Below, one piece after another: positions 1 to 64,000 of a stretch of DNA of 64,000 nucleotides (the first letter of the stretch is position 1; each line of letters begins with the position of its first letter). The stretch lies in NCBI GenBank assembly GCA_963718875.1, contig OY970378.1:1011691-1075690 (forward strand). The letters run 5' to 3'. Below the pieces are notes generated by a model, which worked only from the letters and a program-made list of their open reading frames with translations, was not told where the DNA came from and made no database searches. A program made the position numbers and the translations under genes. This DNA is from Candidatus Parcubacteria bacterium (GTDB lineage: Bacteria; Patescibacteriota; Saccharimonadia; UBA4664; JBIOIQ01).

Positions 1-159
1 AAGCTCCTTGGCGGTTTGGGCGGAGCGATGCCTGTCGATCAAGGCCTGGATCTGATGGAGTCTTGCACCCTGGGGGACTTCAATTTCCAGCTCTGCAGCT
101 TGCGCTACAAGCCGAGCAAGGTTGGCACCATAAGAGCCGCTTGAACCATGAAAACCCAT
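1..159 (-). CDS. hypothetical protein, N-terminal part (gene continues beyond window start); GC-rich
   Basis: minus-strand ORF open to the window edge; SD AAAGGAG is 7 nt upstream of ATG (157-159 minus); translation MGFHGSSGSYGANLARLVAQAAELEIEV... Confidence 0.35.
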   Translation of the reverse strand, partial: MGFHGSSGSYGANLARLVAQAAELEIEVPQGARLHQIQALIDRHRSAQTAKEL

Positions 160-285
160 GCTTACTCCTTTTGGTGGGGGCTGGATAGGCTGATACTAGT
201 CTTAACTGATTAAGGTTGGTTCAGTCAAGCATGAGAGCTTTTAGCTCTATCATTTTTGAGCTGGTAAAATACGCTCAAACTGATT

Positions 286-1956
286 ATGCTTAGTATGATG
301 AACTTAAAAGATGACATTACTGCTCTCATAAAAGGTGAGGTAGAGAGTAGTCCTGAGACCCTGGCGATCTACAGCCATGACGCGAGCTTGTTTGAAGTTG
401 TTCCAGAACTGGTTGTGTATCCTAAGGATGCTAGTGACGTGGCGGCTTTGGTCAAGTATGCATCCAATCACAAAAAAGGTCATCCTACCCTATCACTAAC
501 CGCCCGCAGTGCAGGTACCGATATGTCTGGGGGCGCCGTAAACGACAGTATTATTGTTGATTTTAATCGCTATTTCACATCAATCGAAAAAGTGACCGCT
601 AGCACTGCTAAGGCTCAGCCGGGGGTATTTTATCGTGATTTTGAAGCCGAGACTCTTAAACACCACTCCCTCATGCCCAGCTACCCCGCCTCCCGCCAGC
701 TCTGCACTATTGGGGGGATGGTCAATAATAATTCGGGTGGTGAAAAATCGTTAGAGTATGGTAAAACCGAAAATTTTGTAAAAGAGTTAAGTGTGATTTT
801 GGCTGACGGAAACGAGTACGTTATAAAACCCTTAAATCGCAAGGAGCTAGCGGCCAAGCTAAAGCAAAAAAACTATGAAGGGCGCATATACCAACAGATC
901 TATCACTTGGTAGACGATCACTACGACAAAATTAAAGCCGCCAAACCAAATGTCACAAAAAATTCTACTGGTTACAATCTTTGGAACGTGTGGGACCGAG
1001 ATACCGGTGTGTTTGATTTGACCCAACTGTTTGTAGGCGCACAAGGGACTTTAGGCTTTGTGACCGATATTAAATTCAAACTTGTGCCCGCCCGTAAACA
1101 TTCTGGCTTACTAGTAGCTTTCATGAAAGATATCAACAACCTGGGTGAAGTCATTAACGTAGTGCTGTCACATCATCCGGCTAGTTTTGAGTCGTTTGAT
1201 GATTACACCCTAAAGTTGTCTATAAAGTTTATGCCTTATTTTGTAAAAACTTTGGGTGTTTGGGGCGTTATTAAATTAATGATAAGTCTTATCCCCGACG
1301 CACTGGTACTGTTGCACGGTATACCTAAACTCATTATGTTAGTGGAGTTTAACGGTGAAACACCCGGGGAGGTAAAACAAAAAATTCAGGCATTACACAA
1401 ACAGCTTGACTTAAATCATTACCGCTACGAGATCCAGAGCCAAGAAGAGGATTTAACCGAAGAATCTAGCAAAAAGTTTTGGATTATGCGCCGCGAAAGC
1501 TTTAATTTATTACGCAAGAAAGTTAAGGACAAACACACGGCACCCTTTATTGATGATTTGGTTGTTCCCCCGCCATATTTAACCGAATTTTTGCCTAAAC
1601 TACGCAAAATTATTAAAAAGTATAAATTACTAGCAACAGTGGCTGGACACATGGGCGATGGAAACTTTCATATTATTCCGTTAATGAAATTGGAGGACAA
1701 GGACGAGCGAGCTAAATTGCGGCCGGCTATGAAAGAGGTTAATGAGTTGGTGCTGTCATATCATGGCGTGCTGTCGGGTGAGCATAACGATGGGATGATC
1801 CGCGGGCCGTGGCTTGAGCAAGCCTATGGGCGTGATATATATAGGTTGTTTAGGCAGACAAAAAATATTTTTGATCCGCAGGAGATTTTTAATCCGCATA
1901 AAAAAGCCAATGCTGATTGGAAATGGAGCATGAGCCACGTGCGGAAAAGTTTTTAA
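286..1956 (+). CDS. FAD-binding oxidoreductase (FAD-linked oxidase / GlcD, D-lactate dehydrogenase-like family)
   Basis: 556-aa ORF; PCMH-type FAD-binding N-terminus (TARSAGTDMSGGAV...IVDF) and C-terminal FAD-oxidase-like region (HMGDGNFH). Confidence 0.65.
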   Translation: MLSMMNLKDDITALIKGEVESSPETLAIYSHDASLFEVVPELVVYPKDASDVAALVKYASNHKKGHPTLSLTARSAGTDMSGGAVNDSIIVDFNRYFTSIEKVTASTAKAQPGVFYRDFEAETLKHHSLMPSYPASRQLCTIGGMVNNNSGGEKSLEYGKTENFVKELSVILADGNEYVIKPLNRKELAAKLKQKNYEGRIYQQIYHLVDDHYDKIKAAKPNVTKNSTGYNLWNVWDRDTGVFDLTQLFVGAQGTLGFVTDIKFKLVPARKHSGLLVAFMKDINNLGEVINVVLSHHPASFESFDDYTLKLSIKFMPYFVKTLGVWGVIKLMISLIPDALVLLHGIPKLIMLVEFNGETPGEVKQKIQALHKQLDLNHYRYEIQSQEEDLTEESSKKFWIMRRESFNLLRKKVKDKHTAPFIDDLVVPPPYLTEFLPKLRKIIKKYKLLATVAGHMGDGNFHIIPLMKLEDKDERAKLRPAMKEVNELVLSYHGVLSGEHNDGMIRGPWLEQAYGRDIYRLFRQTKNIFDPQEIFNPHKKANADWKWSMSHVRKSF

Positions 1957-2288
1957 GTTTTATTCGGATTCTTTTAGTCAATGACGGGTGCTTTTTCGAC
2001 AAATAAATCCATCTTTTATTACCCCGACAGAGGTGTAGATATCTTTTTTGTTTTTTATATCACCAAAAGTAATAATATATTAGTACTTTTGGTGATATAA
2101 TCTTGGGAATGTATTAGACCCCTCCTTGGATATGAGGACGTAAACACCACGGCGTTACCGATAAAGCAATGGACATAAATTCATTATTAAAAGAAATCTT
2201 TGTTTTAGTTGGTGGATCACCGGATCTTGGTCCGGGGAAACTAGTTCAGGATAGCCTAAGGGGTGCGACGGGTTCTATAATGATTAAC

Positions 2289-3011
2289 TTAGCGGTACTC
2301 GGGGTTTTCAAAATCAAACCTGGCGCCGTCATCCCAACCTTTGCGCTGATTTCCGTAGGCCGGAATGCCGCCCGCCCGCTTGATCATATCGGCCAAGTGC
2401 ATCAGGTTCCATGTCATGAAAGTAGTGTTGCGGTTGGTGAAATCGTTTTCTGGCCCGCCTGATCCAGAGTCAAGGTATGAAGGTCCTGGACCAGCCTCCC
2501 CTACCCAGCCTGCGTCAGCTTGAGGAGGGATGGTATAGCCGAGGTGTTGTAAGCTGTACAGGGTATTCATGGTACAGTGCTTTATGCCGTCCTCGTTTCC
2601 TGTAATGAGGCTTCCTCCGACTTTACCATAAAAGGCGTATTGGCCGGCTTCATTTAAAATGCTACTGCAGGCATAAAGGCGTTCGATGACGCGCTTCATT
2701 ACCGAGCTGTTATCGCCCAACCAAATCGGCCCGCATAACACTAGTATATCGGCAGTCATAACTTTTTTATAAATATGCGGCCATTCATCTGTATCCCAGC
2801 CGTGCTCGCGCATATCAGGCCACACACCCGTGGCTATATCGTGGTCAATCGCGCGAATCAACTCTGTCTGTACACCGTGTTTATCCATAATGTCACGGCT
2901 GATCTTGATTAACCCTTCGGTATTACTGGCTTCGGGTGATTTTTTTAGGGTGGCATTTATGTATAAGGCTTTTAGATTAGAAAAGTCCCATTTATTTATT
3001 TGCTCAGCCAT
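2289..3011 (-). CDS. flavodoxin-like fold NAD(P)H-dependent FMN reductase family protein
   Basis: 240-aa ORF; ADILVLCGPIWLGDNSSVMKRVIERL resembles the FMN-reductase/flavodoxin-like core. Confidence 0.5.
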   Translation of the reverse strand: MAEQINKWDFSNLKALYINATLKKSPEASNTEGLIKISRDIMDKHGVQTELIRAIDHDIATGVWPDMREHGWDTDEWPHIYKKVMTADILVLCGPIWLGDNSSVMKRVIERLYACSSILNEAGQYAFYGKVGGSLITGNEDGIKHCTMNTLYSLQHLGYTIPPQADAGWVGEAGPGPSYLDSGSGGPENDFTNRNTTFMTWNLMHLADMIKRAGGIPAYGNQRKGWDDGARFDFENPEYR

Positions 3012-3044
3012 ATCCAGCTCCTTTTACTTATCTTATTATACGCC

Positions 3045-3095
3045 AGCAAAAAGAAAAGCCGCCGTCCGCTCTCGACCTTGCGGGTCGGGTGCGAA
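3045..3095 (-). terminator. Rho-independent terminator of the GC-rich membrane-protein gene
   Basis: minus-strand hairpin gccgccgt...acggcggc followed by UUUUCUUUUUG. Confidence 0.5.
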
Positions 3096-3112
3096 CGGCG
3101 GCGGGTACGCGA

Positions 3113-3622
3113 CTAGCGGTTCCGGTTTGCCGCGTGAACGATCTGAGCGGCGATGCCCACCCAGACCAAGACGACCAACACGGTGGCGAGCATGGCTGTT
3201 CCTCGCCTCACAGTGCCTCCGTCATAGAAGGGGGTCTCCTGGAAGCCGACGCCGTAGTTGGAAGCGTTGGCTACTGCCGTTCTTCCGGTGCTGGCCTGTT
3301 CCCAGACGGTGACGACCGGACGCTCCCCCGAGGGGATGTCCTTGATCAACATGTTGACGGTCAAGGCTTGCGGCTTGGTCGAGAGCCTTCCGACGTAGGA
3401 AACGGCGACCTTCTGGTAAGGCCCGTAGTAGCTGGAGTGCACCTGGTCGTCGACGCCTGCGACAGATCCCTGGATCGGGTCACCCCACAGACTGATCGAG
3501 TGGTCGCGTCCGTGCTCGCCGGCGATGTTGCCGATGGTGACGAGCGTGGTGATGATCAGAACGGTTGAGACGATTCCGGCCACAACCCACCCTATGATCC
3601 TCAATCCGTTATTGGTACGCAC
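3113..3622 (-). CDS. hypothetical membrane protein (N- and C-terminal TM helices) in a GC-rich islet
   Basis: 169-aa ORF; GTG start with GGAGG SD 7 nt upstream; own terminator; local GC clearly above the flanks. Confidence 0.5.
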   Translation of the reverse strand: MRTNNGLRIIGWVVAGIVSTVLIITTLVTIGNIAGEHGRDHSISLWGDPIQGSVAGVDDQVHSSYYGPYQKVAVSYVGRLSTKPQALTVNMLIKDIPSGERPVVTVWEQASTGRTAVANASNYGVGFQETPFYDGGTVRRGTAMLATVLVVLVWVGIAAQIVHAANRNR

Positions 3623-3767
3623 GTAAAGACCTCCGGTTCGGGGCGGGACGATCCCGCATCTGAACGTAGCCGGTGTATTATAGCAAAAAAGGTTATGTTT
3701 GTCAAGTCGCTCATTTTCTTAAGGTTATTGAGTCGGAGTGACATATAGGTGATGTGCGCGTACAATT

Positions 3768-4736
3768 TTGGTTATGGAACCGGTTTTACCTTCTATTAAG
3801 CCTGTAATTAAAAGTTCTCAACACGTGTTTCTTAATGAGGCTATGCTAATGGAGTTTTGTAAAACAGTGACGCCAGCCGAGCTTGAGGGAACAGAGTTTG
3901 AAGATAGCACTATCATTAAGGGGTTAACTGAAGAAGAATATATAGCCCTTTGTTTTGTTGATAGCTCGCTAAATTTTTGCTACTGGGGAGAGCCCAAGTG
4001 GACAATCCAGGTCGACGGCGCGGATTGGGACGGCAGTGCTGCCATGATTAGGGCTATTAAGCAGGCCGTGGAAAATGATTATCCCCTGCTTAGCGCCGAT
4101 TATTTAGCTACTATACCGCTAGCCGACCTCGGAACTATCTTCAAAGGCAATGTCACGATTCCGCTGTTTAACGAACGTCTGGAAATTTTACGGGCATTGG
4201 GGCGAATTACCAAAGAAAAGTTTGGAGGTCAGTTTAGTAATATTGTGCAAGCTGCCAACTGGGATTCACTGGCTTTAATTGATTTGATTGTACGCGATTT
4301 TCCGACAGTGTTTGACGATGCAGTCAACTACCATGGGCACAAGGTTGGTTTATATAAGCGCGCTCAACTGCTCCCGGTTCAGCTTCACGACCTGCATGGA
4401 TTGGGGTTGGTAGGAAGACAGATTAACGGTTTTGCCAGCGTTACAGCCATGGCCGATTATAAAATTCCGCAAGCGTTGCGCAAGTTTGGCATATTAGAAT
4501 ATACGACTGAACTGGCAGGCAAAGTTGATAATTTAGTCGAGCTACCGGAAGGCAGCGAGGAAGAGGTGGAGATCCGGGCAATGACAATTTGGGCTTGCGA
4601 GCTGATTGCGGGGGAACTAAACAAGCGTATGCCGGATGTTTATGCTGCTCGCGTAGGCGTTTTGTTTTGGTGGAAGGGCCAGGTTAAGTCGCCCGATGAT
4701 AAGCCTTATCACCGCACCCGGACTGTTTGGTATTGA
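3768..4736 (+). CDS. qng1: queuosine salvage protein Qng1 (DUF2419 / C9orf64 family)
   Basis: 322 aa; blocks KEKFGGQFSNIV, LYKRAQLL, AMADYKIPQALRKFGIL, EVEIRAMTIWACELI align with my recalled human C9orf64/QNG1 sequence. Confidence 0.7.
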   Translation: MVMEPVLPSIKPVIKSSQHVFLNEAMLMEFCKTVTPAELEGTEFEDSTIIKGLTEEEYIALCFVDSSLNFCYWGEPKWTIQVDGADWDGSAAMIRAIKQAVENDYPLLSADYLATIPLADLGTIFKGNVTIPLFNERLEILRALGRITKEKFGGQFSNIVQAANWDSLALIDLIVRDFPTVFDDAVNYHGHKVGLYKRAQLLPVQLHDLHGLGLVGRQINGFASVTAMADYKIPQALRKFGILEYTTELAGKVDNLVELPEGSEEEVEIRAMTIWACELIAGELNKRMPDVYAARVGVLFWWKGQVKSPDDKPYHRTRTVWY

Positions 4737-4744
4737 ATCTTATC

Positions 4745-4850
4745 TTGTCATTCCCTATCGGAAGCCAGCAAAATGATTTGTTTTATACAATCCGCGCTCC
4801 GGATAGGGAATCCAGGGCTTTATCTATTTTTATTTCTGGGTCCCTCTTCG
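4745..4850. repeat. modular palindromic intergenic repeat, gene-less copy (module 1 TGTCATTCCC-TATCGG..CCGGATA-GGGAATCCAGG, then module 2 TTTTTATTTCTGGGTCCC)
   Basis: same modules recur at 31372-31403/31700-31745, 32750-32936, 45167-45290 and 34364-34398. Confidence 0.6.
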
Positions 4851-5102
4851 AGTAAACCGTGCCACTCGCTTACCCTCCCACTCAACTTCTTCTATCCACT
4901 CGTCTACTGGACGGATAAACAACAACTTGTCGCCGTACTCAGCTCTATAAATAACGCAAACTGCATCAGTGCTTTCTTGAATGGCCAAGTTTAAGACGGT
5001 ATAAATCTGATTTTTATAATGATTATACTGTGCACCAACCTCGACTTGGTCGGCGGCTTGGGTGAGCATTTGTGATAATTCGATTTGCGATTTATGAGAC
5101 AT
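4830..5102 (-). CDS. DUF1653 domain protein
   Basis: 90 aa from ATG 5100-5102 (minus) with AAGGA SD; YKNQIYTVLNLA...VCVIYRAEYGDKLLFIRP is the DUF1653 pattern. Confidence 0.6.
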   Translation of the reverse strand: MSHKSQIELSQMLTQAADQVEVGAQYNHYKNQIYTVLNLAIQESTDAVCVIYRAEYGDKLLFIRPVDEWIEEVEWEGKRVARFTRRGTQK

Positions 5103-5205
5103 GAACGAGTTCCTTGTAATCAACAAATGACAAGTAACAATTTACAAACAATTTCAAAAAGTTAAGTTTAAAATTCCAAATCACTACCCCACACATAGAA
5201 CTACC

Positions 5206-5237
5206 GGTGACAGACTCTCCAATGAGAGTCTGTCACC
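5206..5237 (-). terminator. perfect 14-bp stem / 5-nt loop hairpin without U tract downstream of the HicB-like gene (possible U-less intrinsic terminator)
   Basis: ggtgacagactctc-caatg-gagagtctgtcacc; lies just 3' of the minus-strand ORF ending at 5255. Confidence 0.3.
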
Positions 5238-5254
5238 GCCGTGCAAGGGGTCAA

Positions 5255-5557
5255 CTAGTCGGCCGATCCGTCGTAGTTACCGGTCGATTCATCTTCTTCC
5301 TCTGTAACAGTGCGTCCGAGACGCCGCGCCAAGTCAGGCGAAATGGCGGTGCGTTGAACTTCACGGGCGCGGTTATCCCCACAGAACAACATACGCCCGA
5401 AGCTGGAGTAGAACAGCCCGCACAGTACGTGACCGGTAGCGTGGTCCAACCGGTCGGAGAGTTCGCTTACCCAGATTGCCCAGTCTGGCACTTCGGACTC
5501 TACAAGCCAGTGGGTATCTGACGAGTGATGGTATTCGACGCGATACTGAGTTGCCAT
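5255..5557 (-). CDS. HicB-like antitoxin-fold protein with C-terminal RHH-like segment (GC-rich islet)
   Basis: 100 aa; YRVEYHHSSDTHWLVESEVPDW resembles the HicB/UPF0150 N-terminal fold; TAISPDLARRLGRTV is RHH-like; SD GAGAGG; a 6-codon SD-preceded mini-ORF (MMTVIR) lies immediately upstream. Confidence 0.35.
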   Translation of the reverse strand: MATQYRVEYHHSSDTHWLVESEVPDWAIWVSELSDRLDHATGHVLCGLFYSSFGRMLFCGDNRAREVQRTAISPDLARRLGRTVTEEEDESTGNYDGSAD

Positions 5558-5830
5558 GATTGCCTCTCTAACGCGCCCTCACAGTGAGGGCTAGCGTATG
5601 ACGGTCATCATGGTTGCCTCCTTTGCAAGTTGTAGGGTACAGCTGACGGCCTAAGCGTAACAAGGACTACCGATTAACGCAAACTTTTCAGCGCGCATTC
5701 TTGATCAGGTGTAATCGCCACCAACAGGTGCACTTCTTGCTAGACTTGAGCTAATTTAGCATAAATGTTACGATGGGTCGGTTCTTTAGTATGAAACAGT
5801 AGTCACTAAATCCGCAAACGTCCCGTTTGC

Positions 5831-5888
5831 GACCCCATCGTCTAGCGGTTAGGACATCCCGGCATTAGCCGGGACAACCGGGGTTCGA
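5831..5888 (+). pseudogene. truncated tRNA-Glu-like gene fragment (5' acceptor strand, D arm, altered anticodon arm, 5' T stem; no 3' end)
   Basis: 26 nt plus 14 nt identical to the intact tRNA-Glu at 6149; anticodon arm replaced (TCCCGGCATTAGCCGGGA); no complementary 3' acceptor strand downstream. Confidence 0.5.
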
Positions 5889-5901
5889 GGTTACGAAGTC
5901 T

Positions 5902-6141
5902 ATGATCTATACAGCATATATTCTTTTGACAAGCACGGGGAGCTTTTATATCGGTCAGACCAATGATATGACCGATCGCTTAGTGAGGCACGCTCGAGGG
6001 GAATGCAGTTTCACAAAATCTAGGCTGCCTGTTACTCTTGTGTATAAGGAAGAATTTACTTCTAGATCTCAGGCTGTAACGCGAGAAAGACAACTCAAAT
6101 CTTGGAAAAGCACGCAAAGGCTTAAGGCTCTTATAAATTAG
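5902..6141 (+). CDS. GIY-YIG nuclease family protein (UPF0213 / YhbQ-like, 79 aa)
   Basis: YILLTSTGSFYIGQTNDMTDRLVRH...RERQLKSWKS has the GIY-YIG core; sits between the tRNA fragment and the intact tRNA-Glu. Confidence 0.7.
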   Translation: MIYTAYILLTSTGSFYIGQTNDMTDRLVRHARGECSFTKSRLPVTLVYKEEFTSRSQAVTRERQLKSWKSTQRLKALIN

Positions 6142-6148
6142 ATGGCAT

Positions 6149-6223
6149 GACCCCATCGTCTAGCGGTTAGGACACCAGGTTTTCATCCTGGCAACCGGGG
6201 TTCGATTCCCCGTGGGGTCACCA
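6149..6223 (+). tRNA. tRNA-Glu (anticodon TTC)
   Basis: 75-nt cloverleaf folded by hand; acceptor GACCCCA/TGGGGTC; anticodon loop TTTTCAT; T arm CGGGGTTCGATTCCCCG; encoded CCA. Confidence 0.9.
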
Positions 6224-6225
6224 AT

Positions 6226-6259
6226 AAAAATACCCGAGCTTGTCTCGGGTATTTTTATT
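6226..6259 (+). terminator. Rho-independent terminator after tRNA-Glu (bidirectional-looking)
   Basis: aaaaatacccgag-cttgt-ctcgggtattttt: perfect stem flanked by an A run and a T run. Confidence 0.6.
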
Positions 6260-6422
6260 GGTGAGTGCCGCAGGCACAGCGGACCTCGGTTGAGAGTGAG
6301 CGAAAGCTAACGAGGGGTTTGATAACGAGGAAAGCGCACACAAGTTTACTTGGGGCACATGCCAATGTTATACAAAAATTCCCCGTCGGGTCACTATTCG
6401 TTATCCCTTTTCTAAGCCATGC

Positions 6423-7367
6423 TTAAAGTAGTGGTGCGAGTTCCTGATTGCGCCTAAATAGCTCCTGCAAGTCGCCTAATCGTTCGTCAGGGTTAGTACA
6501 TAGCTCAGCTAAGGTATCTAGTAGCTCCCAATCCTTTTCACTCAACTCATCGTCCCTTGCCGACACAAGTCTCCAAGCGTCCCATTTTTCTCCGAACTCA
6601 AGTCGCACAAGATATGGTACAGCCTCAACTTTGTTCAATGACGCAAAGTCTCTCAGCAACTGACCTCGCACGAACCAAGCACCATACAGTGATTTCAAAC
6701 CGAACTCTTTTGGGTCTGCGCCAATACCGAACCTACTAGAACTTACCTCATCGTCACGCATCATATTCCAGGCAATACCAGCGTTTATAAAATGCTTATT
6801 ACTTACATTCAACGGGTCAAGCGATAGGAGCATTTGCTTGTACTCTGGCTCAATATCTGTCTCAGTATTAGCGTAGTTTTGGAGAACACTTTGCTGGAAC
6901 GGGTCAATCTGAGGGTCAATAGCTATCCAGGTATTACCATTCCAATACTCACAGACCCAATGGTCTTCATATAAGCCTGGTTTTGCAAGATACGTAGCAA
7001 ATCCGCACCTCGCTCGTGCTGGTATGCCTTTTGCCCTAAATAATGCCGTAGCCAGCACCGTAAACTCTCTGCAACAGGCAACCACTCGCTCTTCAGGGCT
7101 GCGTGGTAAAGCTAGCGATATACTGACTTCCCGCAGTTTTGCGGCTTGAGTAATAATTTCACTAGCACTAGGAGTACACTTAGTTCTTTTATGCTCTGGT
7201 TTCAAATGTATGCCGTAGCGCTCAATCCACATATCGTGCACTATTAAGCCTTGAGCAACTTGGAATATGACACGAGGGTCTGCAGAAAGCCAAGTAGTAA
7301 AATCCTTGAAATCGGACAGGTCAGTTAGGCTATCAGGCAGGGCATAATATTCTTGTGATAATTGCAT
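6423..7367 (-). CDS. transglutaminase-like cysteine peptidase superfamily protein
   Basis: 314 aa; CREFTVLATALFRAKGIPARARCGF ... DHWVCEYW match the transglutaminase-like Cys/His/Asp core. Confidence 0.6.
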   Translation of the reverse strand: MQLSQEYYALPDSLTDLSDFKDFTTWLSADPRVIFQVAQGLIVHDMWIERYGIHLKPEHKRTKCTPSASEIITQAAKLREVSISLALPRSPEERVVACCREFTVLATALFRAKGIPARARCGFATYLAKPGLYEDHWVCEYWNGNTWIAIDPQIDPFQQSVLQNYANTETDIEPEYKQMLLSLDPLNVSNKHFINAGIAWNMMRDDEVSSSRFGIGADPKEFGLKSLYGAWFVRGQLLRDFASLNKVEAVPYLVRLEFGEKWDAWRLVSARDDELSEKDWELLDTLAELCTNPDERLGDLQELFRRNQELAPLL

Positions 7368-7464
7368 AGCTCCAGTTTACCACCAGCAATTGCCTGTTAG
7401 AACCACTGAATACTAGACTGCATAGGCAGAGGTGAATAACAGGGTTCTCGCCTGGCAAATACTA

Positions 7465-7493
7465 TTGATTTTTTAGTAACTTTATACTATTAT
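7465..7493 (+). promoter_or_regulatory. sigma70-like promoter (TTGATT-17-TATTAT) for the GC-rich ORF 7529-8122
   Basis: near-consensus -35/-10 with 17-nt spacer about 35 nt upstream of the start codon. Confidence 0.35.
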
Positions 7494-7528
7494 GCACACA
7501 CTCAATCCCCAGACACCAGGAGAGCACC

Positions 7529-8122
7529 ATGCACAGCTTCATCGACTTGCATTGCGGATCTCGGCTATTCGTCGAGGTGGAACTTGACGAATCCATCCGA
7601 ACGGCCCAGGCTCGTGAACGCATCGAGATCATCTTGCTCGATCGGCAAATCGGCCGTCTTTTCCCTACCCTGAAGGGGTTCATGTACTACCCGCCCGACG
7701 AGCGGTGGAATGTGACCAGAATCGTGGAGCGCCTGCACAACCTCCTGAAGGAGCTGTTCGGGGACGACTACACGGTTTCCTACTGCAAGGACCGCGAGAG
7801 CGACGACATCATCATGCGCGAAGCTGATGGGTCCGAGCACGTCGTTGAGCCCAGCCGGCCACTAGGTCGCTTCGGCGCGACCAGGAGGCTTGTTATGCCG
7901 GCTAGTATCGAAGAGTACTTGGACCGTATTGCCAGAGAAGCAGCCGATTACTTCGACCGAGGTGATAGAGGAGCGGCTATCAGCTGCGTTCTGTCTCTGC
8001 TGCAAAGTCATCCCGACACTCAATCCATCGGGCGCACTTCTTCAACTTTGCCTCTCCTATTGGCGGGATGGGAAGGAGGTAGAGACAGGTTCATCGAAAC
8101 GATTACCGGGTTCCAGCCTTGA
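7529..8122 (+). CDS. hypothetical protein (GC-rich islet)
   Basis: 197-aa ORF; SD AGGAGAG 4 nt before ATG; local GC much higher than the flanks; possible terminator-like hairpin near 8150-8185. Confidence 0.45.
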   Translation: MHSFIDLHCGSRLFVEVELDESIRTAQARERIEIILLDRQIGRLFPTLKGFMYYPPDERWNVTRIVERLHNLLKELFGDDYTVSYCKDRESDDIIMREADGSEHVVEPSRPLGRFGATRRLVMPASIEEYLDRIAREAADYFDRGDRGAAISCVLSLLQSHPDTQSIGRTSSTLPLLLAGWEGGRDRFIETITGFQP

Positions 8123-8216
8123 CCGCGTTCATCGCGTTCCCCTGCTCCGATCGAAGCTTACGGCTTCGGCCGGAGCTTCTTTCGTTATGCCCCTCGTGGA
8201 ATTGGTTGTGTCGAAA

Positions 8217-8783
8217 TTACTCTATAATATCCGCAGAAATAGACAAGTAGAATAAATCAATCTTAAGATCATTGTTAAGCCTGTATGCAACAACCCAATT
8301 GTTAGCAGAGATGCCAATGTTACCCAGCCCCGCATAATTTGAGATAATCCTTGATTTGCTTATTTTATCTCTGGACTCGGTGTGCCCAGTAAAGTCCCAG
8401 GGTAAGTTTGCGCCTAGTGAAGCGCTGGATTTTGTCAGGTATGTAGAAATAGACTTTGCTGCATCGGCCTTAGACAAATCTCCGTTACCATCTGTGCTCT
8501 GACGAACAACCAATACTTTGTCTGTCATGTAGGTATCGAGTTTTGAATACTCACCCTTATTGATTAAGGCGTTAATTTCTGCCACGACCTGCGGGGTTTT
8601 ATCAACTGGTTTTTGGGATGTTGGTTTGCTTGGTGTCTGTGAGGTAGATTGAGTGTTGTTCGAGCTCTTATTCGCTTCATTTCGAGTTTTTATCACATAC
8701 CAACCAATGCCTACAATCATAGCAATTAGAACTATTGCAAACAGTACTTCAACTGCGCTAAAACCGTTTTCATTTTTTTTCAT
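8217..8783 (-). CDS. type IV pilin-like / pseudopilin protein (prepilin N-terminal motif)
   Basis: N-terminus MKKNENG|FSAVEVLFAIVLIAMIVGIGW: G|F..E(+5) prepilin cleavage/methylation pattern plus a hydrophobic helix. Confidence 0.5.
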   Translation of the reverse strand: MKKNENGFSAVEVLFAIVLIAMIVGIGWYVIKTRNEANKSSNNTQSTSQTPSKPTSQKPVDKTPQVVAEINALINKGEYSKLDTYMTDKVLVVRQSTDGNGDLSKADAAKSISTYLTKSSASLGANLPWDFTGHTESRDKISKSRIISNYAGLGNIGISANNWVVAYRLNNDLKIDLFYLSISADIIE

Positions 8784-9011
8784 TACGCTCTCCTTTCGTA
8801 GATACTATCAAATTGCTAAGGTAATTAATATAGCGTAGCAAAGGAAAAATCGCCTTTACGCTACACGAGCCAGGACTATACTGGTTCTATATCACGCCGG
8901 TAGTATTTGCGATCTCATTTCCGGAATGTAATCGTGTTTGCTTACTCTGGAAATTAAATTTCCGAAGCATCAATTCTGGTATGCACTCGTCGCACCAATG
9001 ACCTGTCCTTA

Positions 9012-9326
9012 TTATCTAGACTTAGACTGCTTGTCAATTAGGACTTTTTGCGCCCATGGGCTTACTGGCTTGTCGGTGCGATGAATACAACCAACCCAGC
9101 AACAAGGGCGGCGCTTCCCTTCTAGCAGCTCCTCTCGGGTTCGCTCTATGCGACGCTTTCTTGTCTCGATTTGCTTAGCGTTCTCTACCCAGCAAATAAA
9201 CTCATTCCGACCGAGCGGTGTGAGGCCTTGCCACCGTTCTAAGACAGCCTCGTCTGATAAAAGGACGTCCCGTAAATCAGTTGGCATTTTGTGTGCCACT
9301 CCATCTGCTATTTCAGTCTTAATCAT
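9012..9326 (-). CDS. small protein, YdeI/OmpD-associated-like family (tentative)
   Basis: 104 aa; C-terminal ...AKQIETRKRRIERTREEL resembles the conserved tail of the YdeI/OmpD-associated domain. Confidence 0.35.
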   Translation of the reverse strand: MIKTEIADGVAHKMPTDLRDVLLSDEAVLERWQGLTPLGRNEFICWVENAKQIETRKRRIERTREELLEGKRRPCCWVGCIHRTDKPVSPWAQKVLIDKQSKSR

Positions 9327-9616
9327 AGCTTTATTCTACTACAGTATCTAATCTACTGCCTCTTTATGCAGCCTATGACGAAGTTAACAAAGTATCCCTA
9401 TTGGTCAATAGCAAACCGCCCGTGCTTGCACCGGTGCTATCAAAGCTGCTACAAACAATACATGAAGTGGCTGATTGTCTTAGCGGTGGTGAGTTTATAT
9501 TTTTTCGGTACGACGCGACTTGCCAATGTGGCTTTGGCGCAGTTTCGACAGGTGGAGAATATTTATACCAATGCCGTTAATCATCCTAATCAGTTGGTGG
9601 AAAATTTTTGACTCTC

Positions 9617-10372
9617 TTAAGGTTTTAGATCCATGGCCTGGAAAATTTGGAGAGCATGCCTAAACGGATCTTTGCTGACTGGTATTTGGCCGGTAAAAGG
9701 AAAGTTTAAAGTGTAAATCAAAAACAGCACTCCAGCTACAACGATTGTTAACATGGCTGTGAGCAAATGTTGAGCCCTGAGGCTGCCCATGATTAAAAAG
9801 TAGGATGAGCCAATGGTAATAAGTCCACCGCCAATTAGTAACGGCCAAAAAACTATGGGCAAGCTGGCTTCGCCAGCCAGGTGACGCAGGTGCCTTTGTT
9901 CTTCGAGGGTGTGCAAACGATCTTGGGCAGCATCCGACGCATTGGCGTTTTTGTAAATGGTCCAGATAGGATTTATGGCATCAGCCTTGGTATGAGTCAT
10001 TACGGCGCCGTGGTTGGTCCACTCTTTATCCATGATGGTATGAGCGTAATCGTAAAACGCTTTTTGCGCGTCAGAGCGAATTGGCTCTGGAAAGTTTTCC
10101 GTATCGCGAAAAGCAACCACCAGTGAGGCAGCCTCGCTGGTTACTACTTGCTGGGAGGCAGAATAGCGTTCCCAAACGGCAAACACGACGAATGCTAAAA
10201 CAACAGCGTAAATTAAAGCAATTGCACTAAATATGTAGCCGACAATTGCTACCTCACGCTTAAGATGTTTTGTATCCAGCAAAAGTCTATGCGCCCACAG
10301 TCCAAACAGAGCAATGACTACAGATATTGCCAGGAAAGCAATTGCAGAAAGTATAATCGATAAATCTATCAC
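9617..10372 (-). CDS. hypothetical membrane protein (DUF4239-like, tentative)
   Basis: 251-aa ORF with N- and C-terminal hydrophobic helices. Confidence 0.5.
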   Translation of the reverse strand: MIDLSIILSAIAFLAISVVIALFGLWAHRLLLDTKHLKREVAIVGYIFSAIALIYAVVLAFVVFAVWERYSASQQVVTSEAASLVVAFRDTENFPEPIRSDAQKAFYDYAHTIMDKEWTNHGAVMTHTKADAINPIWTIYKNANASDAAQDRLHTLEEQRHLRHLAGEASLPIVFWPLLIGGGLITIGSSYFLIMGSLRAQHLLTAMLTIVVAGVLFLIYTLNFPFTGQIPVSKDPFRHALQIFQAMDLKP

Positions 10373-10514
10373 AATAAATTTATTATAGGCGATTATGCCT
10401 AACGTGATAAGTAATTATTTTGCTTTAAGCAAGGTACTCTATATGAGCTACGGGCGAGGCAAAAGCACAGCTCGTTTGACTTATGAAGCAATGAATTCGA
10501 CCGATTCCTTCAAA

Positions 10515-11162
10515 CTATTTTAGATTATCGTAAAAAAGCTTTCTGTCGGCTGGGCTGACCTGCTCAAGGTAACCCACAAAAGTTTTGTAATCAAGCTCTT
10601 CAAACGTTTCTAGCTCTTCATCTTCGAGATAGACTTTATCTTGGCCAGGCGTATCGAGAACGATGATGCAGCCAATTTCTTCGTTTTTATAGCCAGGAAG
10701 CAATCTGTGTACGTAATCGGTATCTTTAATATATTTAAACTCCAAGGCCTTGATGCTCATGTCTTTATATTCGTACTGGCTAATTAAGCTTATTACGTCG
10801 GGTTTTTGTAGTACTTTAATTTTACCTTCGTATTCTTCCGCAGAAGTCATGTGACACAAAAGCTTTGCTTCGGCTGGATCAACAGGAATAAACTCCTGGG
10901 CTTCGCCTTTCCTATTTACCGTGTCTGATTTGAGGCGAATTGGCCTGGAGCATTGGTAGCCACCCAATCCAGAGACGTAATACGAAGATGCTGTTTTGTA
11001 CTTAAGAGTGCCGCTGTGCTTTAGGGTGGGGTTGGTACACTCCATAGGTGAGGGGGCGCAAAAGTAATTTTTTTTGTCTGCATATCTATACACCGCATAG
11101 GCAATGGCAGACAGCCAAACAACGGATGCCAGCACTATAAACAATAGTTTTTTGCTTTTCAT
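10515..11162 (-). CDS. hypothetical membrane-anchored protein
   Basis: start chosen at MKSKKLLFIV with GGGGGAG SD; signal-anchor followed by a Cys-containing soluble domain. Confidence 0.5.
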   Translation of the reverse strand: MKSKKLLFIVLASVVWLSAIAYAVYRYADKKNYFCAPSPMECTNPTLKHSGTLKYKTASSYYVSGLGGYQCSRPIRLKSDTVNRKGEAQEFIPVDPAEAKLLCHMTSAEEYEGKIKVLQKPDVISLISQYEYKDMSIKALEFKYIKDTDYVHRLLPGYKNEEIGCIIVLDTPGQDKVYLEDEELETFEELDYKTFVGYLEQVSPADRKLFYDNLK

Positions 11163-11349
11163 AAACTCCCCCATTACCTTCCAAGGCTCGTAATTAGTGA
11201 ATAGATGGAGGCCAGAAGTGCAAATACCCACACCCCCCAACGGTAACTAGTATCGGGATTATGGCGCAATCGATGAATTTGCTTTTCCGCCCAATCGAGG
11301 GCAACAAACACGACCGCAAAGACCACCACCGACCATATAACGGCGCTGA

Positions 11350-11835
11350 TCATACAGTTGGACCCGCGTTTGGAGCGTCGTTTATGCCTAATTTTGCCTT
11401 GATCCGGTCCAAAACATTTCGTGGCGTCACTTCGGCTTTTACAATATATTCCGCACCTAGCGATTCGGCTTTTTTGCGCATTTTTGGATCGCTAGAGTTG
11501 GTAAGAATGAGTGCGGGAGAGGTTTTAAAATCGTAGCCATTTTGGACTAAGCTAGACAACACGTCCAAGCCCGAAATTTCCGGCATGCTTATATCTAGCA
11601 TCATAAGGTCGGGATGAATTTCGGTAATAGTCTGGAGTGCGTCCCGACCATTGGTTTTTATAACCACTTCAAAACCAGAGTTGGTCAACTTGGTTTGGTA
11701 CATACGAGAAATAAAAGGGTCGTCTTCGGCAATGAGGATGGTTTTGCCATTGTTTGGCAAAACAGTGTTTGCTGGTATTACGTCTTCTGGATCTGTGATG
11801 CGTGCCATGTAATACAGTTTAATGCCAAAAGACAA
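11350..11835 (-). CDS. response regulator, receiver domain only (CheY-like)
   Basis: KTILIAEDDPFISRMY...DLMMLDISMPEISGLDVL receiver motifs; no output domain. Confidence 0.65.
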   Translation of the reverse strand: MSFGIKLYYMARITDPEDVIPANTVLPNNGKTILIAEDDPFISRMYQTKLTNSGFEVVIKTNGRDALQTITEIHPDLMMLDISMPEISGLDVLSSLVQNGYDFKTSPALILTNSSDPKMRKKAESLGAEYIVKAEVTPRNVLDRIKAKLGINDAPNAGPTV

Positions 11836-11841
11836 AAGTTC

Positions 11842-12915
11842 CTAGGCGGGCTTTTTTAGATCCTTCCGAGAGTCGTGTTTTACCTTTGAGCGCTTGGCAA
11901 TCCCGAGTGGAATGGAAAAACCAAAGGTGCTACCAACGTTTTCTTGAGATTCAAAAATAACCGATCCACCTTGATCTTCGACAACTCTTTTGGCCAAATA
12001 AAGCCCTAAACCGGTCCCATCGGGTCTAGTTTTTTGGGCGTTTGTGGCCCGATAAAACTTGGTAAACAGTTTTTGCTTAGCGGCTTCTGGTACGCCAATG
12101 CCAGTATCACTCACCTTTACAATGGCATGGGTGTCATCACACTCAAGTGATACCACCACACTACCTTCCTTGGTGTAATAGATGGCATTATCAATAAAAT
12201 TCATAATAACTTGCCTGGTTTTGCCTTCATCTAGCCCTATGCGCGGGAGCTTGCGCTTTGGCAAGAGAAGTCTTAAATCCAAATGTTTGGCCATAGCATG
12301 GCTGCGCAGTTGACGCACCTCGTCGGCCAAAACCAAGCCAAGGTCAGTTGGTTTTTTTTCGATAATGAATCTGCCTGCACTTAGTCGCGAGACATTCAGA
12401 AGATCAGATATCAATGCCACCATTCTCTCTGCACCGGCATAGGCGTAACCTAAAAATTCTCGCTCTTGGTGATTTATGTGACCGGCGTCACCCTCTAAAA
12501 TCATACTAATATACCCAGTAATCGTGGTCAGGGGAGTCCTCAATTGATGCGATGTCATAGAAATAAACTCATCTTTGGCATTATCAAGCGCCCTTAAGTT
12601 GCGCTTGGCTAGTCTAAGGCGAGCTTGGGCATGTTTTAGCTGATGTTTTAGCTTTTGGTTTTCCTGGATGATAGCAGAGTGGGTATCTAATAGAGAAGAT
12701 TCTTGGGGAGTCACGACACGAGCCACCAAATTAAAACTACTACCCCGACCAAGGCTATCAATAATATAAGCATTTAACTTAATATAACCTATTGTAGTCA
12801 AATGCGTCACTTTTAAATCTTTTGGGGCCCCTTTGTCTATCGTTTCGCCATTGACGGAGCTGTCCATTTTGTAATCAACAAAATTATATTCCGCAGTTTG
12901 TAGCGCAGCTACCAC
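11842..12915 (-). CDS. sensor histidine kinase (cytoplasmic, no TM segment seen)
   Basis: H-box MTSHQLRTPLTTITGY plus HATPase_c motifs (NAIYYT, DTGIGV, GTGLGL); immediately upstream of the receiver gene. Confidence 0.7.
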   Translation of the reverse strand: MVAALQTAEYNFVDYKMDSSVNGETIDKGAPKDLKVTHLTTIGYIKLNAYIIDSLGRGSSFNLVARVVTPQESSLLDTHSAIIQENQKLKHQLKHAQARLRLAKRNLRALDNAKDEFISMTSHQLRTPLTTITGYISMILEGDAGHINHQEREFLGYAYAGAERMVALISDLLNVSRLSAGRFIIEKKPTDLGLVLADEVRQLRSHAMAKHLDLRLLLPKRKLPRIGLDEGKTRQVIMNFIDNAIYYTKEGSVVVSLECDDTHAIVKVSDTGIGVPEAAKQKLFTKFYRATNAQKTRPDGTGLGLYLAKRVVEDQGGSVIFESQENVGSTFGFSIPLGIAKRSKVKHDSRKDLKKPA

Positions 12916-12982
12916 TAATTTATTAGCTTAAGGTATATGTTATGACTTTTAGCAGCCACCGGTTAGATATACCCCAAGTGTT

Positions 12983-14305
12983 ATGATTAAGGTAATGAAA
13001 CCCAAAAGACCAAACTTGAACTTAAAAGCTTTGGCTAAGCAAACGATTGACCGAAAGCTGCGTCGATCGGTTACGCGTTTACTTCAGAATCATCACCCTA
13101 CAATTGTTGCGGTTACCGGCAGCGTAGGCAAAACCAGTGCCAAAAACGCTATCAGCCATGTCTTGTCCGATAGCCATCGAGTTAATAGCGACTTGGGCAG
13201 CTATAATACCGAGATTGGCTTGCCTTTGAGCTTTTTTGGGCTCAAAGCACCAACACGACTAACAAACCCGCTGGAGTGGAAAAAAGTTTTTAAAAAGATT
13301 AATCAAACCATCGACAGCGGATACCCTTACGACATGAGCGTCCTTGAAATGGGAGCAGATCGCCCCGGAGAGATAGGTTATTTCTTGGGTTTTATCAAGC
13401 CAAGCATTGCCGTTATTACTGGTATTGCAGCAGTCCACACACAAGGGTTTGGTACAGTTGAAGCCATTTTAGCGGAAAAATGGCTCTTGGCCGAGCAATC
13501 TGATCGGGTAGTATATAATGCTGATTTCGAGCTTTTGCGGCAACGCGCTAAAAGCCTTGCTAGCTCAAAACTGATTCGCTCTTACGGCTTGGACCATGGA
13601 GAGGTTACTTTTGCCGATTTGAGGCGAAACGCCGAGGGTTATTTTGAGGGACAACTTAAACTTGGCTCCACGAACACATTCATAGCAACGCAAATGGTTG
13701 CCCGCACCGGGCTGTATAGTTTACTTGCCGCCGCCTGTGTAGCCGATATGCTGGAAGTGACTCTAGGCGATATCATAAAAAGCCTGGGTGAAATTGCACC
13801 TACAAAGGGGCGGATGAGGTTGTTAAAAGGAGTTAATCAAAGCCAAATTTTGGATGACAGTTATAATTCTAGCCCAATTAGCGCATTGTCAGCGCTCCAA
13901 ACTCTAGCTGATTTTCCGGCAGGTCAGCGCATCGCAATCTTAGGAAGCATGAACGAGCTGGGGGATCATGCGACACAAGGTCATGTAGAAGTTGGTACAA
14001 AAGCCGGACAAGTAGTAGACTTATTAATTACTATTGGAGATGAGGCCAAAACCCATTTGGCGCCGGCGGCAATTGCAGCTGGTCTTTCGATCGACAAAGT
14101 AAAGTGCTTTGAGGGCCCCAGGGATGCGGGAATTTATGTGAGGCCGCTGATCAAGAAAGACGACGCCGTACTAGTAAAGGGGTCGCAGAACAGGGTGTTT
14201 ACCGAAGAGGCTATTAAAGTAATATTGGCATCGGATCTCGATCCAGCAGAGCAGCTAGTGCGCCAGTCGGTCGACTGGTTGCGAGTTAAGAAAGATTATC
14301 TATGA
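12983..14305 (+). CDS. murF: Mur ligase, probably UDP-MurNAc-tripeptide--D-alanyl-D-alanine ligase
   Basis: VAVTGSVGKTSAKNAI P-loop of Mur ligases; 4-nt overlap with alr downstream supports MurF. Confidence 0.6.
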   Translation: MIKVMKPKRPNLNLKALAKQTIDRKLRRSVTRLLQNHHPTIVAVTGSVGKTSAKNAISHVLSDSHRVNSDLGSYNTEIGLPLSFFGLKAPTRLTNPLEWKKVFKKINQTIDSGYPYDMSVLEMGADRPGEIGYFLGFIKPSIAVITGIAAVHTQGFGTVEAILAEKWLLAEQSDRVVYNADFELLRQRAKSLASSKLIRSYGLDHGEVTFADLRRNAEGYFEGQLKLGSTNTFIATQMVARTGLYSLLAAACVADMLEVTLGDIIKSLGEIAPTKGRMRLLKGVNQSQILDDSYNSSPISALSALQTLADFPAGQRIAILGSMNELGDHATQGHVEVGTKAGQVVDLLITIGDEAKTHLAPAAIAAGLSIDKVKCFEGPRDAGIYVRPLIKKDDAVLVKGSQNRVFTEEAIKVILASDLDPAEQLVRQSVDWLRVKKDYL

Positions 14306-15438
14306 TTTCGTGGCGACAACGTTTTAGCGAACCTTATGAAACCCTTAACCGAATTGAGGTATCTAAGGAGCGCTTGCTCCATAATTATGATTTGGTCGTG
14401 AGTCAGCACCCAAACATGGCTATTATGCCGGTTCTTAAAGGTAATGCCTACGGACATGGGTTGCTTCAGGTAGCCGAAATTTTACAAAAACGCCAGCCAC
14501 CTTATATCGTGGTCGATGGCTACTTTGAAGCCTTAAAGCTGAGGCGGTTAACCAGGCGGCCCATTTTGATAATGGGGTACATCAACCCCAGCAACTACGC
14601 TGTACTTAAAACCGAAGGTCTGGCCTTTGTAGTGCACGACCAGCCAACGCTTGAAGCACTAGCAAAACTCCGCCGGTCAATAACAGTTCATTTAGAAATT
14701 AATACAGGTATGAACCGCCAAGGTATCCAACCAGCAGAACTAGTGAGTTATTTGGCTCTGTTCAAAAGCCACCCTAGCTTGAAGTTGGAAGGAATCATGT
14801 CGCACTTAGCAGACGCCGATGGCGAAACTACAAGCTATACCCGTGAACAGGTGGAGCTATTCGATCAATGCGTACAGGCTGTGTTAGCGGCCGGGTTTAA
14901 GCCAAAACTAATCCATTTGGCACAAACCGCCGGTAGCGTGCGGGCCGTATCCGCCTATGCCAACGCCATGCGCTTAGGCATAGGTCTGTATGGAATTAAC
15001 CCTTTTGGTACTGGAACACCTTCACACCAGAGGCTAGCGGGCTTAAGTCCGGCTTTAACTTTTAAGAGTACCATTATTAAGGTAATTGAGGTTAAAAAGG
15101 GTGAGAAAATTAGTTACAATGGTATTTTTACGGCCAAAACTGCAACTCGCATTGGGGTTTTACCGTTAGGTTATTACGAAGGCGTTCCTAGAAGTTTAAG
15201 TAATAACGGTGTAGTAAAACATGGTCAGGAATATTTTCCAATCGCCGGGCGGGTTTGCATGAACCACATTATGATCGACCTAGGAACATCCAAAGCCGGG
15301 TATATGGACCAAGTCGAAGTGATAAGTAATAAGCCAGCCGATCAAAATAGCGTGGCTAGATTAGAGAGCGAGCAGGGGTTGTTTTCTTATGAGCTTTTAA
15401 CGGGATTGTCCGAATCGGTCAGGAGGGTGGTTGTTTAG
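14302..15438 (+). CDS. alr: alanine racemase
   Basis: PLP motif AIMPVLKGNAYGHG; 378 aa. Confidence 0.8.
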   Translation: MISWRQRFSEPYETLNRIEVSKERLLHNYDLVVSQHPNMAIMPVLKGNAYGHGLLQVAEILQKRQPPYIVVDGYFEALKLRRLTRRPILIMGYINPSNYAVLKTEGLAFVVHDQPTLEALAKLRRSITVHLEINTGMNRQGIQPAELVSYLALFKSHPSLKLEGIMSHLADADGETTSYTREQVELFDQCVQAVLAAGFKPKLIHLAQTAGSVRAVSAYANAMRLGIGLYGINPFGTGTPSHQRLAGLSPALTFKSTIIKVIEVKKGEKISYNGIFTAKTATRIGVLPLGYYEGVPRSLSNNGVVKHGQEYFPIAGRVCMNHIMIDLGTSKAGYMDQVEVISNKPADQNSVARLESEQGLFSYELLTGLSESVRRVVV

Positions 15439-15511
15439 TCTAAGTTAAGGAATGGTGGGATTACTCTCGGCTTGCGACAACCTGAAGCGAAAATAATTCA
15501 TGATTCCTTAT

Positions 15512-16321
15512 TCATAATTCGCGAGGATTTGCTTTTGTTGCTGCGAGCAGCAAATTATCAAACAAAGCTGCTACAGTCAGCGGGCCAACCCCACCGGGAT
15601 TAGGAGTTATTTTGAGGGTTTCGTCATCGTAGAGAGCATGGTCCACATCGCCGACTAAATTTCCGCCCATTTCGGTAGTTCCGGCATCCACAATAACGCT
15701 TCCGGGGCGGACCATGTCGGCTTTAATAAGACTTGGGACGCCAGCGGCAGTTACAATAATGTCAGCTTTAAGGGTCTCCTCTTTAAGATTTACTGTAGTC
15801 TTATCACAGCGGATCACTTGAGCCTGTGAGTTCTCCAACATATCTGCCAGTGGCTTGCCAACAACTCTTCCCTGCCCCACGACAGTTACGGTTTTGTCTT
15901 GCCACTCAACGCCGTAGGAGCTGAGCAGCCAAAGGATGGCTTTGGGTGTAGCCGGATCAAATTGACTTTTGGGGTGTAGGCCGTCAATGTCCTTAAATGG
16001 ATCAACAGACGACAAACCACGATCCAGATCCAAGCCGGCAAAAGGCAGTTGTACTATTATTCCATTAACGTCGGCGCGCTGATTCAGCTTGTGAATGAAG
16101 TTTTCTACTTCTTTCGTATCTCCAGCCGTCTCATGCACCTCTACCACCGCCCCAATATCCTGGCTGTAACGCGTTTTAGTGCTTTTGACATACATGCGCG
16201 TGGCCGCATTAGCTTCTGCACTCATCACTATGGCTAGTTTTGGTGTAAACCCTAGAGCTTTGATTTGCTCGGCGTGACGACGCTTCAGGTAATCGGCCAA
16301 GTCTCGTCCGTGAAGCAACAT
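15512..16321 (-). CDS. folD: bifunctional methylenetetrahydrofolate dehydrogenase/cyclohydrolase
   Basis: 269 aa; Rossmann GxGxxVG (VVGQGRVVGKP) and FolD N-terminal catalytic region. Confidence 0.8.
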   Translation of the reverse strand: MLLHGRDLADYLKRRHAEQIKALGFTPKLAIVMSAEANAATRMYVKSTKTRYSQDIGAVVEVHETAGDTKEVENFIHKLNQRADVNGIIVQLPFAGLDLDRGLSSVDPFKDIDGLHPKSQFDPATPKAILWLLSSYGVEWQDKTVTVVGQGRVVGKPLADMLENSQAQVIRCDKTTVNLKEETLKADIIVTAAGVPSLIKADMVRPGSVIVDAGTTEMGGNLVGDVDHALYDDETLKITPNPGGVGPLTVAALFDNLLLAATKANPREL

Positions 16322-16340
16322 TAGCTAACCTCCTGTTTAT

Positions 16341-16397
16341 GAAAGTCCGACTTTAATCTTTGTTGATTGCTGCAATCCGGATTTAAAGTCGGACTTT
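16341..16397. repeat. paired nested-palindrome repeat R1 (AAAGTCCGACTTTAATC ... GATTTAAAGTCGGACTTT)
   Basis: two AAGTCNGACTT palindromes about 39 bp apart in inverted orientation; family also at 20176, 21216 and 41359. Confidence 0.6.
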
Positions 16398-16467
16398 TGA
16401 TCTCCATACTTCGTCGCCTTAAAGATACTTCATTCTTTGTGGTTAGTAATGCTTGATTCATAATTCG

Positions 16468-17154
16468 TTATTCATTATTCGCAGATTCTAAAAGCGGCCT
16501 TACTAAGTTACTAACATCAATATTGTGAGGCCAATCGGCAGCAGTCTTCTTATTATAGGCTTTGAAGTTCTTTTTATCGAGGAAGTGCGCTTTGGTGGGA
16601 TCGGGTAAGTAATCAATAAAAAGACGGCCATCTAGGTGGTCAACTTCGTGCTGCAGCAAGATGGCCGGCCAACCCTTGGCCTCTAAGGTGAGCTTGGTAC
16701 CAAATCGGTCTAGAGCTGTAACTGTAACGGCGCTGGCTCGATCTATTAGCCCCCATACACTAGGCAAATTTACACAGCCCTCACGGTTTGTAGCTTTGGA
16801 TTTGGAGCGCTTTATAATTTCTGGGTTTATTAACACGTGTATATCGCTGTATTTTTTGCTGCCAACGCCCATATCTACGATACTGATGCGCCGCATAATA
16901 CCAACCTGAGGAGCCGAAAGACCCACTGTCATCGGAAGATTGTGAGCATGGTTTCGACCCTTATTGTTATGTCCGCATACAAACCTAATTAACTGTTCGA
17001 TAGTGTTTTGCATAGCGGCCGTACGCAACTCTCGTCGCCCAATCGACTGAGAGATTTGACGTAGAGTCGGGTTATCTGGTTTTAATGCGTGCAGCTGTGG
17101 GTTGGTCATTATATGTATGGTATCAGAAAAGCCGCTTAAAAAGATGGTTGTCAT
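16468..17154 (-). CDS. def: peptide deformylase (N-terminally extended ORF; true start may be near 17109)
   Basis: GLSAPQVG and HEVDHLDG motifs present; the third PDF motif was not located. Confidence 0.75.
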   Translation of the reverse strand: MTTIFLSGFSDTIHIMTNPQLHALKPDNPTLRQISQSIGRRELRTAAMQNTIEQLIRFVCGHNNKGRNHAHNLPMTVGLSAPQVGIMRRISIVDMGVGSKKYSDIHVLINPEIIKRSKSKATNREGCVNLPSVWGLIDRASAVTVTALDRFGTKLTLEAKGWPAILLQHEVDHLDGRLFIDYLPDPTKAHFLDKKNFKAYNKKTAADWPHNIDVSNLVRPLLESANNE

Positions 17155-17171
17155 GGAATGATTGGATGTCC

Positions 17172-17200
17172 TTGTATAAAGACCATAACCGTGTTATAAT
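17172..17200 (+). promoter_or_regulatory. near-consensus sigma70 promoter TTGTAT-17-TATAAT
   Basis: -35 at 17172-17177, -10 at 17195-17200; no plus-strand protein gene follows. Confidence 0.45.
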
Positions 17201-17206
17201 TTTAAT

Positions 17207-17395
17207 TACAACTTTCAACAGGGGGTTCGAGTGTGCGGTGGGTAATCTGCATACCCGTCTATGTAGTGATCGTTTTATTGATCGCGGGGTTCACGGGCAT
17301 GAACAATCAGAGGCATCGCGACAAAGACTTTTAGCCCAACCTGGTCGCTAGCGGCGATCATGGGGACTCTCCGGTTTATCCGGGGAGTCCCACTT
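17207..17395 (+). ncRNA. candidate small RNA (about 190 nt, unknown family) between the consensus promoter and a terminator
   Basis: only tiny ORFs inside; GC-rich structured segments; terminator hairpin 17362-17392 followed by a U-rich tract. Confidence 0.3.
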
Positions 17396-17405
17396 TCTTT
17401 TAAGC
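17362..17405 (+). terminator. intrinsic terminator hairpin GGGGACTCTCCGG-TTTA-TCCGGGGAGTCCC plus U-rich tail
   Basis: 13-bp stem with 1 mismatch, then ACTTTCTTTTAA. Confidence 0.5.
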
Positions 17406-18226
17406 TATCTGGCACCCACCAGGTTGCTACTTTCATAACGGCGGATTGAGCGGCGGAAAAGCCACAGAGTTACAGCCAGCCAAAATAGCGCAACCGGAAT
17501 ACCCAAAAGCACAGTCCGCCAATCAAATCGATGCAATACATCCAGTTGGACCGCGCCTATAAAAAGACCGGGGACAATCGTTAGCAAAAATACCCGTAGG
17601 ACTCCGGTCAGAATTCCCGTGGGGTATAGACCACTGTCCAGAATGGATGTACCAACCATTCTGCTAATTTGTTCGCTGTCAAAAACGTAAAAGGCTATTA
17701 TTCCAGGCAGTAAGACTACAAAACACCAAAAAATTATTAAGCCTATCAAGAGCGATCCGGTAAACACAATTAGCTTTGTAACGCTTATTCCAGACACCAA
17801 CATGTACCATGTAACCAACCCGAGCCCCAGCAATAGATCGCCAAACGTGGTTGAGTCTACGTTACTGCTAGCCAGCTGTAGCAAAAGTGGCGTTGGTTTT
17901 GTAAGCATATTATCGAGCGATCCCCGATCAACATGCTTAGGTAAGTCCAGGATTCCAACGCTTAATATCATGACGATGCCGAATATCACCATATTCATAC
18001 CTTCAAAGCCAATTAACTCTTGCGCACGCCAGCCATTGATTGATCCAAAACGCTGGAATAAAAACAACCAAGCAATGGTTATGGCAGCATTGTTCAATAT
18101 CATAGCCCCTATTTGTAATGCAAATGCGCCTCGCAAGGCCATGGCTCCTTTAATTTGCAAGCAAAGGCTATGCCAATACACGCCTAGGTCCTTGCGAAGG
18201 TCACGCAAACTATATTTATCCACCAT
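17405..18226 (-). CDS. ABC-2 family transporter permease
   Basis: 273-aa polytopic membrane protein in an operon with an ABC ATPase. Confidence 0.6.
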   Translation of the reverse strand: MVDKYSLRDLRKDLGVYWHSLCLQIKGAMALRGAFALQIGAMILNNAAITIAWLFLFQRFGSINGWRAQELIGFEGMNMVIFGIVMILSVGILDLPKHVDRGSLDNMLTKPTPLLLQLASSNVDSTTFGDLLLGLGLVTWYMLVSGISVTKLIVFTGSLLIGLIIFWCFVVLLPGIIAFYVFDSEQISRMVGTSILDSGLYPTGILTGVLRVFLLTIVPGLFIGAVQLDVLHRFDWRTVLLGIPVALFWLAVTLWLFRRSIRRYESSNLVGAR

Positions 18227-19013
18227 TCACCTCAATGCGTAATAAAGCTCGTTTCCAAATGACGTTACAAATGTAGACAAGTACACCTGTCCATACGATG
18301 GCTGACAAGACATAGCCTGGCAACACGCTGGCAATTTGAGGATTAAACAGCTGTGTCGGAGCCGAGTAAACCCCTAAAGGAGAAAACCGCACAAATGTTT
18401 GGACCCCTTGAGGGAGCAAGGCAATGGGCACAAACCCCCCGCCGAATACAAGGATAGCCTTATCGAACAATCTAAAAACCGATTTAGCATCATTGAGCCA
18501 AAAGGCCGCTAGGCCAATAGATAGGAAGAGACTGCTTGCACTTATAATAGCAAGCGTAGTAAGAACGAAAAACATTAGCAGAAAAGGCATGGTCCAGAAT
18601 GATATATCTGGCTTGTTAATGAGCAGGAGTAAAAATATGGGTGATATGAATAGTTGCACCAAAAATACGGTTCCGTTCTTGCCTAACAGCTGACATAACT
18701 TTGCAAGTCTCCAGTCTACTGGCTTGATTAACTGAACCTCAATTTCACCCGTTTGAACATCCCGCTCTACCAGGGTGAACAAATGTCGTAAGCCTAAGTT
18801 TGATATAAAAGCAAAGTATACTGCCAGGCTCCATACGGCGTTTTGATAAGGCAGCGATGGTTTGTTGAATTGATAAGCAGCAGCGTAGATAGCGGACAAC
18901 AAAAAAACCCGAAAAAACGTTACAGCTACCGCTCCAACTCTTCTTTGCCAAGTATCCTCTCTTGCCGATGCAACGACAATTCGCCAGTACGGTCGCCAGT
19001 TCATTTTACTCAT
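18216..19013 (-). CDS. ABC-2 family transporter permease
   Basis: 265-aa polytopic membrane protein; overlaps the downstream permease by 11 nt. Confidence 0.6.
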   Translation of the reverse strand: MSKMNWRPYWRIVVASAREDTWQRRVGAVAVTFFRVFLLSAIYAAAYQFNKPSLPYQNAVWSLAVYFAFISNLGLRHLFTLVERDVQTGEIEVQLIKPVDWRLAKLCQLLGKNGTVFLVQLFISPIFLLLLINKPDISFWTMPFLLMFFVLTTLAIISASSLFLSIGLAAFWLNDAKSVFRLFDKAILVFGGGFVPIALLPQGVQTFVRFSPLGVYSAPTQLFNPQIASVLPGYVLSAIVWTGVLVYICNVIWKRALLRIEVNGG

Positions 19014-19163
19014 CGTAGGATCTGTTCCAACTTTTATAAAGACTTGGCTGGGATGGAGTACAAGGAGAGCTTGAAGACCGTAAGTAAGCCGTAGTAGTAC
19101 CTACGGCGAACGCGGACTGGAAAGATCGACACCGTAATACGCACAGCCAAGCCTTTATAGATC

Positions 19164-20141
19164 TCATGGTGCTTGCCGAGTGTAGAGCTCGTGAATTATG
19201 TCTTCCAAGGGTGTATCTTCGACCGTCATATCGGCAATTTCTAGTGACTCAAGCATGGCCGGAAGAAATTTTTTCATTGAGTGTTTGGCGGTATCTATAG
19301 AATAAGTAGCTACACCGTCCTCATAATTAGCTGGTGCAATACCCAAGATAGCTGGCATCTCTTTTAGCTGCTTTTTGAGTACTACCCTTACTGTTTTGTT
19401 CTTGAGGTAGTCAGACTTGAGTTGGTCGGTAGGAGTATCAAGCATGATTCGGCCGTGATTGATAATAACGGTACGGTCACTAACTTCTTCGACGTCCCCA
19501 ACATCATGACTCGTTAAGAAAATGGTGGTTCCGAGGTCGCGATTTATCTGCCTGACGGCCTCTCTTAAGCTGCGTCTAGCCACAACATCAAGACCAATGG
19601 TGGGTTCGTCCAGAAAAACAATCTCTGGATTATGTAGAAGCGAGTTGGCTACTTCTGCCCGCATACGTTGGCCAAGTGACAGCTTGCGGACTGGTTGACC
19701 AGCAAATTCTTCTAGGTTAAATTGGGCCGTCACTTCATTTATGCGTTTCTGAACTTGACTGCGATCGATGGCGTACATATCGGCCGTTAATTTAAGGCTG
19801 TCAATAAGGGGCAAGTTAAAAATAAGCTGAGACCGTTGACCAAACACCGTGCCGATTCGATAGGCAAGTTCACGCCTTTGGCTAAGTGGGTTAAGTTCCA
19901 ACGCCCTAATGAGCCCTTTGGTCGGTTGTAAAATACCGCAGAGCATTTTTATCGTAGTGGATTTGCCAGCCCCATTTGGCCCAATAAAAGCTATGGACTC
20001 ACCTGCTTCGACTTGCAGGCTAATATTGTCAACCGCCTTAACTTGCTTGTGCTCAGGATTAAAAAAGCCTTTCAATCCTTGCCGTTTGGCATAAGTAAAG
20101 GTTTTGGAAACATTATGGAGAGTAATGGCAGGTTGTGGCAT
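19164..20141 (-). CDS. ABC transporter ATP-binding protein
   Basis: Walker A GPNGAGKST, signature LSLGQRMR, Walker B VFLDEPTIGLD. Confidence 0.8.
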   Translation of the reverse strand: MPQPAITLHNVSKTFTYAKRQGLKGFFNPEHKQVKAVDNISLQVEAGESIAFIGPNGAGKSTTIKMLCGILQPTKGLIRALELNPLSQRRELAYRIGTVFGQRSQLIFNLPLIDSLKLTADMYAIDRSQVQKRINEVTAQFNLEEFAGQPVRKLSLGQRMRAEVANSLLHNPEIVFLDEPTIGLDVVARRSLREAVRQINRDLGTTIFLTSHDVGDVEEVSDRTVIINHGRIMLDTPTDQLKSDYLKNKTVRVVLKKQLKEMPAILGIAPANYEDGVATYSIDTAKHSMKKFLPAMLESLEIADMTVEDTPLEDIIHELYTRQAP

Positions 20142-20175
20142 TGTAGGTTTTTAATTTACCTTACTTTTAGATGGT

Positions 20176-20232
20176 TGAAGTCGGACTTCAATCTTTGATA
20201 ATTTAAGCAATATTGATTTGAAGTCTGACTTC
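20176..20232. repeat. paired nested-palindrome repeat R2 (GAAGTCGGACTTCAATC ... GATTTGAAGTCTGACTTC)
   Basis: same family as R1, R3 and R4; inner segment TTAAGCAAT shared with R3. Confidence 0.6.
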
Positions 20233-20408
20233 TAATCTGGTTTTATTGTAGCGAAGTTTCAGCACAAGTGGAAACGGGTTATCATTGCAAGGGATCCCGA
20301 TTTTTTGCGACATGATGAAGGTAGCATCATGAGATTGCCACGCTCATCCTTCGCTCGCAATGACGATTTTGTAAATCCACTAGGGTCATACCGTGTAATA
20401 ATAAACTT

Positions 20409-20681
20409 ATGGATAAAAAACACTACAAGATTCGCGTCACCGGTAAAGTTCAAGATGTTGGCTTTCGTTCCAGCGCCAAGCGCCGGGCCGAAGAATTGGG
20501 CTTACATGGTTTTGCACGCAACGAGCCAGACGGAACGGTTTATGTTGAAGTTGAAGGGTCAGCTGATCAAGTTGAAAAGTTTTTAGAGTGGTGCCAAAAT
20601 GGCTCGAACGAAGCAATCGTAGAAACTGTTGACGTGACTGATCACCCCCCGGTTGGGCATGAGGGGTTTGAGCGGCTGTAA
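20409..20681 (+). CDS. acyP: acylphosphatase
   Basis: 90 aa; VTGKVQDVGFRSSAKRRAEELGLHGFARNEPDGTVYVEVEG matches the acylphosphatase signatures. Confidence 0.75.
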   Translation: MDKKHYKIRVTGKVQDVGFRSSAKRRAEELGLHGFARNEPDGTVYVEVEGSADQVEKFLEWCQNGSNEAIVETVDVTDHPPVGHEGFERL

Positions 20682-20716
20682 AAAAACTGCCCGCCCCAAG
20701 ACTTCCGGGGCGGGCG
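20680..20716. terminator. bidirectional intrinsic terminator (perfect 9-bp GC stem); the U tract is on the minus-strand side
   Basis: GCCCGCCCC-aagacttcc-GGGGCGGGC preceded by an A7 run; sits between convergent acyP and the 20749-21126 gene. Confidence 0.55.
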
Positions 20717-20748
20717 TTCTGACAATTGGCCTCTGTCACTCATCTGAT

Positions 20749-21126
20749 TCAGCTGGGTGTTTCTTGCCTGCCACGGTAGATCAGCCAGTCGAGCTTGCCC
20801 TGCAAGAGAGGAATCTCTAGCAAGATACAGAGGCAGCCGATAACTATCCAAAATGCGCCGTCCAGACCAAGCGCTACGATCAGCAGGGCCACAGAGGCAA
20901 GGGAAAATGCCACCGCAGTAGTGCGTGTAAGCGGAAGCTCCGACAGCGCTACCAGAATAGGATCGGCCATCCCCGACATCACGACTGGGAGCAGCATCGT
21001 GCAGATCAAGATGACGACTAACAGGCCGGACCACCAGATACTCTCGAAGATGGGCGCGATGGCTACTGCCATAACAGCTGCGATAACGCCGGCCGACTTA
21101 CGGCGGAGAGCCTGCATATCGTTCAT
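20749..21126 (-). CDS. hypothetical membrane protein (GC-rich islet)
   Basis: 125 aa, three or four hydrophobic helices; SD AAGGAAG 6 nt before ATG; GC-rich relative to the flanks. Confidence 0.45.
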   Translation of the reverse strand: MNDMQALRRKSAGVIAAVMAVAIAPIFESIWWSGLLVVILICTMLLPVVMSGMADPILVALSELPLTRTTAVAFSLASVALLIVALGLDGAFWIVIGCLCILLEIPLLQGKLDWLIYRGRQETPS

Positions 21127-21215
21127 ATGCCACTTCCTTATCGTTGGATCGTAGATGCGAGTAATTTCGCTTTATTATTGTTGACCCAAAAGGGTTTTTT
21201 GGCAATGGCGAAAAG

Positions 21216-21272
21216 AGAAGTCAGACTTTAATATTCGCCGCATTAAGCAATCCAGATTTGAAGTCTGACTTC
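21216..21272. repeat. paired nested-palindrome repeat R3 (AGAAGTCAGACTTTAAT ... GATTTGAAGTCTGACTTC)
   Basis: same family; lies between two minus-strand genes. Confidence 0.6.
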
Positions 21273-21285
21273 GATTTTCTGAAAT

Positions 21286-21822
21286 TTACGGTACTAGCTC
21301 TGGTCCCTTATCTAGATGGTCATTATAAAACTGTAAAATTTTGGCTTCGTCGGGTGTAGTTAAACTATGGGAGTATGTCCAGGCAGTTAATTCAATGGGG
21401 TTTTTATTAGCCGCCCGAGGGGCAAGAATAGCTTTGACCGAGTTAAATTGTTGGCTTACCGGCAGCTTGTTATAAATCTGCTTTAGTTTCGCAATTTGGT
21501 CTTTGGGCAGGTCCGGCTTGTAAAAAATATTTATACCGCCATGCTCTAGGTTGTGTACCAACTGCTCATCCGGTAAGGCACTATCTTTAATCCCCCAAGT
21601 TGCTGGCTGAGGGTAATGCGAGCCTGAGGTGGGTGGATTAGAGTTGTAGGTTTCATGGGGAGTACCCGGCTGAATATGGGTTTGTCCTTGGTTTGCATGT
21701 GTTGTACCGAGTCGTTTTGCGTTATCTTTTTTGGCCGGGGTAGATTTGTTGCCGATTATAAACAAGCCAATCAGTACGGCGACAATGGCAACTAAACCTA
21801 GGGGTAAACCAAGCTTTTTCAT
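21286..21822 (-). CDS. secreted/membrane-anchored protein, DUF3105-like (tentative)
   Basis: N-terminal signal-anchor; LVHNLEHGGINIFY resembles the conserved His/Gly block of DUF3105. Confidence 0.45.
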   Translation of the reverse strand: MKKLGLPLGLVAIVAVLIGLFIIGNKSTPAKKDNAKRLGTTHANQGQTHIQPGTPHETYNSNPPTSGSHYPQPATWGIKDSALPDEQLVHNLEHGGINIFYKPDLPKDQIAKLKQIYNKLPVSQQFNSVKAILAPRAANKNPIELTAWTYSHSLTTPDEAKILQFYNDHLDKGPELVP

Positions 21823-21899
21823 TAAAAATTCCTAATTAAATTCTAATCTAACTCGAACAATGTTATTTATTTATACCACATTTTACAAGTTGCTAAGCG

Positions 21900-24527
21900 C
21901 TACACTTCTTCCATTCTGATGTTGCGCAACCTGGGAACACCACCCTTGAGGGGGATAACCAGCCTGGCTTTTTTTGAAGGAGTATTTTCCAAATATCTCC
22001 AGGTGATGGTTTGAACGAGTTGATCCGCCAATAATTCTGACAACATAGCCTGGTACTGCGGTGATTCGAGCAGACTAGTGTTAGCCGAAACAACCACCTG
22101 GCCTTCAGTGCCGAATTCAAGCTCCAGACTAACTTCTTTTAACGTTTCCGGGAAATGGTATCTTTCGCCAATTTCCGAGACTGCTAAGATCAACATGTCT
22201 TCTTTGGTCGAGTGGATAGGGATACTTGCTTCGACTTTTTTGGGATCATACGTAACTGAACGAGAAGACAGTTCTAAAGAAAGAGTTAGTTCCGGTAGCT
22301 GGACGGGCTGGGGTTTTTCAATAGGATGTTCTGGTGTGAGCAAATCCGGAACGGGGTGGTCGGTTTTACTAGTCTTTTTAGCAAAATCACGAGTGGCTGG
22401 CACAGTTGTCCAGAGGGCAACACGTCCGGAAATCTTATTCTTATCACCGCGCCTTTCTCTACTTTTGGCTCCAGGTGACTGTGTAATCCAGGTTGGTAAC
22501 TCCGCAGTTTCTTTATCCCCAAAGGCATGTGGACCGATTGTATAAACCTCAGTGTCCTGGTATTTGGCTGCCACCTGCTCGCCGGTTTCATCGGTAACAT
22601 ACTCGGCTGAAAGGCCTCCCCCTGGCAGCTCTAAAGCTAATGGATTTTCGGCTTTTACCCCGGACAGAAAATAGTTTAGTCGCATTCCCGAACCATCATC
22701 TTCGATCTGACCGGCGATTGGATCACCATGACTCCTAGGAAAAAGATGATAATTAACCAACTTTTTCCCAGAACTTTCATCGACAGTTATACTGTCAACG
22801 ACCAATTCTTTGTAAAAACTATCTGGTCCAAAAAACACATGCGACCCAGCAGATTCAAAAATTTGACCGAGTGAAGCATTTACTGTTTCGGGGTTTCTAA
22901 TTATGCTGTTGGCGAGACGCTTATTTACAACTTGTGCAAAATCTTTATCAAACCCGGTGGTCATAATTACATGGTCTACGATCTGTGTGGCTGTACCGCT
23001 AAACTTTTTTTGTCCATCTTCCAGGACGTTATTGCCTTCTTCATCTCTTTCATAAATGCCATAGGTAATTTCAATCTTGCCGTCATCCGTACGGCGCAAA
23101 GAAAGCGCGCGTCCATCGATGGGGTTAATTCTATGAAAATACTCTTCGGGATCTATCCCTTCCGGCGGTACATCACCAGCCATTTTGGTGTACCGATGCC
23201 GTAAGCTGGTGGCAAACTTTTGCTCATCCTTCTGTTCAAGCCCGATCCAATCGATAGTTATGTTTGTCTCTTGACGCGTAGTTAAACCGGCGTTGCCACC
23301 ATACCCTAGCAGCTGCTCTCCTACTGTGCTGCCCGAATCACCGGCTCCAATTACCGCTACTCTACCCCAGCCTTCAAATGGCAGTTCACCCCGACGTATC
23401 CTGTCAATAGTTTGACGCTGGAACGATCCCAAGGTGTGTACTTGGGCTTCTTGGCCATTTCTATGCTTGTCTGCTTCTTCGGCTACTATCTGTTGCGACT
23501 GTTCGTCTCGAAAGCTAGAGGTTTCCCTTCCTAATCCGCCCGCCCAAATTAATCGATCTGTTGTAACTTCATAGCTTTTGCCTGTTTGAGGGTCCACAAA
23601 AGTCACAATGTATTCCGCCTTGCCATCTTCTTGAGCGTATGGGTTGCGCCGCACTTCTGAAACTTCGGCGTTTACCAAGGCTCGGCCTGCCAGAGTTTCA
23701 TTGACTCTAACAGCTGTCGCCAACTTATCTTGAGCGCTATAGGCATCATAATGCAGGTCTGAATCCGTCAGGGCTCCCCGCCCCAAGCTGTTCTTGTTAC
23801 CGCTGCGACCAGCAATATTTTCGCTAGGATCTGAGGACTCTGGCCCAGACTTGGTGTTGAGTTCGTGAACCTCAGTTTCGTAGGCGAACTGTCCGCCTAG
23901 ATGAGCACCAGCCTCCAAAATAAGACTCGGGTGGTCGGGGTCTTGAAAAAGACGCTCTGCAACATAGACTTGTGCGTGCGGGCCGGAGCCAATTATGATT
24001 TCATGAACATGGGTTTCGCCGCCCAAAATACGTTCCTTAAACTCATCCGATTCACGCTCGGTGAGACGGTCAATCGCTTCATTCATAAGCGCTTGTCCGC
24101 GTTCCACTCGAACAATTCCGGCTAAGTAAGGTGTAAGATCGCGATGGGTTTGACCTTCCGAGACGGCCTCATCGGCACCATCTTCGCCATACCCTACCAT
24201 TTTTTCTTGGAGGGCAGCTCGCGCTGGGGCATCCTCCGCCGAAACGCCTTCTCTGCCCTCAGCTATATCTCTTTTGATCAATCGGCGGCGGACGCTATCG
24301 GTCACAGAAGAGCGGATTTCGTCTATAGCCCTTACGGCCCGACTTAACGCCCGTAACTCTGGGGTTTTGAGGCGCTCAGCCATCACCCTGCGGCCTTTCG
24401 TCTCAAGATCTTCATCTAATGCTTCGGGCGTGAGGATGGTAGGAAACGGATCCCGTTCTGAATCAGTGATGGCGGGGAGAGCGGCGCTAGCTTCTATATC
24501 TGGTTGGCTCTGTACTATTTCGGGCAT
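21900..24527 (-). CDS. large (875 aa) two-dinucleotide-binding flavoprotein, class-B flavin monooxygenase-like core with extra N- and C-terminal regions
   Basis: two Rossmann motifs (HEIIIGSGPHAQVYV and RVAVIGAGDSGSTVGEQL) and an ATG-like motif (VIMTTGFD); flanking ~170-aa N-terminal and ~250-aa C-terminal regions unrecognised. Confidence 0.55.
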   Translation of the reverse strand: MPEIVQSQPDIEASAALPAITDSERDPFPTILTPEALDEDLETKGRRVMAERLKTPELRALSRAVRAIDEIRSSVTDSVRRRLIKRDIAEGREGVSAEDAPARAALQEKMVGYGEDGADEAVSEGQTHRDLTPYLAGIVRVERGQALMNEAIDRLTERESDEFKERILGGETHVHEIIIGSGPHAQVYVAERLFQDPDHPSLILEAGAHLGGQFAYETEVHELNTKSGPESSDPSENIAGRSGNKNSLGRGALTDSDLHYDAYSAQDKLATAVRVNETLAGRALVNAEVSEVRRNPYAQEDGKAEYIVTFVDPQTGKSYEVTTDRLIWAGGLGRETSSFRDEQSQQIVAEEADKHRNGQEAQVHTLGSFQRQTIDRIRRGELPFEGWGRVAVIGAGDSGSTVGEQLLGYGGNAGLTTRQETNITIDWIGLEQKDEQKFATSLRHRYTKMAGDVPPEGIDPEEYFHRINPIDGRALSLRRTDDGKIEITYGIYERDEEGNNVLEDGQKKFSGTATQIVDHVIMTTGFDKDFAQVVNKRLANSIIRNPETVNASLGQIFESAGSHVFFGPDSFYKELVVDSITVDESSGKKLVNYHLFPRSHGDPIAGQIEDDGSGMRLNYFLSGVKAENPLALELPGGGLSAEYVTDETGEQVAAKYQDTEVYTIGPHAFGDKETAELPTWITQSPGAKSRERRGDKNKISGRVALWTTVPATRDFAKKTSKTDHPVPDLLTPEHPIEKPQPVQLPELTLSLELSSRSVTYDPKKVEASIPIHSTKEDMLILAVSEIGERYHFPETLKEVSLELEFGTEGQVVVSANTSLLESPQYQAMLSELLADQLVQTITWRYLENTPSKKARLVIPLKGGVPRLRNIRMEEV

Positions 24528-24583
24528 AGTTATTACGCTTAATGCGCTAATTATAGCTTATCGTTAAGGCAAATCATAACAGG

Positions 24584-25654
24584 CTAGAAAATTTCTACCG
24601 GAAGGCCTGTAAAACTAGCGTAGCGATTAGCTGCTTCAGCTATAGCTTTCGATGGGTGTTCGGCCGATACATCAAATGGTTTGAGTTTAATCTTGATTTT
24701 GCTTTTAGTAGCAGTCTTTTTCCAAGTTCCCACAACTTGGCCGTCTACTAAAATGGTGGCTAAAAACATGCCGTTGCCGCCAGGGACAACTTTTTGGCTA
24801 TAAGCTGGCGCTAGAACTGCCGAACGATCTTTATACCCCAGCAGATATTCATCAAAGCCAGGTAATAAATAAATCGGTTCTGATGAAACGGGTCGGGGCT
24901 GACGGCGTGATAAGAAATATTGACTGTCGTCGATGGTTTCGGGCGTGATGCTTGAGCCGGCTAACGCGATGCCGGCACGGGCATCAACGGCCGTCAATCC
25001 CGACCACCACATAAAATCTTGAACTGTGGCGGGACCATGACTGCTAAAATACGTAGTCGTTAATTTAGCTAACGCCTCCTCCCGACTTATCTGAGGCTGT
25101 GGCGGCAACCAATCCTCCAACCATACGAAGGTAGGCTGTTTGCCCTCATTGGGACCAAAGCAGATTAAGCCATCCTGAGACAATTGCCATAAGATGTGGT
25201 AACCGCGCTGGTTAGCTGTAGCTATGCCAGCTTGCTCTAAAGAGGTTAAAAGCTGGGCCCGAGTGACTACTCTTCCAACTTGAAGCGCGGCCGCAAGGAC
25301 CTCTTTGGCCTTACCGAAAACTTTATCATTAAGACTCAAGTTTTTCCGACGACTGGCCGCTCCGGCAATCACACGCGGAGTCAGCAACTTAAGCATCCAG
25401 CGCACATCCTGAGGTGCCACAAAGTGCAATGTGCCGCGCATAGGCCAGGTACGAATGAGCTCCCTATCGGCCACAGCCTGCTCAATGTCGGCATCGGTGA
25501 CGCCAATTGGCAGGCGTAATCCGATTGACCATTTAGCGCCGGGGTAATCTTGCGCCTGTATCGCACCCATCCAAGCCACTATCTCAGCTGGGGTAGTAAA
25601 TTGGGAATGGCTGATTTGCTGATTCGACAATCTCATCTCGGAGATTTTGTTCAT
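24584..25654 (-). CDS. winged-helix DNA glycosylase of the YcaQ/AlkZ (HTH_42, DUF1006) family
   Basis: 356 aa; N-terminal RLSNQQISHSQF...AIQAQDYPGAKWSIGLR contains the Q-hydrophobic-Q catalytic-type motif of AlkZ-like crosslink-repair glycosylases. Confidence 0.6.
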   Translation of the reverse strand: MNKISEMRLSNQQISHSQFTTPAEIVAWMGAIQAQDYPGAKWSIGLRLPIGVTDADIEQAVADRELIRTWPMRGTLHFVAPQDVRWMLKLLTPRVIAGAASRRKNLSLNDKVFGKAKEVLAAALQVGRVVTRAQLLTSLEQAGIATANQRGYHILWQLSQDGLICFGPNEGKQPTFVWLEDWLPPQPQISREEALAKLTTTYFSSHGPATVQDFMWWSGLTAVDARAGIALAGSSITPETIDDSQYFLSRRQPRPVSSEPIYLLPGFDEYLLGYKDRSAVLAPAYSQKVVPGGNGMFLATILVDGQVVGTWKKTATKSKIKIKLKPFDVSAEHPSKAIAEAANRYASFTGLPVEIF

Positions 25655-25673
25655 GGGCTAATGATAGCAGATA

Positions 25674-26093
25674 CTATATGCCGATAAGGCCGATGACAAT
25701 ACCCATTACCATCAATGTTACGAACTCGTTACCAATATTGAGCGCTGTTAGCTTCATGGGGCGACCTTCAAATGCGTCATGAGTAATGAAACGGGCGGCT
25801 GTAAAACCAAGCCACATCCAAAAGGCCGTTGTAACAGAATCTTGTAAGAAGCTATTGTTAAAGAATTGGTTGGAGAGATACGCCACGTGTGCGAGCACAT
25901 AGGCGGTGACAAGACTAACTACCATGGTTACGATAATGGGTTTTGCTACACTACCGCGGTCTTTCGTCATATCAATCTTTGCGAGCTTTGCCCATATTTT
26001 GCCAAATACCGGCATGGCATACCATATACTACCAACAATCAACGAGCTAATCATGGCTGCCAAAACGGCCCAAAAGTTAATTTGTACGTCCAT
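25674..26093 (-). CDS. DUF1761 family membrane protein
   Basis: 139 aa; N-terminus WAVLAAMISSLIVGSIWYAMPVFGKIW matches the DUF1761 pattern. Confidence 0.5.
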   Translation of the reverse strand: MDVQINFWAVLAAMISSLIVGSIWYAMPVFGKIWAKLAKIDMTKDRGSVAKPIIVTMVVSLVTAYVLAHVAYLSNQFFNNSFLQDSVTTAFWMWLGFTAARFITHDAFEGRPMKLTALNIGNEFVTLMVMGIVIGLIGI

Positions 26094-26293
26094 TTATAAG
26101 TTCTCCATTATGCTTGGATTGTACCTCTGGGTAGCGATTTTGCCTAGTAGACTAATGCTTAACCGTATTAGCAATCTTTGGCTCAACCATTTCCAGCTCA
26201 TCCAGCGGTACCAATGCTGGGCTGAAAAGAAAAAACTGCTATTGTTAGGAAATGAAAGAAACACCAAAAGTTAGTGTAGCCACGCCCAAATTG

Positions 26294-26746
26294 TTAGGGC
26301 GAGTTCAGTGCATTCAAAAAATCCGTCAAAATATTTTTATTTGACGGAACGCCCCGGTTTAAATAGCGGATGACTCCACTAGAATCGATCCCCACAACTG
26401 AACGGCGAATAACTTTGATGGGTCCAATCTGCCATAAGCAATCATAGGCTTTCGAGACGGCATAGTCGTAGTCGCTGAGCAGACGCAAATGCAGAAACTT
26501 CCGTTTGGCAAAGACATTATGAGTATCAGCATCAGCGTTGTTGATGCCAAAAACTTCCAGGCCGTTCTGAGCAAACTCGTCAAGGTCTTTGTTGATAGCG
26601 CAAAGCTGTCTGGTACAGGTGGGAGATTGGTCATAGGGATAGAAAACAAGTATCACGGCGTTTTTAGCCAAACGCTCATGCAGGTTATAATTCTGACCTT
26701 TCTGATCCATGAGAGTAAAATCCGGCGCCACAGCCCCAGTTGTCAT
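26294..26746 (-). CDS. bcp: thiol peroxidase / peroxiredoxin (Bcp-type, AhpC-TSA family)
   Basis: FYPYDQSPTCT peroxidatic-Cys motif; 150 aa. Confidence 0.7.
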   Translation of the reverse strand: MTTGAVAPDFTLMDQKGQNYNLHERLAKNAVILVFYPYDQSPTCTRQLCAINKDLDEFAQNGLEVFGINNADADTHNVFAKRKFLHLRLLSDYDYAVSKAYDCLWQIGPIKVIRRSVVGIDSSGVIRYLNRGVPSNKNILTDFLNALNSP

Positions 26747-26834
26747 TACTTAACCTGCTTAATTATTTTTAGTTTACACCACTTAGTAATTGATGACCCA
26801 TAAATTGTCTATAACGGCAGATTTTACGCAAGTT

Positions 26835-27218
26835 TTAGGTGCTTTTTGACTGTGGCTGAAAATAGTAATATGCAAAACCAGCTGCCAGCACTGCGTGTAA
26901 AATTACTCCTGTCCAGCCACTCGAGCCCAAGTAGCCTTGGCTAATATCGGCCACATTAACAACAACGCCCAGCGCTTGCATTACCAAGTTTCCAGTGATA
27001 ACTACTTTGAGGGCTTTGGCATCGTCAATGCCCCGAGCCAGCCAGTTGATAGCGGCAACTCCTAAGAGGGTTGTACCGAGGTCTCTAAAAAGGACTCGCC
27101 CTAGATCTGTCAGGTCTAGGCCAAAACCCTTGGCCATGTTGGCAGAGTTAAATATCATACTGAGGCCAAATAAGCCCAATACTACGGCAGATATGCTTAA
27201 AAAAGTTTTTAGCTTCAC
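26835..27218 (-). CDS. hypothetical small membrane protein (4 predicted helices)
   Basis: 127-aa hydrophobic ORF. Confidence 0.45.
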   Translation of the reverse strand: MKLKTFLSISAVVLGLFGLSMIFNSANMAKGFGLDLTDLGRVLFRDLGTTLLGVAAINWLARGIDDAKALKVVITGNLVMQALGVVVNVADISQGYLGSSGWTGVILHAVLAAGFAYYYFQPQSKST

Positions 27219-27508
27219 GGGAGTTCTCCTTATTTATCCTTATGGTAACAGATTTTAACTTAAAGTACTGTTCTTTTCTTTGAGATTGCGCTACCTAAAA
27301 ATTAAGTAGCTGGCTGGTGGGTACCTGAATCAGATAGCTAGCATCCGCCTCCATATTTGACCGTAACGCTTGCAGAAGGGTCACTGATGTCACCAGCTGT
27401 AGCGACTGCTCGAATATAATAAACTAGGGAAATCGCATCGCAGCTGGGTGGGGGCGGCGGCAAAATATGGTGATAATTTGTAACAGTTGGCTCAGCCAGC
27501 AAATTGCC

Positions 27509-27889
27509 CTAATAAAAAATTTGATACTTGGCGATGGAAGTAGTTGCCGCCGAAGCTTCCCATGACAGATCATAGCCGCCGCTAGCTGCTATAACTTTAA
27601 AGTTTCGGGGAGTAGTGGGCTTGGGATAATCTACCGGGGTTACGTTTAGCGGATTACTTTGGGGGGCCACCTGGGGACTGGATTTAGGGTTTGGGGTTGC
27701 AGTGCTTTGCTGAGTTGCACTGCTTCCTGGCTGTGGATTAGGTTTGGTAACCGTGGTGGTTTTTTTTGCAGGTAATGTTTTACTGGTCTTGGCATTATTT
27801 ATCAGCCAAATACCCCCGCCTATCAGGCTAACCACAAGAAACACTAATAAAATTTCAATTAGTCCTGTACCATCCTGATTTTTTTTCAT
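27509..27889 (-). CDS. pilin-like protein with prepilin-type N-terminus (tentative)
   Basis: MKKNQDG|TGLIEILLVFLVVSLIGGGIW: Glu at +5 and a hydrophobic helix. Confidence 0.4.
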   Translation of the reverse strand: MKKNQDGTGLIEILLVFLVVSLIGGGIWLINNAKTSKTLPAKKTTTVTKPNPQPGSSATQQSTATPNPKSSPQVAPQSNPLNVTPVDYPKPTTPRNFKVIAASGGYDLSWEASAATTSIAKYQIFY

Positions 27890-28286
27890 ACTTTTATTAT
27901 CTACAAAAGAACAGACAATACAAACTTCTTAATTATAAGTAAGTCCAGTTTTTCATATTTGACGAGACGCCCAGAATTGCCGCTCAGCAGTGATTTGACT
28001 AATTTTTATTTTGTTCACATTCTAGTCGCAGGTATTGCCAATTACGATGGGCTCCGGGTCTGTCCCCATCGCGTATCCATCGCCGATAATATCATGGCAG
28101 TTCTTGGGCTGTTGAGTATAAATGTAACCAGCAGCTCCTAATACAACAGCTGTTATCAAAAGCACAGCGATAGATTTGCGGTTTACTTTCTTCACCAGTT
28201 GAGTATAGCAATAAAACATTCAACTGTTAAAGCGCTTATGCTTATGGACGGCCATTTGTGACGCTATTAGGTTTGATGGTTAAACT

Positions 28287-28583
28287 CTAACGAAATTTGT
28301 CACTGCAGGCTTGCAGACCCTCGTCGATAAGTTCCTGTCTTGCTTCTGAATTACTTACGCGTCGACGACACTCGTCAAGATTCTTGTCACTTGGCGTTGT
28401 TGGTCCGGGCGTAGGTTGTTGAACATTATTTTGCTGGCTACCATTCGATGCTGGCTGAGCAGGCAGGCTTAGGCCATCAACCTGGCTATTACTTTGCATA
28501 ATAAAAAACCAGCCAGCCATCAGCACAACAAATACTGCTACTATTACAACAACTATCCTATTTTTCATAACCATATAATACAT
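28287..28583 (-). CDS. small secreted/membrane-anchored hypothetical protein
   Basis: 98 aa with N-terminal hydrophobic segment and a Gln/Pro-rich region. Confidence 0.35.
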   Translation of the reverse strand: MYYMVMKNRIVVVIVAVFVVLMAGWFFIMQSNSQVDGLSLPAQPASNGSQQNNVQQPTPGPTTPSDKNLDECRRRVSNSEARQELIDEGLQACSDKFR

Positions 28584-28603
28584 AATTTAGGGCGGTTGGG
28601 TAT

Positions 28604-29149
28604 CTATTCTGCGGAGTAATCCCAGCCAGGTTGCCAAGCTTGAGCTTTACGCCAATCAGTAGCAAACGCTTCTTCCCAAGTCATGCCCTTTAATAGAACA
28701 TCTAGTGAAAGCTGAGGAGCTTTATGGGCAACTATGGCAATATGCTTTCCGTGATACTCTTTCTTTACGAATTCTAAGAAGTCAGCGATCCTAGCTTTGA
28801 CATCTTCGTAGCTTTCACCGTTTGGCATTGGTGTATCGATTGATTTTTCCTGCATTGTCTCGACTAGTTCTGAGTCTTCGCCATTCAAGTCACCGTAATT
28901 ACATTCACGCAAACGCTTATCGGCAAATCTGGGATATTTATCTCCCCAAGTCAACCTAGCCGATTCAACCGACCTAACTAAATCCGAAGTGAACACCGCA
29001 TCAAAGGTCATATTTTCTGTTAGACCAGTAAGATCCTTAGACTGCTGGATTCCCAACTCTGATAACTCAACATCATTCCAGCCAGAGGATTTGTGGATTT
29101 CATTATCTATAGTAGTACCGTGTACAAAATAAGTAATTTCTACAGACAT
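28604..29149 (-). CDS. histidine phosphatase family protein (phosphoglycerate mutase-like)
   Basis: start set at MSVEITYFVHGTT (the RHG-type motif appears here as VHG); the 125 codons upstream of it in the ORF track overlap tRNA-Lys and a structured noncoding region. Confidence 0.6.
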   Translation of the reverse strand: MSVEITYFVHGTTIDNEIHKSSGWNDVELSELGIQQSKDLTGLTENMTFDAVFTSDLVRSVESARLTWGDKYPRFADKRLRECNYGDLNGEDSELVETMQEKSIDTPMPNGESYEDVKARIADFLEFVKKEYHGKHIAIVAHKAPQLSLDVLLKGMTWEEAFATDWRKAQAWQPGWDYSAE

Positions 29150-29189
29150 AACGCAATTATACCACCAGGGGTACGAACTCCTGCAACAG

Positions 29190-29220
29190 ATAAAAAAATG
29201 CCTCTCGAATTTGAGAGTCT
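29190..29220 (-). terminator. minus-strand hairpin plus U7 (CTCTC-n6-GAGAG then GCAUUUUUUUA) in the leader of the phosphatase gene, downstream of tRNA-Lys
   Basis: short stem followed by 7 U on the minus strand; could terminate the tRNA-Lys transcript or act as an attenuator. Confidence 0.35.
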
Positions 29221-29255
29221 TCGGTGCGAACCGAATCGTATCTGGTAGATACGAT

Positions 29256-29308
29256 TGGAGGGCCGTCCGTGACTCCCCGGCTAGTGGGCCTGGGTAAACT
29301 TCTCGTCT
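29256..29308. repeat. 14-nt duplication of the tRNA-Lys 3' end (TGGAGGGCCGTCCG) fused to conserved motif copy 1 (TGACTCCCCGGCTAGTGGGCCTGGGTAAACTTCTCGTC)
   Basis: direct repeat of the tRNA 3' end about 90 bp from the tRNA; motif also at 37451-37487 and, diverged, at 63892-63927. Confidence 0.55.
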
Positions 29309-29358
29309 CGATGGACCCTTTCCAGTGAAAAAGCCCCACTTTCGTGAGGCGTTTTCAC

Positions 29359-29434
29359 TGGAGGGCCGTCCGGGACTTGAACCCGGAACCAATTGCTTAA
29401 GAGGCAACTGCTCTGCCGATTGAGCTAACGGCCC
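29359..29434 (-). tRNA. tRNA-Lys (anticodon CTT)
   Basis: 76-nt cloverleaf folded by hand: GGGCCGTTAGCTCAATCGGCAGAGCAGTTGCCTCTTAAGCAATTGGTTCCGGGTTCAAGTCCCGGACGGCCCTCCA. Confidence 0.9.
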
Positions 29435-29536
29435 TAGTCGTTTACAAAAACTTAACTTTCTGTCATTTATAATCTTCCTGATATAGTCTTTTCTCTTCCA
29501 AGACTTTATATGCTTTTCTGCCAACCTGGCAATAGC

Positions 29537-30109
29537 TTAAGCTTTGCGGCCGGTCATGGCTAGCATTTTTGTTTGGGCATCAGAGTCCTCTGGCACTTCT
29601 ACGATAGGCCCGAAGAGTCCCTTGGAACGAGCACCTTCTGCCATTGGTCCAAAAATTTTATTAGCGAGGGCTACTAAGCTGGGGTCGATTTTGGTATCTG
29701 CGCCAATAGCTTTGGCCAGGTCCCAATTATGGACGGCTATGTCACTGGTTATTTGCTCGCAGTAATCAGCCGCCGATGTATCACCCATCGAGAGGTGAAC
29801 TGTTCGCTCGAGCGCCCCAGGCTGGCTCAAGGTCTCCACGGCAGAGTCAGCTGCAACTGTGGCTGCCATAACTGGATCATTACCCAAAAGGTCCCCGTCG
29901 AATTTGTCGGCAACTTCTGCGATTGTTTTTCCCTCAACCATGGGCTTTATCCACATCAACTCGTTAACCATATGATTAACCAGCTCTCGGGTATCCCAAT
30001 CTGTGTCTGGCGTTGCCGCATTCCACTGGTCGGCTTTGACAGAAGAAACCAGCCTTTTAAATTGATCCGTAGCCAGTTTAAGTAACGCGAGCTCATTCAT
30101 AAACATCAC
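29537..30109 (-). CDS. DinB/MDMPI_N-like domain protein (TIGR03086-like, tentative)
   Basis: 190 aa; N-terminal WNAATPDTDWDTRELVNHMVNELMW fits the mycothiol-maleylpyruvate-isomerase N-terminal-like fold pattern. Confidence 0.45.
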   Translation of the reverse strand: MMFMNELALLKLATDQFKRLVSSVKADQWNAATPDTDWDTRELVNHMVNELMWIKPMVEGKTIAEVADKFDGDLLGNDPVMAATVAADSAVETLSQPGALERTVHLSMGDTSAADYCEQITSDIAVHNWDLAKAIGADTKIDPSLVALANKIFGPMAEGARSKGLFGPIVEVPEDSDAQTKMLAMTGRKA

Positions 30110-30147
30110 CTTTCGTTACGGTCAACTATACGTACAAGAAATTCTTA

Positions 30148-30224
30148 TGGTGCGCTCGGCAGGATTCGAACCTGCGACCCCTTGGTTCGAAGCCAAGTAC
30201 TCTAATCCGCTGAGCTACGAGCGC
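30148..30224 (-). tRNA. tRNA-Arg (anticodon TCG)
   Basis: 77-nt cloverleaf: GCGCTCGTAGCTCAGCGGATTAGAGTACTTGGCTTCGAACCAAGGGGTCGCAGGTTCGAATCCTGCCGAGCGCACCA. Confidence 0.85.
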
Positions 30225-30312
30225 GCACTCCCTAATACGTGGTTAAGACTGGGGAATCATAGCATAATGAGGCGATTTTGACTACACTGGTAGAGATGAC
30301 TATTACCAATAT

Positions 30313-31368
30313 ATGAAAACGCGCGCAAACGTATCACTAGCAGGCTTAACCTCCTTGAACTGTGGAGGCCCGGCCGAGAAATTGATTGAAATTGAAAACC
30401 ATGAAGAGGCTAGCCTTGCCTTGGAGTCCATTGACCATAGCCAGCCGTTGTGGATTCTTGGCCATGGCAATAACACTCTTATCTCGGACGCTGGGCTTCC
30501 CGGCACAACTCTGCGTTTTTTTGGTAATGCCGAGCCGCAGGCAGAAGGTACGTTGGTAATTGTTGATGCCGGTGTTTTATGGGACGACTTTGTGCAATTT
30601 TGTGTAGCTCAAAATTTGTGGGGGTTAGAACTTATCAGTGGTGTTCCAGGTGGTGTAGGCGCAGCTGTTGTCATAAACGTTACGGCTTACGGCGAGCGAG
30701 TGTCGGAAACATTGGCGTGGGCGGATGTGCTTGATCCGGCCAGTGGGGTGATTAATCGCATGACCGTTACAGAAATGGATTATAGCTATAAAAGCAGTAA
30801 GCTCATGATGCCTGGATCGCAGCTGATTGTGCTTCGAGCAGCATTTCAACTAGCAGAACAGCCAACCAAGGAACTTGAGTACACATCTGCCCTTCATGTA
30901 GCGGACGAGTTAAAGCTCAAGCCAGACAGTCTGGTTAACCGCCGTACTATCATAATGGAGACGCGTCGACGTGCAGGAGCACTGTATGATCCCGACGATC
31001 CAACCCGCGAACACACCGCCGGATCTTTTTTTAAGAATCCCCTGGTGATCGCCAAAAAAGCCGCGGAACTGTCTGAGTTTGAAGAGGCTAACATTAGCCC
31101 TCAGCAACTGTTGGAACAAAACCGCATTCATGGCGGCGAAGCCCGCCGAGTTTCATCGGCTCATGTGCTGCTAGCGGCTGGGTTTAAGCGTGGGCAAAGC
31201 TGGGGACCGGTACGTTTGCACCCGCAACATGTTTTAAAAATCGAAAACACGGGAGGAGCCAAAGCCCAGGAAATTTATGATGTCGCCCAAGAGATTATCG
31301 CTATCGTAAAAGCTAAACTAGACATTAACCTGGAGCCAGAGGTGCAGTTTTTGGGAGAATTTGAATAA
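30313..31368 (+). CDS. murB: UDP-N-acetylenolpyruvoylglucosamine reductase
   Basis: 351 aa; PCMH FAD-binding N-terminus and MurB C-terminal domain; cell-wall gene context. Confidence 0.65.
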   Translation: MKTRANVSLAGLTSLNCGGPAEKLIEIENHEEASLALESIDHSQPLWILGHGNNTLISDAGLPGTTLRFFGNAEPQAEGTLVIVDAGVLWDDFVQFCVAQNLWGLELISGVPGGVGAAVVINVTAYGERVSETLAWADVLDPASGVINRMTVTEMDYSYKSSKLMMPGSQLIVLRAAFQLAEQPTKELEYTSALHVADELKLKPDSLVNRRTIIMETRRRAGALYDPDDPTREHTAGSFFKNPLVIAKKAAELSEFEEANISPQQLLEQNRIHGGEARRVSSAHVLLAAGFKRGQSWGPVRLHPQHVLKIENTGGAKAQEIYDVAQEIIAIVKAKLDINLEPEVQFLGEFE

Positions 31369-31371
31369 ATT

Positions 31372-31403
31372 CTGTCATCCCTGCGTAGGCGGGGATCCAG
31401 GCC
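31372..31403. repeat. repeat module 1 (TGTCATCCC-TGCGTAGGCG-GGGATCCAGG) abutting the 3' end of the GIY-YIG gene
   Basis: same module as at 4745, 32750, 45167 and 34364; near-inverted copy of the module at 31700-31745. Confidence 0.6.
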
Positions 31404-31404
31404 A

Positions 31405-31689
31405 TTAGAAATCCTCTGCTAAATCTTTCCAGTTCGGGTTACTCTCTTCAATTAATCGCAGCTTCCAAGCTCTCTTCCAATGCTTAATTTGTTTTTCGCG
31501 AAGCAATGCGGAGTTCACGTCATTGGTTTGTTCAAAATAAACCAGCATATGAACACTATTTTCCTTGGTGAACCCATCTATGAGATTGTTTTTATGCTGG
31601 TGCGCCCTAGTTTGCAGATTATTCGTCATGCCAACATAGAGAGTCCCATTGCGCTGACTAGCCATTATATAGACGTAATAAGTTTTCAT
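31405..31689 (-). CDS. GIY-YIG nuclease family protein (UPF0213/YhbQ-like, 94 aa)
   Basis: YVYIMASQRNGTLYVGMTNNLQTRAHQH...REKQIKHWKR GIY-YIG core; flanked on both sides by the repeat modules. Confidence 0.7.
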   Translation of the reverse strand: MKTYYVYIMASQRNGTLYVGMTNNLQTRAHQHKNNLIDGFTKENSVHMLVYFEQTNDVNSALLREKQIKHWKRAWKLRLIEESNPNWKDLAEDF

Positions 31690-31699
31690 TTGTTTATAT

Positions 31700-31745
31700 T
31701 ATACTTTTTTCTTTTCTGGGTCCCCGCCTTCGCAGGGACGACAAC
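31700..31745. repeat. repeat module 2 (TTTTTCTTTTCTGGGTCCCC-GCCTTCGCA-GGGAC) abutting the 5' end of the GIY-YIG gene
   Basis: reverse complement GTCCCTGCGAAGGCGGGGAC matches module 1 ATCCCTGCGTAGGCGGGGATC (roughly 18/20). Confidence 0.6.
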
Positions 31746-31747
31746 TA

Positions 31748-32392
31748 CTATTTAATCAAGTGCTTATTATGGCCAGATTCGATCAATAGCCGGTATGCAT
31801 TCTTAACCTCGTCGGGCACATCCATTTCAATTTGGTACCCTTTGGCCGGATATTCCATAATACGTTGCAAATCGCCAACCATAATGCTTACAACTAATTC
31901 CTGGCCGAGCTTTTCCGTGGGATAATTTTCAAAACTGATTGGGGGAGATGAAACAATAAAGTTTTTACTTGGAAAAAGCTTTTTGGCTGTGGCGAACACT
32001 CGTCGCTCCATGTAGGGCTTGGTGACTATAATTACAAGGTTGGCGGAAATATGGTTTTTACTTAACAAGTCCATCGAAAAAAGAATGTTTTCGCCGGTAT
32101 TGGTCGATTTCTTTTCCAGCAATACAGCATCGTCTGGGATGCCGGCTGCAGCCGCAACCTCTGCAAATATTTCAGCTTCGGTTTGGCCAAAACGGTCTTT
32201 AGTTAACGATCCCAAGCCTCCCGAAAAGATTATATGCGGCGCAAGTTCTCTCTTAAATAACTCAACACCGTATTCGGCCACCCGAATATCACTGCTACCG
32301 AGGACTATGATGCAATCGGCTTTTTCGAGGCTCTGGTTCATGTGATGATAGTCCCAGACGATTTTGGCGGCACTTTGGATTTCTGGATTCAT
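31748..32392 (-). CDS. YdcF/DUF218 family protein
   Basis: 214 aa; CIIVLGSSDIRVAEYGVELFKRELAPHIIFSGG is the DUF218 core. Confidence 0.6.
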   Translation of the reverse strand: MNPEIQSAAKIVWDYHHMNQSLEKADCIIVLGSSDIRVAEYGVELFKRELAPHIIFSGGLGSLTKDRFGQTEAEIFAEVAAAAGIPDDAVLLEKKSTNTGENILFSMDLLSKNHISANLVIIVTKPYMERRVFATAKKLFPSKNFIVSSPPISFENYPTEKLGQELVVSIMVGDLQRIMEYPAKGYQIEMDVPDEVKNAYRLLIESGHNKHLIK

Positions 32393-32730
32393 TTTGAACG
32401 TTCTCTAATCTTTTGATCATCGTCAGCCAGCATGTCCTCCCACGCTTGAGCCATATCAATGTCGAGCTTGGCGGCGATAAAAAGGGCTTCAGCTATGATA
32501 TCGGCCAGCTCATTGGCTAGCTGGGTTTTAAGTTCGGGCTCGGTCTTACCTTCGGCCCAGCGCTCACCTGTGAGCTGTAGCATGATTTTGGACAAGCTCC
32601 CAACTTGGTACGTCAAATCCTTGGCGGCCGATTCCCAGCTCCATGGCTTGGTGCCTTGGGCCACATAGCGGTCAAACGAAGCCACTACTTCGGCTTTGAG
32701 TTGGGCAATGGTCTTGGTTTGCTCGCTCAT
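32389..32730 (-). CDS. MazG-like nucleotide pyrophosphohydrolase (small single-domain type)
   Basis: 113 aa; ELADIIAEALFIAAKLDIDMAQAWEDML EExxE/D-type helix pattern. Confidence 0.5.
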   Translation of the reverse strand: MSEQTKTIAQLKAEVVASFDRYVAQGTKPWSWESAAKDLTYQVGSLSKIMLQLTGERWAEGKTEPELKTQLANELADIIAEALFIAAKLDIDMAQAWEDMLADDDQKIRERSK

Positions 32731-32749
32731 CGGAATCTTTTTCCTTTCT

Positions 32750-32936
32750 TGACATCCCCTATCGGCCGTTCGAGGCTCTGAGGAGCCCTCAGGCTCTCGA
32801 AGAGAAGCCAGTTATGGCTGAGTGCTTACGTAATCTGCGCTCCGGATAGGGGATCGAGGCAAAATTATCCAACTGTTTGTTTTGCTTATTTTTTTGTTTT
32901 TTTTATTTCTGGTTCCCCGCCTTCGCGGGGATAACA
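32750..32936. repeat. modular palindromic repeat, gene-less copy with long internal loop (TGACATCCCCTATCGG ... CCGGATAGGGGATCGAGG ... TTTTTTTATTTCTGGTTCCCCGCCTTCGCGGGGA)
   Basis: module 1 and module 2 both present; perfect mini-palindrome CCCCGCCTTCGCGGGG. Confidence 0.55.
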
Positions 32937-33025
32937 AGAATGAACCGTGCAAAAGTTATGTTTGATGTTTGAAAGCTGGCGCTTGAATATTGTCTGTATC
33001 CTTGCTTCTTGGGTCTTGTACCTTG

Positions 33026-34327
33026 CTAATGCTTGTCGCTAGGAAGTGGAAATTGAAGGCAGAAAGCTTTGACCTCTTCGTGCAGCTTTTCAAGGTAAGC
33101 CTCGTCGGTGTGGTGGGTAATGGCCTGGTGCATCCAGCGAGCAATGTGCTCCATGTCGTCCTCTTTCATTCCGCGAGTGGTAATGGCAGGAGTTCCAAGT
33201 CGAATACCGCTGGGATCAAACGGCTTACGTTGGTCGTCGGCAATGACGTTTTTGTTAACGGTAAGTCCCACTTTGTCCAGCGTCTGCTCTACCACTTTGC
33301 CGCCCAATTTGAACGACGTGAAGACATCGGCCAAGATGAGGTGGTTGTCCGTACCGTTAGTGACGAGCTTAAAGCCAAGCTTCATCATTTCGTCAGCCAA
33401 ACGAGTGGCGTTTACCAGAATTTGTTTGGCATAGGTTTTAAATTCTGGTTGCTGAGCCTCGCCAAAGGCTACGGCTTTAGCGAGTATTTGATGTTCGTGA
33501 GGTCCACCTTGTAACCCAGGGAAAAGAGTCCGATCAATAAGCGTTGGTAGTTGTTCTAAGGTATGTTCTGGTTTTTTAAGCCGGTTGCCAACCTCCCCGC
33601 GGGTCAAAATCATGCCCCCGCGCGGACCGCGCAAAGTTTTATGCGTGGTGGTTGTAACCACGTCGAACCCAAAGTCAAATGGGTTTGCTAAAACGCCCGC
33701 AGCAATTAAACCGGCAATGTGTGCCATGTCCATCATGGCAATGGCACCAACTTGATCGGCGATGTCACGAAACTTTTGATAGTTTAACTCGCGGGGATAG
33801 GCAGAGAATCCCGCTAAAATGATTTTGGGCTTTTCTTTCTTTGCCACTTCAAGTAATTGATCGTAATCAATTTCCCCTGTCTCGACGTCCTTCATGCCAT
33901 AGCGCACAAAGTTGAACAGTTTGCTCATAACTGTTACGGGGCTACCGTGAGTTAGGTGACCACCGTGACTTAAATCCATGCCCAATATGGTGTCGCCGGG
34001 TTCCATCCAGGCATGATAGACGGCAATATTGGCTGGGGCACCGGAAAGAGGTTGAACATTGGCATGACCTGCCTTAAACAAGGTTTTTGCACGATCGATA
34101 GCGATGTCCTCTACTTGGTCAGTATACTGCTGGCCGCCGTACCAACGGATGCCCGGGTAGCCTTCGGAGTATTTGTTAGTAAAAATGCTACCCAGAGCCT
34201 CGAGGACTGCCCGTGAAACATAGTTTTCACTAGGAATCAGCTCCACGCCCTCGCGTTCACGCTGCTCCTCGCCTTTAATTAGGGCTCCGAGTGTAGGGTC
34301 TTGGTTTTGTAACGCTTGAAAATCCAT
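33026..34327 (-). CDS. glyA: serine hydroxymethyltransferase
   Basis: 433 aa; PLP-lysine region VVTTTTHKTLRGPRGG and overall SHMT colinearity. Confidence 0.85.
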   Translation of the reverse strand: MDFQALQNQDPTLGALIKGEEQREREGVELIPSENYVSRAVLEALGSIFTNKYSEGYPGIRWYGGQQYTDQVEDIAIDRAKTLFKAGHANVQPLSGAPANIAVYHAWMEPGDTILGMDLSHGGHLTHGSPVTVMSKLFNFVRYGMKDVETGEIDYDQLLEVAKKEKPKIILAGFSAYPRELNYQKFRDIADQVGAIAMMDMAHIAGLIAAGVLANPFDFGFDVVTTTTHKTLRGPRGGMILTRGEVGNRLKKPEHTLEQLPTLIDRTLFPGLQGGPHEHQILAKAVAFGEAQQPEFKTYAKQILVNATRLADEMMKLGFKLVTNGTDNHLILADVFTSFKLGGKVVEQTLDKVGLTVNKNVIADDQRKPFDPSGIRLGTPAITTRGMKEDDMEHIARWMHQAITHHTDEAYLEKLHEEVKAFCLQFPLPSDKH

Positions 34328-34363
34328 CTTAAAAATCTCCTTTTAGAGAATGAGGTAGTAAGC

Positions 34364-34398
34364 TGTCATCCCGAGCGATAATCGAGGGATCTAACTGG
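34364..34398. repeat. short module-1-like repeat (TGTCATCCCGAGCGATAATCGAGGGATCTAACTGG) in the glyA 5' leader
   Basis: shares TGTCATCCC...GGGATC with the other module 1 copies. Confidence 0.4.
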
Positions 34399-34549
34399 AT
34401 AGATGTTTCGACTTACGCTCAACATGACAAAGATAAGATGGGGCAAGCTACAACACGTCACAAAATCCTTATTTGTCCTGATTGTAACGGTTTACAGATC
34501 ATAGCGCTAGAGCTACGCCCACAGGAAAAGGACAGACCTTTTCCCAGTG

Positions 34550-35209
34550 TTAATTTTTGCCGTCCCACTCAGTATAAAATCGCTCTAAAAATTCTTTCAT
34601 ATATTTATGTCGTGACTCGGCCATATGTTTGCCCTCGGCCGTATTCATTCTGTCTTTTAGTAAAAGAAGTTTTTCATAAAAATGGTTTATGACGGTACCA
34701 TTACCGTTGTTTTTCATGTGTTCTTGCTTGGTTTTACGTAGGTTAGGCTTAATATTTGGATCATGCATCGCTTCTTGGATGTGTCCGGCATAGGCGAATG
34801 CTCGAGCGATCCCGACGGCTCCCAAGGCATCGAGCCGGTCAGAATCCTGGACTATTTGGCCCTCCAAGTTCGTTGGCCGATCTTCTCCAGTGCCCTTAAA
34901 AGATATGCAATCGATGGAGTCACAAATTCGGCTTGTAAGAGCTGGGTCAACCCGATGACCTTCTAAAATAACGCGAGCGGCTTTTGACCCAGCCAACTCG
35001 TCGCCACTAAACTTCCAATCGGCAACGTCGTGCAGTAGAGCGGTTAGCTCAACTTCAAATTGATCTGCCTTTTCGATTGCACAAATATGTTTAGCCATTT
35101 GCCATACGCGATAAACGTGCCACCAATCATGGCCTGAAGTTTCGCCTTCCATGCGCAAGCGGACTTTGGCGGCCACTGCCGAGATTATAGCTCTTTGTTC
35201 ACTACTCAT
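34550..35209 (-). CDS. HD domain phosphohydrolase (YpgQ/YedJ-like)
   Basis: 219 aa; H...HD motif (ALLHDVAD) and a downstream D; family associated with metal-dependent (d)NTP pyrophosphohydrolase activity. Confidence 0.6.
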   Translation of the reverse strand: MSSEQRAIISAVAAKVRLRMEGETSGHDWWHVYRVWQMAKHICAIEKADQFEVELTALLHDVADWKFSGDELAGSKAARVILEGHRVDPALTSRICDSIDCISFKGTGEDRPTNLEGQIVQDSDRLDALGAVGIARAFAYAGHIQEAMHDPNIKPNLRKTKQEHMKNNGNGTVINHFYEKLLLLKDRMNTAEGKHMAESRHKYMKEFLERFYTEWDGKN

Positions 35210-35739
35210 TTATTATCATTTTGGATATACAATGGTTTGTATTCATATTTATTAAGATCAGCTGCAATGTCATCATACGTCTTACCGCACAACATGCCAC
35301 CGGCCAAAAACTCCTCCTGGGTTACCTCTATCAAACAAAAAACAGGGGGCACAAATTGGTTCATTTCGGCTTCGCTTTCAAATTCAGCGTCAATCAAAAC
35401 TAGGCCCGATAAATCATCCTGAAAAAGATCAATTTCAAGCGTTTTGCCATTGTACGGATAAAAGTAACGCAGTTTCCGCACTCGTTTTCCTAGAATTTGC
35501 GTTAATTCTTCAAACTCAGCAATGTTCAGCTTAATGGTATCTTCGGCTTGTTGAGAAGCATCACCTTGAGCGATATGGGTCTTTTTGGTTATTTCGTAAA
35601 CACCTCCGCGCCTGCGAATGCGTAGGTTCGGGTGGTCTGAACTGGCTGGAATGTATATATCCAGAAGTTCCTTTGAGGGTGCTTCTTTTAAACCCAAGGG
35701 GAGTGAACTGGCTAGAAATGTGCGCTCGAGCTCAATCAT
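35206..35739 (-). CDS. CYTH domain protein (triphosphate tunnel metalloenzyme family)
   Basis: N-terminal ELERTFL (ExExK/R-type motif) and acidic residues along a beta-barrel pattern; 4-nt overlap with the HD gene. Confidence 0.6.
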   Translation of the reverse strand: MIELERTFLASSLPLGLKEAPSKELLDIYIPASSDHPNLRIRRRGGVYEITKKTHIAQGDASQQAEDTIKLNIAEFEELTQILGKRVRKLRYFYPYNGKTLEIDLFQDDLSGLVLIDAEFESEAEMNQFVPPVFCLIEVTQEEFLAGGMLCGKTYDDIAADLNKYEYKPLYIQNDNK

Positions 35740-35765
35740 GGCTCTATTTTAACAGAAGCCCTAGT

Positions 35766-36002
35766 TTAGTGAATTAGGCGAATAATTTCCTGATTGGTAA
35801 GTGTCTTGGTGCCGTATTCCTCCTTCAGGAGTTTGATCATACAATTGACGTAGGCCGTCTTTGAGCTATATACACAGTCGGAGGCCAAAATCTCCAGGCG
35901 TTCAAAATTGGCCCCACAGGACTCAAACCTTTTTGGATCTGTACACAGGCGGATATTTGATTGTAAATGTGAAACCTCGCCCGAGAGCGAGGTTTCACTC
36001 AA
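35766..36002 (-). CDS. hypothetical small protein
   Basis: 78-aa ORF, no recognisable motif. Confidence 0.25.
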   Translation of the reverse strand: MSETSLSGEVSHLQSNIRLCTDPKRFESCGANFERLEILASDCVYSSKTAYVNCMIKLLKEEYGTKTLTNQEIIRLIH

Positions 36003-36027
36003 ACGGGCGAGGTGGGCGCTGGCTTGG

Positions 36028-36423
36028 CTAGCTGTTGGCTGAGGGTGCTCCGGGTCGGTCGCTTCGGCCTTCGAAGAACGAGCCCACCTTGTTCTGCTTG
36101 CGCGTCTTCTTGCTCCCGATGTTCATCCATACCTTCGTCGGGCAGCCGACAACTTCTCTTGCGATCCGATCCGCAATCCTGTTGACCGCGTTAGGGGCTG
36201 CTTTGATGCGATCTGGTTGGTAGTACACCTCGAGCCTGATAACGCAGTGCACCCGTCGGTTGATACCAGTGGGGTAGACCGCCGGGATGACGCCGTCGAC
36301 CGGATCGATAACCGGCAGCGCCTTGCAAGCTGTCTCCTCGGCGAGAATCTGGTCGATAGCAGCCACTTGGTCATCGGTAAAGTTGGGTGATCCGAATCCC
36401 GGATAGTAATCGGCGTACGGCAC
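36028..36423 (-). CDS. hypothetical protein (GC-rich islet)
   Basis: GTG start with AGGAG SD; GC-rich; no family recognised. Confidence 0.35.
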   Translation of the reverse strand: MPYADYYPGFGSPNFTDDQVAAIDQILAEETACKALPVIDPVDGVIPAVYPTGINRRVHCVIRLEVYYQPDRIKAAPNAVNRIADRIAREVVGCPTKVWMNIGSKKTRKQNKVGSFFEGRSDRPGAPSANS

Positions 36424-36491
36424 AGCTTTCTTCTCCTGAGTCTGGAGTCGTAATTGTGGTGGCGACTCGTTTATGCAAGCAAACAATATAC

Positions 36492-36520
36492 TTGCATTAG
36501 ATACAATATACTGGTATAAT
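36492..36520 (+). promoter_or_regulatory. sigma70-like promoter TTGCAT-17-TATAAT for the TrmB-family gene
   Basis: near-consensus hexamers with 17-nt spacer, about 15 nt upstream of ATG 36536. Confidence 0.4.
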
Positions 36521-36535
36521 CATACTGTAAATCAA

Positions 36536-37342
36536 ATGATTGTTCAGATGGACAAACAAATTTTATCCACACAACTAACAGAATATGGACTTGAGGAGAT
36601 CGAAGCTCAGGTGTATTTGTTTTTGCTTGAGGCAGGACCACAGACGCCCCTGGAGCTGTCCAGGGCTATAAATATCGATAGATCCAAGGTGTATCGCAGC
36701 ATCGAGAAGCTAACCACTCAAGGCTTTATCGAGCAAAGTCATGCTGCATGGGGCAAAAAGCTGAGGGCAGCGACCCCAGATAACATCTCGAGACTGCTGA
36801 AGCAAGAGGAAGAAGCGCTGCAAAATAAAAAAGAAAGTTTGCCGGATTTGATAAAAGGACTTTCGGACATCTCAACGATCGTGCAGCGAGAGTTTGAAGT
36901 CAAGCACTATCGTGGGCAGGAGGGGCTGCGTCAGATGCTCTGGAATCATTTGGCTGCAACTACCGATATTGTGGCTTTAAGCCACAAGAACAAGAACGAC
37001 ATCGTGGGCAAGAGGTTTGCTGAGAAAATTAGGGCTGAGCAACTAGAGCGGGGAATCGTGCTTTATGAGGTCGAAAACGAAACGGACCAAGGCGACTATT
37101 GGTATACGGATATAGGCACCAAGAATAAAGAAGCCTGGGAGAAGTGCTACAAATCACGTTATATTCCGCCAGAAGTACTGGAGATCACGCAGTATGTAGC
37201 CGTTTTCAATCACACTGTGTCCATTATTAACTGGCAGGACGGGGAAGAGGTAGGCCTGGAGATCATCAATAAGCCATTTGCCGATATGCAGCGTCAGCAG
37301 ATCTGGAAGTTTTGGGAAATTGCCGGGGAAACTTCGGCTTAG
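36536..37342 (+). CDS. TrmB family transcriptional regulator (wHTH N-terminus plus TrmB C-terminal domain)
   Basis: LTEYGLEEIEAQVYLFLLEAGPQTPLELSRAINIDRSKVYRSIEKL TrmB-type HTH. Confidence 0.55.
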   Translation: MIVQMDKQILSTQLTEYGLEEIEAQVYLFLLEAGPQTPLELSRAINIDRSKVYRSIEKLTTQGFIEQSHAAWGKKLRAATPDNISRLLKQEEEALQNKKESLPDLIKGLSDISTIVQREFEVKHYRGQEGLRQMLWNHLAATTDIVALSHKNKNDIVGKRFAEKIRAEQLERGIVLYEVENETDQGDYWYTDIGTKNKEAWEKCYKSRYIPPEVLEITQYVAVFNHTVSIINWQDGEEVGLEIINKPFADMQRQQIWKFWEIAGETSA

Positions 37343-37756
37343 TAGCGTCGTAGGGCACTACTTGGTGCACATGTTGGGGTGGACGCAACCCGTTTTATAA
37401 GCGCAGCCGTTCCGGTAATTTGAAATTGAAGTGGCTGGTGCGCCTGGAGGGACTCCCCGGCTCGGTGGCCGGGGTAAACTTCTCGTCCCTATGATTGTTA
37501 TCTGGTGCCCCTAATCGGACAGCTTTCAAACCCAGGTTTCCATGACGCGATCAGTATTCTGTATCATTCCACGCTGGAAGCCTAAGGCCCGGTACGACAT
37601 CGATTACACCTGCTTACACAAGCTACAAAAAGAAACCTCTTTGTCGTTATACAGCGGGCGGGCTCTGACGAACATTGGCCGAACGTCCAGAAATTGCTTG
37701 TTTGTTGCCGTTGCGTCCTGGAACTTCCGCCAGGCGGCGTGATCGAGCCTGGAAAA

Positions 37757-38137
37757 TCAGGCTGCTCGCTCTGATGAGACTGCTTTGGCCGTTGCAATAA
37801 CTGCATCTCGAGCTGCTTCAAGATTAGCGCTAGCCTCTTCAAGAGCTTTCGCGGCAGCATCGCTGGCTTCTCTAGCCTGAAGATACTCTTCCATGGAGGC
37901 CCTGGTTTCACTTGTGTGACTTTCTACAAGTGCGGGATCAATACCTAGATCGCGTGCGGCATCAACAGCAAGCGCCTCTCTCTGCATATTCCATACGGCA
38001 TCATAGTCCTTGCCTTCTTGGGTAGATCGTTCCCAAGGCGTATCAGTGGCTCGTGCAACGTCTAGCGACTCAGCCGCTCTGCTTGCATTGTCCATTGTTT
38101 CTTTTGATATGTCTTCGTACCCTTGTGACTCGCCCAT
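37757..38137 (-). CDS. hypothetical acidic alpha-helical protein (islet cargo)
   Basis: 126 aa from MGESQGYEDISKE; GC-rich. Confidence 0.4.
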   Translation of the reverse strand: MGESQGYEDISKETMDNASRAAESLDVARATDTPWERSTQEGKDYDAVWNMQREALAVDAARDLGIDPALVESHTSETRASMEEYLQAREASDAAAKALEEASANLEAARDAVIATAKAVSSERAA

Positions 38138-38359
38138 ATGAAAAAGTTCCTTCTTTAAAGCATATAGGATCAATGTTACGCCAAACACTCATTTACACAA
38201 GTTGTTTGATCAAGTGGCCTTAAACGCAAGGCGCCTCCCAGAACTGGCGAGTAGCCTTGCCTGGGAGGCGAATAAGGACGATGGTGACGGGACTGGCTGG
38301 TGACGCCTGTCATGCGACAAGCTCGTCAAGTGACCAGGGCGAGGCGAGGAAATTGGCGA

Positions 38360-38794
38360 TCAGCTACTCGATGGCTTGAGTGCAGAGGGATCAGTGGAAG
38401 CAATAGACGCCTCCAGTAGCCTGCGCAGGGAATCCGGGGTTTCGGGCCCGAATAGCTTGTCGAGCGTTCCTGCTTCCTCCACATTCGCAGCAAACCCTCC
38501 TTCGATCAGTTGACGATGCCGCTCCGCACGCACATCTGGAGGTTCGGGAAGGTAGATGTCACAGTCCCAGTGACCGTCTTCCATAGCATCTTCTCTGAAC
38601 GAGGAGTCTTCTTCGCCGAAGTACTTGGACAAGTCTGTCACTCGGAAGACCAGGTCTTGATCTCCACAATAGAACACATGCCCCGGTCTGACTTGCCAGT
38701 GGGCTTGCAAATCAGTATCGGCTCGGCACAGCTCGATGTACTCGTCCGTGGCCCAAACAGGCCGTTCCTGAAGGTCATGGCCTGAATTGCTCAC
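38360..38794 (-). CDS. hypothetical acidic protein (islet cargo)
   Basis: GTG start 10 nt after a GGAGG SD; GC-rich. Confidence 0.4.
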   Translation of the reverse strand: MSNSGHDLQERPVWATDEYIELCRADTDLQAHWQVRPGHVFYCGDQDLVFRVTDLSKYFGEEDSSFREDAMEDGHWDCDIYLPEPPDVRAERHRQLIEGGFAANVEEAGTLDKLFGPETPDSLRRLLEASIASTDPSALKPSSS

Positions 38795-39290
38795 TTTTGA
38801 CGAGCCTCCTCCGCATCCGGGACTTCCGGTGTTGCGACAAGCCAAGCGCTAAGGACTAGTACTCGGGTTGTCGCAGCGGAGGAATAGGCTACTTATACTG
38901 AAATAAGTTGAGTTAGGCAAGCACAAGCGTAACGCAGGCTCCTACTATGCGTCTGTCTTCTTGTCCTCTGCTTGGACTTGCTCCCTTGCTAGTTCGATCA
39001 GGGCCGCGACGAACAAATCGACCCTCGGCTCTTTCTTCTTAACTCCAGTTACTCTGACGCGGCGCTGCGGACGGGGATTGGGTTGCTTTATTGGTACATC
39101 TCATTAATTACCGCGATTGTCGCGCCGACACGAGATATCTGCAAGAGCAAAAAACGGCATTAATGTTGACAATTTGAAACAACCAGAGCATAATATTGTC
39201 CACGAATTGGCATCTCCCGTTGAGTTTCTTTAGCAGGCTGCCGCAATGCAGCAGTCGCCTGCTTCCCGGAACTCAACGCTAGGAGAACTG

Positions 39291-39629
39291 ATGCGTTTCA
39301 TTGACCTGTACAACGTGAGCGTGGAACGCTACTGGACGGCACAAGCCACTCGAGAAGACGGCTCAGCCAACAGCTTCATCAACGTAGCCACCGATGTGGC
39401 CGAAGATCTTGTGACCACTCTCGAAGACTCTGCCGAGCTGCTGGCCGACATTGTCAGGAACTGCCCACCTCCAAACCTTGGCGAGCTCGAAGCCAGCAGC
39501 TGGATCGAGTTCGTCGTATTTCTTTTCTGGAACATGGCCGGCGAACGCGCCAGAACAAACGATCGCATCACGGCCGAGGATGATCGACGCGATCGCATCG
39601 AGGCCCTTCAGAGGGGATCCAGGGCCTAA
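39291..39629 (+). CDS. hypothetical protein (islet cargo)
   Basis: AGGAGA SD 4 nt before ATG; followed by a 9-bp GC hairpin at 39649-39681. Confidence 0.45.
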   Translation: MRFIDLYNVSVERYWTAQATREDGSANSFINVATDVAEDLVTTLEDSAELLADIVRNCPPPNLGELEASSWIEFVVFLFWNMAGERARTNDRITAEDDRRDRIEALQRGSRA

Positions 39630-39648
39630 CGGCCGACAGACTCGCACT

Positions 39649-39690
39649 GGCCCTGCATGCTCACATCGAGTGTGCAGGGCCGTTTCATTA
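39649..39690 (+). terminator. hairpin GGCCCTGCA-n15-TGCAGGGCC with a weak U tail
   Basis: perfect 9-bp stem immediately after the stop of 39291-39629. Confidence 0.3.
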
Positions 39691-39918
39691 AGTATTGTTT
39701 GCAAGAAAAAAATGAATCGACATTGAACCACACTGCGAGAAGTTGAATCACTAGGCAACATTACAGACTTCAAGCGGACCTATCGAAAGGGGATAGAGCA
39801 ACTTCTTACTTAATTGCCTGACATTTTGCTGCTCACGACAAGTGCCCCTAAATACAAAAAAGAGACTTTGCTAAGTCTCTTTTCTATACTTTTGTGTAAT
39901 TACACAGGTGTTTTTCGA

Positions 39919-39994
39919 TGGTGCGCCTGAAGGGACTCGAACCCCCGACACCCAGATCCGGAATCTGGTGCTCTATCCACTGAGCTACAGGCGC
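39919..39994 (-). tRNA. tRNA-Arg (anticodon CCG)
   Basis: 76-nt cloverleaf: GCGCCTGTAGCTCAGTGGATAGAGCACCAGATTCCGGATCTGGGTGTCGGGGGTTCGAGTCCCTTCAGGCGCACCA. Confidence 0.9.
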
Positions 39995-40050
39995 GTGTAG
40001 GTAATTATAGCCTATACATTCACCTACATCCCCGCTACAATCGATGCGTT

Positions 40051-41349
40051 ATGCCTAAATCAATCAAAATTACCGGTGGAAGACCCTTGCGGGGCGAGGT
40101 TACTATTAGTGGAGCCAAAAACGCCGCTACCAAGATGATGATAGCGAGCCTGCTGACGGACGAGCCGGTAGTTTTGCACAATTGCCCGCAGATTGGGGAC
40201 GTTGAAATAACGGCCGAAATTTGCCGGGCGGTGGGTGCAAAAGTGACGTTTGACGGTTCAACGGTTAGCCTCCATACGCCAAAAATATTGCGGCCAGCAG
40301 TTAAGCGGTTAAGCCAAAATAATCGCATTTCGGTTTTAGCTATTTCGCCTTTACTGCACCGCGCCGGTAGCGCTGCTGTACCAAAAGTATCGGGTGACTT
40401 TATTGGACCGAGGCCGGTTAACTTTCATCTTGATGCTTTGCGAAAAATGGGAGCAAACATCGAAGAAACTAGTAAAGGCTACAAGGCAAAAGCTACAGGA
40501 CTCCATGGAACGTCCATCACCTTGCCGTATCCAAGTGTTGGTGCGACGGAAAACGTTATTTTTGCGGCTGTTCTTGCCCAAGGTAGGACGATTATCAAAA
40601 ATGCGGCTACTGAGCCGGAAATAACCGACATCATTAAGATGCTCCAACGCATGGGAGCGATCATTGAGTTTCGGGCCAACCGAACCATCATTATTGACGG
40701 CGTAGAAAGACTGGGCGGCGTAGAGTACAGCATAATCCCCGACCGCATTGAGGCCGCTTCATATGCCATTATGGCCGTAGCAACGGACGGGGACATTTTG
40801 GTTAAAGGTGCAAGGCAAGAAGACCTCATGACCCTCCTCAATACCATAAGACGAATTGGGGCAGACTATACAATTGAGGAAGGCGGAATTCGCTTTAAAA
40901 GGATAGGCCGGACATTAATTGGTATTGAGCTTGAAACCGATACCCATCCCGGATTTATGACTGACTGGCAACAGCCTATGGTGGTACTCTTAACCCAGGC
41001 TGAAGGGATTTCGGTAGTACATGAAACGGTTTATGAAGATCGTTTTGGGTATGTTGAAACACTAAAGGCGATGGGATCAAGCATTACGGTTTTTAGTAAA
41101 TGTTTGGGTGAACTACCTTGCCGATTTAACGGTGAGGGTTATAAACACAGTGCCGTCATTAAGGGTCCTACGCCTTTACGTTCAGCCAAAGTGGTGATTC
41201 CAGATATTCGGGCCGGGATGGCTCAAGTCATCGCAGCATTAATAGCCGAGGGCACTTCGGAGTTGACGGGGTTAGAGCACTTGTTGCGCGGATACGAGAA
41301 CTTGCTTGATAAATTGAAGTCCGTGGGCGCGGATTTTAGCGCCAAATAG
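40051..41349 (+). CDS. murA: UDP-N-acetylglucosamine 1-carboxyvinyltransferase
   Basis: 432 aa; EPT-fold MurA colinearity (KISGAKNAA-type N-terminus, catalytic Cys region). Confidence 0.85.
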   Translation: MPKSIKITGGRPLRGEVTISGAKNAATKMMIASLLTDEPVVLHNCPQIGDVEITAEICRAVGAKVTFDGSTVSLHTPKILRPAVKRLSQNNRISVLAISPLLHRAGSAAVPKVSGDFIGPRPVNFHLDALRKMGANIEETSKGYKAKATGLHGTSITLPYPSVGATENVIFAAVLAQGRTIIKNAATEPEITDIIKMLQRMGAIIEFRANRTIIIDGVERLGGVEYSIIPDRIEAASYAIMAVATDGDILVKGARQEDLMTLLNTIRRIGADYTIEEGGIRFKRIGRTLIGIELETDTHPGFMTDWQQPMVVLLTQAEGISVVHETVYEDRFGYVETLKAMGSSITVFSKCLGELPCRFNGEGYKHSAVIKGPTPLRSAKVVIPDIRAGMAQVIAALIAEGTSELTGLEHLLRGYENLLDKLKSVGADFSAK

Positions 41350-41358
41350 TCTAGATCA

Positions 41359-41423
41359 GAAGTCAGACTTCAAATCTAGACCACCTAAGCATGGTTATTA
41401 AAGTCTGACTTTTAAATCAAGCA
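41359..41423. repeat. paired nested-palindrome repeat R4 (GAAGTCAGACTTCAAATC ... AAAGTCTGACTTTTAAATC)
   Basis: same family; immediately downstream of murA. Confidence 0.55.
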
Positions 41424-41609
41424 TTGGCCGCTCCTACCGTTCAGGATCTCTTAACCTGTACTGCGTTCTCGCGTTCTTAGTTCAAGAGGCCCTGAATCGA
41501 GTTCAGGGTGACAACTAAGGGCTTTGGTAGGGATGAAATGAGCTAAACAGTTGTATAATTTACACATTTGTGCTGTAATAAATGCACGACCATATATGGG
41601 AGGGTTTTC

Positions 41610-41852
41610 ATGACTCTATTGGTTTTCGGAGCGCAGTGGTTGAGTGTCGGTCTGGTATCGGCGCTGGTTTGGGCCGTAACGGCCAAACGGATGGGACGAA
41701 TTCGACGAGACGGTGATGTCTCCGGCTTCATCTTCATCATTCTTTTAGGGCCAATCGCGGGCTTCGTGGCTATCTATGACAGCACCATCCATGAAGAGCT
41801 CGAAGAGGGAGAAGCAGAGCGAATTAGGGCCGGAACCGCGTCAACGACGTAA
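41610..41852 (+). CDS. small two-helix membrane protein (hypothetical)
   Basis: GGGAGG SD 6 nt before ATG; 80 aa with two hydrophobic segments. Confidence 0.4.
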   Translation: MTLLVFGAQWLSVGLVSALVWAVTAKRMGRIRRDGDVSGFIFIILLGPIAGFVAIYDSTIHEELEEGEAERIRAGTASTT

Positions 41853-41917
41853 ACCCCAGGCCATTGAGGTGGCGGGACGGGCTCACCAGAGTTCGTCCCG
41901 CCACAACGTTTTATAAA

Positions 41918-43711
41918 TTACTTATATCCTTCCGCCTGCAGTTCAAATAATTCGCGATAATGGCCACCCTTAATTTTCACCAAATCATTGTGAGTACCAT
42001 GTTCAATTAGCCGGCCTTTGTCCATGACGTAGATGTGGTCGGCGTTACGAACCGTACTAAAACGGTGGGAAATAATGATGGTGGTTTTATCTTTTTGGGT
42101 TTTATTAATCTGCTGAAATATTTCGTATTCTCCCCGAGCATCAATAGCGCTAGTTGGTTCGTCTAGAATCAAAATCCCGGCGTTACGAAAAAAAGTCCGG
42201 GCAAGCGCAATGCGCTGCCATTGTCCGCCCGACGGCTCTATCCCCTCCGCAAACGAACGATCTAATATTTGGTGGTATTTTTTGTTGTAACGCTCGATAA
42301 AATCATTAGCGCCAGCCGCTTTTGATGCCTTGATCATCCGGGTGTCGTTATGATAATCCAGCACATCGCCCAGCTTAATGTTGTCGCCTGCCGACAAATA
42401 ACCGTAGTGGTTGAAATCTTGGAACAGTACCCCTATATGGCGGTACCAGTCAGACAGTTTAAGCTCTTTAATATTGTGGCCGTTGATTAATATCTCGCCT
42501 TCATCAACGTCATAAAACCGCATCAAGAGCTTGATGAGAGTGGTTTTACCGGCGCCGTTTTCGCCTACTATTGCGACTGCCTCACCGGGCTGGATGACCA
42601 TGGAGAAGTCTTTAAAAATGTAGTTTTTGGTGTGGGGATATTTAAAGGAAATATTTTTTACCTCAATGAGCGGAACTTCTTTGGCTGGCAATGAAACTGG
42701 CTGGGCTGGCTCAACTACTCTTGGTTCAAGCGCCAGTAAATCAAATGTATCTTCAATGTAACGCTGGTTGTCTTGCATGCGCTGGTATGCGGTAGATAGG
42801 CTAGTGAGACTCCCTGAAAAATTATTCACAACTTGGCGGTAAAACTGAAAATCCCCTAAGCCAAATTTGCTGCCTCGCCCTAAAACTTTCAAGAGCAGCC
42901 ATATGTCCACACCCAGCTCAACGGCGCCACTCAATATAGCTGCACCGCTACGGCGCTTCAATGCCCGCTTTTCGATTTTGACGTCTAAGTCTTTAAATCT
43001 TTGAAAAAAAGTTTTCCATAAACCCACCATGTGGTTATAAATACCGGTCATTTTAATTTCTTTGACCATTTCCGGGTTAAGCAGGGTGGTGCGTGAGTTC
43101 CACATATGACGCCAGTCATCACCAATAATGTCCCAGCGGCGCCAACGTTCTAAACTGGTTTGAGTCTCAATTATTACGACGGGCGCAACTGAAATTAATA
43201 AAACAAACAACAAAATGGGGTTTAATAGCACTAAGGCGGCTGCAGCTACCAATAAGGTTACGAGGGAGGAAATAAGTTGGAATAGATTGGTCGAAAATTG
43301 TGTTAAGGCATAGCGGTTTTCGTCCACTTTGGCTAGTTGGGTATTAAAGCTGGGGTCTTCATAGTAGCTTTGATCTAGACGTTGAAACTGGCTAAACAGT
43401 CGCTGCTGCAAGTGCATATCAAAACGATAATCCGTGACGGAACTCCAGTATCTATCGAGGCTTGCCAGTAGCTGGCCAAGAAAGCTAAGCCCAGCCACTA
43501 AGGCTGTCAGGGCAAATATGGGCGTTGTTGAGCCGTTATGATCTACCAGGTAATTGACCACAAGATTAATAATGCGGCCAGCCAGGTAAGCGTTGGCTAG
43601 AGGCAAAATGCCCTGTAGTATTTGAAGGACGAAGCGGCCAAAATAAAGTAAAGGGGATGTTTCCCAAGCAAAAAGCACAGCCCGCTTGGTTGTTTGCCAA
43701 AACTTTTTCAT
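41918..43711 (-). CDS. ABC exporter, fused permease/ATP-binding protein (MsbA-like type I)
   Basis: N-terminal six-helix TMD; C-terminal NBD with GENGAGKTT, LSGGQWQRIALAR, ILILDEPTSAID. Confidence 0.75.
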   Translation of the reverse strand: MKKFWQTTKRAVLFAWETSPLLYFGRFVLQILQGILPLANAYLAGRIINLVVNYLVDHNGSTTPIFALTALVAGLSFLGQLLASLDRYWSSVTDYRFDMHLQQRLFSQFQRLDQSYYEDPSFNTQLAKVDENRYALTQFSTNLFQLISSLVTLLVAAAALVLLNPILLFVLLISVAPVVIIETQTSLERWRRWDIIGDDWRHMWNSRTTLLNPEMVKEIKMTGIYNHMVGLWKTFFQRFKDLDVKIEKRALKRRSGAAILSGAVELGVDIWLLLKVLGRGSKFGLGDFQFYRQVVNNFSGSLTSLSTAYQRMQDNQRYIEDTFDLLALEPRVVEPAQPVSLPAKEVPLIEVKNISFKYPHTKNYIFKDFSMVIQPGEAVAIVGENGAGKTTLIKLLMRFYDVDEGEILINGHNIKELKLSDWYRHIGVLFQDFNHYGYLSAGDNIKLGDVLDYHNDTRMIKASKAAGANDFIERYNKKYHQILDRSFAEGIEPSGGQWQRIALARTFFRNAGILILDEPTSAIDARGEYEIFQQINKTQKDKTTIIISHRFSTVRNADHIYVMDKGRLIEHGTHNDLVKIKGGHYRELFELQAEGYK

Positions 43712-43754
43712 TTAGTAATCATAACAATAAACACTCGCGGTCGGAAAGTCCTGG

Positions 43755-43788
43755 CAGCAGGACGAGGCGCGAGCGCCCCGCCCTGCTG
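43755..43788 (-). terminator. GC hairpin CAGCAGG...CCTGCTG downstream of the IMPCH-domain gene copy 1 (no U tract)
   Basis: near-identical hairpin recurs at 44467-44495 after copy 2. Confidence 0.3.
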
Positions 43789-43802
43789 TTTGATGTCGCA
43801 CT

Positions 43803-44361
43803 TCAGCCCAGCTGTTCCAACACCCACGCCGCAACCCCAGCTGCATAGTTGCGGCAGTACTTCACTGCCTTGCCCGTGAGATAAACGCGCATTCCTCCGG
43901 AAAGCACGTTGTCGTGTGCCTGAAGATCTGACAGCACGGCGGAGTAGTTCTCGGGGTCAACCACAATGAATGGACCATCTTCGTGGTTCTTGATGCACCC
44001 CCAAATCATACTTGGGCCACCGACGTCGATACCGGCGAAAGAAGAAGGAGGGGTGGGATAGAGATTGCAAACCACTGCGTCTATATGACCGTAGCCTGCT
44101 GCAGCCAGCTCTGCCACATCCTCCTCCACGGATCTCCGAGCCAGAATGGGTCCGTGGATCCCGGGGTGCAAGGTCTTAACTCGACCTCCCATCATCTCTG
44201 GCTGACCAGTGACCTGCGCGACTGAGGTGAAGTCGATGCCCGCTTCAGCCAGAAAATCTCCTGTACCGCCACTGGCCACGATCTCCCAGCCCAGCTGCTT
44301 GAGCCGTTTTAGCGAAGACCCGAAGGCCTTTGGTGTTTGAGACGGAAATCAGAACGCGCAT
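43803..44361 (-). pseudogene. stand-alone PurH N-terminal IMP cyclohydrolase (MGS-like) domain gene, copy 1, frameshifted
   Basis: [20 protein letters not shown] reads in one frame and [15 protein letters not shown]...GGRVKTLHPGIHGPILARR...IDAVVCNLYP in the next; the shift lies in a TTTT/AAAA run at 44307-44310; no AICAR formyltransferase domain follows. Confidence 0.5.
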
Positions 44362-44466
44362 ACGACGTGCTCCTTCTGGAGAAATGGCCGGAACAGTTTC
44401 CGACGGGGTAATTATGGGTTCAAGGATAAAACTAAGCAAGCGTAAGCGATTAATAAGTGTTGGGAA

Positions 44467-44495
44467 GCAGGACGAGGCGCGAACGCCCCGTCCTG
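44467..44495 (-). terminator. GC hairpin CAGGACG...CGTCCTG downstream of the IMPCH-like gene copy 2 (no U tract)
   Basis: paralogous to the hairpin at 43755-43788. Confidence 0.3.
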
Positions 44496-44507
44496 GTGGG
44501 CTGTCGA

Positions 44508-45068
44508 TCAGTGCGGAGGTGGTCCCATCTCTCTAAACAGATCAAGGACAGATTGCGAGTACAGCGTTGTGTACTCGTACGTCTTAAGCGCCAGATTCCA
44601 CCTTGTGTAATCAGACAGCTGCCCTCCGTTGCTGCCTAACTCATCGATCACACTGGGATAGTCACCTGGATCTACTAGCACAACCACATGTCGCCAGTTG
44701 GCTGCTGCCGTCCAAAGGAGGGCATGCCCTCCATGATCTCCTCCGTCAAGACCAGGCTTCCTTAAATTGCAAACGACCCAGTCGATTGGACGAGAAAGGA
44801 TTGCCTTCAACCAAGCCATGTCGGACTCGACGTCACGGTGAGCTCCAATAGCAGAAAAGATGCCTGGATCTACTGCCCTCCGCCTTCTACCACCTTCAAC
44901 TTCCTCGAAGAGCAGAGCTGGTTTGTATTCACGGATGGGCCGACGAGTTGTACCCAAGGCTTCCTTAGTGCCTCCGCCGGCCATGAGGGTCAGTCCGAGT
45001 GCTTCGAGCGTGTCTGCCAGCTCTTCCAAGCCAGTCTTGTCATCAACGCTCAACAGTGCATACGCCAT
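44508..45068 (-). CDS. stand-alone PurH-N (IMPCH/MGS-like) domain protein, copy 2, degenerate catalytic motifs
   Basis: ALLSVDDKTG, GGGT and IDWVVCNL conserved, but the GGRVKTLHP motif is replaced by GGRRRRAVDP; GC-rich. Confidence 0.45.
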   Translation of the reverse strand: MAYALLSVDDKTGLEELADTLEALGLTLMAGGGTKEALGTTRRPIREYKPALLFEEVEGGRRRRAVDPGIFSAIGAHRDVESDMAWLKAILSRPIDWVVCNLRKPGLDGGDHGGHALLWTAAANWRHVVVLVDPGDYPSVIDELGSNGGQLSDYTRWNLALKTYEYTTLYSQSVLDLFREMGPPPH

Positions 45069-45166
45069 GCGAGTCGCTCCTTGTCGAAAGAAAAGGCCGG
45101 GCTGTCCGGCGGAGCTATTATGCTTGTTAAAGCCGTTATTTGCAAGCTTAAGCTTTTTTTTCTATC

Positions 45167-45290
45167 TGTCATTCCCTACCGGAAACCAAACTCCACCATT
45201 GCCTAGTTTGGTGCTCCGGATAGGGAATCCAGGCATTTTTAGCTTTCACATTTTTATTTTCTTTTCTGGGCCCCCTATCCGGAGCGCAGA
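45167..45290. repeat. modular palindromic repeat, gene-less copy (TGTCATTCCCTACCGG..CCGGATAGGGAATCCAGG ... TTTTCTTTTCTGGGCCCCCTATCCGG)
   Basis: module 1 and module 2 both present, with an inner hairpin ACCAAACT..AGTTTGGT. Confidence 0.55.
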
Positions 45291-45343
45291 TGAGCTTTTA
45301 ACAGTTTGTACCGGCTTCCGATAGGGGGTGACAAAAAAGACAC

Positions 45344-45447
45344 AAGGAGAGACGCGCATGACAGGGCGCTTTAAGTTGCACGGGTGCCTCCCGTGTCGAT
45401 AGTAATTGTTACTCAAAAGCCGATTACACGGGAGGCACCCGTGCAAC
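45344..45447 (+). promoter_or_regulatory. purL leader: SD plus 14-codon mini-ORF (45358-45402) running into a perfect 22-bp inverted repeat (45375-45396 / 45426-45447)
   Basis: AAGGAGA-8nt-ATG encodes MTGRFKLHGCLPCR; left arm GTTGCACGGGTGCCTCCCGTGT, 29-nt loop, right arm exact reverse complement; about 60 nt upstream of purL. Confidence 0.35.
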
Positions 45448-45507
45448 TATGGCATGACATGGATGGCTTGATCGCTTATACTGCCTTTATATAAAGGTAG
45501 TCAGCGG

Positions 45508-48477
45508 TTGGCAGACGTGCACAAAATTGAAGTCATACCCAAAACCAGTGACTCGCGAGCCGAGCAACTGCTGCGACTGTGGGGCGAGCAAACCAAGGGT
45601 AAAGTTAAAACTGTATGGCTGCGCGACGCCTACACTATTACAAAACCACTCGACTCCAAACAGGCCGGAAATGTGGCGGCAATGCTAACCAACCCGGTAA
45701 CCCAAACCGTAGAAGTCCACCCTGACACCCGTCATGGAGTGCCTCAAGAAGCTTTTGATTGGTCAATTGAAATCGGTTATTTGCCTGGTGTAACAGATAA
45801 CGTTGGCCATACCGCCAGGGTTAGTATCGAAGATTTGCTGGGTACCCCTTTTGTAGATCAGGAGGCGGTTTACTCATCGCAGATTATTTTAATTGAAGCC
45901 GAGCTTGACCGGGCTGAGGTAGATGATTTGGCAGCGGGGCTGGCGAACCGTTTGATTCAACGTATCGTTGTGCAATCGCATAGTGCTTGGGAAGATGGCG
46001 AAGCTGCTAAAATTGTGGTGCCTCAGGTTAAACTAAAACCGCCTGCCCCACCCACATTGATTGACCTAGATGTGAGTGATGATGAACTGGTAGCAATCGG
46101 CCAAAAGGGCATCGCAAATGAAAACGGCAATCGCCGCGGCCCGCTGGCTCTAGACCTAGCTAGCATGAAAGCAATTCAAGCCTACTTTGCCAAGCTGGAG
46201 CGCAAGCCGACAGACATTGAACTTGAATCCATAGCCCAGACTTGGTCTGAACATTGTAAACACACTATTTTTGCTGGACCATTGGATGAAATTGAAGACG
46301 GAATTTACAAAACCTACATCAAAGCTGCCACCCAAAAGGTACGAGCCGACAAAGGCAGTCGGGATCTGTGCGTTTCAGTGTTTACCGATAACGCCGGAGC
46401 CATTCGGTTCGATGATGACTATCTTGTAACACATAAAGTTGAAACCCATAATAGCCCGTCGGCACTGGATCCGTTTGGTGGCGCAATTACCGGTATTGTA
46501 GGCGTTAACCGCGACACCATGGGGTTTGGGATGGGCGCAAAACCAGTCATAAACGTCTATGGTTTTTGCTTGGCCGATCCAGAAGACAAAGCACTGCTCT
46601 ATCGCGACCCAAAGCTAACATCGGCCATGCTTCCGCCGGCCCGGATTATGAGCGGGGTGATTGCAGGAGTAAATGCCGGTGGTAACCAATCGGGTATCCC
46701 CTCCCCTCAGGGCTTCATGTTTTTCGATGAGCGCTATAAGGGAAAGCCACTGGTATTCGCAGGTACGCTGGGAATTATTCCGAACAAAGTCGGGGGCAAA
46801 GATTCCCACGAAAAGCAGGCTCGTCCAGGAGATTTAATCGTAGTCATGGGCGGACGCGTAGGCCTAGATGGCATTCATGGTGCCACATTTGCTTCGGTCG
46901 CATTAGATGAAGATAGTCCAGCAGCAGCAGTCCAAATAGGCGACCCGATTACCCAAAAGAAAATGAGCGATGCTTTGATCAAAGAGGCCCGCGATGCAGG
47001 ATTGTATTCGAGTATTACCGATAACGGCGCCGGTGGATTGTCCTGTAGTGTGGCCGAAATGGCCAAAGAAGCCGGTGGTTTTGAGGTGCAAATTGAAAAA
47101 GTGCCGTTAAAGTATCCTAACCTGGCCCCTTGGCAAACCTGGGTGTCTGAGAGCCAGGAGCGAATGACCCTGTCGGTGCCGGCAGAGCATTGGGAAGCGC
47201 TCAACGACCTGATGAAGAGTCGTGGTGTAGAGGCGATGGTGATCGGAACCTTTACTGATACTGGACGCGGGTTGGTGACGGACGACGGGGAAACGGTACT
47301 CGACATTGACTTGGAGTTTTTACATGATGGGCTGCCAAAAACGGCGCGTTCAAGCAATAATTACCACCCGCCGAAGGTAGCTGAATCAACATTGCCTGAG
47401 CCAAGCGATTGGAACCAGGCAGTACTTAAATTATTGGGGTCGTTGAATTTGGCTAGCTTTGAGTTTTTATCAAGCCAATACGATCACGAGGTTCAGGCCG
47501 GTTCGGTGTTAAAACCGCTCCAGGGGCGCGGAAGGGTTAACTCGGAGGCAAGTGTAACGCGTCCGGTTTTGTCCTCGCCCAAGGGGGTGGTTTTGTCGCA
47601 AGGCCTTTACCCGTCTTACAGCGAAATGGATCCTTACGCAATGGCGGCAGCTAGCATCGACACGGCCATTCGTAACGTTGTGGCAGCTGGTGCGGATCCT
47701 GACACAATTGCACTTCTGGATAATTTTTGCTGGTGCAGCTCTAATGATCCTGAACGTTTGGGCCAACTCAAACTAGCAGCCCAAGCCTGCTATGACTATG
47801 CCGTAGCATTTGGAGCGCCGTTTATATCTGGTAAAGACAGTATGTTTAACGACTTTAAAGGCTTTGACGCGAACGGTAACCCAATTCAAATTTCCATACC
47901 CCCTACTTTGCTTGTTTCCAGTATGGGGTTGATTAATGATGCTAGTAAGGCAGTATCGATTGATCTTAAAAAAGCCGGTGATGTGATTTACTTGCTCGGA
48001 GAAACGGCCGACGAGTTAGGGGGATCAGAATACTCGCGAGTTGCTGAGTTGTCAGGCGGCCAGGTACCGCAGGTAGACGCTAAGCGTAATTTACCCATTT
48101 ACCAGTCGTTGGCTCGAGCAATTAATAGAGATTTGGTGGCTTCAAGTATAAGCGTGACCCGCGGTGGCCTGGCAATGGCAGTGGTGAAGACGGCCCTTGC
48201 AGGGCGACTGGGAGTGAACGTTTCGATTGATGAGATACCTGGAGCTGCCTCTGGTTCTGTAGCTAGATTGTTTAGCGAGTCGCAAGGCCGGATAGTGGTT
48301 TCAGTGGCTCCGGAAAACCAAGCCGCTTTTGAGAAAGAAATGGGGTCGACTATGGGTCAGATTGGGTCTGTCACGGATGATGGTGCGATTACGATCACAG
48401 CGAATGGATCAGTTTTAGTGAAAGTGCCAGTCGACGATGCGCTCGAAACATATCGAAAAAGGTTTAAAGACGTATGA
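45508..48477 (+). CDS. purL: phosphoribosylformylglycinamidine synthase subunit PurL with an N-terminal PurS-like extension (989 aa)
   Basis: core small-PurL motifs (WSEHCKH, AIR-synthase-like domains); about 200 extra N-terminal residues with a PurS-like ...AAGLANRLIQRIVV tail; TTG or GTG start. Confidence 0.8.
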   Translation: MADVHKIEVIPKTSDSRAEQLLRLWGEQTKGKVKTVWLRDAYTITKPLDSKQAGNVAAMLTNPVTQTVEVHPDTRHGVPQEAFDWSIEIGYLPGVTDNVGHTARVSIEDLLGTPFVDQEAVYSSQIILIEAELDRAEVDDLAAGLANRLIQRIVVQSHSAWEDGEAAKIVVPQVKLKPPAPPTLIDLDVSDDELVAIGQKGIANENGNRRGPLALDLASMKAIQAYFAKLERKPTDIELESIAQTWSEHCKHTIFAGPLDEIEDGIYKTYIKAATQKVRADKGSRDLCVSVFTDNAGAIRFDDDYLVTHKVETHNSPSALDPFGGAITGIVGVNRDTMGFGMGAKPVINVYGFCLADPEDKALLYRDPKLTSAMLPPARIMSGVIAGVNAGGNQSGIPSPQGFMFFDERYKGKPLVFAGTLGIIPNKVGGKDSHEKQARPGDLIVVMGGRVGLDGIHGATFASVALDEDSPAAAVQIGDPITQKKMSDALIKEARDAGLYSSITDNGAGGLSCSVAEMAKEAGGFEVQIEKVPLKYPNLAPWQTWVSESQERMTLSVPAEHWEALNDLMKSRGVEAMVIGTFTDTGRGLVTDDGETVLDIDLEFLHDGLPKTARSSNNYHPPKVAESTLPEPSDWNQAVLKLLGSLNLASFEFLSSQYDHEVQAGSVLKPLQGRGRVNSEASVTRPVLSSPKGVVLSQGLYPSYSEMDPYAMAAASIDTAIRNVVAAGADPDTIALLDNFCWCSSNDPERLGQLKLAAQACYDYAVAFGAPFISGKDSMFNDFKGFDANGNPIQISIPPTLLVSSMGLINDASKAVSIDLKKAGDVIYLLGETADELGGSEYSRVAELSGGQVPQVDAKRNLPIYQSLARAINRDLVASSISVTRGGLAMAVVKTALAGRLGVNVSIDEIPGAASGSVARLFSESQGRIVVSVAPENQAAFEKEMGSTMGQIGSVTDDGAITITANGSVLVKVPVDDALETYRKRFKDV

Positions 48478-49274
48478 GCACTCCAAAAGTGATAGTTTTA
48501 TCGGGCTATGGGCTCAACTGCGAGGAAGAAACAGCGTTTGCTTTTGGCCTGGCTGGAGCCAAGGCTGATATTGTTCATATTAATGATCTGATTGCTCAAC
48601 CAGCACGGTTGAATGACTATCAAATAATGGCCCTCCCTGGCGGATTTTCATACGGAGACGACACTGGATCTGGTAATGCGTATGCCAATAAACTGCGCCA
48701 CCACCTGGGTGATGCCTTGCATGAGTTTGTAGCCCGGGAGACCTTGCTGATTGGGATTTGTAACGGGTTTCAAATTATCTCTAATTTGGGCCTTGTTCCG
48801 GCCACTGATAAAAGTTATGCAACACCTACGGTCGCTCTAACCACTAACACCAATGCCCGTTACCTCGACCGCTGGGTCGATTTGAAATCGGACAGCCAGT
48901 CGCCCTGGCTAACTGGAATTGGAACATTGTCTCTTCCGATTGCCCATGGCGAAGGCAAGCTATTTACTGACAAAGCAGTTCTTGACGCGTTAAAGGCCAA
49001 TGGGCAAATGGCTCTTAGGTACATGAAAGGTGAGGTTTGCGAATACTTGGATCTACCGGCCAACCCCAACGGATCACTAGAGGACATTGCAGCCATTACT
49101 GATTTGACGGGGCGAATCCTGGGCATGATGCCACATCCAGAACGGGCAATGTTCTTTACTCAGTTGCCACATTGGCCAGCTTTGGCCGACGAATTGCGCC
49201 GTGAAGAAAAACCGCTACCCCAGTCCGGACCAGGGCTACAATTATTCAAAAATGCAGTGGAATGGTTTAGATAA
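48474..49274 (+). CDS. purQ: phosphoribosylformylglycinamidine synthase glutaminase subunit
   Basis: class I amidotransferase triad (GICNGFQ ... HPE); 4-nt overlap with purL. Confidence 0.8.
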   Translation: MSTPKVIVLSGYGLNCEEETAFAFGLAGAKADIVHINDLIAQPARLNDYQIMALPGGFSYGDDTGSGNAYANKLRHHLGDALHEFVARETLLIGICNGFQIISNLGLVPATDKSYATPTVALTTNTNARYLDRWVDLKSDSQSPWLTGIGTLSLPIAHGEGKLFTDKAVLDALKANGQMALRYMKGEVCEYLDLPANPNGSLEDIAAITDLTGRILGMMPHPERAMFFTQLPHWPALADELRREEKPLPQSGPGLQLFKNAVEWFR

Positions 49275-49352
49275 ACTCGGGTCAGGGAGAAGGAGAACAA
49301 CTTCGTCCCCTTCTCCCTGCGAACTGCTGCATCACTAGGCCGCATTGGCAGC

Positions 49353-49571
49353 CTAGAAGGCCTTGAACGGGAAGAGCTCGATGCCTCCACCGGGCAAGGG
49401 CGCCGTCACGAAGACTCTTTCTGTCGCGTTTGGCCAAACGCATGCCAGAGCCCATAAAGCCGACTGAGCCAACACTAAGGCCTCAGAAAGCGTCATGGGA
49501 TCAGCCGGAAACGGTTTAAAACCTTCTGGGGCTTCGAACGCCACTCCCCAGTGGGCTTTATCGTTAGCCAC
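49353..49571 (-). CDS. hypothetical small protein
   Basis: 72 aa; GTG start with AAGGGAG SD; no family recognised. Confidence 0.3.
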   Translation of the reverse strand: MANDKAHWGVAFEAPEGFKPFPADPMTLSEALVLAQSALWALACVWPNATERVFVTAPLPGGGIELFPFKAF

Positions 49572-49613
49572 TTTTAGCTCCCTTCACTCGGTCGGTCATG
49601 CTAATTATGTCCT

Positions 49614-51029
49614 ATGGTAAGATTAAAAACAATGAAACCTGATTACGGGAGCTATCAATCTTATTTAAGTTTTCGGTATAGTTCGCCAGAGATGCGGCGG
49701 ATTTTTGGGGATGAATATAAATATCAAGTGTATCGCAAACTGTGGGTGGCGCTGGCAGAGTCTGAACATAACGCCGGTTTAGTGAGCGCCGAGGAGCTGG
49801 CGGACCTCAAAAAATATCAAAACGACATCGACATTGACCGTATTTACCAAATTGAACGCGAAGAAACCGACCATGTTGAGGTAGCCGCTATTCGAGAATT
49901 TGCCGAGAAAGCTCGGGTGGGCGGAGGTAAGATTCACTTGGGAGCTACCAGCATGGATTTGTCGGACAACGTGGAAGTTGTGCGGCATCATGAGGCCTTG
50001 GATCTGATCGAGACCCGCTTGAAGGATGTCATGGCCGCCTTTTCCGATCAGATCACTGCCCATGCCGATGAGCCGTGCATGGGCTACACTCACTTGCAGC
50101 CGGCCGAGCCCACCACTATTGGCTATCGGCTGGCGTTTTATGTTCAAGACCTGCTGATAGATTTGAAACAGCTGCGATTTGTTCGGGAACACCTGCTCGG
50201 TAAAGGCATGAAGGGGGCGGTGGGAACACGTGCGAGTTATGCCGCGATCTTGAATGGGTCGGGCGTTTCAGCCGCACAGTTGGACGAACAAGTAATGGGG
50301 GCGGTGGGTATAAAGGCAGCTGACGTTACCACCCAGGTGGTCTCACGCAAGATGGAATATTATCTGGTTAACTTACTGGCGAGTATTGGCTCAAGCTTGG
50401 CCAAGTTTGCAGCTGATGTGCGAATTTTGCAATCCCCAGCTTTTGGTGAGTGGAGTGAGCCATTTGGCTCCAAGCAGGTGGGGTCATCGGCTATGCCCTT
50501 CAAAAAAAACCCCATCAAAACAGAGAAAATTTGTTCGCTGGCACGCTACTTGCAAGCGCTGCCGCAGGTGATGTTGGAAAACGCTAGCTTGTCATACCTG
50601 GAACGGACGCTTGATGATTCGGCCAACCGGAGACTGGTTCTTCCGGAAGCTTTTTTACTGGCCGACGACATTTTAATGACCTCTGTAAAAGTGATCCGTG
50701 GGCTGATATATAACCAAGCAAATATCAAACGAAACTTGGATAAGTATGCACCGTTTTCGGCTACGGAGAGCTTTATTATAGAAGCCGTTAACAAAGGGGC
50801 TGACCGTCAAATGATGCATGAACATCTGCGCGACGTGGCCATGAAAGCTTGGGAAGCCGACCAGCCTGGAACTACTATGACAGAGTTGTTACAACACGAT
50901 GCGACTGTGGCAAAATACATAGACCGCACCAAGCTCAATCAACTATTGGACGTTTCGCACCATTTGGGTGATGCCCCCGAACGTGCTCGTCAAATGGTGG
51001 AAACGATTCAAAAGGAAATTAAGTTATGA
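49614..51029 (+). CDS. purB: adenylosuccinate lyase
   Basis: fumarate-lyase signature GSSAMPFKKNP; YSSPEMRRIFG N-terminus; true start may lie a few codons inside the ORF. Confidence 0.8.
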   Translation: MVRLKTMKPDYGSYQSYLSFRYSSPEMRRIFGDEYKYQVYRKLWVALAESEHNAGLVSAEELADLKKYQNDIDIDRIYQIEREETDHVEVAAIREFAEKARVGGGKIHLGATSMDLSDNVEVVRHHEALDLIETRLKDVMAAFSDQITAHADEPCMGYTHLQPAEPTTIGYRLAFYVQDLLIDLKQLRFVREHLLGKGMKGAVGTRASYAAILNGSGVSAAQLDEQVMGAVGIKAADVTTQVVSRKMEYYLVNLLASIGSSLAKFAADVRILQSPAFGEWSEPFGSKQVGSSAMPFKKNPIKTEKICSLARYLQALPQVMLENASLSYLERTLDDSANRRLVLPEAFLLADDILMTSVKVIRGLIYNQANIKRNLDKYAPFSATESFIIEAVNKGADRQMMHEHLRDVAMKAWEADQPGTTMTELLQHDATVAKYIDRTKLNQLLDVSHHLGDAPERARQMVETIQKEIKL

Positions 51030-52144
51030 AGAATCGCATCGGCATCATTGGCGGTGGGCAGCTGGCGCGTATGATGGATGCACCGGCCAAACAACTAGGC
51101 TTTAGCATTGTGGTACTAGATCCCACGCCCGACAGCCCGGCCGGCCAGGTCGTTCATAGGCAAATCGTCGGCGATTACGAAGATGCTGTATCTATTGCGG
51201 CGCTAGGCAAGGAAGCTGATTTTGTGACATTTGAGTCCGAGGTGGCTAACTGGGCTGCCCTTGACGCGTTAAGTGCTCAAGTAAACCCACCTGCATCCAC
51301 TTTAGAAGTTATGGTAAATAAGCTCAAACAAAAACAGCTTTTGCAAAGGTTGGGGGTTACAACGCCCGATTTTCGAGAAGTTTTTGATAGTCAAGGAGTA
51401 CTCAATGCTGCTGCAGAATTGGATTATCCTTTGATGCTCAAAGCCGCCGTTAATGCCTACGATGGGCGCGGAAACTTTTTGATTAATGGTCCAGAAGACG
51501 TTGATATAGCGTTAAACAAATTGGGTGGTCAAGTACTATATGTCGAAAAGTTCGTTCCTTTTAGCAAGGAACTCGCAATTATGGTGGCGCGTAACATTGA
51601 CGGAGAGATTGCCACTCATCCGTTAGTAGAAAATATCCATCGTAACCATATTTTGCACGAGACTTTGGCCCCCGCCCCTGTTAAGGATGATATACGCCAA
51701 AAAGCCGAAAATTTTGCCACTACCGTAATGCATCAGCTCGAAGGAGCGGGAATATTTGGTATTGAAATGTTTTTGACATCAGACGGAGAGGTTCTTATTA
51801 ATGAAATTGCACCACGGGTCCACAATAGCGGACACTATACCATCGAAGCTTGTAAAACCTCTCAGTTTGAGCAGCACATTCGCGCCATCACGGGACTACC
51901 CTTAGGGCAGACCGATATGACCGTCCCTGCTGCAGTCATGGTGAATATTTTGGGCGAACGCAGTGGCCCCGCACAGGTAGACGGCCTCACCAGAGCGCAA
52001 GAAATTCCTGGTGTATCGATACATATATATGGTAAAAAAGACACACGTCCGGAGCGTAAGATGGGACACATTACAGCCGTGGCCAAGACGCTAGATGCAG
52101 CGCTGGCTAACGCGCGTGCCGCCCGGGCATTAATAAGGATTTAA
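51026..52144 (+). CDS. purK: N5-carboxyaminoimidazole ribonucleotide synthase
   Basis: ATP-grasp; N-terminus IGIIGGGQLARMM; directly upstream of purE. Confidence 0.75.
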   Translation: MKNRIGIIGGGQLARMMDAPAKQLGFSIVVLDPTPDSPAGQVVHRQIVGDYEDAVSIAALGKEADFVTFESEVANWAALDALSAQVNPPASTLEVMVNKLKQKQLLQRLGVTTPDFREVFDSQGVLNAAAELDYPLMLKAAVNAYDGRGNFLINGPEDVDIALNKLGGQVLYVEKFVPFSKELAIMVARNIDGEIATHPLVENIHRNHILHETLAPAPVKDDIRQKAENFATTVMHQLEGAGIFGIEMFLTSDGEVLINEIAPRVHNSGHYTIEACKTSQFEQHIRAITGLPLGQTDMTVPAAVMVNILGERSGPAQVDGLTRAQEIPGVSIHIYGKKDTRPERKMGHITAVAKTLDAALANARAARALIRI

Positions 52145-52147
52145 TCT

Positions 52148-52669
52148 ATGGCAGACCCAATTGTAGGAATTATTATGGGCTCAGATTCTGATTTACCGTT
52201 AATGTCGGGGGCGGCCGAAGTACTTGAGAAACTTGGCATCGCTAGTGAAGTCACTATTATTTCAGCCCACCGCACACCGGAACGCATGTTTGAATATGCC
52301 CAAACTGCTCACGAACGAGGGATCAAAGTAATTATTGCTGGCGCAGGTGGAGCAGTGCACTTGCCCGGCATGGTTGCCGCCTTGGCTCCCCTGCCCGTTA
52401 TTGGTGTACCTAGAGCACTGAAAAATTTGGACGGTTTAGATTCGCTTTTATCAATTGTACAAATGCCGCCCGGTATTCCCGTAGCTACAATCTCAATAGA
52501 CGGAGCTAAAAACGCTGGGCTACTTGCGGCGCGGATTTTGGCAGTAAACGACGAGACTTTATGGCAAAGTCTCGTCGAATATCAGTCCAACTTGAAAAAT
52601 GAGGTATTGAAAAAAGCTAAGAAACTCGAGAGCATTGGCTATGAGTCTTACTTGGAAGAACAACAATAA
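52148..52669 (+). CDS. purE: N5-carboxyaminoimidazole ribonucleotide mutase
   Basis: [12 protein letters not shown] ... ISAHRTP ... [12 protein letters not shown] PurE signatures. Confidence 0.85.
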
Positions 52670-52778
52670 TGTCATTTCAACTTACTTCTGTCATCCTCCG
52701 GCTTGACAGGAGGATCTATCTGGATACGTGCTTCGGCCCTTCGACAAGCTCAGGGAGTAAATTGGAGGGTAAAGTATC

Positions 52779-53756
52779 GTGATTTCAAAGAAAGACATTA
52801 TTGCCGCCATCCCTCACGCGCTAGAGGCGGTGGACTTGCCGGGATTGGGACCAAAACAAAATGGAAAGGTGCGGGACTTTTACGCCTATGGCGGTAAGCG
52901 AATCACTGTAACTACTGACCGCCAATCGGCCTTTGACCAAATGTTGGGACATGTGCCGTTTAAGGGGTCGGTCTTAAATTTGCTGGCGGCCTGGTGGTTT
53001 GAGCAAACTCGGGCGATTGTGCCAAATCATCTGGTGTCCGTTCCGGATCCTAATGTTTTGGTGTCGCAGGAGTGCCAGGCGATTCCGGTGGAGATGATTG
53101 TGCGCGGATACATGAGCGGGGTGACCAAAACGTCGATTTGGTACTCCTACCAACAAGGTGAGCGACAGATTTACGGGTTGGATTTTCCAGATGGGTTGGT
53201 CAAAAATCAGGAGCTACCATCGCCAGCGATTACACCCACGACTCATGGTGGAGGGGCCGATGGGCACGACGAGCGATTGACGCGGGATGAGATCATTGGT
53301 CGAGAAATTGTCGAGGAATCACTGTACAAAGAGATGGAGAGGGCCAGTCTGGAACTGTTCAAATTTGGCGGCGAAAGAGCCAAGGAGCGAGGGTTGATTC
53401 TGGTAGATACCAAATACGAATTTGGGCTTTATGAAGGTAAACTGATGTTGATTGATGAGGTTCATACGCCAGATTCGTCGCGGTTCTGGAAGGCTGGTAG
53501 TTACCATGAACTACTCTCGGCTGGGCAAGAACCGGAAAATTTTGATAAGGAGTTTATTCGGCTGTGGTACGCAGACAAAGGCTACCGTGGTGACGGACCA
53601 GCCGAACCGATGAGTAAAGACTTGGTTGTTCAGGCTGCCGAGCGATACATTGGCGTATACGAGATGCTGACCGGGAAGACGTTTGAGCCTTATGAGTATC
53701 CGATTGAAGAGCGAATTCAAGAGTCGGTTCGGAGCTACATCAATGGCAGCGGTTGA
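52779..53756 (+). CDS. purC: SAICAR synthetase, long (about 325 aa) type
   Basis: GKVRDFY ... LILVDTKYEFG PurC motifs; longer than the approximately 240-aa bacterial form. Confidence 0.75.
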   Translation: MISKKDIIAAIPHALEAVDLPGLGPKQNGKVRDFYAYGGKRITVTTDRQSAFDQMLGHVPFKGSVLNLLAAWWFEQTRAIVPNHLVSVPDPNVLVSQECQAIPVEMIVRGYMSGVTKTSIWYSYQQGERQIYGLDFPDGLVKNQELPSPAITPTTHGGGADGHDERLTRDEIIGREIVEESLYKEMERASLELFKFGGERAKERGLILVDTKYEFGLYEGKLMLIDEVHTPDSSRFWKAGSYHELLSAGQEPENFDKEFIRLWYADKGYRGDGPAEPMSKDLVVQAAERYIGVYEMLTGKTFEPYEYPIEERIQESVRSYINGSG

Positions 53757-54636
53757 AGCAAAATTAGCGGCCGCCAAAGCTACCCGCAAGATGGCGGCCG
53801 ACTCACTACACCAGGCCTTGAGCGATCTTTTGCCGGGTTCTGAACCGATTTCCGAGGTGCGCTTACGCGACCGGTGGCTGACGATTATGCGCTCGAGTGG
53901 TACGATTTACGATGATGGCTGGTACATGCCGCCGCCACATGGTATGGCGGTGCTTTTTAGCACGGATGAGGACATTTCGCGGACCAATTTCGAGGTGTTA
54001 AGGCCAGAACCCATCTGGGCTCGAGATGATATTTTTCTTGATCGTGGCAGAGGAATCATTATGGTTTATGCCTCTCCCGTTGATAGGTCGTCCCATATGA
54101 TCGGCGACTTTGAAATGATGTTATATTTTGGCGACAAGAAGTCAATTAAGGACCATTTTGCAAAGGTGCTGGCCCTTGACTACCAGGTATTTCAAAAAGT
54201 TATTGTAGGAATGACGCTGTCAGAAGTTACGGAGCTGGCAGAGTCATCGATGAGCGAGCTAGGTTTAGTGAATAATGTAGTAAGTCTCAATGATCCGGCC
54301 GGGACGAACATTGGGCATACTGTTCCGTCGACCGATCAGGATTGGACGACAGAAGAAAACGCTGTTTTTGCTCAAGGCGATTGGAAAAAAAGTTTGGACG
54401 TTATTGCCAAAAAACGCCGATTTGTAAATAAGACTGAGCAGTTCAAAGTTCAGCCAGGCCTGGGTTTCAATATCGAGCCGCGACCATTGTCAAAAGATGA
54501 TCCCAGTATCCCGATGGCATCATTTCATACTACGGTTCTGGTCCATGAAGACGGCCGCAACGAGCTGTTGACTAATTTTGATGAATTATTTGAACTGGCT
54601 GGGATGGATTACATGCCATGGTTAGCGGACTTCTAA
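53743..54636 (+). CDS. pita-bread (M24 peptidase/creatinase-like) fold protein inside the pur cluster (tentative)
   Basis: GTNIGHTVPS, GFNIEPRPL, TTVLVHEDG resemble the M24 metal-ligand blocks; start overlaps the purC end by 14 nt. Confidence 0.4.
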   Translation: MAAVEAKLAAAKATRKMAADSLHQALSDLLPGSEPISEVRLRDRWLTIMRSSGTIYDDGWYMPPPHGMAVLFSTDEDISRTNFEVLRPEPIWARDDIFLDRGRGIIMVYASPVDRSSHMIGDFEMMLYFGDKKSIKDHFAKVLALDYQVFQKVIVGMTLSEVTELAESSMSELGLVNNVVSLNDPAGTNIGHTVPSTDQDWTTEENAVFAQGDWKKSLDVIAKKRRFVNKTEQFKVQPGLGFNIEPRPLSKDDPSIPMASFHTTVLVHEDGRNELLTNFDELFELAGMDYMPWLADF

Positions 54637-55722
54637 GTCGCTACCGGCGTAGGTAATGCCGAGGGGTTTGATAATGACTTGTTTGGGTCCTGACTCAACC
54701 CGACCGGCGTCCCAGGCTTTAAAACCAGAATCGGCGGCGGTTTTTAGCACCGTTTTCACGTCTGCCTCTGGCACATAAATAGCGAATCCTGTTCCCATAT
54801 TATAAGTGCCATACATATCTTTAGTGTCATTGCCAGAGTGTTCTTCGATAAGATCGAATACCGGGTCTACTGGTGGTAACTGCGTCATAACATAGCTAAA
54901 TTCACCAGGTGCCCGCATCAGCTTGCGCCAACCATGGCCGCTAACATGAACCATGTAATGAATTTTGACTCCCGCTTTAAAAACATCTTGAACGACTTGG
55001 GCATAAATATGTGACGGCTTGAGAACGGCCTCCCCAAACAGGGTCCCGTCCGGCAATTTTGTGGCATACCCATCAGGCAAATTGTCGGCAACTTTGCGAG
55101 CAAGAGACAGGCCATTAGTATGAATACCATTGCTTTCAATTAACACAATGCGGTCACCCGCCTCAAGTTTGTCTCCCAACACCAGGCGCTCTTTGGGGTT
55201 AATAATTCCAATGCACGCCCCGCCAATATCGATGGTAGTTGGCTCGATTATGCCACTTAAACCCGGTGTTTCTCCCCCGCCCCAGGTAGCTCCAGCATCA
55301 ACGCAGGCATCGCCCCAACCATTTACTAAGTCTCGGGCGCGTTCCACGTCGTCATGCCAGCTTGAGTCCCCTACTCCCCAATAGGCGTTGACTACTAAAG
55401 GCTTGGCTCCAACTACAACCACATCGTTCACAATCGCTGCTACGGCGTCTTTACCAATGGCATCGTAATAGGTTTTACCAGTAACTTGGCGCATCGCATC
55501 GGCCACCAAATTTTTAGTTCCTAAACCTTCTACGACGAAGGCAGAATAACTGTCCCCGGTGTCCCAAACGTAGGCCGATTCACCGCGACTGACTCCGAGC
55601 TCCTTCATCCCAATATTCTCCAGCATCGATGATGTGCCCGCAGCTTTAGCTTGAGCCAAACGTTTCATAGAATCTAGCTGTGAATAATTTACCCCAGACT
55701 CAGCATAGGAAATCTTTTTCAT
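54622..55722 (-). CDS. purM: phosphoribosylformylglycinamidine cyclo-ligase (AIR synthetase), long form
   Basis: PurM-like N- and C-domains (DAIGKDAVAAIVNDVVVVGAKPL ... GIHTNGLSL); start placed at MKKISYAESGVN, but the upstream ATG at 55773 remains possible. Confidence 0.7.
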   Translation of the reverse strand: MKKISYAESGVNYSQLDSMKRLAQAKAAGTSSMLENIGMKELGVSRGESAYVWDTGDSYSAFVVEGLGTKNLVADAMRQVTGKTYYDAIGKDAVAAIVNDVVVVGAKPLVVNAYWGVGDSSWHDDVERARDLVNGWGDACVDAGATWGGGETPGLSGIIEPTTIDIGGACIGIINPKERLVLGDKLEAGDRIVLIESNGIHTNGLSLARKVADNLPDGYATKLPDGTLFGEAVLKPSHIYAQVVQDVFKAGVKIHYMVHVSGHGWRKLMRAPGEFSYVMTQLPPVDPVFDLIEEHSGNDTKDMYGTYNMGTGFAIYVPEADVKTVLKTAADSGFKAWDAGRVESGPKQVIIKPLGITYAGSDLEVR

Positions 55723-55885
55723 TGAATAAAGCTTAACATAAATAGCCTGCTCTCTGATCCTAAGCTCTAACATTATTGCCGTAACTTTTTTAAAAAATCT
55801 TTTTATAATGTCTGTAAGCTATGTCCTTTTTCATGGGCTTTATGGCGCGAGCCATGTCCTTCCAGCTATGCTTTTGCCCACTTCG

Positions 55886-55915
55886 CATTTTCATATCATA
55901 TACGATATGAAAATC
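55886..55915. promoter_or_regulatory. perfect 10-bp inverted repeat ATTTTCATAT-n8-ATATGAAAAT in the purN-purM intergenic region
   Basis: palindrome in an AT-rich about 300-bp spacer upstream of purM on the minus strand; candidate operator. Confidence 0.25.
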
Positions 55916-56026
55916 GCAACTTAGTAAAAGTCTTAGACGAGCCTAATTGTTTAAAAAATGTTTATCCCTGGGATTAACCTTGAGCCTAAAAAAACGATAC
56001 CAACTCTCTTATTAAAAAGTCTTTTG

Positions 56027-56617
56027 TTATTTCAAGACTAAATTACCAGCCAAAATATCGCGAACGACTTGCGGATACAATTTGCGCTCTTCGGCCTTAA
56101 TCCGCTCCCACAACATTTCGACATCATCGCCCGGAAACACCGGAACAGTTTTTTGAGCTACAATGGAGCGTGAATTATCTACATCAGCAGTCGCCACATG
56201 GATAGTACAGCCGGTTTCGACCACTCGCGCATCCAGCGCCGCTTGAATCACGTGTTTACCATACAAGCCCTTAAAGGCCGGTAATAATGCGGGGTGGGTG
56301 TTTAGTAACATTCCGGCATACTTATCAAAAAAAGCGGATCCTAAAATAGTGTCAAAACCGGCCATGGCCGTCAGGCTAATGCCGACTTTATTCAATATTG
56401 ATGCTACTTTAACGGAAAAACCCGGACGGTCCCAAGCAGCTCCATGAGCAAAACCAAACTTTCGACGGTCTACAATTATAACCGGAATACCCGCAGCTTC
56501 AGCAATTTCAATTGCCCTGCAAGCCCGATCGGCTAGAACAAGATCTGGCCTCATCGCTTCCGCAATCATTGACTCCAAGATTGTGCCGCTACCAGATACG
56601 AGTACTGCCCATTTCAT
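56027..56617 (-). CDS. purN: phosphoribosylglycinamide formyltransferase
   Basis: 196 aa; formyl-transferase N-terminal fold; MKWAVLVSGSG start; folate-binding loop region present. Confidence 0.75.
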   Translation of the reverse strand: MKWAVLVSGSGTILESMIAEAMRPDLVLADRACRAIEIAEAAGIPVIIVDRRKFGFAHGAAWDRPGFSVKVASILNKVGISLTAMAGFDTILGSAFFDKYAGMLLNTHPALLPAFKGLYGKHVIQAALDARVVETGCTIHVATADVDNSRSIVAQKTVPVFPGDDVEMLWERIKAEERKLYPQVVRDILAGNLVLK

Positions 56618-56669
56618 GCTAGTACTATACTAAACCGCAAGCTAAATCAAAATAGCTATTTAACCTAGC

Positions 56670-56822
56670 TTAAAGGCCTTTTTTACGACCCGTTACCATG
56701 TTGTATATGAACACAACCAGCGCCACTACAAGCAACAAGTGGATTAGCCCGCTGGAAATATGAAACGCTAAAAAGCCCAGCAACCATAAAATAACTAATA
56801 CTGCGGCGATTGTGGTAAGCAT
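56670..56822 (-). CDS. lmo0937-family small membrane protein (50 aa), absent from the ORF track
   Basis: AGAGGTG SD 6 nt before ATG; MLTTIAAVLVILWLLGFLAFHISSGLIHLLLVVALVVFIYNMVTGRKKGL closely matches the lmo0937-family consensus. Confidence 0.55.
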   Translation of the reverse strand: MLTTIAAVLVILWLLGFLAFHISSGLIHLLLVVALVVFIYNMVTGRKKGL

Positions 56823-57079
56823 GGTACGCACCTCTTGTTAATTACAATTTAATTATAAGCCAAGCAAGCATCATATCCATTAGGCATAATTACAATTAAG
56901 GCTCATTTTTGTGTGGGAATATTGCCTAGGGGAAGATTATTAGGGCAATGGCTAGAGCCGCGATCACACCTAATATGGAAATACAGCACCCCTCAGCCGC
57001 AAGCTCCAGCGGTTGGCTGGGATACTTGCGAACTGAGGGGTTGAGGGATGAGAGCGGGGTGTATCGGACTTGCATGGTG

Positions 57080-57361
57080 CTAGGCTGCCTCGACGCCGTC
57101 GACATGGACGGTGAACGGGAAGTCATGAGCCATATCGGCTTCGAACCTCAGCCTTTCAGCGATGAACTTGGGACTTTCACCTGTAAACACGCTGAGTGCC
57201 GTAATTAGTCCGGTGACCTCTCCAGATTCTTGGCCGGCTCGAAAACCTGTACGCCACTCCACTGATGGCCCTTGTGGTCCATCGGGAGCAACAGTGAGTC
57301 CGGCTCTCTGAGTGCTGAGTGCATTGAGGAGAAAGCCTTCGATTATGGCCTCGACGCTCAT
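57080..57361 (-). CDS. hypothetical protein (GC-rich islet, second gene of a 2-gene operon)
   Basis: ATGA stop/start overlap with the upstream gene; 93 aa. Confidence 0.35.
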   Translation of the reverse strand: MSVEAIIEGFLLNALSTQRAGLTVAPDGPQGPSVEWRTGFRAGQESGEVTGLITALSVFTGESPKFIAERLRFEADMAHDFPFTVHVDGVEAA

Positions 57362-57549
57362 GACGCCGCCGGTCGGTCCGCTATCTTGTCCTGCAGTGTA
57401 CGCAGGTGGGCCAGTACTGCCGGTATCAGCGAGTTGTCGTGGCCTCTGGGGCAACGGGAGTGAGGATTGGTGTCATGAGCCGGTGGGGCGACTAGGTCGG
57501 CCGGAAGCCAACAGGTGGGGCAGGGTATGGTCTCCTCGTCAAAAGACAT
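57358..57549 (-). CDS. small Cys/His-motif protein (possible zinc-ribbon), GC-rich islet
   Basis: AAGGAAAG SD 5 nt before ATG; MSFDEETIPCPTCW...HSRCPRGH; 63 aa. Confidence 0.35.
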   Translation of the reverse strand: MSFDEETIPCPTCWLPADLVAPPAHDTNPHSRCPRGHDNSLIPAVLAHLRTLQDKIADRPAAS

Positions 57550-57818
57550 AGCTTCTTTCCTTTCTAGTCCGTTCCGGTGGAACGTAGGGTCTAGCGGAAT
57601 ACTACAGACTCTCGTGTTGATCTTAAGAGAATTTGCAGCTTGGTCCTTGTGAAAAATCATAAGTACAAAGCTACAAATGCTCCACCTGTCAAAAAGCGCA
57701 TTAGAGCCCAAAGTTAGCACAACAGCTATAAAAAGGCAATGCTTTTGCTAGGTTTGCCACATAGAAAACAGCAAGCTTTAAAAAGAAAAAAGCGCCAAAA
57801 AGTCGTACAATAAAATTA

Positions 57819-59279
57819 ATGAACCGAACGATGACGATTATAAAACTCATGACCTGGGCCATTTCCACCTACATGCGGGGCGAAAAGTTGCAGTTTATGC
57901 AAGGTAGCCACCGCCTCGAAAAACTGGGTGGGATTTACATTAAGTTTTTGCAAATTATTGTCCTCAACCTTGACCCCAACGACCAGAAAGATTATGAAGA
58001 GTTGTTGTCGGTATATGAACACAGCCAACCTGACGAGCTGGACATCCGTCAGTATCTGCGTCGTCAGCTACCAGAGCATAAGCTGGCTCAGTTTGAGTCG
58101 ATCGAGACTAGGCCATTTGCCACCGGTTCATTTGGACAAGTGTACCGTGGCAAACTTAAAACGGGCGAGCAAGTAGTTATTAAGATCTTGCGACCCAGTG
58201 TGCAAAAATACCTTTATTATGATTTGAGATTGCTGGCAATTTTTAGCCGCCTATATAACTTAGCCGGTCGACGCAATGTCATAAACATGCGCACCGTTTA
58301 CAAGCGTTTCAAACAAACTTGTCTGGAGGAAACAGATTATGTGCGTGAGGCCACTGTTGCCACCATGTATTACGACAAATTTCGTGAGCACCCATACCTA
58401 GTAATCCCTAAGACCTTTACCGAAATTAGCAACAGTCGAGTTTTAGTACAGGATTATCTAGAGGGCATTTCGGTAACCGAAATGCTAGCTGTCCAAACAA
58501 GCACAAAAAATGCTCGTGAACAGGTGGCCGAGCGCTTGGGTAGCGATATATTGTGGCAACTGCGGGTCGTGGGGACAGAATTGTTGGGCCAAGCCGTTAC
58601 GGGTGATATTATGCATGCCGATCCCCATCCTGGGAACATAATCTTGCTACCGAACAATCACGTGGCTTTGATTGATTTCGGTATGTCCACGCACTTATCT
58701 AAAAACCGTTACGCTTTTTACCAAATGTTGGTGCAGTATGTGGCCTTTTATTCAGACGAGTTGGCGATTGGTGACTTTGGGTTAAGTGCTTTGCACTTTT
58801 TACAACCGGATCTATTTGACGCCATTGATCAAGCAGACAAATCGGGTCTAATAGCCACGCGTAAACCGATTATAGATAAGGTTGGTGAAGCTGTTGATAG
58901 TATTTTTCATGATAAGACAAACCAAGCGGTCATCGATCAACTATTAAAACGCAAAATGATTATGCGGGTGCTGTTTTTCACTATAAATAAAGGCAACCGC
59001 TTCGGTTTTAGCTTTGACATGGAGGCGATTAACCTTATAAAAGCCTCACAAAATTTTTCTGTCCTGGCCTATCAATTTGATCCCGAAGGCGAGATGGTGC
59101 GAGAGGTTTTACGTGATGTGGTAAAAATTGCCGAAGACAATTTAGAGTTAGTAGTGGATATGAAAAAATCTCCGGCTGATCCATCTAAGGCACTTGAAGA
59201 TCTGTCGGTTTGGCTCGACAAAGTTGGTCGTAACGACCCATGGCTAATGGACCAACTGGCCGTGGGATATTGGCGCTAA
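57819..59279 (+). CDS. ABC1/UbiB/AarF-family atypical protein kinase
   Basis: ATGSFGQVYRG, HADPHPGNI and DFG motifs. Confidence 0.7.
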   Translation: MNRTMTIIKLMTWAISTYMRGEKLQFMQGSHRLEKLGGIYIKFLQIIVLNLDPNDQKDYEELLSVYEHSQPDELDIRQYLRRQLPEHKLAQFESIETRPFATGSFGQVYRGKLKTGEQVVIKILRPSVQKYLYYDLRLLAIFSRLYNLAGRRNVINMRTVYKRFKQTCLEETDYVREATVATMYYDKFREHPYLVIPKTFTEISNSRVLVQDYLEGISVTEMLAVQTSTKNAREQVAERLGSDILWQLRVVGTELLGQAVTGDIMHADPHPGNIILLPNNHVALIDFGMSTHLSKNRYAFYQMLVQYVAFYSDELAIGDFGLSALHFLQPDLFDAIDQADKSGLIATRKPIIDKVGEAVDSIFHDKTNQAVIDQLLKRKMIMRVLFFTINKGNRFGFSFDMEAINLIKASQNFSVLAYQFDPEGEMVREVLRDVVKIAEDNLELVVDMKKSPADPSKALEDLSVWLDKVGRNDPWLMDQLAVGYWR

Positions 59280-59346
59280 ACAATATTGATTTATAACCCA
59301 GGAGGCTTCGCAAGCACCATAATGCATCAGAGCCGGGGCATAGTAA

Positions 59347-59811
59347 CTATATAGGCTGATTAATAATACTTTTTAACGGCATGTCGCCATGAGCATAAAA
59401 AGTAATTTTCCGGTCTCTTGAGATCCCCACCACACTCCTCCGGATTACTTTAATGGGACCAAATGAAAAAAGGCTGTCGTACTTTTTAGAGACTTCGTAG
59501 CCCTCGTCGGATAGTAATGGGAGATTAAGACGCTGCTTGTCAGCAAATCGCTTATGGGATTCAGCGCTGGCATTGTTTATGCCCCAAGCAACTAGATTGT
59601 ACTTATGGAATAGGGTCAGCTCGTCATTAATTGTACATAGCTGTTTAGTACAGGAAGGAGATTGATCATAGGGGTAGAAAAATAAAAAGACTCTTTTCTG
59701 CCGAAGTGTCTCGTATAAGTTCCTCACTTGACCTGATTGATCTTGCAGGCTAAAGTCAGGAGCTATTTTCCCAATTGCTGGGTTCGCTAAGGCGGCGTTA
59801 AAGATGGACAT
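59347..59811 (-). CDS. bcp: peroxiredoxin (Bcp-type), paralog of 26294-26746
   Basis: FFYPYDQSPSCT motif; shares the identical block FGPIKVIRRSVVGI with the first paralog. Confidence 0.7.
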   Translation of the reverse strand: MSIFNAALANPAIGKIAPDFSLQDQSGQVRNLYETLRQKRVFLFFYPYDQSPSCTKQLCTINDELTLFHKYNLVAWGINNASAESHKRFADKQRLNLPLLSDEGYEVSKKYDSLFSFGPIKVIRRSVVGISRDRKITFYAHGDMPLKSIINQPI

Positions 59812-60241
59812 CAGAACTTACTTTTCTGTCAGGTTCATAGACGACTACAGTTATTGAAAGTTTGGGATTTAAATGATCATGAAAGTTGAATGTGCCAGTT
59901 TGGCTAAATTGAACCCTGTACGCTTCTGAAGGCCCAAAAACACCCGAATCTTTGCCATTTACTTGATGCTCATGAACACCCATATGAGTTTGATGGTGGG
60001 CTTCGTTATCGCCGCTACCCTGGCTCATTTGATGCTGCTTGCCATCTCTTGCATTAAACTGAACATACTGACCTTTTACGACTGCTATGACATTAGGGTC
60101 AGCTCCATGGCTGGTGAGATTCACGTGGTGAATTGATTTACTGTTTTTTGATGCCATTGTTTGTGCAGCCAGAAACCCAAGTCCACCAAAGGCTGCCAGG
60201 CTGCCGGCGGCGACTAATATTTGAAGTTTAGCTAATTTCAT
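59798..60241 (-). CDS. cupredoxin-like secreted protein with a His-rich insert (HHQTHMGVHEH)
   Basis: signal peptide; cupredoxin-like beta pattern (VAVVKGQYVQFNARDG ... GTFNFHDHLNP). Confidence 0.45.
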   Translation of the reverse strand: MKLAKLQILVAAGSLAAFGGLGFLAAQTMASKNSKSIHHVNLTSHGADPNVIAVVKGQYVQFNARDGKQHQMSQGSGDNEAHHQTHMGVHEHQVNGKDSGVFGPSEAYRVQFSQTGTFNFHDHLNPKLSITVVVYEPDRKVSSDVHL

Positions 60242-60672
60242 TCAGTCACCTCCACAACCCCTTTCATGTACGGATGGGGACTACAGTGATATTTATATGT
60301 TCCGGCACTCGCAAATGTGAACTGATAAGTTTCATTTTTACCAAATAACGGTCCATCCAGTTTTTTTGCAGGCTGACCGTCATCAAATGCTACATTGTGC
60401 TTGGCTGTATCGGTATTAGTCCAGGTCACAGTAGTGCCTTTTTTGACCTTCAGAGGATTGGGGTTAAAAGTATAGTCCTGTATTACAACACTTTTAGCGT
60501 CGGCGGGCTGGGTTGTTCCAGCTTTTGGGGTGCTGCCCATTTTGTCTATTTTAGAGTGGTTAGATAGGCTACTAAACGCCACCACCACGCCTATCACCAA
60601 AACAAGGCCAAGGAATGTAAATATAATTGCTTTTCTATTCAATGTGTCTCCTTTCACAACCAGGAGCCACAA
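60238..60672 (-). CDS. cupredoxin-like copper-binding protein (plastocyanin/EfeO-N-like)
   Basis: TVTWTNTDTAKHNVAF ... AGTYKYHCSPHPYMKGVVEV type-1 copper-site pattern (H...C..H...M). Confidence 0.6.
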   Translation of the reverse strand: MWLLVVKGDTLNRKAIIFTFLGLVLVIGVVVAFSSLSNHSKIDKMGSTPKAGTTQPADAKSVVIQDYTFNPNPLKVKKGTTVTWTNTDTAKHNVAFDDGQPAKKLDGPLFGKNETYQFTFASAGTYKYHCSPHPYMKGVVEVTE

Positions 60673-60696
60673 GTTGGCTCCTGGTTACATTTAAGT

Positions 60697-61392
60697 CTAG
60701 AACTTATCTGGGCTTTGCTTAACAATTGCACCGCTAATAGCATCGGCAATTTTACCTACCTGTTCGCTGGCTTCGTGCTGTTTGGCATACGAACCGGCAA
60801 AGTCTTTGGCTCCATAGGTATCGACTGTTGTCTTGAGTAAGCCAATGTGGTCAGTAATTAGCTGGTGCACCGCTTCTCGGGGTAGATTTGGGTTGGCCCC
60901 GCTTAGAAAGTCGGAAATCGCGTCTGCATAACCACCAAGGTTAGTAACAGCTTTGTCCATTCCGGCCTTATCGCCGCCCTTGGCTGCAACTGTGTAGTCT
61001 ACAAAGAAGCCAATATGGCTACGCCAGATCTCCAAAAACTTTGTTTCTGCTTTAGCACCGTAAACACTGCCTACAGCCTTTGCCAATGATACCGAGTTGG
61101 CATCAAGCGCATCAGCTGAGGCTTTAAAGTCGGCGCTGCCGTCAAAACCGTTGCGGGTGGCAGCCGACGCCAGGTCAACGTGCTCCCTCTCTAAGGCATT
61201 TAATACAACCCGCAAGTCAGCGGCTTTAGTAGCCGTGTCAGGCTGACTAGAGGTAGCTGTTTTGGTGTTTACATCATCGTTATTCACCATGGCTTTGGCA
61301 ATACCAAATCCTAGAGCCAAACCAACAATGGCGGTTATAATACTCACCATCATTACCGGTGCTGTTCCCTTACTATTACTATCTTGTTCCAT
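60697..61392 (-). CDS. hypothetical membrane-anchored helical protein
   Basis: 231 aa with N-terminal TM helix and an Ala/Asp-rich helical body; no family recognised. Confidence 0.45.
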   Translation of the reverse strand: MEQDSNSKGTAPVMMVSIITAIVGLALGFGIAKAMVNNDDVNTKTATSSQPDTATKAADLRVVLNALEREHVDLASAATRNGFDGSADFKASADALDANSVSLAKAVGSVYGAKAETKFLEIWRSHIGFFVDYTVAAKGGDKAGMDKAVTNLGGYADAISDFLSGANPNLPREAVHQLITDHIGLLKTTVDTYGAKDFAGSYAKQHEASEQVGKIADAISGAIVKQSPDKF

Positions 61393-61558
61393 ACTGCCTC
61401 CTTAAGCTAATTTATTTAGCTATATTAATTAAGTAACTTAAATGTTACACTGGTATTTGTTCATCGTCAATAAACATTAATACCTACTGAATGGGTGCAT
61501 CGCTGCAACTTTTTTGGCAAATTGCCCAAGTTAAAAATTAAATGGTACTATTTCCACT

Positions 61559-62011
61559 ATGGATATGAGTAAAATTTCTACATACCAAATTGGCCTTATC
61601 CAGGCTCAAGCTTACCGCTATTTACAGGTGCAGTTTCAGGCTGCACTTGCGCCTTTCGAATTAACCATTCCTGAATGGTCACTTTTGGGGTTGCTTTATG
61701 ACAACAAGGAAATGAATCTAACTCAAATTACTCAGGCTTTAAAAACTAAAGCCTCACATCCTACGGTGCTGGTTGATCAATTGGAAAAGCGTGGGTTGGT
61801 TAGTAGGAGCCTGCATAGAAAAGATAAACGTACCAAGATAGTTTCGTTAACAGCCAAGGGCAAGGATCTTGTCCCTAATGTTGAAATGCAGGCTAGGGTA
61901 CGCATTGGTTTGGCCGTTGGACATATTGATCGCGAGCTGCTTGAAGACTATTTTAAAGCCCTTCAAATGCTAGCAGCAGGCCGCCCAACCGAAGTTGTTT
62001 TTAAAGATTAG
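61559..62011 (+). CDS. MarR family transcriptional regulator
   Basis: winged HTH (LTQITQALKTKASHPTVLVDQLEKRGLVSRSLHRKDKRTKIVSLTAKG); GTAAC-n6-GTTAC inverted repeat in its upstream region at 61433-61448. Confidence 0.7.
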   Translation: MDMSKISTYQIGLIQAQAYRYLQVQFQAALAPFELTIPEWSLLGLLYDNKEMNLTQITQALKTKASHPTVLVDQLEKRGLVSRSLHRKDKRTKIVSLTAKGKDLVPNVEMQARVRIGLAVGHIDRELLEDYFKALQMLAAGRPTEVVFKD

Positions 62012-62083
62012 GGTAAACGCGACTATCACTTTCGACCCACAAAACAAAGCAGTCCTGCTTAAAGAAGTTTGTTTTTGCAGCCA

Positions 62084-63034
62084 CTAGCTAGCCCTAGCCA
62101 TTATATTTCTAATAGCAGCGAGCGTACCCTTAGCTTCTTCTACTTCTTCATTTTCAGTTTCAATGGCTAAGTCACTAATCTTTTCTAGACTCTTTAGTAA
62201 TGTTGCTAATCTTTGATCTACCCTTATCCCAGTTTTTTTCTCATATAAAGCAGCAGCCATTTCGAGCATTCCATGATCCTGATCCCAATCTCCGATGGCA
62301 AACTCTCTAGGTAAAGGACCTACCTCAACATCAGTCCAATCTATTAGCCCTGTAACTCGCTTGCTATCAGGATCAATGAGCATGTTCTGGTATTGCAGAT
62401 CGTTATGAAGGACAACCATATATTGGCTTGATGAGTCGATTGCAAGCGCAGCTTCAATAGTATCGTGAGCAAAATTTAATACTTCGGGCGGCATAGCTGG
62501 CAAATCGAATATTCGTTTAGCTTCGTCAGTTGAAATGATGAATTTTGGTAAGTTCAACTCAGCAGCCGTAGCGAGTGAAATGCCTTGATGGATTGCAACG
62601 GCGATAGTCACCCAATCCTTAACAATTTGGGCTTTTTCTAGATCGGTTAGATGGGGTAATGCTTTCTGTAATATCTTTCCTGGCAATTTCTTGTAACCAA
62701 AGTAGGCATTTTCTGGAGCAATATACTTTGGTGTAGGGATTTCTACAGGGAGTTGTCCCTGAAGATGCCTGAGTATGGTTGTTTCTCGAGCTACGCTATC
62801 TTCGGATTGTGTGTGAATACCTAAAGGAATTCGAAAGACTAAGTCATGATTGACTTCTATGGCCGCATGATGCCAACCTTTGCCAATTATACTGACTGTT
62901 TGAATATCTAAGTCAGGAAAGTCCGCGCTAAGCCTATCTTGATAGCCCAATACTTCTGGCTCTAGATTTTCTATAACAGGATTCTCTGTATCGTTTTCTT
63001 TCACTTCGTACTCCGATTGCATATCAACGTCCAC
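62084..63034 (-). CDS. aminoglycoside/choline-kinase-like phosphotransferase (APH family)
   Basis: HNDLQYQNMLIDPDSKRVTGLIDWTDVEVGP catalytic-loop and DFG-like region. Confidence 0.6.
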   Translation of the reverse strand: MDVDMQSEYEVKENDTENPVIENLEPEVLGYQDRLSADFPDLDIQTVSIIGKGWHHAAIEVNHDLVFRIPLGIHTQSEDSVARETTILRHLQGQLPVEIPTPKYIAPENAYFGYKKLPGKILQKALPHLTDLEKAQIVKDWVTIAVAIHQGISLATAAELNLPKFIISTDEAKRIFDLPAMPPEVLNFAHDTIEAALAIDSSSQYMVVLHNDLQYQNMLIDPDSKRVTGLIDWTDVEVGPLPREFAIGDWDQDHGMLEMAAALYEKKTGIRVDQRLATLLKSLEKISDLAIETENEEVEEAKGTLAAIRNIMARAS

Positions 63035-63118
63035 CTGGATGCCTTAAGGTTGATGGTTCTTTTCGCTCATAAGCTTATCTTAAAAGAGTTGTTTTACCAA
63101 TTACTAGTTAGGCTCAAC

Positions 63119-63176
63119 CCATCCTCTTCAAAACAAAAACCCCAGCTTACGCTGAGGTTTTTGTTTTGGGGCCGTG
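63119..63176. repeat. 58-bp direct repeat copy 1 containing a terminator-like hairpin (CCATCCTCTTCAAAACAAAAACCCCAGCTTACGCTGAGGTTTTTGTTTTGGGGCCGT)
   Basis: 55/58 identical to 63930-63987; hairpin CAAAAACC-CAGC/GCTG-AGGTTTTTG with T-runs on both sides. Confidence 0.6.
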
Positions 63177-63223
63177 TGGTAGGTGGTGTCAGAACAATTT
63201 TTGTTGATTGGATGAGCTAATCT

Positions 63224-63775
63224 TCATTCCTGAACTCGCCGAACTGGCGTAAGTGAGCCGACTATCGACTGTCCGTTATCTTTGGATTGCGCGATGGAAT
63301 CAAAAGTTGTCTTGTCGACAAAGTATACGTCGACACCTTGACCAATCATTGCTTCAAGTCCAGACTCATATTCTTCTTTGCCCAATGGCTTAACAGCTTG
63401 ATGACTTGTCCACTCAGTTTCGCTCATATTCCGTTCTGGGTGAAATGAAAATGATTGACTGGGTAAGTGATAAATTGCCCCACCTTTGTCTGCTCGCCTA
63501 AACCTTTCCTCGTCACTAACAACAACTTTCCACGGGCCAGGAACGCCATAAGTAGAATACCGCCCAATTATTACCCAACTATCATCACTTGGGACTAGGA
63601 AGCACGACGCGTAAGCTTTGTCCGGCGTGGCAAAAACAACAGGCCCCTCAAGCGGGTCTCTGACCTTTTTATTTCGAGGCTCGAATTCCTTAATATCTTT
63701 ATTCCTCGAGGAGTGAAAAAGGACTTTCGGCTTTGCAGCTTCAGAGCCAGTAGTTAAGTCTGGTTTTAATATCAT
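63224..63775 (-). CDS. hypothetical protein (183 aa) bracketed by the 58-bp direct repeats
   Basis: ORF with no recognised family. Confidence 0.45.
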   Translation of the reverse strand: MILKPDLTTGSEAAKPKVLFHSSRNKDIKEFEPRNKKVRDPLEGPVVFATPDKAYASCFLVPSDDSWVIIGRYSTYGVPGPWKVVVSDEERFRRADKGGAIYHLPSQSFSFHPERNMSETEWTSHQAVKPLGKEEYESGLEAMIGQGVDVYFVDKTTFDSIAQSKDNGQSIVGSLTPVRRVQE

Positions 63776-63891
63776 TGACTAATACTATCAAAAAGTTCGA
63801 TTACCCATCAGGGGTAACAAAAATAATCACTTAGCGAAGGGATTATTTTATGGGGCGAGTGATCCTTCGACTACGCTCAGGATTTAGAATG

Positions 63892-63927
63892 GGCTCCCCG
63901 GATCGTCGCCTGAGAGTAAACTTCTCG
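63892..63927. repeat. diverged copy 3 of the tRNA-associated end motif (GGCTCCCCGGATCGTCGCCTGAGAGTAAACTTCTCGC)
   Basis: shares CTCCCCGG and GTAAACTTCTCG with copies at 29270-29307 and 37451-37487. Confidence 0.4.
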
Positions 63928-63929
63928 CA

Positions 63930-63987
63930 CCATCCTCTTCAAAACAAAAACCCCAGCTTTCGCTGAGGATTTTGTTTTGGGGCCGTA
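63930..63987. repeat. 58-bp direct repeat copy 2
   Basis: see 63119-63176. Confidence 0.6.
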
Positions 63988-64000
63988 CGGTGAGTAGGGT

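What the first reader, a model, noticed from the sequence alone, without database searches (positions are those of the whole stretch)
43755..45068. Tandem pair of stand-alone PurH N-terminal (IMP cyclohydrolase) domain genes on GC-rich DNA, one frameshifted in an A4/T4 run and the other with a degraded active-site motif
Both minus-strand ORFs align to the MGS-like IMPCH half of PurH (ALLSV.DKTG, STGGT/GGGT, I D x VVCNLYP, GGP...KNH). Neither has the about 330-aa AICAR formyltransferase half. Each gene plus its downstream GC hairpin (CAGGACGAGGCGCGARCGCCCCGYCCTG) is duplicated in tandem. Copy 1 needs a -1 correction in the TTTT run at 44307-44310 to read [34 protein letters not shown]. Copy 2 replaces GGRVKTLHP with GGRRRRAVDP. 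They lie between an ABC exporter gene and the purL operon, on DNA that is much GC-richer than the adjacent pur genes. This could be an acquired, decaying split-purH fragment. If PurH (AICARFT) is encoded elsewhere, these could be the organism's only IMPCH source, as split PurH arrangements are known in archaea (my recollection, not checked).
Basis: partly seen in the sequence, partly recalled or inferred. Interest (0 to 1): 0.6.

Follow-up and report, generated by a model that had tools for sequence, protein, structure and literature searches.

The report
Two stand-alone IMP cyclohydrolase-domain genes
Where related small-genome (CPR-type) bacteria carry a complete purH gene, this genome has two separate genes for only its IMP-cyclohydrolase half: one keeps the catalytic residues but is broken by a one-base insertion, and the other has lost them yet is conserved in a relative, so it looks re-purposed rather than junk.

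Summary
Two minus-strand genes (copy 2: 44508-45068; copy 1: 44308-44361 plus 43803-44306) match only the N-terminal IMP cyclohydrolase (IMPCH) domain of PurH. The 64-kb window contains no AICAR formyltransferase domain. Copy 1 keeps all four catalytic residues but has one extra A in an A4 run after codon 18. A second assembly of run ERR12037361 shows the same gene structure. Copy 2 has K66R, Y104R and K137A.

The interpretation needs revising. Stand-alone IMPCH genes are already known (purJ/PurH2). The pair is not a random foreign island. Two relatives (PurL 66-68% identical) carry a full-length purH in exactly this slot, divergent from purL. The closest relative (PurL 73%) carries a single 182-aa ortholog of copy 2 between the same ABC exporter and purL, with a conserved promoter and leader. 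Copy 2, that ortholog and a metagenomic protein share replacement motifs (GGRRxR, NLR, GDxGG) and intact reading frames. Copy 2 is therefore a maintained, non-canonical IMPCH-fold protein and not a decaying copy. Copy 1 is the degrading one.

I could not test whether an AICAR formyltransferase lies elsewhere in the 1.19-Mb genome. Verdict: a new variant of a known kind, of moderate interest.

The parts
45117..45145 (-). Promoter-like element of copy 2 (TTGCAA-17 nt-CATAAT), preceded by GCTTAAGCTTGC
   Evidence: Consensus scan, 9 of 12 matches. The same block is conserved upstream of the L083 ortholog and, less well, upstream of copy 1.
45096..45110 (-). Leader hairpin GCCGGACAGCCCGGC followed by a U-rich tract, lying between the -10 element and the Shine-Dalgarno site of copy 2
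   Evidence: Flagged as terminator-like. The 5-bp stem is kept in all three leaders (copy 2, L083, copy 1) with one C-G to U-G change. Its function is inferred, not shown.
45077..45082 (-). Shine-Dalgarno site AAGGAG, 8 nt before the copy 2 ATG
   Evidence: Read from the sequence.
44508..45068 (-). Copy 2: an intact 186-aa stand-alone IMPCH-fold gene with non-canonical active-site positions (K66R, Y104R, K137A; D125 kept)
   Evidence: AlphaFold2 model pLDDT 88.9. Best PDB matches are the ATIC IMPCH domain (TMq 0.85) and ForH. The ortholog is L083 2025-2573.
44463..44498 (-). 3' hairpin of copy 2: 12-bp GC-rich stem, UUCG loop, no U tract
   Evidence: -24.1 kcal/mol, z -3.9.
44411..44439 (-). 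Promoter-like element of copy 1 (TTGCTT-17 nt-CATAAT). It is weaker than that of copy 2 and falls below the scan threshold.
   Evidence: Aligned in register with the copy 2 and L083 promoters. Not listed by the scan.
44370..44377 (-). Shine-Dalgarno site AGAAGGAG, 8 nt before the copy 1 ATG
   Evidence: Read from the sequence.
44308..44361 (-). Copy 1, codons 1-18 ([18 protein letters not shown]), in the frame of the ATG
   Evidence: Homologous to the PurH N-terminus. If read on in this frame, translation stops at 44245 after 39 codons.
44307..44310 (-). A4 run (T4 on the plus strand) containing one extra base: the frameshift site
   Evidence: The Logan contig of ERR12037361 has the same 186-aa and 158-aa gene calls and the same 228-nt spacing.
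43803..44306 (-). Copy 1, remaining 167 codons plus stop, in the shifted frame. It holds GGRVKTLHP, NLYP, IDVGG and KNH.
   Evidence: Only 36 of 47 highly conserved columns are kept.
43753..43788 (-). 3' hairpin of copy 1: 15-bp stem, CUCG loop, no U tract. It is 89% identical to the copy 2 hairpin.
   Evidence: -34.5 kcal/mol.
41918..43711 (-). Context: a 597-aa ABC exporter gene directly downstream on the same strand. It serves as a synteny anchor shared with L083.
45508..48477 (+). Context: purL (purS-fused, 989 aa), the first gene of the divergent pur operon. It serves as a synteny anchor.

Best explanation
This is the purH slot of a Patescibacteria/CPR-type lineage. The bifunctional gene has been replaced here by two separately transcribed genes that each encode only the IMPCH domain. 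Each gene has its own promoter-like element, leader hairpin, Shine-Dalgarno site and 3' GC hairpin.

Copy 1 is a purJ/PurH2-type cyclohydrolase. Read through, it would cyclise FAICAR to IMP and would need a separate AICAR formyltransferase. As sequenced, it is inactivated by a 1-nt insertion after codon 18, and it already carries an unusual load of substitutions at conserved positions. It is therefore most likely a recently disabled or dispensable gene.

Copy 2 belongs to a small divergent clade, together with the syntenic L083 gene and P0151. This clade keeps the IMPCH fold, the phosphate-loop residues, R64, N102 and D125. It has arginines in place of K66 and Y104 and a small residue in place of K137. 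It is maintained by selection and is probably not a canonical cyclohydrolase. The most likely role is as a ribonucleotide-binding protein, or a re-tooled enzyme, tied to the adjacent pur operon.

Shown: the anatomy, the homology, the synteny and the residue states. Inferred: expression, loss of copy 1 function, and any role for copy 2.
For: - **Domain identity:** for both copies; for the fold of copy 2.
- **No AICARFT in the window:**
- **Ancestral slot:** L084 and L086 (PurL 68% and 66% identical) have a purH of 544 and 531 aa on the minus strand, immediately divergent from purL. L083 (PurL 73%) has ABC exporter, then a 182-aa IMPCH-like gene, then purL.
- **Orthology of copy 2 and L083_182:**
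  - 33% identity, E = 8e-21, against 26% for copy 1.
  - About 280 nt of alignable upstream DNA, including the promoter and leader.
  - 11 shared derived residues.
  - An NJ clade with P0151 at 68% bootstrap.
- **Constraint on copy 2:**
  - Intact ORFs in the window, L083 and P0151.
  - Identity by codon position of 0.44/0.56/0.29.
  - R66 and R104 shared by all three proteins. In 234 other IMPCH domains, K66, Y104, D125 and K137 are kept in 228-232.
- **Copy 1:**
  - All four catalytic residues are present.
  - Only 36 of 47 highly conserved columns are kept, below every one of 232 canonical domains (mean 44.9, minimum 37).
  - The frameshift is reproduced in the Logan assembly.
- **Precedent:** stand-alone IMPCH genes exist and are active (PMC6486802, PMC6797443).
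Against: - The pur operon next door (purL, Q, B, K, E, C, M, N) is intact. The cell therefore presumably needs a working IMPCH, which argues that copy 1 is functional and the frameshift is an error, or that copy 2 still catalyses the reaction.
- PMC6797443 notes that PurH2 acts largely by orienting FAICAR through backbone contacts. Loss of side chains may therefore not abolish activity.
- The Logan contig comes from the same read set, so it excludes an assembler artefact but not a systematic read error.
- Copy 1 never groups with copy 2 in NJ trees (1-2% bootstrap). It is closer to high-GC PurH (49-51%) than to L084/L086 PurH (40%). A simple in-situ duplication does not predict this.
- The 3' hairpins of the two copies are 89% identical, whereas the L083 hairpin is unrelated. 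That fits poorly with a duplication older than the split between the window lineage and L083.
- Only three or four members of the copy 2 clade are known.
Confidence: 0.55

Rival explanations
1. The frameshift is a homopolymer read or consensus error. Copy 1 is an intact, functional stand-alone IMP cyclohydrolase (purJ) that completes the pathway together with an AICAR formyltransferase (purV, or a purP-like enzyme) encoded elsewhere. Copy 2 is an accessory paralog.
For: - The error would sit in a homopolymer.
- The Shine-Dalgarno site is strong and correctly spaced, and all four catalytic residues are present.
- The neighbouring pur genes are all intact.
- In the literature, 44 of 50 bacterial purJ genes co-occur with purV (PMC6486802).
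Against: - An independent assembler working on run ERR12037361 yields the same 158-aa call and the same 228-nt spacing.
- A 4-base run is short for a systematic error.
- All the long, well-conserved genes read in the window (purL and the other seven pur genes, murA, the ABC exporter) are intact. No systematic frameshift scan was run.
- Copy 1 retains conserved positions less well than any of 232 canonical domains.
Confidence: 0.22
2. Both genes are non-functional relics of a truncated purH that are slowly decaying.
For: - Copy 1 is frameshifted.
- Copy 2, L083_182 and L087_195 have lost 3 of 4 catalytic residues and 16-28 of 47 conserved positions.
- There is no AICARFT partner in the window.
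- GC content is elevated.
Against: - Copy 2, L083_182 and P0151 are only about 30-36% identical to each other, yet all keep open frames of 182-186 codons with start codons. Shine-Dalgarno sites are seen for copy 2 and L083_182; no DNA is held for P0151.
- Third codon positions are saturated while second positions are 56% identical.
- The promoter and leader are roughly 75-80% identical (by eye) between the window and L083.
- The same replacement residues, R66 and R104, recur.
- Neutral decay to this divergence would be expected to introduce stops and frameshifts.
Confidence: 0.13
3. Copy 1 is a comparatively recent horizontal arrival from a high-GC donor (an Actinomycetota-type purH 5' half). 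It was placed into, or recombined with, a duplicate of the resident copy 2 cassette.
For: - GC3 is 62.5% against a window mean of 46%.
- Copy 1 is 49-51% identical to high-GC PurH proteins, against 40% to the lineage's own PurH in L084/L086.
- In NJ trees it sits among those sequences.
- It is absent from L083.
- The Logan contig that carries the pair is only 1533 bp, so the assembly graph breaks on both sides of it.
Against: - Its promoter-like element, leader, Shine-Dalgarno site and 3' hairpin are homologous to those of copy 2. A foreign gene would not bring these with it.
- The N-terminal part of purH in L084 is also about 14 points richer in GC3 than its purL, so the GC offset may be a property of the gene.
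- Rate differences between lineages can explain the identity pattern.
- Copy 1 and copy 2 share rare derived states such as R-to-W before AAKNH.
Confidence: 0.08
4. The copy 1 frameshift is bypassed by programmed +1 ribosomal frameshifting or by transcriptional slippage at A_AAA_A.
For: tRNA-Lys could re-pair perfectly after a +1 slip on AAAA, and the shifted frame is open from 44348.
Against: - There is no stimulatory element: no upstream Shine-Dalgarno-like sequence, no slow or stop codon in the A site, and no downstream structure.
- Four As are too few for efficient polymerase slippage (established knowledge).
- No relatives carry copy 1, so conservation of the site cannot be shown.
Confidence: 0.02

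Closest known systems
purJ / PurH2: naturally unfused IMP cyclohydrolase (e.g. Archaeoglobus fulgidus AF1811; purV/purJ pairs in Prevotellaceae, Desulfovibrionales, Fervidobacteriaceae)
   Same: A protein of about 185 aa consisting only of the MGS-like IMPCH domain of PurH and encoded apart from any AICARFT domain. Copy 1 has the full catalytic set (K66, Y104, D125, K137). It lies next to pur genes, as do 16 of 50 bacterial purJ genes (PMC6486802; PMC6797443).
   Different: Copy 1 is frameshifted and unusually divergent at conserved positions. No purV partner is seen in the window. There are two tandem paralogs, and the second lacks three catalytic residues. The host is a CPR-type bacterium, a group not covered in those surveys.
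Bifunctional PurH/ATIC (AICAR formyltransferase / IMP cyclohydrolase)
   Same: Sequence homology over residues 1-195, and structural homology for copy 2. The pair occupies the genomic slot that holds full-length purH in relatives L084 and L086.
   Different: The roughly 320-aa AICARFT half is absent. The dimeric formyltransferase site therefore cannot exist.
ForH of the formycin pathway (PDB 6NKO), a stand-alone PurH-N-terminal homolog
   Same: A stand-alone IMPCH-fold protein of about 200 aa. Copy 1 matches it at 7.9e-23. The copy 2 model superposes on it with TMq 0.80-0.83 and TMt 0.77-0.79.
   Different: ForH sits in a Streptomyces C-nucleoside gene cluster. Here the context is a primary purine operon in a 1.19-Mb genome. 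Similarity to ForH is lower than to ordinary PurH.
Pseudoenzyme or ligand-binding uses of the MGS-like fold (e.g. the IMP/UMP-binding allosteric domain of carbamoyl-phosphate synthetase)
   Same: Copy 2 keeps the fold and the phosphate-loop residues but not the catalytic side chains. CPS allosteric domains are its next-best structural matches after PurH and ForH (ranks 26-35, TMq about 0.48).
   Different: This is an analogy only. No binding data exist, and sequence similarity to the CPS domain is marginal (E = 0.04-0.17, for copy 1 only).

Membership tests
PurH IMP cyclohydrolase domain (MGS-like, PF02142 plus the N-terminus of PF01808) | Significant sequence match over the whole ~190-residue domain | tested here: met
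   NF002049: copy 1 at 1.7e-46 (profile 7-196) and copy 2 at 6.8e-27 (profile 7-195). PDB PurH/ATIC matches down to 2.9e-32.
PurH IMP cyclohydrolase domain (MGS-like, PF02142 plus the N-terminus of PF01808) | IMPCH three-dimensional fold | tested here: met
   Copy 2 only. AlphaFold2 pLDDT 88.9, pTM 0.85. Foldseek top hits are the human ATIC IMPCH domain, TMq 0.85, E = 1.8e-14. Copy 1 was not modelled.
PurH IMP cyclohydrolase domain (MGS-like, PF02142 plus the N-terminus of PF01808) | Catalytic residues K66, Y104, D125, K137 (human ATIC numbering; kept in 228-232 of 234 other domains) | tested here: inconclusive
   Copy 1: all four present. Copy 2: K66R, Y104R, K137A, D125 kept. The feature is met for copy 1 and not met for copy 2.
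PurH IMP cyclohydrolase domain (MGS-like, PF02142 plus the N-terminus of PF01808) | Uninterrupted reading frame | tested here: inconclusive
   Copy 2 is intact at 186 codons. Copy 1 is interrupted by one extra A at 44307-44310, and the same structure appears in the Logan assembly.
purJ / PurH2 (stand-alone IMP cyclohydrolase replacing purH) | IMPCH domain encoded without a fused AICARFT domain | tested here: met
   Both genes end in stop codons about 185 codons after their starts, followed by hairpins. No AICARFT signal lies downstream or anywhere else in the window.
purJ / PurH2 (stand-alone IMP cyclohydrolase replacing purH) | The genome lacks full-length purH and has a separate AICAR formyltransferase (purV or purP) | not testable with these tools
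   Only 64 kb of the 1,189,924-bp contig is available. The record could not be fetched.
purJ / PurH2 (stand-alone IMP cyclohydrolase replacing purH) | Converts FAICAR to IMP, or complements an IMPCH-deficient strain | not testable with these tools
   Requires the experiment done for AF1811 in PMC6797443.
Bifunctional PurH | C-terminal AICAR formyltransferase domain (PF01808 core) | tested here: not met
   hmmsearch --max with a full-length PurH profile, and tblastn: no hit to profile positions 200-521 in any frame of the window.
ForH-type cyclohydrolase of C-nucleoside antibiotic clusters | Location in a formycin/pyrazofurin-type biosynthetic cluster | tested here: not met
   The neighbours are an ABC exporter, purL, purQ, purB, purK, purE, purC, purM and purN.
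Intrinsic (rho-independent) terminator | GC-rich hairpin followed directly by a U tract | tested here: not met
   The hairpins are strong, but neither is followed by a T run and the terminator scan did not list them. They may still act as U-tract-less terminators or RNA stabilisers; this is inference.

The most novel reading that the evidence does not exclude
Copy 2, L083_182 and P0151 (and perhaps L087_195) define an undescribed family of IMPCH-fold proteins in CPR bacteria. In this family the catalytic Lys66 and Tyr104 are replaced by conserved arginines and Lys137 by a small residue. Members would be encoded next to, and divergently from, the pur operon. They would act either as purine-intermediate sensors or regulators (ZMP, FAICAR or IMP), or as re-tooled enzymes for the last purine step in lineages that have lost bifunctional PurH.
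Probability: 0.3. Interest if true: 0.65.

Novelty: new variant of a known kind. Interest (0 to 1): 0.45.

Why it matters
Stand-alone IMP cyclohydrolases are known but rare, and none have been described in CPR/Patescibacteria, whose nucleotide metabolism is debated. This locus catches a purH slot in transition. Relatives hold full-length purH, a closer relative holds a single divergent half-gene, and this genome holds a canonical-but-broken copy beside a divergent-but-maintained copy. If the divergent clade is functional, it is a new pseudoenzyme or re-tooled enzyme family derived from a core purine enzyme, and standard annotation misses it. The orthologs L083_182 and P0151 carry no precomputed Pfam hit; copy 2 carries only PF01808 and falls below the MGS threshold. 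The locus also bears on whether such genomes can finish de novo purine synthesis. If it is not functional, the locus is an ordinary case of gene decay in a reduced genome.

Tried and rejected
1. **Riboswitch or other known RNA in the intergenic regions.** Rfam at gathering thresholds finds only four tRNAs in the window. At E <= 1 there are only chance miRNA and CRISPR-DR hits on the palindromes. The two hairpins are not a CRISPR array (two copies, 710 nt apart) and lack attC features.
2. **A purH remnant in the purQ-purB gap (49275-49613).** In other CPR lineages purH sits there. I found no PurH signal. The gap instead holds a conserved 72-aa ORF. In this sub-lineage purH lies upstream of purL instead.
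3. **The unknown 317-aa ORF in the pur cluster as a substitute AICARFT.** Rejected, because its homologs coexist with full-length purH in L010, L013 and L015.
4. **'Short' top hits to copy 1 as genuine stand-alone genes.** They are fragments of full-length purH broken by frameshifts or contig ends in high-GC assemblies. P0036 is a possible true split.
5. **Fetching the 1.19-Mb record to look for purV or purH.** The look-ups returned only Logan contigs without DNA.
6. **Metagenome scan with the copy 2 clade alignment.** The derived patterns were not specific, and all 80 loci were canonical full-length purH.
7. **Signature-column test for a link between copy 1 and L084/L086.** Only 4 informative columns were found, so the test is uninformative.
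8. **A Biopython NJ bootstrap** timed out and was replaced by a numpy NJ. No maximum-likelihood tree could be built.
9. **Pfam scans of 10 small or overlapping ORFs**, run to gauge assembly frameshift frequency, gave nothing usable.
Full report
**What is at the locus**

Two ORFs lie head-to-tail on the minus strand between an ABC exporter gene (41918-43711) and the divergently transcribed purL (45508-48477). Copy 2 (44508-45068) is an intact 186-codon ORF. Copy 1 starts at the ATG at 44361 and reads [18 protein letters not shown]. It then meets an A4 run (44307-44310). In the ATG frame, translation stops after 39 codons at 44245. The homologous sequence continues one base out of frame, from 44306 to the stop at 43803. 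The gene caller's 158-aa GTG ORF (43803-44279) is the tail of this gene.

Both products match only the N-terminal IMP cyclohydrolase domain of PurH:
- NCBIfam NF002049 matches positions 7-196 of 510, at 1.7e-46 for corrected copy 1 and 6.8e-27 for copy 2.
- Pfam gives the MGS-like domain plus the first ~58 positions of AICARFT_IMPCHas.
- PDB PurH/ATIC chains match down to 2.9e-32, and the stand-alone homolog ForH (6NKO) matches at 7.9e-23.

I built a profile from 12 full-length CPR PurH proteins and ran it without filters against every six-frame ORF of at least 25 aa. It found no trace of the formyltransferase half anywhere in the 64 kb.

**The repeat structure**

It folds into 12-15-bp GC stems with UUCG/CUCG loops and no U tract. 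One G-to-A difference keeps pairing with U.

Aligning the two 710-nt units shows that the coding parts are near saturation. Protein identity is 32-33%, and identity by codon position is 0.39/0.55/0.32. The non-coding frame, by contrast, is shared:
- GCTTAnGCTTGC, with a -35-like TTGCAA/TTGCTT.
- 17 nt, then CATAAT.
- A short GC leader hairpin followed by a U-rich tract.
- AAGGAGC eight nucleotides before the ATG.
- The 3' hairpin, identical at 33 of 37 positions.

The duplicated unit is therefore a whole expression cassette, not just a gene plus a hairpin.

**Composition**

The window averages 47.1% GC. Forty-nine other ORFs average 46.3% (sd 3.0) with GC3 of 46.1% (sd 5.4). Copy 1 is 57.9% GC with GC3 62.5%. 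Copy 2 is 54.0% with GC3 52.4%. The locus is GC-elevated, but modestly so, and mainly in copy 1.

**Active-site state**

In an alignment with 234 other IMPCH domains, K66, Y104, D125 and K137 (human ATIC numbering, checked against the motifs GGRVKTLHP, NLYP, IDIGG and AAKNH) are present in 228-232 sequences.

Copy 1 has all four, along with R64, T67, H69, N102, N138 and H139. However, it keeps only 36 of the 47 columns that are at least 90% conserved. That is fewer than any of 232 canonical domains (mean 44.9, sd 2.1, minimum 37). The changes include K14T, F106T and RAAAKNH to WGCIKNH.

Copy 2 has K66R, Y104R and K137A, and keeps 31 of the 47 columns. It retains S10, K14, G36, T37, R64, N102, D125 and G127. 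Its AlphaFold2 model is confident (pLDDT 88.9, pTM 0.85), except around residues 45-65, which include the altered K66 loop. The model superposes on the IMPCH domain of human ATIC (TMq 0.85) and on ForH (TMq 0.80-0.83).

**Who the host is, and what relatives carry here**

The PurL protein finds Patescibacteria/CPR and DPANN sequences. The genome itself is not among the GTDB species representatives, where the best match is 64% to a Saccharimonadales MAG. The two genes are recorded on a single 1,189,924-bp contig in NCBI/ENA.

Many CPR relatives have the gene order purL-purQ-purH-purB-purK-purE-purC-(unknown)-purM. A protein search with PurL found closer relatives, and their contigs are decisive:
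- L084 (PurL 68% identical) and L086 (66%) carry a full-length purH (544 and 531 aa) on the minus strand, immediately divergent from purL. This is exactly where the pair sits in the window.
- L083 (PurL 73%, the closest relative) has the same 597-aa ABC exporter, then a single 182-aa minus-strand gene, then purL.

The 182-aa L083 protein carries no precomputed Pfam hit, but it is IMPCH-like. It is 33% identical to copy 2 (E = 8e-21) and 26% identical to copy 1. It has R66, R104 and S137. About 280 nt upstream of it aligns with the region upstream of copy 2. This includes the REP-like palindromes, GCTTAAGCTTGCAAA, CATAATAGCTC and the leader hairpin. Copy 2 and L083_182 are therefore orthologs in a conserved slot.

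**A small divergent clade**

Searching copy 2 against 1.84 billion cluster representatives found nothing closer than about 42% identity. Among the hits, P0151 (183 aa, JGI metagenome) shares the same replacement motifs: GGRRYR, NLRPP, GDAGG and TAAGN.

In NJ trees, copy 2, L083_182 and P0151 form a clade with 68% bootstrap support. L087_195 joins them in the best tree at 26% support. It is a 195-aa degenerate IMPCH-like gene lying between purQ and purB in another relative.

Copy 2 and L083_182 share 11 derived residues, against 3-5 for pairs that involve copy 1. Between copy 2 and L083_182, third codon positions are at random-level identity (0.29) while second positions are at 0.56. All three proteins are complete ORFs.

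This pattern fits a fast-evolving gene that is still constrained as a protein. It does not fit a neutral relic. The recurrence of arginine at both position 66 and position 104 points to a remodelled site under constraint.

**Origin**

The PurH N-termini of L084 and L086 are 59-64% identical to fragments of high-GC purH genes. One of these lies in a 71.6%-GC contig with sucC-sucD-purN-purH-folD order. That order is the Actinomycetota arrangement (my knowledge, e.g. Mycobacterium). The same N-termini are only 34-44% identical to other CPR PurH. The sub-lineage's purH is thus of an 'actinobacterial' type, probably through an old transfer.

Copy 1 is 49-51% identical to those high-GC sequences but only 40% identical to L084/L086 PurH, and it never joins copy 2 in trees. 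This can be explained in two ways. Either the CPR branches evolve faster, or copy 1 is a later import into a duplicate cassette. I cannot separate the two without a maximum-likelihood tree and more relatives.

One discordance remains unexplained. The 3' hairpin is 89% identical between the two window copies but unrelated in L083, while the promoter is more similar between copy 2 and L083 than between the two window copies. Gene conversion between tandem units is a plausible but unshown cause.

**Is the frameshift real?**

Logan's independent assembly of run ERR12037361 contains a 1533-bp contig with a 186-aa gene, a 228-nt gap, and a 158-aa gene. This is exactly the geometry seen in the window. 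That excludes an assembler or polishing artefact. It does not exclude a systematic read error.

All the long conserved genes I read in the window are intact, and a 4-base run is a weak error context. I put about 75% on a real insertion. I see no features of programmed recoding. A restart at the GTG at 44279 would give a protein that lacks strand beta-1 and helix alpha-1, including the SVS phosphate-binding motif. Such a protein is unlikely to fold or function (inference).

**Comparison with known systems**

Unfused IMPCH genes are established. PMC6486802 calls them purJ and counts 50 in bacteria and 4 in archaea. They usually co-occur with an AICARFT-only purV, and this combination generally anticorrelates with purH. 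PMC6797443 shows that Archaeoglobus AF1811 (PurH2) is active and complements E. coli, and recalls that the human and Staphylococcus domains work when separated.

Copy 1 fits this kind apart from its frameshift. Copy 2 fails the catalytic-residue criterion, so it should not be filed as a cyclohydrolase, although it clearly shares the fold. I found no paper that describes such degenerate stand-alone paralogs or purJ in Patescibacteria.

**Verdict**

The locus is best read as the remodelled purH slot of a CPR lineage. It holds one canonical-type purJ that has just been, or is being, lost. It also holds one member of a small, previously unannotated, divergent IMPCH-fold clade that selection still maintains.

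The key open questions are the read-level state of the A run, the presence of an AICARFT elsewhere in the genome, and the biochemical activity of copy 2. All three need data I could not reach.

Noticed in passing
window 53683-54636 (+): A 317-aa ORF between purC and purM has no Pfam family. Homologs occupy the same position in the CPR pur clusters L013, L015, L009, L048 and L033, and in L010 as part of a longer ORF. It is a conserved unknown gene associated with pur operons.
   Followed up: partly
window 49353-49571 (-): A 72-aa ORF in the 340-nt purQ-purB gap is conserved. L083 has two paralogs in the same gap (32-37% identity), and L084 has a 75-aa ORF there. It is unrelated to PurH.
   Followed up: partly
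window 45374-45448: A perfect 23-bp inverted repeat with a 29-nt spacer lies just upstream of the purL promoter-like site (45454-45482). The 146-nt region folds at -73 kcal/mol (z = -9). It matches no Rfam family and is unique in the window.
   Followed up: partly
window 4745-4816, 32832-32876, 45206-45334; L083 2720-2840: A dispersed REP-like palindromic element (GCGCTCCGGATAGGGAATCCAGG and its partner TCCCTATCGGAAGC) has four exact 11-mer copies in the window. It is conserved upstream of the copy 2 ortholog in L083.
   Followed up: partly
window 16342-16397, 20177-20232, 21217-21272, 41336-41376: A second family of intergenic palindromic repeats (GAAGTCnGACTTC ... GAAGTCnGACTTC, about 56 nt).
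   Followed up: no
window 7529-8122 (+): This 197-aa ORF has the most deviant composition in the window (56.6% GC, GC3 67%) and no Pfam hit. It may be foreign DNA.
   Followed up: no
window 5831-5856 and 6149-6174: The first 26 nt of tRNA-Glu (6149-6223) are duplicated exactly, 318 nt upstream of the tRNA, without a detectable second tRNA.
   Followed up: no
L087 6939-7526 (-) (GCA_030150485.1): Another stand-alone, catalytically degenerate IMPCH-like gene (195 aa; the K66 loop is deleted, with Y104K and K137M) lies between purQ and purB in a relative. That locus shows no purH within 16 kb.
   Followed up: partly
L084 8105-10639; L086 11398-13914: purB and purK are fused into single ORFs of 844 and 838 aa in two relatives. 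They are separate genes in the window.
   Followed up: no
PDB 9ou7 chain DA: The best PDB sequence match to copy 1 is a full-length PurH chain deposited as part of a Methanosarcina acetivorans 50S ribosomal subunit dimer. This hints that PurH-fold proteins can have binding roles outside purine synthesis.
   Followed up: no
window 45069-45122, 44362-44416; L083 2574-2631: The conserved leader downstream of CATAAT has a 5-bp GC hairpin followed by a U-rich tract that could pair with the Shine-Dalgarno region. It is a possible attenuator or anti-SD element shared by all three IMPCH-like genes.
   Followed up: partly
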